A stretch of 37,794 bases of DNA, from positions 1 to 37,794 of the forward strand of contig NW_021835892.1 of the NCBI RefSeq assembly GCF_006345805.1, given 5' to 3'. Positions 1-37,794 of this stretch are shown here, piece by piece. Within the stretch, counting starts at the first letter, position 1; each line of letters opens with the position of its first letter. The position numbers and the translations under genes were made by a program. The notes under the pieces are model-generated. The model was not told the DNA's origin. It did not search any database and saw only the letters and a list, made by a program, of their open reading frames with translations. This DNA comes from Octopus sinensis. Taxonomy: Eukaryota.

Positions 1-129
1 GATGTCAAAATACAAACATGTTATCAGTTCGAATATGCTTCAAGCATATCCAAACCCTAAGGAAAATCATTCACTGGACATTTTCGTCTTGGAAAATGTG
101 TCAGTTCGCAGCGTCTGAATTTCCGCTGT

Positions 130-177
130 CTGTCGCTGAAGACAAGGAAACCACTCCGAAATGCACGCATTGCACAG
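130..177 (+). ncRNA. Degenerate hammerhead-like motif
   Basis: CUGAAGA (136-142) ... GGA-AACCAC-UCC | GAAAUGC-AC-GCAUU | GCACAG; stem I only partly pairs. Confidence 0.35.
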
Positions 178-671
178 TCTGGTTAAGGTAGTGTAAGAAC
201 TGATTTGGTGTATTTACACCTATTTGTCTACAGTGAGGAATTTTCTTACGGGTTTCTTACGAGTTCGAATATGCCTCAAGCATATTTGAACTGCTCACTG
301 ATTTGTGTTTATACACATCACTGCTTGGCGCTGTCAGCCCGTATTTTACGAATTCAGTCTATAAAAGAGAGCAAACTTTTAAAACAGCGCCCCAGCGGGT
401 TGCTCATGATTACTGTGCTCTAGGCGAGTGACTTTAACCTTTACACTAATAAGTGTTTCTGATTTCAGTACAAAGCCAGTATTTTCGACTTCTGTACTTG
501 ATATGTTCCGCATTATAACGACGTATTTCATCGACTGTGTGACTGACCCGTACGGCGTACTTCGCTGATTGACCCTGTTTGCTGTGTCTGTCCACAATTT
601 ATCAGTAGTGGAACAGCCCACTTCTCACTTGGGGGTGTCCTCCACAGCACATCACCCTTTGAGATATTTTT

Positions 672-1197
<526 letters not shown>

Positions 1198-1825
1198 GAT
1201 TGTGCGTAATTCTTCCATTTAGACACCCCTACGAGGGTTCGTAACCTCGTTACAACTATTATAACGACACCGTTATAGAGTGGGAAGTATCCCCGTCGCC
1301 ACTGCTTTGTCCCACATTATGACGACGTATTTCATCTTCTGGGTGACTGGCATGTGCGGCCAACTTCACCGACTGACACTGCTTGCTGTGTATATCCACT
1401 ATTTATCAGTAGTGAAACAGCCCAATTCCCACTCGGGGATGTCCGCCACAACAGTACTTAACCAGTACTTTATTCTATCGATCTCGGGTGGGTGAAAAAT
1501 AAATTTAACAACAATAAAATTTGAACTTAAAACTTTAAAGAATAAACGGTAAGTTCGGTCTAATGATAGCAAAATTAAACCACGTCGTAGTGGTCGACCT
1601 ACACTTGCTATAGTGAACAAGTGTCTGGTGCATTTGCACATTAGTTTACGTTAAACAATGATAAGTTCGGAAGAGCAGCGTTATGGCGAGAAATATATTT
1701 TGGCGCTGGATAAATGCTTTAAGGGGCATTTTTCAAGCTGCAACATACTTAGAAGGAACATTGTTAAAACATACATACATACATACATACATACATACAT
1801 ACATACATACATACATACATACAGA

Positions 1826-2035
1826 TCGCCATGTTGAATCGCTAGCTTCTGCACGCATTTTTTTTCTCTCCTTGTTTCTCTCCGTGTTTCTTTTCTGTGT
1901 ATCTTTCTGTTGAAGAGCGTAGGCTCGAAACGTAAAAGACTTGTTTTATTTATATTCCTGAGCGCCATACAAATACAATTGTTTGTTTGTACTCCACCTG
2001 TCTTCGTCTTTTGTTTATTTTCATAAAGCTTCCCG

Positions 2036-2036
<1 letters not shown>
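1826..2036 (+). mobile_element. PLE pseudo-LTR-like fragment with hammerhead-like motif
   Basis: Homologous in inverted orientation to 7085-7290; contains the motif at 1902-1939. Confidence 0.65.
1902..1939 (+). ncRNA. Minimal type I hammerhead-like motif, A6U variant
   Basis: UCUUU | CUGUUGAA | GAGC-GUAG-GCUC | GAAACGUA^ | AAAGA; palindromic ACGU stem III. Confidence 0.55.
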
Positions 2037-2066
<30 letters not shown>

Positions 2067-2092
2067 CATACATAAATACATACATACATACA

Positions 2093-2123
<31 letters not shown>

Positions 2124-2386
2124 CCATTACCGTTACTTCTACATCTTGTCTTCATGGCGTATTATAGCCATAATATGTACATAGTCTATGTACATTTATA
2201 TTTCTTCCATTTACTTGTGTCATTTTTGTTTTCATTGCCGTCGTTTACGTCGCTCGCTCATGAACAATATTATCATTAAGGGGCTGAAACTGTTATGATT
2301 TTTGCATGACAACTGACGAAGGAGAGATCTTGTCCACGTCTTGTGTGCGAATTTTCCGCGTGTATGCAACATTTGAATATAAATAA

Positions 2387-2434
<48 letters not shown>

Positions 2435-2521
2435 CAACAATTGAGGGTAAAATTAATTAATTTAATCAGTTTCACAAGTGTTCAGTATGTAAAGGGACCA
2501 TTATAGGCGAATTCAAAATAT

Positions 2522-2718
2522 TACATTATATATAAGGGCTTAGTAAAATAAATTACTTTGCCACATACTGAACTCATAGAAATAGCAGCTAAAGAAATTT
2601 CTTCAGCTATTTCTAATACTTAAAGAAGTATTAGAATAGCTGAAGAAATTTTTTAGCTGCTATTTCTAATGAGTTCAGTATGTGCAAAGTAATTTATTTT
2701 ACTAAGCCCTTATATATA

Positions 2719-2723
<5 letters not shown>
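2522..2723. repeat. ~200-bp foldback palindrome
   Basis: Arms TACATTATATATAAGGGCT...AATACTT / AAGTATT...AGCCCTTATATATAATGTA, 4-nt loop at 2622-2625, about four small indels or mismatches. Confidence 0.92.
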
Positions 2724-2790
<67 letters not shown>

Positions 2791-2838
2791 TGTTGTATGT
2801 ATGTATCCATGCATGTATATGTATATGTGTATATATAT

Positions 2839-2875
<37 letters not shown>

Positions 2876-3210
2876 TGTATGTATGTATGTATGTGTGCGT
2901 GTGTATGTATGTATATCATGTGTTTATCACCTCGCATTTCCCTTAATCTGCATTCCAGAATTGGTAATTTGGTAATTTAAGTATGAATATTTCAAGGCAT
3001 TCTTTAGGGATTTTTCGTATTTTCATTTATAACCCTAAACATTCAAATTTTTCCACAATTAACACTTTATTCAGCATTTTAGAATTCTAAAGATTTAATG
3101 AATTTGCAAACTACGTATTCATCTATTTTCTTTTTATTTCTTTTTCACAACTCTCAGAATACTCCAATTCCAATTTGAAGACTTGGAGGGCAGTCTGTAA
3201 AGAAACGATT

Positions 3211-3535
3211 TATACATACATACATACATGCATACATACACGCACGCATGCATACATACATACACACACGCACGCACGCACGCATACATACATACATACA
3301 TACATACATACATACATACATACATACATACATACATACATAGACACACGCACGCATGCATGCATACATACATACATCATACATGCATACACACACGCAC
3401 GCATGCATGCATGCATACATACATACATACATACATACATACATGCATACATAATACATACATACACACACGCACGCACGCATGCATGCATACATAAGTA
3501 CATAAGTACATACAAACATGCAAACATACATACAT
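3211..3535. repeat. Degenerate (TACA)n/(CACG)n compound microsatellite
   Basis: Direct reading. Confidence 0.93.
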
Positions 3536-3882
3536 AGAGACAGAGAGACACACGGACAGATTTGTAAGATTCATTGTGAATATATGCACACACTATTGAG
3601 TGTGTCTACATGGACACATCTAAAGTATAATTGTGCACATACATATATGCACATACACGCATAAACGCCGAAGTACTACAAAAGCATGTTCACACGGAAC
3701 ACAGATGCTTTCACCTGCGTAGACCACGTCAACTACATATTCACAAATCCCGGGAACTGTCTTAACAGAATACGTCTTATCCGTTTGTTAGCGACCGGTT
3801 TGAAGTCCATGAAGAACTTAAATAAAATTCAAAGTAAAACATATACACATATAGCTAGATAGAGACGCAGGCAGGCAGTTAT

Positions 3883-3884
3883 AA

Positions 3885-3973
<89 letters not shown>

Positions 3974-3988
3974 CAAACAGACATATGA

Positions 3989-4019
<31 letters not shown>

Positions 4020-4046
4020 TATAGATAGATAGATAGATAGATAGAC

Positions 4047-4127
<81 letters not shown>
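3883..4127. repeat. (GATA)n microsatellite at the 3' end of LINE copy 2
   Basis: Direct reading; a few GACA variants. Confidence 0.97.
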
Positions 4128-5810
4128 TGTTTCTTTATTAGCCACACAGGGCTGCACAAAGACGGGACAAATTACAAGGTAGAGCTTTTCTTTTGGGGAT
4201 AAAGAAGGGGGTTTGGTTTTCGATCAAAAGACTCGTAAAAAGAAAGAGGAAAGCAAAAAAATGGGGAGGGGAATAAAAATAAAAATAAAAATAAAAAAAT
4301 CGATCAATAGGGATCGTTATCACAGAAATGTCAATATAAAGTGTAAATAGGAGGAAAGGTGAGGTTTACCCGTGGAAAGAAAAGCCTACAGAAAAGACCA
4401 CGGTAACCTCGGTCAATGAAGTCACATGTTATATTTCTTCTTTTTTTTTGCAAATAAGCAACTCTCTGTATTAATTTTTACGGTTCATAGAATCATAGTC
4501 AAGGTGGCTTCGTCATTCATACGTGTCATCCTTGCTACATTCACCCATCTTTTTTTTAAACATTCACTAGACAAAACTTGCCTCTCTACTCTCACTCTCC
4601 TCTTCAAGTGATACTTGAAGAAGTTGATGAGAGATTGACCAGAGAGGAAAGTGTTTGTCTCCAGTCCTTTCAGACGCGTCCACCAGATACATTCTTTCGC
4701 CATAGCCACAAGTATGGTAAAAATTGCTCTTCCTTCCCGTTTGAAGGAAAGAGGGATGACGATATTAACGATAGACTCGGCTGATAAACCGACACGTCCC
4801 ACACGTGACAGCAGTCGTTTGACATAAGCCCACAGGTCGGAGATTGTTAGACACTGCACGAGTGCTGGCAGAACGGTTTCGTCGCTCTGACCGCATCTCG
4901 GGCAGGTCGGCCCCGTGTTTCTCGAGCCATGCCTATAGAGCTTATACCGAACGGTTAGCGCTTCTCGGTAGCACTGCCAGGCCAGGAATCTCTGGAAGTT
5001 GTCCATAGGTCCCGGCCCGAAGGTCGTGTCAAACAGGCGGGTCAGGTATTCCTCGTCGACGCCCAGGTTCGCTCAAAGATCCTCGTCGTACCTCCCCTCC
5101 ACTAATCCCCTATAGAATGCTTTGGTTGTGTTGAAGTCACTCAAGGTCGACCCGGGACGGCAGAGTTGCTTGAGAGCAACGCGACACTCGCGGTGCCATT
5201 CGCCCTTCCTCGGCCTCTTTTTGATCCACGACTGCAGTTCGGTCATGGCGACGAGCTGCGGGAAGGCGTGCCTCACAAACGGCGACCACACCTGTTCACC
5301 GTCGTCTACATAGAGCCGGAGATGTCGCAGTCTCAGCGCGTGTCTGCGCATCATCAACCACGGCATGCCCAGTCCTTCTTTTAACGGGTGTTGACAGCAA
5401 ACGGATGGCCTGACCATCGGGACGCATCCTTTCCACAGGAAGCGGAAGAGAATGCGTTCTAGTTTGGTGATGGTAGGGTCGGGAAAATGTACGACGGTCA
5501 GGCGGTAGTGGATGATGGACGCGATGTACGTGTTCGCCACCTCGCCCGACCTTTTAGGGACAGTTTCCTCTCGGCCCATTGCCGAGCGAGAGTGTCCACC
5601 CTACTCGTTATCTCGTTCCAGTTCTTCTCCAAACAAATCTGGCATACAACTGTAAAGCTCGTAGGGTAGACCATCCAGACCCGGCGATTTGTCCCTCGAG
5701 CATTCTGCCATCACCTCCTGCACTTCCGCCGCCGTGATGGCACCTTCGCAGCGCCCTGCCTCTCTTGTCGAGAGTCGTGGTGGGCTGTGTAGGCAGGCAC
5801 TGAAGTACAC
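4128..5810 (-). mobile_element. 5'-truncated, internally deleted copy of the same Tx1-like LINE
   Basis: Aligns to copy 1 from about 24990 to the 3' end. Lacks ~867 bp (copy-1 23947-24813), has an in-frame TGA at 5073-5075, and has AATAAA at 4134-4139 (minus). GATA arrays lie directly on both sides. Confidence 0.92.
4485..5806 (-). pseudogene. ORF2 remnant (pre-RT linker fused to post-RT and CCHC regions)
   Basis: [11 protein letters not shown] motif, then a jump to [11 protein letters not shown]-equivalent sequence. C-terminal CPRCGQSDETV and TLTMIL*. RT core absent. Confidence 0.88.
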
Positions 5811-5958
<148 letters not shown>

Positions 5959-6221
5959 GCGAGGAATAAATTATATTGCTTGCAGTATATTTCGAATACA
6001 TTTATTTTAATTGACTCTATCTCCGGAGACCGAGCACTATCGTGACATTATCGATAATTTATATCTTTGCATATGTGACAGATTAAATTTGGAATTTAGA
6101 TTCTTCTTAACGAAGAAGAGCACCATTGATATTAATTTATATAAGTATATAATTAATCTCTGTGTGATGCGTCTGTAAATATACACAAGCACACACACAC
6201 ACACACGCACATATACATATA

Positions 6222-6386
6222 GGCGCAGGAGCGATGGTGTGGTAAGTATCTTGCTTACCAACCACTTGGTTTCGGGTTCAGTCCAACAGTGTGGCACCTT
6301 GTGCAAGTGTCTTCTACTACTATAGACTCGGGCCGACCAAAGGCTAGTGAGTGGATTTGGCAGAAGGAAACTGAAAGAAGCCCGTC

Positions 6387-6463
<77 letters not shown>

Positions 6464-6676
6464 GTATATGTTGTGTTGTCTGGTTTGTCCCCCAACATCA
6501 CTTGACAACTGATACTGTATGTTTACGTTCCTGTAACCTTGCTGTTCGGCAAAAGAGACCGATAGAATAAGTGCTAAGGTTACAAAGAGTAAGTCCTGGG
6601 GTCGATTTGCTCGACTAACGGTGGTGCTCCAGCATGGCCGCAGTCAGATAACTGAAACGAATAAAAGAATAAAAGG
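6222..6676 (+). mobile_element. tRNA-derived SINE family A (CORE-like), full length with internal (TA)n
   Basis: Head GGCGCAGGAG..TGTGGTAAG...GGTTCAGTCC, body CACCTTG.GCAAGTGTCTT, central microsatellite, tail ...GGTGCTCCAGCATGGCCGCAGTC...AATAAAAG. At least seven related copies in the window. Confidence 0.85.
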
Positions 6677-6827
6677 ATAAATATGTATATATATAAGTTC
6701 AGTAAAAATTTAGATTCAAATGAATATGGTACTTAATTTAGATGCCCCAGAATTTTTTATGGTGTTATCCACAAAAATTTGTGGGGCGATTATAATCAAA
6801 ATAAGCAACAAGAATGACTCCGGTAAT

Positions 6828-6913
6828 TTGGTACAATCGTTTCGTACTACATTATTTTATTAAATGTTGTAAGTATTACAACAGATTTAAGATGCTGAGT
6901 ACTCATCAGCCAA
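6828..6913 (-). ncRNA. Type I hammerhead ribozyme, canonical core
   Basis: UUGG | CUGAUGA | GUACU...AGUAC (long branched stem II) | GAAAC-GAUU-GUA^ | CCAA. All conserved core nucleotides present. Confidence 0.8.
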
Positions 6914-7045
6914 TTATAGAGGTTTTCCATTAATACAAAAGTTTTCAAATCAAGTGGCAACATTATAGAGAAGGTAGATATACAGAGAAAGATGTGGATT
7001 TAAATTTTAAGAACATATGAGTTAGTGAAGTCGTTCCACTGACTC

Positions 7046-7084
<39 letters not shown>

Positions 7085-7290
7085 AAGGGAAAGTTTACGA
7101 AAATAAACAAAAGACGAAGGCAGGTGGAGTACAAACAAACAAATGTATTAGTATAGCACTCAGGGATAGAAAGAGTCTTTTATGTTTCGAGCCTACGCTC
7201 TTCGACAGAAAGATACACAGAAAAAACAAGGAGAGAAACAAGGAGAGAAAAAATGCGTGTAGGAGCTAACGATCTATCATGGCGTCCTGA
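7085..7290 (-). mobile_element. PLE pseudo-LTR-like fragment with hammerhead-like motif
   Basis: Homologous to 1826-2036; contains the motif at 7176-7213. Confidence 0.65.
7176..7213 (-). ncRNA. Minimal type I hammerhead-like motif, A6U variant (second copy)
   Basis: UCUUU | CUGUCGAA | GAGC-GUAG-GCUC | GAAACAUA | AAAGA; CpG-type change in stem III. Confidence 0.5.
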
Positions 7291-7389
7291 TATATATATT
7301 TATGTATGTATGTATATATGTATATATGTGTATATATGTGTGTGTGGTGTGTGTGTGTGTATACTGAAACGAATAAAAGAATAAAAGGT

Positions 7390-7437
<48 letters not shown>

Positions 7438-7591
7438 ATTATATATATATATATAATATAATATAGCAAATATTTAGATTCAGATGAATTAGATACTTAA
7501 GTTGAGGCTCCAGAGTTTAGTAAGGTATTATCCAAACAGTTTCAAAATAAGGAGGTTAAAATCAAAGAAGCAACAGGATATCCAGAGGCAA

Positions 7592-7682
7592 TGCAGTACG
7601 ATCGTTTAAAGCGACTACATTTAATTGAACTGATGTAATGAACCATTACATCAGTTTAAATGCAGACCAATCCTCAACTGCA
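7592..7682 (-). ncRNA. Degenerate inverted copy of the 7859-7944 hammerhead
   Basis: UGCAG | UUGAGGA ... UAAAC-GAUC-GUA | CUGCA; core mutated. Confidence 0.5.
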
Positions 7683-7858
7683 TAAGTACTTACAATTAAA
7701 TAGAATTTAAACAGCTGGCCACATTAGTATAATTTTACCTAAAACCTCCAAGAAGTTAAGGAGGTACACAAAGGTCATGATGTCTTCACTTCAGCTTAGA
7801 AGGTAAAATTATACTAATGTGTCCATCCGCATTAATTTAACTTAATTCTATATATTTA

Positions 7859-7944
7859 TGTAGCTGAGGATTGCTCTGCATTTAAATTGATATAATGGTT
7901 GCTTTGTTCAATTAAATGGTGTCGCTTGAAACGATCGTACTGCA
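7859..7944 (+). ncRNA. Type I hammerhead ribozyme with extended stem II
   Basis: UGUAG | CUGAGGA | long imperfect stem II | GAAAC-GAUC-GUA^ | CUGCA. Confidence 0.68.
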
Positions 7945-8105
7945 TTATTTCTGTATATCCTGTTGCTTATTTTGATTACATATATATATATATATATATA
8001 CGCGCACACTCACACACACATACACATACAAACACACACATACATATACACAATCACTCACAAATACACGCACGCACTCACTCACACACACATACATACA
8101 CATAT

Positions 8106-8267
8106 GACGGGCTTCTTTCAACTTCCGTCTACCAAATGCTTTCACAAGGCTTTGGTCAGATTGAGGCTAATGTTGAAGATACTTGGCCAATGTTCCACGC
8201 AGTGGGACTGAATCCGGAATCATGTAGCTGGGAAGCAGACTTCTTACCACACAGCAACGCCTGGGCC
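8106..8267 (-). mobile_element. SINE family A, 5' half
   Basis: Reverse-complement match to 6222-6388. Confidence 0.78.
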
Positions 8268-8329
8268 TATGTGTATACACACAGAGAGGAACACTCACTC
8301 ACACACACTCACACACACATTCACACAAG

Positions 8330-8479
8330 ACGGATTTCCACCAAACAAATCCATTCACAACCCTTTGGTCGACTCGGCGTTATAGTAGAAGTCGCCTTCC
8401 AAAAGTGCCGCCTAGTGAGACTGAACCTGGAACCACATGACTGCAGAATGAGTTTCTTAACGACACGGACACGCCCATG
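8330..8479 (-). mobile_element. SINE family A, degenerate 5' half
   Basis: Diverged reverse-complement match to the family A head and body. Confidence 0.65.
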
Positions 8480-9344
8480 TAAATATAGAAATGAAGGCAA
8501 ATTACTAAAACGAAAAAAAAAGACTAATATTATATTTTAATTTCTCTATATTGTTGTGTTTTATTTTCATTTATTTACTTGCTTTCGATTTTTTTTTTTT
8601 CCAAATTTTTACGAAGCTCAACTTTAACCATATTCTAGGCTGCTCGGAAGTTGCAATTCTGTGATAATGAATATTTCCGGAAAAACTGAAAACTATCAAC
8701 ATTTTTTTAACGCAATTTGACCAAAATATATCGAATCCATATGATTCTGTATATTTAAGGCATTAATAAACCCACATAAAAACCGAATACAGCTGCTAAT
8801 ATTTTCTCTATTAAATCTTTAATCGTTCCTCCTATATACACTTGATGTAATTTCATTCATAATGCAGAAAAAAACAACATAAATATTAAGTAAAACGCAA
8901 AATGATTTTTTAAAAGTATCCTACGCTCTCTAATTAATGAAAACAAAATAAAGCGAATGAAAGCTCTCCATAGGAATAATAAAATAGATCATTTCATGTA
9001 TTAATTAATATTAATGAGAAAGTTTAACACCTATATTTTCTTAGCAATAAATGGGAGCAAAAACAATTTTAGGAATAAATTAGCATCAGATCTTATGTAC
9101 TTTCAATGCGTAATTCTTTATTATTTCTTAAAAATTCACGTGGCAATTAATGGCCAATAGCGTCGTCCGTCTTCTTTTCGCCAACTCGGCTGGCCGGTTA
9201 TTGGTTTAGTGTATCTATGTGGAAAGCAATGAAAGAAGGGAGTATTTGGAACTCGGCACAGAACAAATATTCGCAATAGAGTGCGTTTGAAGAGCAACAT
9301 TTTCGAATTTGATGACGATGTTTGAATCCTTGGTTTATATACAT

Positions 9345-9539
9345 TCTTTTCTACTTTAGGCACAAGGCTCGATAATTTGGGGGAGAGAGGGTCAGTCGAT
9401 TAGGTCGACACCAGTACGCAACCGGAACTTAATTTATCAACTCCGAAAGGACGAAAGGCAAAGTCGACCGCGGCGGAATTTGAACTTACAACGTCAAGAC
9501 AGACGAAATACTGCTAAGTACTAACGTCTCTGCCAGCTC
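9345..9539 (-). mobile_element. tRNA-derived SINE family B
   Basis: Minus strand GAGCTGGCAGA.ACGTTAG (A-box region), GTTCAAATTCC (B-box-like), GTCGACTTTGCCTTTC body; matches 12343-12554 and 35280-35610. Confidence 0.78.
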
Positions 9540-9560
9540 ATTAACAAAAGCTATATACAT

Positions 9561-9603
<43 letters not shown>

Positions 9604-9682
9604 TGCATACAGACAGACAGACATGCAGACATACATGCATGCATACATGCATACATTCATATATGCATACATAAATACATAT

Positions 9683-9931
9683 CGGTGAAAAAAAGAGAAC
9701 ACCTATGCTGAACTATTGAGAAATCTGCAGCTACTCTATCCGGATTACAAGCTCAGGTTTATACCTATAATTATCGGGCCCCTCAAATATGTAACACACT
9801 GCCTAAATACCAATCTTGAGAAATTATGCTCCTCAAAACCAGAAAGGAGAAGGTTAATTCGAAGACTACAGATCCACTCCATCACTGGAACTGTAAAAAT
9901 CTGTAAAACTTTCCGGAAGTTTATCATTTAA
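9683..9931 (+). mobile_element. 3' fragment of a restriction-like-endonuclease LINE (R4/Dong/NeSL-like)
   Basis: TYAELLRNLQLLYPDYKLRFIPIIIG...LQIHSITGTVKICKTF.KF* resembles the C-terminal tail of RLE ORFs (K.Y..L...PI.IG.LG...LQ....GT..I). The PD-(D/E)xK core itself is not present. Confidence 0.62.
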
Positions 9932-10085
9932 ATATATATGAGCATGTCTACATATGCAACTACATGCATGAGAATACATACATGATGCAAAATATACAAA
10001 TATACACATATACATACATACATACATACATATATACATACATACATACATACATACATACATACATACATACATACATACATAC

Positions 10086-10116
<31 letters not shown>

Positions 10117-11058
10117 CATACATTCATACATACATACATACATTTATGTCGTTAATGTTAAAATTCCAATGAAAGAACCTTAGATCTAGATTAGAAACCG
10201 GTCCTTTCTTTATTGGCAAGAATTCTTGAAATAAAACTGAAGAATGGCATACATAGTTACATATAGGTACATATATATATACACAGATTGATATGTGTGT
10301 GTGTATAGTTTAAGTTCATTTACGGGAAACGTTTTTGTGTACGCATATCCAGCCTTAGGATTATTTGTATTACTATTACAATATAAACGTGTATGGGTGT
10401 ATATATATATACATTCAGGCTTAGATATATAGATACTTAGATTGTTATGCATATAAATATACGCACACGCACATATGTGTGTGCTTGTGTCTGTGTTCTT
10501 GTGTCTCTGCGTGTGTGTACGCGCCTACAGTCGATATTAGTGATATGATCAAAACTATCTTATCAAGGTATTTATGTATATGTATGTGTCTGTATGTATG
10601 TACTTGTGTGTGTCTGTAGGTGCGTGTGTATGTATGTCCATGTGTGTATGTGTGAGTAGACAGTACAATTTTACAGGAATAACGTTTATTAGAGTCTGTA
10701 TACAATGAAAGGGAATCAACACACACATTCAGATGATAGCAACAAGAAAAAGGAGCAAGTTAAACAGACGTTGGATACAAGGACAGTAATATCAGTTATG
10801 AAAAGCATTTAAACCTATACATTAAAAGGGGCAAAGGTCAATGGTGCTAAAAATAGTTTAGGGGACAGAAACCATAATCAGGTGGCGATTGTACTTCCAG
10901 GCTTTATTAATGATGAACTCCCCTCCCAAATATAGCAATAAATAGGAACATACATCCATACATTCATATACACATACATTCACACACACACACACACACA
11001 CATGCAGATATATGCGTGAGTATATACATATAAATATATATATATATACTTATATACT

Positions 11059-11102
<44 letters not shown>

Positions 11103-11161
11103 CATACACATACATACATGTTCATATATATGTGTGTGTGAGTGGGTGGGTGTGTTGGGGT

Positions 11162-11203
<42 letters not shown>

Positions 11204-12342
11204 TTGGGAACCTAACACCCAACACACCCCATCCCCCAGTCTGAATACGTCAAACAATTTACCCTTCTCTACTTAATATATTTTATGACTCTCAAAGCCT
11301 ACTACACCCATTCTTTATCAAATTTCAGATCGGCATCATAGACATTATCCTGAAATATCATTTCCACCCCTGTCCCCTTTAAACACCTTACAAAGCCAAC
11401 CTCCATCCACCTATACTTTTGTCACTGTTATAAATCTATAAAAAAATGTTCATCTAATTTATCTATTCTAATTTCTTCCTTACAATAATTACATCTCCAT
11501 ACATGCTACCAATTCCTTAGTTCTCATCTATCGATTATTTGGTCCCCAGATGTTCTTGCTTCTAACCCTCAGTACATACTCATCAGAATCACAAAATTAC
11601 TGCTCCTCAGGCATCAATCAATTTTATATTTTTCTTGCACTTTATGTGTCCTGCTTATTTACACAACTGAATCTATGTAGTTGCTTATAGCGCCGCTCTC
11701 TAATCATTCGTATATGCATTTCTGTACATTGTAGGGGAAGTGCTTGCATGCATGTGTGTATGTAAGTATATGTATACATACATGCATACGTACATACATA
11801 TAAAGAAAAGCTTGGGTTTACAGAAAAAGAAATCAACCAGCTAGTTGGCACATTTCAAATACTATCATTGAGCGGAAAAGTAAAAATCTTCAAGACATTT
11901 CTCAAGTTCAAACTACGACGTTCTTTTTTAGATTTACATTCGAACGATGATGTTTTGTATCTTTGTTTCGAAACCAGCCCCTTACATAAAGGAAGAATTC
12001 AAATAATTTATAGTTGAAAAAGAAAAACAAACAAACATATATACAAACATATATACACACAAATACATACACATGGACACATATACACACATGTGGTTTC
12101 AGATTCAGGCAAACGATTAGCAATTTTTATGTGAGGATGTCAGTCGATATCATTAACCTAGTATTTCGGGGGGTACTCTATATTATCGACCCCGAAAGGA
12201 TGAAATTAAAAATCAACCTCAGCAATTAATACAGACAATACAATAATTATCTATAAGTACTACAAACCATAGAGTGAGTTAGGTTCCAAAAGTGGCCCCC
12301 TCAGTGTATTCGCTTCATATCATACATTTCAATAACACTGAT

Positions 12343-12554
12343 TTCAAATCTTAGCACAAGGCCAGTAATTTCGAGGGTGGGAGGAGGATAGTCGATTACA
12401 TCGACCCCAGTGCTCCACAAGTGCTTATTTTATCGACATTGAAAGATAAAAGGCAAAGTTGACTTCGGCAGAATTCGAACTCAGATCGTAAAGATAAACG
12501 AAATAGCGGTAAGCATTTCGCCTGACGTCCTAACGCTTCTGCCCACTCGCTGCC
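12343..12554 (-). mobile_element. SINE family B
   Basis: Same body (AAAGGCAAAGT.GAC.TCGGC.GAATT.GAACTCAG). Partial copies also near 1465-1530 and 12155-12225. Confidence 0.78.
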
Positions 12555-12671
12555 TTATCGATCATCAATAGTCAATAACACTGAACTATTAAGTTAGATT
12601 GATCAGAACTGTACCAGTGCTGATCAATCCTTGGTTCCATTAACAGCATTTTTGTTTTCGCTTTTGCATTT

Positions 12672-13018
12672 TGTGGTTTTAAGAAGCCTGCTTTCCAACC
12701 ACGTGGTTACAAGATCAGTCCCACTGCGTGGCACCCTGGGCTAGTGGCGATTACTATAGACTTGGGCTGACCAAAGCCTTGAGAGTGGATTTGGTAGATG
12801 AAAACTGAAAGAATCCCGTCGTATATATGTATGTGTTTGCGTCTCACTCCCGCTTGAGAACTGGTGTTTGTTTATATTCCCGTAACTTAGCGGTTCGCAA
12901 AAAGATATAACAGAAGTAACAGGTTTAAACAAGTACTGGACTCGATTCATTCGATTAAAAAGTCTTCATGGCGGTGCTCCAGCATGATCGCAGCCTAATG
13001 GCTGAAGCAAGTTAAAGT
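12672..13018 (+). mobile_element. SINE family A, diverged
   Basis: CAGTCCCACTGCGTGGCACC...GTGGATTTGGTAG...GGCGGTGCTCCAGCATG. Confidence 0.8.
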
Positions 13019-14335
13019 AAATGGTAAAAGATGTATATTACACACACATACACATACACACGCACACACGCACACACGCACACATACACGCACACACATT
13101 ACATACACATATACTCTCTCATACACACACGCGCACACACATATGTATGCATACATGTATGTTTGCATGTATGTATGTTTCGTATGTATGTATTTATCTA
13201 TGTATGTATGTATGTTTGTATGTATATATATATGTTTGTATGCTTGTATGTCTGTACATGTATAATAAACACATTGCATGTTAGCATGAGTCATATGAGA
13301 ACATAGGAAGTGTTATGTTGGGACACCGCTTTCCCATGTATTAGGAGACAACAAACATTATGAAAAACTGAAAAAAACGATAAAATTGCGAAAGAGATAA
13401 TGACATTTAGATTTATTTCCCATGCGACAAGGTGTCTTAAAAAGAAACACAATAAAAAAAAAACTCCTCCTATATATTTAGAAAACATAATTAAAGAAAT
13501 TGTGTCACACATTAATCATGTGTAAGGTCATTTTTCTTTATTTTTATTAATTAGTGGACGTGATTTTTTAAGCTGAGAAAACGGGACAGAGATTGCTTCA
13601 AATCGGTTAATGCGTGGCGTTTCTTCATTGAGGTAAAAACTCTGAGAAAATCAAGACAATAGCTATAATTTGCAGGTAAAAATCTTTTGTTTTATCCTGG
13701 CCTTCATAAAGGTTTCGGAGAAACTGATCCATGACTCTGGAGACTATCTGCAGATGAAAGAGTTGTTGTTGTTGTGAGTTGGCTCCATGTCAGTCATAAG
13801 CGGGAAGACCTACGTTGAAGGACTTTCCGTTCTGTTCGCGACAACTTCACGAACTTTTTCGCGGAGTACATTATCTTTGGTAATCTTCTAAAGAGGGTAA
13901 AACGATTTTTTATTTTTAACGATTTCCTCTTTTACCCGGACTGAGGCCATTTCAGCGTAAGGGACTGTAAAGAAGGAAAAGAACAGCGCCTCCAACTTCA
14001 AAACGTTGATTGCCGGAAAGCTTTAAAAGGCTAAATGTTATAGTCCAGAAGAAAACAAAGAGCAATGGCAGCGAGTTCCAGAGAACAGCAGAGCGAAGGA
14101 AAAAGTTGTTAGAATAAAAGGAATTTGGACAAACAGGAAGCTCAACAGAGGAATGATGTGTTTGAGTGGTTTAGCAGGGTTTTGACAGGGTGAGTTCATT
14201 AGAGCAATGATTATGGAACCAACTATAGAAATGATATAACAAAAATGCATTGCGACGATAAGCTAAGCGAATTTGCCTTTAAAAGTGGAAATATCACAAA
14301 CATATTTATACTAACATGAAGTTCGTGTGTGTGTG

Positions 14336-14400
<65 letters not shown>

Positions 14401-14545
14401 AGCGTGCGTATGTATATATGTATACAGAATTTAAATACGAGCTACTAATTGTGAAACTATTAACTCATTTAAATACAGTGTATCTTAAACTATATCTCTT
14501 ATGAATACATTTTTGTTGATCCTACCTATAGCGGAACAATAAACT

Positions 14546-15052
<507 letters not shown>

Positions 15053-15074
15053 ATATATACATATATTTAAGGCT

Positions 15075-15200
15075 ACTTTCAATTTCTGTCTACAACATCC
15101 CTCCCAAGGTAGGCTTAAGAAGGTCTGGAGTTATAGTTGAAGGTGCCACGCAGTTGAACTGAACTTGGAACTTCTTATCACAGAGCCATGTCCTCGCCTT
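15075..15200 (-). mobile_element. SINE family A, degenerate internally deleted fragment
   Basis: GGTGCCACGCAGT.G.ACTGAAC motif. Confidence 0.5.
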
Positions 15201-16011
15201 TGTTGCTAATGTATTCGACATTTGTTCGCATTAACTATAAGCGAAGTGTTTGGAAGGCAGATGAAAAGTTTAGCCAAACTAAAATAATTAGATGATATCG
15301 TATGATTTACAAAAGTAGGAAGTAAGTCGCAAATAATACACATTTTTTTCAGTCAACGCTCTGAAAGCTATATGCAGAAATTTTAACGGCAATTTCCTTC
15401 TTCTTCCCGCTCAAATTCTAAGTTTCCCAAAATAGAAAAAGTTAAGAAGAAATTAATAATACAAGAACGCTTATAAGAAGTCTGGGAAACTTCTCCACAT
15501 TTAAATCGGGTTTTTATAATCCCCAATGACATTTCTAGTAAGATAAGACTATAAGATACTGAGAACAGTAGATAACAGTGTTCATAAGTTACGAATCGGG
15601 GAAGGACATTTATTTCTGAAAAGTGTTTTGTTTCTCACGGAAGTTCTTCATTTCTAGATATTAGCAGAAGTTTTTAAAGTTGTTTCCGGTTAATATTTTC
15701 GACATATTTTGGCTATTAAAATGAAGGGGTTTAAGATAACTTCGCTGATGAGTCAGCGAGGTTCAAATAGTCTGTATTGGCATTCATGATCGTCTTTTTG
15801 TTTTCGATGTAGTAAAAAATCTGTCAAAACACGTAATTCAATAAATACAGATCAATAAAAGAGGGACCATGTAATTATTATGCATATATATATATATATG
15901 TATGTATGTATACACACACACCACTGTATGTGTATATATGAATATATACTTCCATACACACACGCACACACATACATATATATATATAATAATCTATATA
16001 TATATACATAG

Positions 16012-16044
<33 letters not shown>

Positions 16045-16355
16045 CATATAATATACATACATATACATATAGCAGTTGTTTTTTCTTGAAGGCACATCTT
16101 GTGAATGTTCGAAATGTGGAGTAAGATAAACAGCCGACAACTGATGTTACATGTCTTGATTTCCATTTCCTTCTTTCGTTGTCCGCATACAAAATTTCGT
16201 CTTCGTATGTATTTATATATATATATATATCTATATATATATATATAATATATATAAGTATGCATGTATGTATGTATGTATTATGTATGTATGTATATAT
16301 AAGAAATTATAAAAGGAAATACGCACACTTACATAGTTTTAATATAATTTTTACT

Positions 16356-16390
16356 ATATCGACCGGTTTCGCTATCGCTATTCATGATAT
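16356..16390 (-). ncRNA. Minimal type I hammerhead-like motif, A3-U8 variant
   Basis: AUAUC | AUGAAUA | GC-GAUA-GC | GAAACCGGUC^ | GAUAU. Lies 3' of the PLE GIY-YIG fragment on the same strand. Confidence 0.6.
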
Positions 16391-16732
16391 TATGTTTTAT
16401 TTATTTGAATATGTATTTTTTCTTAAGAAGAAATTTTGTCCATGTCGTGTGTGATGAAATTCACGAGTGAATGACTTCACAAGTAGATAAATAAAGGGAG
16501 GTAACTGGTTATCGTTATTATTGTTATTGTTATGGGTAATGGGGATAACTGTTCAGCTTTCGGTAATGGGAGGGGAATATATATGTACAGACAAAGACAA
16601 CCTTCGAAAACCTTGTTTAGTGAGGAGATTTATGTACAGTGATGTAATCGTGAGTTGAAATATGTAAAAAGATAAAACTTTGTTATGCGTGCATATTAAG
16701 ACGTGTTCTATATTTTTCAATGAAAAAGTTTC

Positions 16733-17170
16733 TTAATTTAAACGTTCTTGTGGAGAGATTGTATCTTTGTACTGGTAGAAGGGGAAGAATGTGAAATTTG
16801 GTTTCATATTATCTGCACAATTTTCTATATGTACACTGAGAGGAATTTGTCTGTATTGCGGGAAACAGATTTGCTCTTTATGTAGAGTAGTTCTCTTTCT
16901 CAACGTCATACTCGTTTGTCCAATATAGTTGTGTCCGCAACCCGAGCAGGTTATTACATAAATTAGGTTCTCAGAGGCACAGGTGAAACTAGTTTTAATT
17001 GTGAACCTCTGTCTTTGTTTGAAAAGCAAGTCCGAGTCTTCAAGTAGGTTGGGGCAGGTTCCACAGTTTGGACGTCAACATTTTTCAACCGTTGGTTTCG
17101 AGATTGTTTTGTAAAGCTTCGCATTTGTTAGTAGTCTCTTTAGCGATTTGTCTTGTTTTTTGTATTTGAT
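16733..17170 (-). pseudogene. Penelope-like GIY-YIG endonuclease C-terminal fragment
   Basis: RPNCGTCP, then FTCASENLIYVITCSGCGHNYIGQT...R...H; typical PLE GIY-YIG arrangement with upstream Cys motif. Contains stops. Confidence 0.85.
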
Positions 17171-17805
17171 GAGTTTGCGTGTTTTCAGGATGTCGTTCAG
17201 ATATATATATATATATCGTTACTTGTATAGAGTCCTGTAAGTTTACGCCCCTCTCCCCTTCTCTTGCTCACTTCTTTAGCTATCTGTTGCTTATAAGATC
17301 GTCACCTTTTCTTTCTTTTTCTTCCCACTCTCTGCGTTTTACTTCTAGTCTATATATATACACCAAGTGATTTTTGCATGAGGGCAAGATTGCGTATACA
17401 TATGTATATGTGTATTTGTGTGTATATTTATGTTTTGCATTTATATGTCTGCATATGTATGTGGTCTGTGTACATCTATCTGTGTATTTTGATGTATATA
17501 TGTATATTGATGGTTTAGTATGAATATATACTATTGTGAAATATTTTAATTTTTATGTATTAATTGTATTAATCGAATTATATTTCTATAAATTAATGAC
17601 AATATGCACTTTGAATCCGCTCTTCGATTTAAGGTTTTTCATCGATTTTTTAATAATTTATTATTTATAATGAATTCATTTATTTTGTTTATTTTGTTTA
17701 TCACATGCTGAAGACCGTTATTTGAAAGGACCAATGAAACAAATCCATTTTTAAAAGTGTATCATTTAACTAGTGTTGATCAAATTATTTCTGTTCTATT
17801 TCAAC

Positions 17806-17852
17806 AAAACTGCCCGACGAACGGGAACGTGAAACTCTGAGTAATAGCTTTT
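17806..17852 (+). ncRNA. Degenerate type I hammerhead-like motif, U4C
   Basis: CCGACGA | ACG-GGAA-CGU | GAAACUC-U-GAGUA^; stem I imperfect. Confidence 0.45.
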
Positions 17853-17902
17853 GTTATATTTCTGCTTATATATATAATATATATATACATACATATATAT
17901 AA

Positions 17903-17940
<38 letters not shown>

Positions 17941-18004
17941 TTTTTCATGCGGTGGCTCGTATCAAACTATATATACATATTTACTATACTATACTATTTT
18001 TTAC

Positions 18005-18200
18005 TATTTTACTTGTTTGACTGCTGCCATGCTGGAGCACACCTTTAGTCGAGCAATTCGACCCCGGGACTTATTCTTTGTAAGCCCAGTACTTATTCTA
18101 TCGGTCTCTTTTGCCGAACCGCTAAGTGACGGGGACGTAAACACACTAGCATCGGTTGTCAAGCAATGCTAAGGGGACAAACACGGACACACAAGCACAT

Positions 18201-18258
<58 letters not shown>

Positions 18259-18420
18259 GACAGGCTTCTTTCAGTTTCCGTCAACCAAATCTACTCACAA
18301 GGCATTGGTCGGCCCGAGGCTATAGTAGAAGACACTTGCCTAAGATGCCACGCAGTGGGACTGAACCCGGAACCATGTGGTTGGTTAGCAAGCTACTTAC
18401 CACACAGCCACTCCTGCGCC
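18005..18420 (-). mobile_element. SINE family A, full length, young-looking
   Basis: Near-identical head to 34208 copy (GGCGCAGGAGTGGCTGTGTGGTAAGTAGCTTGC...GGTTCAGTCCC), central (TA)n, complete tail. Confidence 0.88.
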
Positions 18421-18654
18421 TATATACGCATATATATGTAAATATGTATACATATATACATGTATATATACATATATATGGCCTGCTCGCTTAGCCAGCG
18501 GGGTGGTGTCATTTGAAGGCTAAAACAATGCGAAGCGCATTGTGACCAGCGATGTGTAGCAACATCTGATAGCGTGACCGGTCACGGTGATCACGGTGAT
18601 ATACTAATATATATATACACACATGTGTGTACGTGTTTGTGTGCAGCCTTGTGC

Positions 18655-18703
<49 letters not shown>

Positions 18704-19206
18704 TTTCTCTGCTGCTATTACTGTATAACATGAATCGAAACATCTGCAAGCATCACTCGCGAAACATTAGTTGTTTTCAACCAACGTGGAATTGTTAGGC
18801 AACGTGCTCTGCTTCCCAACACTCGCTTAATTACTCACACACACATACACACACACATACACACGCACGCATGCACCCACACACGCACATACACACATAG
18901 TCGGTCGCTTGTCTATCGGGTTACGCTATAAAAAAGTAAAAGAGAGCTCAATCCGAGGTTAGAGCAAATGTTGGTTATAGTTCAGTATAGTAATTCGTGA
19001 CAAAGTTGCTCAGCCGCTGGGTGGATGTGCGAAGTCCTCAGAGTAAGCATCAAATGTGCATTCTGTGTCAAAAACACAAAGACATATTAACACATTCACT
19101 CGCTTAAAAACACACACATACGTATATATTATATATTATCTGTGTATATATATATCTATTTACATATATATATATATATAATATATATATATATTTACAT
19201 ATATAT

Positions 19207-19250
<44 letters not shown>

Positions 19251-19639
19251 CATACATATATATATATATCTCTTATGTTATATATATGTATATATACGTA
19301 TACACGTGTGTGTGTGTTTGCGTGTTTATAGATAGATGCCAACACACACACATACACACACACACATACACAAAACCACAACAAAAAACACAGTATGGTG
19401 TTTCTTTCATAAAACAATACGTACAAATTTAAAAGAAGAATTCAAAGACGGATGAAGAAAATTTGAAACGAGAAGACAGACACAGGAATATTTAAATATT
19501 TTGTCTTTGTGTTTGTTGTTTTTTTATTGTAAATGATAAAAGAAACAATTCTTTGGAGCGTATAATGTTGATTATACACAGACACACCCATCCACCAACA
19601 TACACATATATAGACATATAGACATATATATATATATAG

Positions 19640-19674
<35 letters not shown>

Positions 19675-19904
19675 ATATACACATAATATATATGCGTGTA
19701 TGTTTTGTTGCGTGTGTGTGTGTGTATAATTCTATATACTTGAATGTCTACAACTATTGTAGTTTACTGTCAAATCTTTACAACTGACGGACTTAACATT
19801 TTGTTGTGTATTTCCAAGTGCATAATGTTGATTTCCATAACCCATTCTACCTCAAGGGGATTGAACCAGACATTGTCTTCGTGTACAATGTCGTGGAGCA
19901 AGAT

Positions 19905-19958
19905 ATAGATAGACAGAGAGATAGATGCATAGTTTGATAGACAGATAGATAGATAGAC

Positions 19959-19995
<37 letters not shown>

Positions 19996-20013
19996 TATAG
20001 ATAGATAAATAGA

Positions 20014-20053
<40 letters not shown>

Positions 20054-20087
20054 TAGACAGACAGACAGATAGATCGATAGATAGATC

Positions 20088-20143
<56 letters not shown>

Positions 20144-20183
20144 TAGATAGATAGATAAATAGATAATAGATAGATAGATAGAT

Positions 20184-20243
<60 letters not shown>
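19905..20243. repeat. (GATA)n/(GACA)n microsatellite with no LINE attached (empty potential target)
   Basis: Direct reading; flanks do not match the LINE ends. Confidence 0.93.
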
Positions 20244-20735
20244 TATGGATGGATGCATGGATAAATGTGTGAGTGTATATGTATACATAGGAGAAGGCGG
20301 GAGGGAGGAGAGAGTGTTCATGTGCATATATTTATGTATGTATTACGAACGTATATTTATGTGTGTTTGTGTATGTATTCATACTTATACATATATGTGT
20401 GTATGTGCGCGCGTGTGGTGTGTGTGTATGTGTGTGTGCGTGTGTTTGTTTGCTCACGTGCTTTGTGTGTGTGCATGTATATATTGAATATGGAGGTAAA
20501 TACGTGTGCCAGTGAATATGTGTATAACTCTGTCCAGGCCTGTTTCATGTGTGTTTTGTTAGTGATTTAAATCAGAATCCTGGTCTGGTGGTGTTTATTT
20601 CTATAGAAAAATTCTGATCCGTCCAATTTCTTTGTAGCTCTGTTAGAAATTGTTCGAGAATTTAAAGTCGGCCGTGTTTCCTAAAACTTTGCGTTCTTAC
20701 CTTCTTTTGCAATAAGTGTTCATTGGTCATTGTAT

Positions 20736-21106
20736 GGAGTGGCAATGGCCTAATGATTAAGGCGGCGGACTCGCGGTCGTAGGATCGCTCTTTCGATTCC
20801 CAGATCGGGCGTTCTGAGTGTTAATTGAACGAAAACGCCGAAAGCTCGACGAGTCTCCGGCAGGGGATGGTGGCGAACCCTGCAGTACTCTTTCGCCAAA
20901 ACTTTTTTCTCACTCTCTCCTCCTATTTCTGTTGTACCCGTATTTCAAAAGGCCAGCTTCGTCACACTCTCTGAATCTCCCTGAGAACTACGTTAAAGGT
21001 ACACGTGTCTGTGGAGCGTTCAGCCACTTACACGCTAATTTCACGAACCGGCTGTTCCGTTGATTGCATCAATTGGAACCCTCGTCGTCGTAACCGACGG
21101 AGTGCC
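20736..21106 (+). mobile_element. tRNA(Arg)-like-headed SINE family D
   Basis: Head GGCAATGGCCTAATGATTAAGGCGGCGGACTCGCG...TTTCGATTCCC, tail ...TCGTCGTCGTAACCGACGGAGTGCC. Homologous to 29172-29547. Possible TSD core TCATTGGT on both sides. Confidence 0.83.
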
Positions 21107-21196
21107 GTAGTCATTGGTTATATGTTTGCTTGTAGTTTGCAATAGAACCCTATACAGCAAAATCTAAATCACTTATTATAAAAGAATTTGCTAATA

Positions 21197-21610
21197 GGCG
21201 CAATAGTGGCAGTGTGGTAAGGAGTTTGTTTCTCAGTCACATGGTTCCGGGTTCAGTCCCACTGCATGGCACCTTGCACAAGTGTTTTCTTTTATATTCC
21301 CCGGCCGACCAATGATTTCTAAGTGGATTTGGTAGACGGAAACAGAAAGAAGTCTGTCCAACATATTTGTGTATGAGTGTGAGAGTGTGTGTGCCGCGCG
21401 CGTGCGTGCGTGTGTATCTGCGTGCGTCGTTTTGTCCGCTTGACAACTGGTGTTTAAGTCTATACTTGTCCCTGAACTATGCGGTTCGGCAAAAGAGACT
21501 GATAGAATAAGTAACAGGTTTATTCATTCGACTAAAATTCGATTCATCCCACTAAAATTGCGTTAGCCGGTGATCCAGCATGGCCACAGTCTAATCCCTG
21601 AAGCCAGTCA
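21197..21610 (+). mobile_element. SINE family A, diverged
   Basis: GGCGCAATAGTGGCAGTGTGGTAAG...GGTTCAGTCCCACTGC...CGGTTCGGCAAAAGAGAC...CCAGCATGGCC. Confidence 0.82.
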
Positions 21611-21755
21611 CAGATATAAGATTATAGAAAAGATCACTTGAGCACAACTGTGTTTTTATTAGAAAAGTATTTCCCATATATTCAAATTTATATCTCCTAA
21701 TATATTAATGGGCGTTGTGGTTTGAAATATTTGTGTATATATATATATATATATA

Positions 21756-22158
21756 TACGAGCAGTATCGCCCGGCGTTGCACGGGTTTGTAAGTGAAATA
21801 ACTATATAAGCATTTTTAGAGAGTTATAACCAAAAAATATCAAAAAAATGCATTAAAATGGAAAAAATTATGGTAAATTTTTTTTTAATCGTTGACTCAT
21901 CGTAGACATTTTAGAGAGTTACTTCCCTTATATAATAGCGAAAAATGCATTAAAAATGGAAAAAAATGATGGTAAATTATTTTGAAAATCGTAGATCATA
22001 ATTGACGCGGCTAATACCCAGAAGGCTCGATATGAATCACGACTTTAAGATACCGCATTTTGGTACACTGCACCGCAAAATGTGGAGTAGTTAGGAATCT
22101 AAATCGTAGGAGACAGACACACAACTTGACTTTTATATATATATATATATATATAGAT
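21756..22158 (+). mobile_element. Non-autonomous Helitron/Helentron-like (HINE-type) element
   Basis: Begins TAC(G/T)AGC..., subterminal hairpin CCCG-GCGTTGCA-CGGG, internal ~110-bp tandem duplication, CATTTTG...CAAAATG inverted repeat, ends CAGACAC..CTTTTATATAT..AGAT within TA repeats. Architecture recalled from HINE/DINE-1-type elements. Confidence 0.55.
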
Positions 22159-22273
22159 ATATATAAATTTGTCAGAATAACGCGGTGAGAAAACATTAAA
22201 TCATTGAAGGAGAAAGTGGTGAGTAAAGCCCTGACTGAGAGGAAGTAATAGTATTGAGAAAAAAAGAAGAGGT

Positions 22274-22306
<33 letters not shown>

Positions 22307-22310
22307 TGTG

Positions 22311-22354
<44 letters not shown>

Positions 22355-22360
22355 GGATGG
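22274..22360. repeat. (GATA)n/(GA)n microsatellite at the 3' end of the full-length LINE
   Basis: Direct reading. Confidence 0.95.
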
Positions 22361-22796
22361 AGAAGAGATATGTTTCTTTATTAGCCACACAGGGCTGCAC
22401 ACAGATAGAACAAATTACAAGGTAGAGCTTTTCTTTTGAAGGTTTAAAAAAATAAAAAATTAAAAATAAAAAATAAAAATAAGAAAAAAAAAAAATAAAT
22501 AAAAAAAAATAAAAAAGGGGGGGTCGATCAAAAGGGATCGTAAAAGGAGAGAAAGAGGACAAAAAAAAAGGGGGGGTTAAAAAAAAGGGGGAGAGGAAAA
22601 AAATTGATCAATAGGGATCGTTATCACAGAAATGTCAATATGAAGTGTAAAGGGGGGGGACAGGTGAGGTTTACCCGTGGAAAGAAAAGCCTACGGAAAA
22701 GACCACGGTAACCTCGGTCAATGAAGTCACATGTTATATTTCTTTTTTTTTTTTTTTTTTTGCAAATAAGCAACTCTCTGTATTAATTTTTACGGT

Positions 22797-25700
22797 TCAT
22801 AGAATCATAGTCAAGGTGGCTTCGTCATTCATACGTGCCATCCTTGCTACATTCACCCATCTTTTTTTAAAACATTCACTAGACAAAACTTGCCTCTCTA
22901 CTCTCACTTTTTTCTTCAAGTGATACTTGAAGAAGTTGATGAGAGATTGACCAGAGAGGAAAGTGTTTGTCTCTAATCCTTTCAGACGCGTCCACCAGAT
23001 ACATTCTTTCGCCATAGCCACAAGTATGATAAAAATAGCTCTTCCTTCCCGTTTGAAGGAAGGAGGCGTGACGATATTAACGATAGACTCGGCTGATAAA
23101 CCGACACGTCCCACACGTGACAGCAGTCGTTCGACATAAGCCCACAGGTGGGAAATTGCTGGACACTGCACGATTGCGTGCAGAGCGGTTTCGTCGCTCT
23201 GCCCGCATCTCGGGCAGGTCGGCCCCGTGTTTCTCGAGCCATGCCTATAGAGCTTATCCCGAACGGGTAGCGCTTCTCGGTAGCACCGCCAGGCCAGGGA
23301 TCTCTGGAAGTTGTCCATAGGTCCCGGGCCGAAAGTCGTTTGAAACAGGCGGGTCAGGTATTCCTCGTCGACGCCCAGGTTTGCCCCGAGCTCGTCGTCG
23401 TACCTCCCCTCCACTAATCCCCTATAGAATGCTTTGGTTGTGTTGAAGTCACTCAAGGTCGACCCGGGACGGCAGAGTTGCTTGAGAGCAACGCGACACT
23501 CGCGGTGCCATTCGCCCTTCTTCGGCCTCTTTTTGATCCACGACTGTAGTTCGGTCATGGAGACGAGTTGCGGGAATGCGTGCCTCACAAACGGCGACCA
23601 CACCTGTTCACCGTCGTCTACATAGAGCCGGAGATGTCGCAGTCTCAGCGCGTGTCTGCGCATCATCAACCACGGCATGCCCAGCCCTCCTTTAACGGGT
23701 GTTGACAGCAAATGGATCGCCTGACCATCGGGACGCATCCTTCCACAAGAAGCGAAGCGGAAGAGGATGCGTTCTAGTTGGTGATGGTAGGGTCGGGACA
23801 AGGTACGACGGTCAGGCGGTAGTAGATGATGGACGCGATGTACGCGTTCACCACCTCCGCCCGACCTTTTAGGGACAGTTTCCTCTCGGCCCATTGCTGG
23901 GCGAGAGTGACCACCCTACTCGTTATCTCGTTCCAGTTCTTCTCCATTTGGAGGTCCGGACCGAACCAGACCCCGAGCAACTCAACCGGGCCGTCTGTCC
24001 AGCGTCCCACGACGGAGGTACTGGTGGACGGCATGGGTTTGCTTCTCCAGGTGCCGAGCCGCAAGCCCACTGACTTTTCCCGGTTGATTTTTGCTCCTGT
24101 CACCGCTTCGTAGTCTTTCAGTGTCTCGCCGACCCGCTCGATGTGCTCGTGGCTTGACACTATGACGGTGACGTCGTCCGCGTATGCAGACACGCTCGTC
24201 CCGCATCCTAATTCTCGCGGGATGCCCCTCAGAGTCGCCAGCTTCGCGCAGTAGTGGCTCAAGAGTCAATACGTATAGAAGCGCCGAGAGGGGGCATCCC
24301 TGACGGACCGAACGTGCAATGTCGAAGGGTCTCGATAGATGTCCATTTACGCGAATTACCGAACGGATGCCTCTGTACAAGGCAGCTATCCAGCCGCGGA
24401 AGACGGGACCGAAACCAGCCGCTCTCAGGACTGCCTCCAAGTATCGATGGTCTACCCTATCAAAGGCTTTCGATTGATCCAAGTTGATCAGGGCCCCACC
24501 CATGCCAGGTTCGTTAACTACCCTGTCTATGATGTAGCGCATCAGATGGAGGTTGTCATGGATGCTCCGGCCCGGCACGGCGCACGTTTGTGCGTCGTCG
24601 ACCAGTTTCTCCATGACAAGCGCCAACCTCTTGGCTAACACCTTTGTCAAAATTTTCAGGTCTGCATTGAGCAGAGTGATTGGCCTAAAGTTATCTATAA
24701 TGTTTCCCTTGTTTGGATCTTTCTTCAGCAGAGTTACAGCTCCTCGACTCACAAAACCGGGTATGCTCCCGTTTTGCTGCCAGTTGCAGTATACCGCTGC
24801 CAAGACGTCTCCAAACAAGTCTGGCATACAATAGTAAAATTCGTAGGGTAGACCATCCAAACCCGGTGATTTGTCCCTCGAGCATTCTGCCATCGCTTCC
24901 CGCACTTCCGCCGCCGTGATGGCACCTTCGCAGCACCCTGCCTTTCTTGTCGAGAGTCGTGGCAGGCTATGTAGGTAGGCACTGAAGTCTACCCTACGTT
25001 CTTGCCCTCCACTCGTCCCGAACAGTCGGGCAAAATGCTGCTGAAAGGCCTCACACATTTTACTTGGCTCGAGCAATTCGCGCCCCTGTTCATCTACCAG
25101 TGACCGAATGGTGGCTTTGTTGCCCTGTTGCGCCTCTGCCACCCGGGCCTCTCTCGCGGCTCCAACACCTTCGTTCCTTAGAGCACGCATCCTAGCTCTG
25201 ACAGCACATCCTTCGTGTTTGGCGTTGAAGTGTTGGTCGAGGGCCACCTCGCCGCCAAAACGTCGGATGCGATGCCGCTTCTAATTGCCTCTTCTAGCTT
25301 CTTAACTAGCTCACCCTCTACTCTATTTCTATCTATGGCTAGTGCTTTGCTGTACCTAATCGCTTCTGCTTTTACTGCTCTCTTGAGGGCAAACCACCAT
25401 TTGTTGTTGATGATGGCTCCCGTCAAAGCCCTCTTTACTAGTGTGCTAATCCGGTCTCTGAAAACTTGTCTGGACGGGAATGATGCGTTCAGTTTCCAGT
25501 ACCCAGGACCCTGTCTATGTGCCTTATCTAAGTCTAGCGTACACGTCACCAATTTGTGATCCGTGTAGCTGACTGTGTGGAATTGTGGACATCCTAAGTT
25601 ATCCTTGTCTACTGTCCTACACAGTATCCTATCTAGATACGATCTCGACGACCCACTGCGGTTGCTCCATGTCCACGTTGGTGCATTTGGGTGGTCGAGT

Positions 25701-26235
25701 CGGTACCTGTCAGACAGTTGGAATCGTCTGAGCAGGTCTCTGAGGCATTTGCATCCCCTTCTGTTTCTGTCTCTACCCACGTAGTCTACATGCGTGTCCA
25801 AGGTAGCATTCCAATCCCCCACTAAGAGTAAAGGACGAGACGTTCCCAAGAATACTTCTAGACGTCGAAAGAAATCCGCCCGACCTGTTAAGGGCGGTGC
25901 GTAGACTGATACGAGTCGAAAAGCGCACCCATTGCTGCCGTCAACATCCAGAACGATCAGTCTACCCTCCGGGTCTACGAATATCGTCTTGACTTCGAGA
26001 TCCAGGCTCTTGTGAAAAAGTACCGCGGTGCCACTACCGCCCATCCTCGGCAGACAGGGAGCGAAATAAATGTTAAACTGTCCGCCAAACATGGACTTTA
26101 GGGCCCGTGGCTCGTGGAGTCTGGTCTCACTTATGGCTATGATTCCCAAATCATGTGACTTGATGTCATTTAGGAGGTATCTTGTTTCCAAGGAGACCCC
26201 AAGCCACGCGCATTCACACAACCAATCTTGACCAT
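22797..26235 (-). pseudogene. LINE ORF2: APE endonuclease - reverse transcriptase - CCHC, frameshifted in this sequence
   Basis: MVKIGCVNARGLG start at 26235. APE motifs ISETRL, GDWNATL, SYLDRI, SYTDHKLV. RT motifs FRPITLLNADLKIL, DQSKAFDRVDH, RQGCPLS, YADD. C-terminal CPRCGQSDETALHAIVQC; ends TLTMIL*. Spread over ORF-track entries 25178-26221, 23982-25247, 23774-24262 and 22797-23894. Confidence 0.93.
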
Positions 26236-26285
26236 GATTCTATTGGGGTGTGTGCTTTAAAACACACAAATGAAAGTACAGAGAG

Positions 26286-28384
26286 TTACTTACTTGTGTC
26301 GAAAGTTTTGGCTTCCTCGTTCTTTGATGTGTCTTCGAGGAGGTTTCTATATAGTTTTTGGGACAGATATTTCTGGAAACCCCCTACAGCATTTGGGAAG
26401 AGGGCTTTGAGTTTGTGGTGTTGTGTTTGTGTGATGTGTAGTATTTTGATGTGTTTGGGTGGTGTAGTGCGTGGATGATTGCTATTTTTAAAGTCATCTT
26501 CACAAATGTTTGTGTATCCTGTGATGTACTCCATTAGTTTGGAGTCTTTTGTGTCTATCGCTGATAGCATTGTTTTTGTGGTGTTGGTGCTTGTTTTGTT
26601 GTGTATGGAGTTTTCAGGGTTCAGGTATCTCCCTGCTTTGGTTGCGATTTCTTGTTTGATTTTCTTGATCTTTTTCTTTTACCCCTGTGGCTATTTGCCA
26701 TTCTGTCGAACTTTCATCGTTAGATGAAAAGTCTGACGAATCAGCAGGGGGCAAGGGTAAAGCGTCTGGGTGTGTTTGTGCGGTTGTAGATATTGTTGTG
26801 GTGCGCGGGGAGGGTGTTGCTGGGGGGTTTGTTGTGGTTATTGTCTCTCCTACATCCTTGGTGCTTGTCTTCTTCGTTGTTATTCTTGGTGTTGGAATTG
26901 GTTTATTTGTTGTTGGTGGTGATGATTCTGTTCTTGGCGCTGGTGTTGGTGTTGTTTGGTTGGGTTGGTTTGTTCTTTGTTGTTTTTCCTGCATTTCCGC
27001 ATACAGCTTCTTGACTAGCTGTCCATATTGTGGTGTGGGCAATAATCCTGGCTTTTGTGATTTTTCCTGTGGCTGTTGTTGTTGTTGTAATTTTGCGGCA
27101 GATTTGCACTCCTTTTTGAGGTGTGCCTCACTGCCACATGTATAGCATCGTGGCCTTCTGCCCTCGACTACTACGTATAACTTGCGGCCATCCTCAAGAT
27201 GTACGTGGGTGGGGATTTTTTATGTCCTCTTGACTTATGTGGAAGAGGAACTCTATTCTCTTTCCCAGCCAGTCCTTGTTTTCCGAAACACCGATATCTA
27301 GGATGTTTATGTCCTCCTTTTCGGATGTTACGGCGGATGTAATCCACAGTGTTGTAGTCACTTGGGGGACACCACTGATAATGACTTTCGTCACCTTCTG
27401 GCCGAGGTAACTCGGTGTCAACGTTAGTTCATCAGAATGAAGGGTTATCGTTGAGAATTTCTTCGCCAACTCTTCATTCTGAAAACCACCTGTACGTGTG
27501 CGAACTTGTTCGCCCAAGTCACACAATCCTTGTATCCCCAGATGGGGCGTAAGCACTTTTCGACTTTGTCTGTGCTTGCCTTTTCTGGACTTTTTGTTTT
27601 TTTATTTGTGATTTTATATACAATTGTCTTTTTTCTCCTCATTCAGTATGTGCTGAGGTATGTGTAAGAGTATTTTCCGTTTTGATTTGTAATAAGGTTT
27701 CTGCAATCTTTAATCTGTGTGTAGTAAACGAAACTTTTGTTACCTTTTCTTTTATCGCCTCGGCGAAGTTTGTTGTTGTTTTGTTATTGTTGTTACTGTT
27801 GATGTTGATGGCAGGGGTGTGGGTTGTAGGTTTGTGGTTGCTGATTATGCAACTAGCAAGGGGTGGAAATTGCCTGCGTAATTTAGTCCTGCATTAGCGC
27901 AAATTTCGGCATTTCGTTTGCTTGTCGTCGTTATTTTTTCACTTGTTGGTGATGGAGTGAGCAGTGGTTGAAGGGAATTGTTGTTGTCGTCGTCGTCGTG
28001 TTGTTGTTGTTGTTGTGTTGTTGTTGTTATTGTCGTTCTTGGTGACGGCGGTGGTGTTAGTAGTATTAGTAGCATTGACGGCACGGTCTTTGGTGGCGGT
28101 GATGGTGATGTTGGTATTGTTATTGGTGGCGACGTCTTTAGTAGGGATAGCAGTTTTAGTAGCAGATTCTGCCATGGTGTTGTTGTCGGTGTTGGTGGTG
28201 GTGGTGGACTCACTGATGGTGTTGACGGTGCTTGGCCTTGCGACCTTTGTTTTGTATTTGTTGCTGTTGTCGATGTTGATGGTGGCGGAGTTGTCAGGTT
28301 CAGCGTAAGGTAACAGAGCATCCTGTTTTCTGCCTCTGCGTCACGGTTGACTTGCACCTCAGCCTCGTGGTGACCAGTGGCCAT
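26286..28384 (-). pseudogene. LINE ORF1 (gag-like nucleic-acid chaperone), frameshifted in this sequence
   Basis: ATG at 28384 (MATGHHEAEV...). T/P/N/Q-rich N-terminus, a central globular segment (KVTKVIISGVP...), YVVVEGRRPR followed by the knuckle CYTCGSEAHLKKEC (CX2CX4HX4C, 27106-27147), a T/P-rich linker, and a C-terminal piece ending ...KTFDTSK* at 26286. Stitched across several frames. Confidence 0.82.
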
Positions 28385-28600
28385 TTTGGAAATAAAATGG
28401 CTAAATGAAACCACGAAGGCTATGAGAATTTTTTTTTAAATTTTGCCCACAAGGGGCAAAATTTTGTGGAGATATTTATCAAAGGTTTACAGTGGATGTT
28501 GTTGCACAACTTTTAAACACAAAATATTCACAATAAATAATTTTCAACGTACAAAATGACCAACTTACGTGGAGCCCATTTGACTAGCGTCCGTCCGTCC

Positions 28601-28630
28601 ATAGATAGATAGATAGATAGAGAGATGGAG

Positions 28631-28695
<65 letters not shown>
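28601..28695. repeat. (GATA)n microsatellite between the full-length LINE 5' end and the diverged 3' fragment
   Basis: Direct reading. Confidence 0.96.
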
Positions 28696-28696
<1 letters not shown>

Positions 28697-28960
28697 CTTT
28701 CTTTATTGGCCACACAGAGCTGAACACAGAGGGGACAAATACAAATGTAGAGCTTTTGTTTTCGAAAATTAAAAAAAGGGGGGAAATATGAAAGTAAGTA
28801 AAATTCCGATCGAAAGGGATCGGGAAAAAAAAACGACCAAAATGGATCGCTATTGTGTGGGAAGTGTGGGGGAAGAGGGGGATGTTCATGTAGAGCAGAG
28901 AACAGGGGGAGACAAGATACAAGGTGGGGAGGAAGCAAGCTAGGGAGAGGTACAGGTGTC
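28696..28960 (-). mobile_element. Diverged 3'UTR fragment of a related Tx1-like LINE subfamily, head-to-tail with the full-length copy
   Basis: Sense 3' end AAAAGCTCTAC...CAGCTCTGTGTGGCCAATAAAGAAAGT-(TATC)n matches the termini of the other two copies. Shares the CGATC-N6-GATCG hairpin. Its upstream boundary is uncertain. Confidence 0.75.
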
Positions 28961-29171
28961 ACTTAGTAGAAGTATGGGTATTTTATTGCCAAATTTGGAA
29001 GAGAGACAGTCTGAAACCTGGATCAGCACCCATTGTCAATTTAGCGTTGTATATAGATTAGATATTCTCCAGCCGATGCGATGAAACTTGAGATGGGCTT
29101 TTCATGGACATAAGTCAATTTAAGACACTAATACTCACTTTTTAATCTAGCGTAGTGGAGGAATAATGGAA

Positions 29172-29547
29172 GCACTCCGTCGGTTCCGACGACGAGGTTT
29201 CCGGTTGATGAGATCAACTGAAAAGCCTGCTCGTGAAATTAACGTGTACGTGGCTGAGCACTCCACAGACACGCGAACCCTTAACGTAGTTCTCGGGGAT
29301 ATTCAGCGTGACACAGAGAGTGACAAGGCCGGCCCTTTGAAATACAGGTACAACAGAAACAGGAAGTAAGAGTGAGAGAAAGTTGTGGTGAAAGAGTACA
29401 GCAGGGATCACCACCATCCCTGCCGGAGCCTCGTGTAGCTTTAGGTGTTTTCGTTCAATAAACACTCACAACGCCCGGTCTGGGAATCGAAACCGCGATC
29501 CTACGATCGCGAGTCCGCTGCCCTAACCAATGGGCCATTGCGCCTCC
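29172..29547 (-). mobile_element. SINE family D with target-site duplication
   Basis: Reverse-complement match to 20736-21106. 13-bp TSD with one mismatch: TGGAGGAATAATG (29156-29168) and TGGAGAAATAATG (29549-29561). Confidence 0.87.
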
Positions 29548-30564
29548 ATGGAGAAATAATGTTAGATAGTGAAAGGATACTATTTTTATTCATATAATAG
29601 TTCATGAAACTTTTATTATCAGGACATAATTACTGATATATTTAGAGATTTTGTTTCAAATGAGTTGACGTCAAGTTAAAGTTGTTGAAATTAAAGGTGC
29701 TGAAATTTTCAACTGCGACCATTCCGTCTGGTTACGGATAGTATTTAGGAAAATATTACCTGTACACCTCCTTATTTAAGACAGTAATTTGAGCTTCCAC
29801 GAAAATTTAGCTGCTATTTCTGGGATCTAGAGACCACGTTGAGAGTTTTTTGTTTAGAAGTTGTGAAAATGGGAGTCAAAATGCATAACTGCGCGATTAT
29901 CTGTAGCTCTTCCTTATCTCCTAACTTCAAAATATCTTTCCTGCTTTGTTTTCGATGTAATTAGCTGAAATACCCTTGAAGCTAGGGATTTAAAATAAAA
30001 GGAATGAAAGAAAGCAAGAAACGATAAATGAATGATTGAAAGAACGAAAGAATAAATATGGTTAATTATAGAGATAAAGGCAATTAATGAAACAAGTTGT
30101 CTAAATTGTTCACTGATAACTTCTTGAAATTCATGTTGTTTATTTTTCTATCGCCTGAAAGATGGTATGTAGCGACAGCAGTAGAACGGAGCAACAAAAC
30201 GAATAATCAGCTTCTTACCAACGAACAAATAAACACTATTAGATATGTTGAGGAATTTTTTCTTCTCGTTTGTACATCCAAACATATTGAAAATTCAGTT
30301 GCATTTGTTATCTTTCTGGCTATCATTTTCGGTTTTATAGGTCAAGATATAAGCAATATACTTCGTATACTATCCTTCTTTTGTTGGCTGGCAACAACAA
30401 TTTTATTTTAAATGTGGGATGGCTAGAAACATATATTTGTGTCCGGAGAAAAATATATGAACACACACATACTCATATACCTAGACACACACGAACATAG
30501 ACAAATATATATGCGTGTGTGTGCGTGTGTTATAATTTAGAACAAACAGTAACAGGTTGTCATG

Positions 30565-30623
30565 ATAGTACTCGATGTTTCGAATGTCGGAGCGAAGAGC
30601 TACGATACATTCTCGTCGACTAC
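30565..30623 (-). ncRNA. Type I hammerhead-like motif, U3/C4 variant
   Basis: GUAG | UCGACGA | GAAUGU...ACAUUC | GAAAC-AUCGA-GUA^ | CUAU. About 400 bp upstream of, and antisense to, the PLE RT. Confidence 0.6.
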
Positions 30624-31028
30624 TAATGGCAACAGAAGCTATGAAAACCGTTGATAAAAAGGTAAGTTACTCTATTAGGTAGAAAAAGAAAAAAGAAAAA
30701 AGATAGAAAATACACGCAACCATATTCTCACAATACATAGACATAAACCTCCTGCGTTCACAACGTCTACATACTTACACACTCACACAAACTCCGATTA
30801 CTATGATGACAACCTTTTACTGTTTTTTTCTAATTTATAACATAAATAAACCTCTATTGCTCTAATATTGAGGTCTCATTCTTTTGTTGTCACTTATTAT
30901 TAAATGACCTCCCGTACACCGCAGCTTTTTTTCTCTGAGAGCTTAATACAGCTTGTATTGAATAGTTGCTATCAATCGCTTGAGGAATTTCTCCCACAGA
31001 AGAATCTAATATGGTTCCTTAGAGTATC

Positions 31029-32483
31029 GATTACTCAATGAAAATCATACCTATACCTTCCAGAGAACTATACTCTTAAAAAAATAATTGGAGAAAATGA
31101 CGGATCTTATTAAACGTATGAGATGGAAGGTCTTCCATTACAACAATGAAGAGTCTATCGCAGAGAACATATACCATGAAATTAAATCCCTTCCAAAATC
31201 AAGGACTTGGGAGACTTCGAAACAGATCTACTCATACTTACAGACAAAATCAAATTTCGTAATTCCTTTAAAACTTTTCAATAGAAACTGAAAAAGACAT
31301 TAAAAACATAAAAAATTTCAAAAGAACGGCACTTTCTTCTGATAAAACCAAGAACTTATACCTTGTAGACAACAGCCCTTACTCACAACTCCTACATAAC
31401 AATGTTATTAGTAATTACACTAAAGCTAGACTACAAGTTTATAACGACATTAATAAAGAAGCTAGTATCATCACCGCTAGGTTTAAATTAGATTTTTTTT
31501 AAATATTGATCCTTCCAAAATAAAAAAAAGACCTTTATAACTATTAAGAACCATAAAGAGAACTTCCTATCTAATCCTAAATAAAGATTAATTAACCCTG
31601 CAAAATCAGAAATTGGTATAATTAGTCAGGAAATTTTATGAAAAATCAATGCTAAAGTTAGAGGGTCAAGTAATTTAGTACAATGGTCCCAAAGTTGTTT
31701 AAAACAATTAGAAATAAGAATAAAGCAAGATTTAAACAATTTAATATTGTAGATCTCTATGCATCTATTTCTAGAAAACTGCTAAATAAAGCCCTCACTT
31801 TCGCAAGCGATTTTACAGAGATTCGTGAACAAGATTAGGATATAATCCTCTATGCTAGAAAGACCTTACTCTTCAGCGAGAACACAGAGTGGGTCAAGAC
31901 AGCAGAATCAGAAGGTTCTTTCGATGTGAGCATGGCGTCATATGATGGAACAGGCATACGCGATCTCATTGGGCTATTCCTGCTTGACACGTTAGGGAAA
32001 GCTTTTCCTGGTGTATATTTCGCTATTTATAGGGATGATGCTCTAGCTTTAGCTAAGAATACCATTGGACCAGCGCAAAATCCGTTAAGGAAGGGTATTA
32101 TCCGTCTTATGAAAACATTCGATCTAAGCATAACAAAAGGTGCCAACCTGACGGTTGTCAATTTCCTTGACGTATTTCTAAATTTACAAAAGAATATTTA
32201 CAAACCCTATAGAAAGCGCAACGATGGACTTAGTTATATTAATGTAGGTTCCTGCCACCCCATCCCCAGAGTGTTTAAGAATTAGTTAAGAATCTTAGAA
32301 GGAGAATTTATAGCCTCCCCTCCAATATAAACATATTTAATAATGTTGCCCCACTATATAACAATGCCCTTAAAGCTAATAGATTTGAAGAGGAAATAGC
32401 TTATACACCTGCTATTAAGCCAGAAATAAAGAAACGAAAACATAAACACAGGAATATTATCTGGTTCACATCCCGTTACTCCT
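31029..32483 (+). pseudogene. Degenerate Penelope-like element (PLE) reverse transcriptase, possibly Neptune-type
   Basis: Across frames: DYSMKIIPIPS, LIKRMRWK, RLINPAKSEIG, FDVSMASYDG, IYRDD (32028-32039), VNFLDV, YKPYRK, NIIWF. These are PLE RT signature blocks. Many stops and frameshifts. Confidence 0.85.
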
Positions 32484-32619
32484 CGGAAGCAATCTATTAT
32501 TGTTGTTGTTGTTGTTATTATTATTATATAATATATTATTATTATATATGACCATCTGAAGAATCAATAAGATATGTGTGTGTGGATGCGTGTGTTTGTG
32601 TGTGTGTATTCGTGTGTTT

Positions 32620-32656
<37 letters not shown>

Positions 32657-33257
32657 GTGTGTGCGAGCGTGCGTTGTGTGCGAGCGTGCTGGAGAACGAG
32701 AGAAAATTAAAAAAAAAAACATTATGAAGTCTACTCCGAAATACTTTGGCATCGAATCCGCGTCGACAAAGGGCAGCGCCAAAGCGGCAGCGCCAAAAAC
32801 GGCAGTGCTAAAACGTTTCGTAGCTCGCTGGAATATCTTCGATCATGGGTTTTCACGATGATACTCCAAGACCTGTAGAACAACAGCCTTTATTGCCATA
32901 AAGAACAAGCTCTTTTCTTTGTAATGACATTATTCCAAAGACATAAAATTACGTGTTAAGACAAATCGAAGATGAAATCTTTGCACTGGACAATCTTAGG
33001 CACGGGATAATTAAGTCTCGCTCCACGGCGCACGAGAATTAATATTGATTTATCTTGTTTAAGGTACGAATCACCTTTTAGAAACAGGAACAGATTAAAT
33101 CTTGAATGTAGAGGCCATACACATTTAAAGGGGGATGGAAATTAAAGGGAACTGAATCAATACGCCATCTTTTGTTTCTCTTTTCTTCCTCTTCCTACTG
33201 CTGCCACGACGACGACTATTACGATAACAACAATAGAAACAACAACAAGCATAATGA

Positions 33258-33274
33258 TGGCAATAATAATAATA

Positions 33275-33310
<36 letters not shown>

Positions 33311-33330
33311 TGATGATGATGATGATGATG

Positions 33331-33378
<48 letters not shown>

Positions 33379-33398
33379 GTAATAATAATAATAATTAT

Positions 33399-33466
<68 letters not shown>

Positions 33467-33482
33467 CAATAATAATGATAAT
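33258..33482. repeat. (AAT)n/(GAT)n microsatellite
   Basis: Direct reading. Confidence 0.97.
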
Positions 33483-33837
33483 TGCAGGTATGAAAGACAG
33501 GAAGAATTATTCGAAGGAAACTATTTTAATCTGGTCGCGAATAACCAATACCACGCCACACATACACGCATAAACACACACACACACACACACACACTAA
33601 TACACGCAAACACAAATATACGCATAGATCCATATAAATCCAAACGCACACATACATATATACATAAGAACATACATACACATATATATATACATACATA
33701 GATACACTCAGTCATACATACACACAGACATATATATGTGTGTGTGTATGTTCGAATATTTGTGTGTGTGTCTGCTTCAATATATCTATGTGTGTGTACG
33801 TACTTATATACATATCTATATATCTATATGTATATAT

Positions 33838-34208
33838 CTTTATCTTTTATCTTTTTATCTTTTACTTGTTTCAGTCATTTTGACTGCGGCCATGCTGGGG
33901 CACCGCCTTTAGTACTTATTCTATCGGTCACTTTTGCCGAACCGCCAAGTAACGGGGACATAAGCACACCAGCATCGGTTGTCAAGCAATGCTAGGGGGA
34001 CAAACACAAACACACACACACACATACATATATATATACATATATACGACAGGCTTCTTTCAGTTTCCGTCTACCAAATCCACTCACAAAGCATGGTCGG
34101 CCCGGGGCTATAGCAGAAGACACTTGCCCAAGGTGCCACGCAGTGGGACTGAACCCGGAACCATGTGGTTGGTTAGCAAGCTACTTACCACACAGCCACT
34201 CCTGCGCC
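33838..34208 (-). mobile_element. SINE family A with small internal deletion
   Basis: High similarity to 18005-18420. Confidence 0.87.
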
Positions 34209-34258
34209 TATATGTATATATATATTATATATATATATATATATTTATTTATACACAT

Positions 34259-34351
<93 letters not shown>

Positions 34352-35251
34352 GTACATATATATATATATGTATACACTTATATGTATACATACATCATAC
34401 ATACATACATACGTAAATAGATACTTACACACACATATGCACAGATACAGAACCAGCATTTAGAGTAAAATAGAAATATCCCGCTCTCTCCTATTTCCAT
34501 GTTTTACAGCAAAATAATAAAAAAAAAAGCACTACATGATGTCTTACTCTGAACATATAATGTTTGGGGAGGGTCAAGAAGAGAGAACAGGATCAATGCT
34601 TAATGCTTAATCTGCTGGATATGTCCTGGTCAGATGTTCCCTTATACAAATGGCAGTCCGGAAGGCGATGGCGTTAGCAAAGTGGTACTGCGGCTGCGCT
34701 TGATTGTGTGTTTTTTTTCTTATTATTTTGAGTTGTACGTCATGTTATTCACTTGCAGGCGAAATACGGACGGCTTGTGTGTATGTGTTTGTTTCTGTGT
34801 GTGTGTTTGTGTTTGTTTCTCAGTGTGTATGCGTTTGCATGTGTATTTGTGTGTATGCGTGTGCGCGCACGTGTGTATGCGTGTTTGTTCTTTTGTGTGT
34901 GTGTGAAAGGATGGTTGTATGTAGTCGTATATCTTATGAAAATGATGGAGTGTTTGTGAAAGTGTGTATCTGAGTAAATGCGTGCGTGAAGTGATAGCGC
35001 AGTGCACAAAACACCAACAGGACAACATTCACTTCTACCACTTCCGGTTCCCACCGACTCAACCGGCTCCGAAACTACCGCTAATAACCAATGACACCTC
35101 TACCACCAACACCAGCAACACCTGTACCGTCATCAACACCATCATCATTACAAAGACCAAGACTAATACATGTTTCTTTACTACCCACAAGTGGCTAAAC
35201 ACAGAGAGAACAAACAAGGACAGACAAACGGATTAAGTCGATTACATCTGT

Positions 35252-35634
35252 ATTCTAGGATCAGATATGGCGATGGTATTTATCTGTCCTTGTTTGTCCT
35301 CTCTGTGTTTAGCCCCTTGTGAGTAGTAAAGAAATAGGAAATAGGTGTTTCGTCAGCCGTTACATACTGAGTTCAAATTTCGCCGAGGTAGACTTTGCCT
35401 TTCATCCTTTCGGGGTCGATTAAATAAGTACCAGGTTCGCACTGGTGCGTAACTGGTACTTATTTAATCGACCCCGAAAGGATGAAGGCAAAGTCTACCT
35501 CGGCGAAATTTGAACTCAGTACGTAACGGCTGACGAAACACCTATTTCCTATTTCTTTACTACTCACAAGGGGCTAAACACAGAGAGGACAAACAAGGAC
35601 AGACAAATACCATCGCCATATCTGATCCTAGAAT
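35252..35634. repeat. 383-bp foldback palindrome built from SINE B sequence
   Basis: ~190-bp arms differing at only ~4 sites; 2-nt spacer at 35443-35444. Confidence 0.95.
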
Positions 35635-36271
35635 TAATAACACCACCTCTGCCACCTATACCACAGCTATCATCACCACCACAGCCATCAACATCGTTAT
35701 TTTAACACCTCTCCTACCTTCACCAACACAACTACCACCAAAACCATACTGGCATCACAAGTACCAAACTTCTATCACCAATATCACTACCACCACCAGT
35801 ACTACCACCAGCATATCACTACAACTAAGACTAGTACCACCTGAATATGACTGCCAGCAACGCCATCACCACTGCAACTGCCACCCCCACCATTTTTTTG
35901 CATTCAGATATTCAATGTTAATGCTTTACATTCGGCCGACGTGTTAATTCCCTCTGTATTTGATAAACTCCTATATACATTTTCTCCAAACACATTTCTT
36001 ATGAAGGACGCATTTCCCCCCTACACGTGTTCCTATTCCCATTTTTACTTCGGACAGCTTTTTCTATGCATATCGTCTACACCTAATGTTATTGTTGAAT
36101 TTGAATTTAGTTTTTATTTCGATAAGCTTTATTTTCTCAGTGTGTTTGGGCCTTGTACTTTTGAGCTGTCTCGTTTCTCTACCTAGCGCACGATTTCTAA
36201 TCACAGCCAACCTCTCCTTAAATACATTATTTACAATTTGACGGACATTTCTCTTCGTATTGTTTGTTGTT

Positions 36272-36317
36272 AACACAACATTTCGGCTGATATACCATCC
36301 AGCCTTCATCAGGTGTC
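36272..36317 (-). ncRNA. Minimal type I hammerhead ribozyme (downstream of tRNA-like head)
   Basis: GACAC | CUGAUGAA | GGCUG...CAGCC | GAAAUGUU^ | GUGUU; C-to-U change in stem III relative to the sister copy. Confidence 0.7.
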
Positions 36318-36365
36318 TTGGGGAAATTTCGAACCTGGGTTCTCATTCCTGAGGTATTTGTCGAT

Positions 36366-36380
36366 ATTATTATTATTATT

Positions 36381-36448
<68 letters not shown>

Positions 36449-36460
36449 TATTATTATTAC

Positions 36461-36491
<31 letters not shown>
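36366..36491. repeat. (ATT)n/(ATC)n microsatellite inside the tRNA-head/hammerhead composite
   Basis: Direct reading. Confidence 0.97.
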
Positions 36492-36495
<4 letters not shown>

Positions 36496-36559
36496 TCACT
36501 GCCTGGAATCGAACTCGGAATCTTGGGGTTAGTAGCCTACGCTCTTAACCACTATGCTA
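36492..36559 (-). mobile_element. tRNA-like Pol III head (SINE head) upstream of (AAT)n and a hammerhead unit
   Basis: A box TAGCATAGTGG, anticodon-loop-like CTACTAA, B box GTTCGATTCC. No complete acceptor stem, so not a tRNA gene. Confidence 0.75.
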
Positions 36560-36622
36560 TATAATTGTAATAACATCGAAAAATACCTTAGGACTCAGAA
36601 CCCAGGTTCGAAATTTCCCCAA

Positions 36623-36668
36623 GACACCTGATGAAGGCTGGAGGGTATATCATCAGAAACGTTGTGTT
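36623..36668 (+). ncRNA. Minimal type I hammerhead ribozyme (inverted sister copy)
   Basis: GACAC | CUGAUGAA | GGCUG...CAUCA | GAAACGUU^ | GUGUU; stem II 3' arm mutated. Confidence 0.65.
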
Positions 36669-37269
36669 AACAACAACGATGAGGACAAATATCCGTCAAA
36701 TGTAAATAATGTAAATAATGTACATAATTCCTCATCTCCTAAATATAGAACTGTACTCTCCTTAAATGAATAGGCACTACATCTCATACACACACATACA
36801 CACGCATCCCTCAATTTATGCTTCTATGTCGTGCGTGCTTTTCTTACCTTATGCTCTTTAGTTTTAACTTCTACAAATTTCACTCTCTTCTACGTTCTTC
36901 CAAATCAAAATTCCCTGTAATGAATTACTAAACTTATTTTCAACAGATTCATATAGTTTCTCATTTATTTTTCTGTAATACTCATTTAACAATGTAATAA
37001 TTTCATTATCAATTTTTAGTTTCATTTCCATTTAAATTCTAATTTCTATCACTCGCAATATTTTTTTCTCCTTCTGATCAGGTCCTTCTGCCTCTCGATA
37101 TCATTTTTACGACGATAGATTCTTTATGCTATCCAGTTTTCAATTCCAGTTCCACTGACCCTCAATTTTTCCGTTATGGTCAACTGCTTTCAGCCAAGAG
37201 ATTTTCGTTATTTAAAAAGCAAATGCCCTCCCCACTCAATTTGAAATATTTATTCAATAAGTTTTGTTC

Positions 37270-37450
37270 ATCTTTTGTTTTATCTTTCACTTGTTCAGTC
37301 ATTAGACTGAGGCCATGCTGGAGTACTGCCTTGAAGCATTTTTTAGTCGAATGAATCGACACAAGTATTTTTTTTTTAGTTTATGTTTAGTATTTATTAT
37401 ATCGGATCCTTGTACCGAACCGCTGTTACAGATACCTAAACACGCCGACA
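37270..37450 (-). mobile_element. SINE family A, degenerate 3' half
   Basis: GGCCATGCTGGAG...TTTAGTCGA...GAACCGCT match to the family A tail. Confidence 0.7.
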
Positions 37451-37794
37451 CACAAATATATATATATATATATAAATATATATACATGAATTTGTTAAAA
37501 AGGATACCAAACACCAAGGCAAGACTTCTCAAGTCATAAATGTTATTATTATTAAAATTTATTAAGCAATTTTAAAGTCTTAACAGCTGTTTCTGCGATA
37601 TCGTATATACATGTGGTATATCCCGTCATCGGAGACAGATGGTGAGGAAGTGAAAGGGGATAGATTGGAGAGACGATGGAGTAAAGCACTGGAGAAATAA
37701 AGGAACAGAAGCATGTAGAAAAAGAGAAAAAGGAAAAAAGAGAAAAAAAAGAGAAAAATCCTTTTTCCTTATTTTCTACATCTCTTTATTTCTT

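What the first reader, a model, noticed from the sequence alone, without database searches (positions are those of the whole stretch)
22763..26296. Long-range RNA duplex that clamps the start and stop of LINE ORF2 together across 3.4 kb
On the sense (minus) transcript two nested helices form. Helix a (20 bp): 26296-26277 (CAAGUAAGUAACUCUCUGUA, containing the ORF1 stop UAA) pairs with 22782-22763, with two G:U. Helix b (17 bp): 26243-26227 (AUAGAAUCAUGGUCAAG, containing the ORF2 AUG) pairs with 22815-22799 (CUUGACUAUGAUUCUAU, the last ORF2 codons plus the U of the UGA stop), with one G:U. Between them the 5' strand forms a local hairpin, UGUGUGUU-UUAA-AGCACACA (one G:U), giving a three-way junction. 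All four non-Watson-Crick positions are G:U in the sense RNA and would be A:C on the other strand, which is what selection on RNA rather than DNA structure predicts. The 3' arms are identical in the diverged copy 2 (4451-4470, 4487-4503). The fold loops out exactly ORF2 and juxtaposes the ORF1 stop, ORF2 AUG and ORF2 stop. Inference: a switch for ORF2 translation or re-initiation, ribosome recycling, or cis-preference (handing nascent ORF2p to its own 3' end). I do not recall this being described for a LINE, but could not search.
Basis: partly seen in the sequence, partly recalled or inferred. Interest (0 to 1): 0.9.

Follow-up and report, generated by a model that had tools for sequence, protein, structure and literature searches.

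The report
Conserved RNA clamp closing LINE ORF2
In an octopus jumping gene (a LINE retrotransposon) and its relatives, the RNA around the start of the reverse-transcriptase gene base-pairs with the RNA around its end 3.4 kb away, and the pairing has been kept by matched mutations, which gives a testable handle on how such elements control production of their key enzyme.

Summary
On the sense (minus) strand, 26296-26277 pairs with 22782-22763 (20 bp, 2 G:U), and 26243-26227 pairs with 22815-22799 (17 bp, 1 G:U). The two segments are each other's best partners in the whole element, and the pairing appears in the minimum-energy fold of the 3.7-kb RNA.

The same nested pairing occurs in ten further elements (nine more lineages) from Argonauta, a cuttlefish and unidentified eukaryotes, down to about 39% ORF2 identity. 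The arm sequences differ between families.
- Cognate 5'/3' arms beat non-cognate arms in 8 of 10 independent elements; none of 200,000 permutations did as well.
- On an alignment anchored only on protein motifs, one helix (ORF2 codons ~3-7 with the C-terminal G-x-x-L codons) keeps one register in all elements. There, 77.6% of cells pair against 60% when shuffled. Covariation is 0.52 against 0.22 shuffled and 0.10-0.17 slid. Ten of 15 pairs carry double changes.
- Three outgroup LINEs at 27-29% identity lack the pairing.

So this is a selected long-range RNA structure. A role in ORF2 translation is my preferred reading but is inferred. The G:U strand argument is weak across the clade, the local hairpin is octopus-specific, and the A-run is not the element's tail. 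I found no prior description.

The parts
26277..26296 (-). Helix a, 5' arm (CAAGUAAGUAACUCUCUGUA). It contains the ORF1 stop UAA (26288-26286) and a GUAAGU motif.
22763..22782 (-). Helix a, 3' arm (UACAGAGAGUUGCUUAUUUG), 17-36 nt after the ORF2 stop, in the 3'UTR.
   Evidence: identical in copy 2 at 4451-4470
26249..26268 (-). Local hairpin UGUGUGUU-UUAA-AGCACACA between the two 5' arms. It is specific to the octopus element.
   Evidence: no counterpart seen in relatives
26227..26243 (-). Helix b, 5' arm (AUAGAAUCAUGGUCAAG), containing the ORF2 AUG (26235-26233). Positions 26235-26221 fall in the clade-wide conserved register (u = -21..-7).
22799..22815 (-). Helix b, 3' arm (CUUGACUAUGAUUCUAU): the last five ORF2 codons plus the U of the UGA stop (22799-22797). 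The partner of the conserved register lies at 22807-22821.
   Evidence: identical in copy 2 at 4487-4503
26201..26207 (-). Inner extension, 5' arm GUGGCUU (ORF2 codons 10-12).
22816..22822 (-). Inner extension, 3' arm AAGCCAC (codons for E-A-T of the C-terminal x-x-x-L motif).
22797..26235 (-). ORF2 (APE endonuclease, reverse transcriptase, C-terminal zf-RVT). It is the loop closed by the helices and is broken by several frameshifts in this copy.
26286..28384 (-). ORF1 remnant. It has a CCHC knuckle near 27130 and a low-complexity T/P/N-rich part, and is degraded by frameshifts.
22274..22796 (-). Full 3'UTR: the arms, an internal A20 run (22743-22762), T-rich tracts, the terminal motif CCCUGUGUGGCUAAUAAAGAAA, and a (CUAU)n tail (22274-22358).
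4032..5806 (-). Copy 2. It is 5'-truncated, has an 862-bp internal deletion, is 92-94% identical to copy 1, and carries only the 3' arms.

Best explanation
This is an evolutionarily conserved long-range RNA structure in the sense transcript of a Tx1/L1-like LINE clade.

Structure (shown):
- The last codons and stop of ORF1, the short spacer, and the first ~7-12 codons of ORF2 pair in nested helices with the last ~10-20 codons of ORF2, its stop codon and the first ~40 nt of the 3'UTR.
- ORF2 is thereby closed into a loop of about 3.4 kb. The ORF1 stop, ORF2 AUG and ORF2 stop end up within about 10-20 nt of each other across the helix.

Function (inferred):
- The structure most likely gates translation of ORF2 on the bicistronic RNA. 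A ribosome finishing ORF1 must melt the outer helices. It then terminates 7-53 nt before the ORF2 AUG.
- The conserved inner helix starts about 6-10 nt downstream of that AUG in most members and includes the AUG in octopus. It is placed to hold the post-termination or scanning 40S subunit on the AUG.
- This resembles the downstream structure that assists stop/start coupling in the LINE SART1. It also resembles Kozak's downstream-hairpin effect.
- Because the other strand is the end of ORF2, a ribosome finishing ORF2, or ORF2 protein bound there, would open or lock the gate. That would couple ORF2 initiation to ORF2 completion.
- Whether the clamp activates or represses ORF2 translation is not determined.
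For: Structure, in this window:
- Helices of 20 bp and 17 bp plus a 7-bp extension.
- -58.5 kcal/mol against -20 +/- 6 for other windows; reciprocal best partners.
- z = -8.4 against shuffles.
- Present in the MFE of the 3.7-kb RNA for the octopus element, L006 and L005.

Structure, in relatives with both ORF2 ends (11 elements counting the window copy; 10 lineages once L010, 93% identical to L006, is set aside):
- Sources: two Argonauta hians families, Acanthosepion pharaonis, and six elements from unidentified eukaryotes. ORF2 identity falls to about 39%.
- The arms differ in sequence but keep the same nested topology.
- Shuffle z-scores for the first eight: -8.4, -3.2, -7.0, -7.9, -5.1, -5.5, -5.0, -1.6.
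- The cognate 5'/3' pair is best in both row and column for 8 of the 10 independent elements. None of 200,000 permutations reached the observed sum.
- The non-coding outer part alone is also cognate-specific: best in its row for 8 of 9, 0/100,000 permutations.

Covariation on a structure-independent alignment (anchored on the N-x-R-G-L and G-x-x-L protein motifs; MAFFT left it gapless):
- Register u+v = -14 has 77% of cells paired against 41 +/- 6% in 52 other registers (z = 6).
- Covariation is 0.53 against 0.15 +/- 0.05 (z = 8).
- The count of structure pairs gives 77.6% paired against 60.1 +/- 2.7 shuffled (0/500). Covariation is 0.524 against 0.220 shuffled (0/500) and 0.10-0.17 slid.
- 10 of 15 pairs, and 35 cells, carry changes on both sides.
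- L006 and L010 are 93% identical and show two compensatory double changes in outer helices: A-U to G-C and C-G to U-A.

Negative control:
- Three bicistronic LINEs at 27-29% identity have no such pairing (z = -0.1, +0.9, +1.1).

Translation reading:
- The ORF1 stop lies in or next to the 5' arm in all members and the AUG follows within 7-53 nt.
- The ORF1/ORF2 frame relation varies (0, +1, +2). This excludes frameshifting and readthrough and implies separate initiation at the ORF2 AUG.
- Precedent: SART1 ORF2 initiation depends on stop/start coupling plus a downstream RNA structure (PMC3894237).
Against: - No experiment or probing data exist, so the function is inferred only from what the helix juxtaposes.
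- L009 is weak by energy (z = -1.6; cognate not best), although it keeps a 7-bp helix in the conserved register and a 9-bp helix over both stop codons.
- L013 ranks second, not first, in its row and column.
- The MFE fold of L011 does not contain the long-range pairs.
- Strand evidence for sense RNA is only moderate: sense is more stable in 8 of 10 elements, and G:U against A.C is 8 to 4.
- In octopus the AUG is inside a 17-bp helix, which would inhibit rather than help initiation.
- The distance from the ORF1 stop to the AUG varies from 7 to 53 nt, so one fixed ribosome geometry cannot apply to all members.
- The window copy is itself defective.
Confidence: 0.5

Rival explanations
1. The same conserved RNA structure exists, but its role is RNP assembly or cis-preference. 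The composite helix next to the ORF2 stop would be the binding platform for newly released ORF2p (or ORF1p). The protein would then capture its own template and, by stabilising the helix, shut off further ORF2 initiation (autogenous repression).
For: - The ORF2 stop codon is in or beside the helix in most members, so the nascent protein is released right at the structure.
- LINE proteins of the stringent type are known to recognise RNA structures in their own transcript (PMC4176376, listed).
- The structural evidence is the same as for the best explanation.
Against: - The conserved 3'-terminal motif and the tail, where reverse transcription must start, lie about 470 nt downstream of the arms in octopus.
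- No conserved sequence motif, as opposed to pairing, was found in the arms that could serve as a protein recognition element.
- Nothing was tested.
Confidence: 0.2
2. The helix controls RNA processing rather than translation. It would mask, present or bridge a 5' splice-site-like GGUAAGU (a U1 snRNP site) at the ORF1 end and/or just after ORF2. This could regulate splicing-out of ORF2, premature polyadenylation or nuclear retention.
For: - GGUAAGU or AGGUAGGU lies in helix a in all four octopod-group elements, and the 3' arm there resembles the 5' end of U1 snRNA.
- The motif recurs at the ORF1 end and/or 16-42 nt after the ORF2 stop in L001, L006, L010 and L011. It is otherwise rare in these 6-kb elements.
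- YAG sequences sit near the ORF2 end in octopus and Argonauta.
Against: - L002 and L009 have the long-range pairing but no such motif.
- The best-supported helix (register -14) is inside coding sequence and contains no splice signal.
- No ORF2-deleted, GT..AG-bounded copy was seen in the window.
- I have no transcript data.
Confidence: 0.1
3. The structure serves the RNA as a template or a physical object. By compacting ORF2 into a closed domain it could protect the RNA, aid packaging or transport, or guide reverse transcriptase (for example template jumping across the stem).
For: - The long-range stem closes the ORF2 domain in MFE folds of three of four elements tested.
- Domain-closing stems are common in viral RNA genomes (general knowledge).
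Against: - This does not explain why the arms always coincide with the ORF1 stop, ORF2 AUG and ORF2 stop, even though spacer and C-terminal lengths vary.
- No ORF2-deleted derivatives were seen in the window.
Confidence: 0.12
4. There is no RNA function. The arms are a DNA-level inverted duplication, or a chance or compositional by-product inherited by the family.
For: - In the single octopus copy the arms look like a diverged inverted repeat whose three mismatches are all transitions.
- The G:U against A.C asymmetry is statistically weak.
Against: - Complementarity persists with different sequences in ten lineages down to about 39% protein identity.
- It is cognate-specific, with 0/200,000 permutations as good.
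- It shows double compensatory changes on a protein-anchored alignment and between 93%-identical copies.
- It is absent from outgroup LINEs.
- Retroelements replicate through RNA, and no DNA mechanism is known that would re-homogenise arms 3.4 kb apart.
Confidence: 0.03

Closest known systems
SART1 (Bombyx telomeric LINE) UAAUG stop/start translational coupling with a downstream RNA structure (Kojima et al. 2005, as summarised in PMC3894237)
   Same: - A bicistronic LINE RNA.
- ORF2 is initiated separately, close to the ORF1 stop.
- An RNA structure just downstream of the junction affects ORF2 initiation.
   Different: - SART1 has overlapping stop/start codons and a local structure.
- Here the stop and AUG are 7-53 nt apart.
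- Here the structure is formed with the far end of ORF2, about 3.4 kb away.
- No functional data exist here.
Human L1 ORF2 unconventional termination/reinitiation (Alisch et al. 2006; my own knowledge)
   Same: - ORF2 translation depends on a ribosome that has translated the upstream ORF.
- ORF2p is made in very small amounts.
   Different: - In human L1 no specific inter-ORF sequence or structure is required.
- Here a structure at the junction is conserved by covariation.
Long-distance RNA-RNA interactions that control recoding or translation in plus-strand RNA plant viruses (Tombusviridae/Luteoviridae readthrough and frameshift elements, 3'CITE-5'UTR pairing; reviewed in PMC3542737 and PMC8708638)
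   Same: - Kilobase-range base pairing between a site next to a stop codon or ORF junction and a distal 3' element.
- Maintained by covariation.
   Different: - Those elements stimulate readthrough or frameshifting, or deliver initiation factors.
- Here the ORF1/ORF2 frame relation is not conserved and ORF2 has its own AUG.
- The host here is a cellular retrotransposon, not a virus.
Phage MS2/Qbeta long-distance pairing (the Min Jou interaction) that hides the replicase start until the coat gene is translated (my own knowledge)
   Same: - The start site of the polymerase gene is sequestered by pairing with a distant coding segment.
- Translating ribosomes open it.
- The result is translational coupling and low polymerase output.
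   Different: - That system is prokaryotic and Shine-Dalgarno based.
- The partner there lies in the upstream gene.
- Here the partner is the 3' end of the regulated gene itself.
Flavivirus genome cyclisation sequences (5'-3' CS/UAR; my own knowledge)
   Same: Complementary 5' and 3' elements, partly inside coding sequence, close a multi-kilobase loop.
   Different: - Those sequences serve polymerase recruitment for replication.
- They join the true genome ends, not the boundaries of an internal ORF.

Membership tests
Tx1/L1-type LINE (non-LTR retrotransposon) | ORF2 with an APE endonuclease, a reverse transcriptase and a C-terminal CCHC zinc-binding domain | tested here: met
   Pfam hits: PF03372 (1.8e-16), PF00078 (1.4e-21) and PF13966 zf-RVT (3.6e-8) on the three ORF2 fragments. 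The same architecture is found in intact relatives.
Tx1/L1-type LINE (non-LTR retrotransposon) | ORF1 with CCHC zinc knuckle(s) | tested here: inconclusive
   A CYTCGSEAHLKKEC motif is readable near 27130. In intact relatives PF00098 scores 16.8-19.4 bits, below the 20.8 cut-off.
Tx1 clade specifically | Target-sequence preference (snRNA or rRNA genes, other transposons, microsatellites; PMC4494074) | tested here: inconclusive
   Both octopus copies and a solo 3' tail are bounded on both sides by (CTAT)n. With only three insertions, a tail-derived repeat cannot be separated from a target.
Tx1 clade specifically | Phylogenetic placement of the RT with reference Tx1 elements | not tested
   No reference Tx1/L1 sequences were available in the tools. 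The clade name is therefore provisional.
Stop/start (UAAUG-type) termination-reinitiation as in SART1, influenza B M2 and hypovirus | Overlapping or abutting stop and start codons | tested here: not met
   The first base of the ORF1 stop lies 8-53 nt before the ORF2 AUG, at -53, -50, -49, -12, -10, -20, -10, -8 and -18.
Stop/start (UAAUG-type) termination-reinitiation as in SART1, influenza B M2 and hypovirus | RNA structure close to the junction that influences reinitiation | tested here: inconclusive
   A conserved helix lies 6-10 nt after the AUG or includes it. Its effect on reinitiation was not testable.
Calicivirus-type TURBS reinitiation | Upstream motif complementary to 18S rRNA helix 26 | not tested
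   No 18S sequence of the hosts was in hand. By eye there is no UGGGA core in the conserved ORF1 C-terminal coding region.
Programmed frameshift or readthrough with a long-range stimulator (Luteoviridae/Tombusviridae type) | A fixed frame relation between the two ORFs, with no independent start needed | tested here: not met
   The frame of ORF2 relative to ORF1 is 0, +1 or +2 in different members. L011 has two in-frame stops. Every ORF2 begins with AUG.
Conserved structured RNA (covariation-supported helix) | Compensatory changes at homologous alignment columns, above shuffled and slid controls | tested here: met
   covariation is 0.524 against 0.220 shuffled (0/500) and 0.10-0.17 slid, and 10 of 15 pairs carry double changes. 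Searches give z = 8 over 52 registers.
Any curated Rfam family | A match at the gathering score | tested here: not met
   No matches in the window or in L006, L008, L009 and L011.

The most novel reading that the evidence does not exclude
A whole clade of Tx1/L1-like LINEs, found in octopods, a cuttlefish and other still unidentified animals, carries an ancient long-range RNA switch. It physically joins the ORF1 stop, ORF2 start and ORF2 stop. Through it, ORF1 termination, ORF2 (re)initiation and ORF2 completion, or ORF2p binding, are coupled on one RNA molecule. That would give a structural mechanism for two long-standing puzzles of LINE biology: how ORF2 is translated at very low stoichiometry from a bicistronic mRNA, and why the protein acts preferentially on its own template. 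The constraint is strong enough to shape the amino-acid sequences of both ends of ORF2p.
Probability: 0.4. Interest if true: 0.9.

Novelty: new variant of a known kind. Interest (0 to 1): 0.8.

Why it matters
How LINEs translate ORF2 from a bicistronic RNA, and why ORF2p is so scarce and acts on its own template, are open questions. For most LINE clades no cis-element at the ORF1/ORF2 junction is known.

This finding supplies a defined element of about 40-80 bp, supported by covariation, located exactly at that junction. It can be tested directly with disrupting and compensatory mutations, because intact and apparently young copies exist (L006, L009, L011).

It also shows an RNA-structure constraint acting on both termini of a retrotransposon protein. 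And it extends kilobase-range RNA-RNA regulation, well known in RNA viruses and phages, to a cellular retroelement.

Tried and rejected
1. G:U against A.C as proof of sense-RNA selection. With strand-symmetric scoring across the clade it is only 8 to 4, and sense is more stable than antisense in 8 of 10 elements against a background bias of -3 +/- 7 kcal/mol. I kept this as weak support only.
2. Frameshift or readthrough stimulator. Rejected because the ORF1/ORF2 frame relation varies.
3. ORF2 as an intron bridged by the helix. GURAGU and YAG motifs fit in the octopod group, but they are absent in L002 and L009, and no spliced copy was seen. Kept as a minor rival.
4. A20 as the poly(A) tail. 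Rejected because homology continues about 470 nt further to AAUAAA plus (CUAU)n.
5. Three-way junction as a conserved feature. It was not seen in relatives.
6. Rfam scan of the window and four loci: no hits.
7. L004 carries only a 3'-truncated element and was unusable. P0011 (Octopus bimaculoides) could not be located.
8. RNAduplex on wide 130 x 150-nt windows is noisy, giving z of only about -3 within elements. I replaced it with the cognate/non-cognate test and the register test.
9. Eight literature searches found no description of this structure. Subscription-only literature is not covered.

Full report
**1. The observation**

The sense strand of the element is the minus strand. Reading directly:
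- 26296-26277 (CAAGUAAGUAACUCUCUGUA, with the ORF1 stop UAA at 26288-26286) pairs over 20 bp, 2 of them G:U, with 22782-22763.
- 26243-26227 (AUAGAAUCAUGGUCAAG, with the ORF2 AUG at 26235-26233) pairs over 17 bp, 1 of them G:U, with 22815-22799. The last of these bases is the U of the ORF2 stop UGA (22799-22797).
- The hairpin UGUGUGUU-UUAA-AGCACACA lies at 26268-26249.

Cofolding the two segments reproduces exactly this three-way arrangement. RNAduplex gives -58.5 kcal/mol against -20 +/- 6 for all other windows of the 6.3-kb element, and each segment is the other's best partner. With wider 130-nt windows the duplex is -72.7 kcal/mol. Against 300 dinucleotide shuffles that gives z = -8.4. A further 7-bp helix (26207-26201 with 22822-22816) continues the pairing into ORF2. 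All of these pairs appear in the minimum-energy fold of the whole 3707-nt RNA. The 3' arms are identical in copy 2.

**2. What the element is**

ORF2 carries an APE endonuclease, a reverse transcriptase and a C-terminal zf-RVT domain. This copy has several frameshifts, and its ORF1 is degraded.

The A20 run right after helix a is not the tail. Homology with copy 2, and with a solo 3' tail at 28601-28777, continues to about 22274. There the element ends in ...CCCUGUGUGGCUAAUAAAGAAA followed by (CUAU)n. The 3' arms therefore sit at the beginning of a 3'UTR of about 470 nt.

All three insertions are bounded by (CTAT)n. This fits the microsatellite-targeting habit of Tx1-clade LINEs (PMC4494074). 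Clade membership was not tested phylogenetically.

**3. Relatives**

Protein searches and contig look-ups gave ten further elements with both ORF2 ends. With the window copy that makes eleven elements, or ten independent lineages once L010 (93% identical to L006) is set aside.
- Two families come from Argonauta hians (L001, L005).
- One comes from the cuttlefish Acanthosepion pharaonis (L013).
- L002, L003, L006/L007, L008, L009, L010 and L011/L012 come from unidentified eukaryotic DNA in ENA assemblies.
- They form an octopod group, a group G1 (which includes the cuttlefish element) and a group G2. ORF2 identity to the octopus element falls to about 39%.

In every one, the region from about 60 nt before to 20 nt after the ORF2 AUG can pair in nested order with the region from about 35-60 nt before to 45 nt after the ORF2 stop. 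The arm sequences are different in each family.

In most members the ORF2 stop codon itself lies in or beside a helix formed with the few nucleotides just upstream of the AUG (L002, L003, L005, L008, L009). The ORF1 stop lies in or next to the 5' arm in all members.

**4. Statistics**

*(a) Within each element.* The junction segment's best or near-best partner is the ORF2-end window. Shuffle z-scores for the first eight elements are -8.4, -3.2, -7.0, -7.9, -5.1, -5.5, -5.0 and -1.6. For L011 the top three windows of the scan are at the ORF2 end.

*(b) Cognate against non-cognate.* With ten independent elements, the cognate 5'/3' pair is best in both row and column for eight. L013 ranks second and L009 is weak. 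None of 200,000 random permutations reached the observed sum. I then repeated the test on the non-coding outer part alone. That part is the 5' segment strictly upstream of the AUG and the 3' segment beyond the inner arm. The cognate pair is still best in its row for 8 of 9, with 0/100,000 permutations as good.

*(c) Column-wise covariation on an alignment that owes nothing to the structure.* I anchored the 5' block on the N codon of the conserved N-x-R-G-L motif. I anchored the 3' block on the L codon of the conserved C-terminal G-x-x-L motif, both without gaps. A helix with u+v = -14 (u = -21..-7) stands out:
- 77% of cells pair, against 41 +/- 6% in 52 other registers (z = 6).
- Covariation is 0.53, against 0.15 +/- 0.05 (z = 8).

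MAFFT left the same blocks gapless (A2). On that alignment count of structure pairs gives:
- 77.6% paired against 60.1 +/- 2.7 shuffled (0/500);
- covariation 0.524 against 0.220 +/- 0.035 shuffled (0/500) and 0.10-0.17 for slides of +/-1 to 3;
- 10 of 15 pairs, and 35 cells, with changes on both sides. Column 15/73, for example, is AU:3, GC:3, UA:3.

The octopus helix b is the outward continuation of this same register. The constraint reaches the protein. The N-terminal residues (RLA, KLV, NIA, SVG...) and the C-terminal residues (ANL, TTL, AML, PTL...) change together as reverse complements.

*(d) Fine scale.* L006 and L010 are 93% identical. They differ by two compensatory double substitutions in the outer helices (UCCAG/CUGGA to UCCGG/CCGGA; ACCC/GGGU to ACUC/GAGU) and by one disruptive change.

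*(e) Negative control.* Three intact bicistronic LINEs at 27-29% identity (L014, L016, L021, from the metagenome scan) show nothing, with z = -0.1, +0.9 and +1.1.

*(f) Whole-RNA folds.* The MFE of the roughly 3.7-kb RNA contains the long-range stem in the octopus element (48 pairs), L006 (54) and L005 (81), but not in L011.

**5. What it is**

This is a selected long-range RNA structure. A DNA-level inverted duplication, or chance, cannot explain sequence-divergent, cognate-specific, compensated pairing across ten lineages.

Strand evidence for the sense RNA is moderate. Sense is more stable than antisense in 8 of 10 elements, with a mean difference of -8.1 against a background of -3.0 +/- 7.0 kcal/mol. 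G:U against A.C is 8 to 4. The sense RNA is both the mRNA and the replication template.

**6. How it most likely works (inferred)**

The frame relation between ORF1 and ORF2 varies (0, +1, +2), and each ORF2 has its own AUG 7-53 nt after the ORF1 stop. Frameshifting and readthrough are therefore excluded, and separate (re)initiation is implied.
- A ribosome completing ORF1 must unwind the outer helices.
- The conserved inner helix starts 6-10 nt after the AUG in most members, and includes the AUG in octopus and Argonauta L001.
- That position suits a downstream structure that holds a scanning or post-termination 40S subunit on the start codon. SART1 offers a precedent (PMC3894237), as does Kozak's downstream-hairpin effect (my own knowledge).
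- Because the partner strand is the end of ORF2, ribosomes finishing ORF2, or ORF2p released there, would open or lock the gate.

I give about 0.5 to translational gating, with its sign undetermined. I give about 0.2 to an ORF2p/ORF1p binding platform (cis-preference or autogenous control), 0.12 to a template or packaging role, 0.1 to control of RNA processing, and 0.03 to no function. That a conserved RNA structure exists at all I put at about 0.9.

**7. Comparison with what is known**

The structure works like long-distance RNA interactions in plus-strand RNA viruses and in phage MS2, and like the SART1 junction structure. It is not a member of any of these.
- There are no overlapping stop/start codons.
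- There is no fixed frame relation.
- There is no Rfam match.

Eight full-text searches found no description of such a helix in any LINE. Subscription-only literature cannot be excluded.

**8. Verdict**

The functional reading remains a hypothesis.

Points to correct are the position of the true 3' end, the weakness of the G:U argument across the clade, and the octopus-specific nature of the hairpin.

I class it as a new variant of a known kind, namely a long-range RNA regulatory helix, here in a cellular retrotransposon. Interest: 0.8.

Noticed in passing
window 22274-22796 (minus strand); L001 ~11150-11200; L003 3840-3877: The A20 run (22743-22762) is internal. The true 3' end is a conserved motif CCYUGUGGCYAAUAAAGAAA followed by a microsatellite tail: (CUAU)n in octopus and (AUU)n-like in Argonauta. 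The motif is shared across octopod families and is a likely RT recognition or polyadenylation site.
   Followed up: partly
window 3881-4127, 5811-5958, 22274-22358, 28601-28695 (also 19905-20243): Both LINE copies and a solo 3' tail (28601-28777) are flanked on both sides by (ATAG)n, which is (CTAT)n on the sense strand. This suggests microsatellite-targeted insertion like the Tx1-clade Kibi/Koshi elements, or tail-to-head stacking of elements.
   Followed up: partly
window 26290-26295; L001 7463-7469 and 10983-10989; L005 ~4567; L006 and L010 at stop+42; L011 at AUG-14 and stop+16: A consensus 5' splice-site-like motif (GGUAAGU or AGGUAGGU) recurs at the ORF1 end and/or 16-42 nt after the ORF2 stop in most relatives, yet is rare elsewhere in the elements. 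In the octopod group it sits inside helix a, whose 3' arm then resembles the 5' end of U1 snRNA. This is unexplained.
   Followed up: partly
window 4032-5806: Copy 2 is 5'-truncated (it starts at the equivalent of 24988). It carries an 862-bp internal deletion joining the equivalents of 24808 and 23946.
   Followed up: yes
L006/L007 (period ~6.6 kb) and L011/L012 (period ~6.82 kb, A18 between copies at L011 5529-5546): Intact relatives with complete ORF1 and ORF2 occur as head-to-tail tandem arrays of identical or near-identical copies in one ENA assembly (ERZ21867824). They look recently active. No Rfam-type target gene lies between copies.
   Followed up: partly
window 20734-21105 and 29172-29549; 21194-21513 and at least 5 other places: A 380-bp inverted repeat pair (83% identical) brackets the LINE locus. 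A dispersed repeat of about 320 bp (71-74% identical) has copies at about 6219, 8075, 12700, 18090 and 33913. These are probably SINE- or MITE-like elements.
   Followed up: no
ORF1 C-termini of L002, L006, L008, L009, L010, L011: ORF1 ends with a conserved peptide (A-V-G-V/I-L-T/D-P-x-M/D-F) just before the stop. Part of the 5' arm is therefore under double constraint, from both protein and RNA.
   Followed up: no
L014, L016, L021 (JGI/ENA metagenome contigs): Intact bicistronic LINEs at 27-29% ORF2 identity lack the junction/ORF2-end pairing. They mark an outer boundary of the clade that has it.
   Followed up: yes
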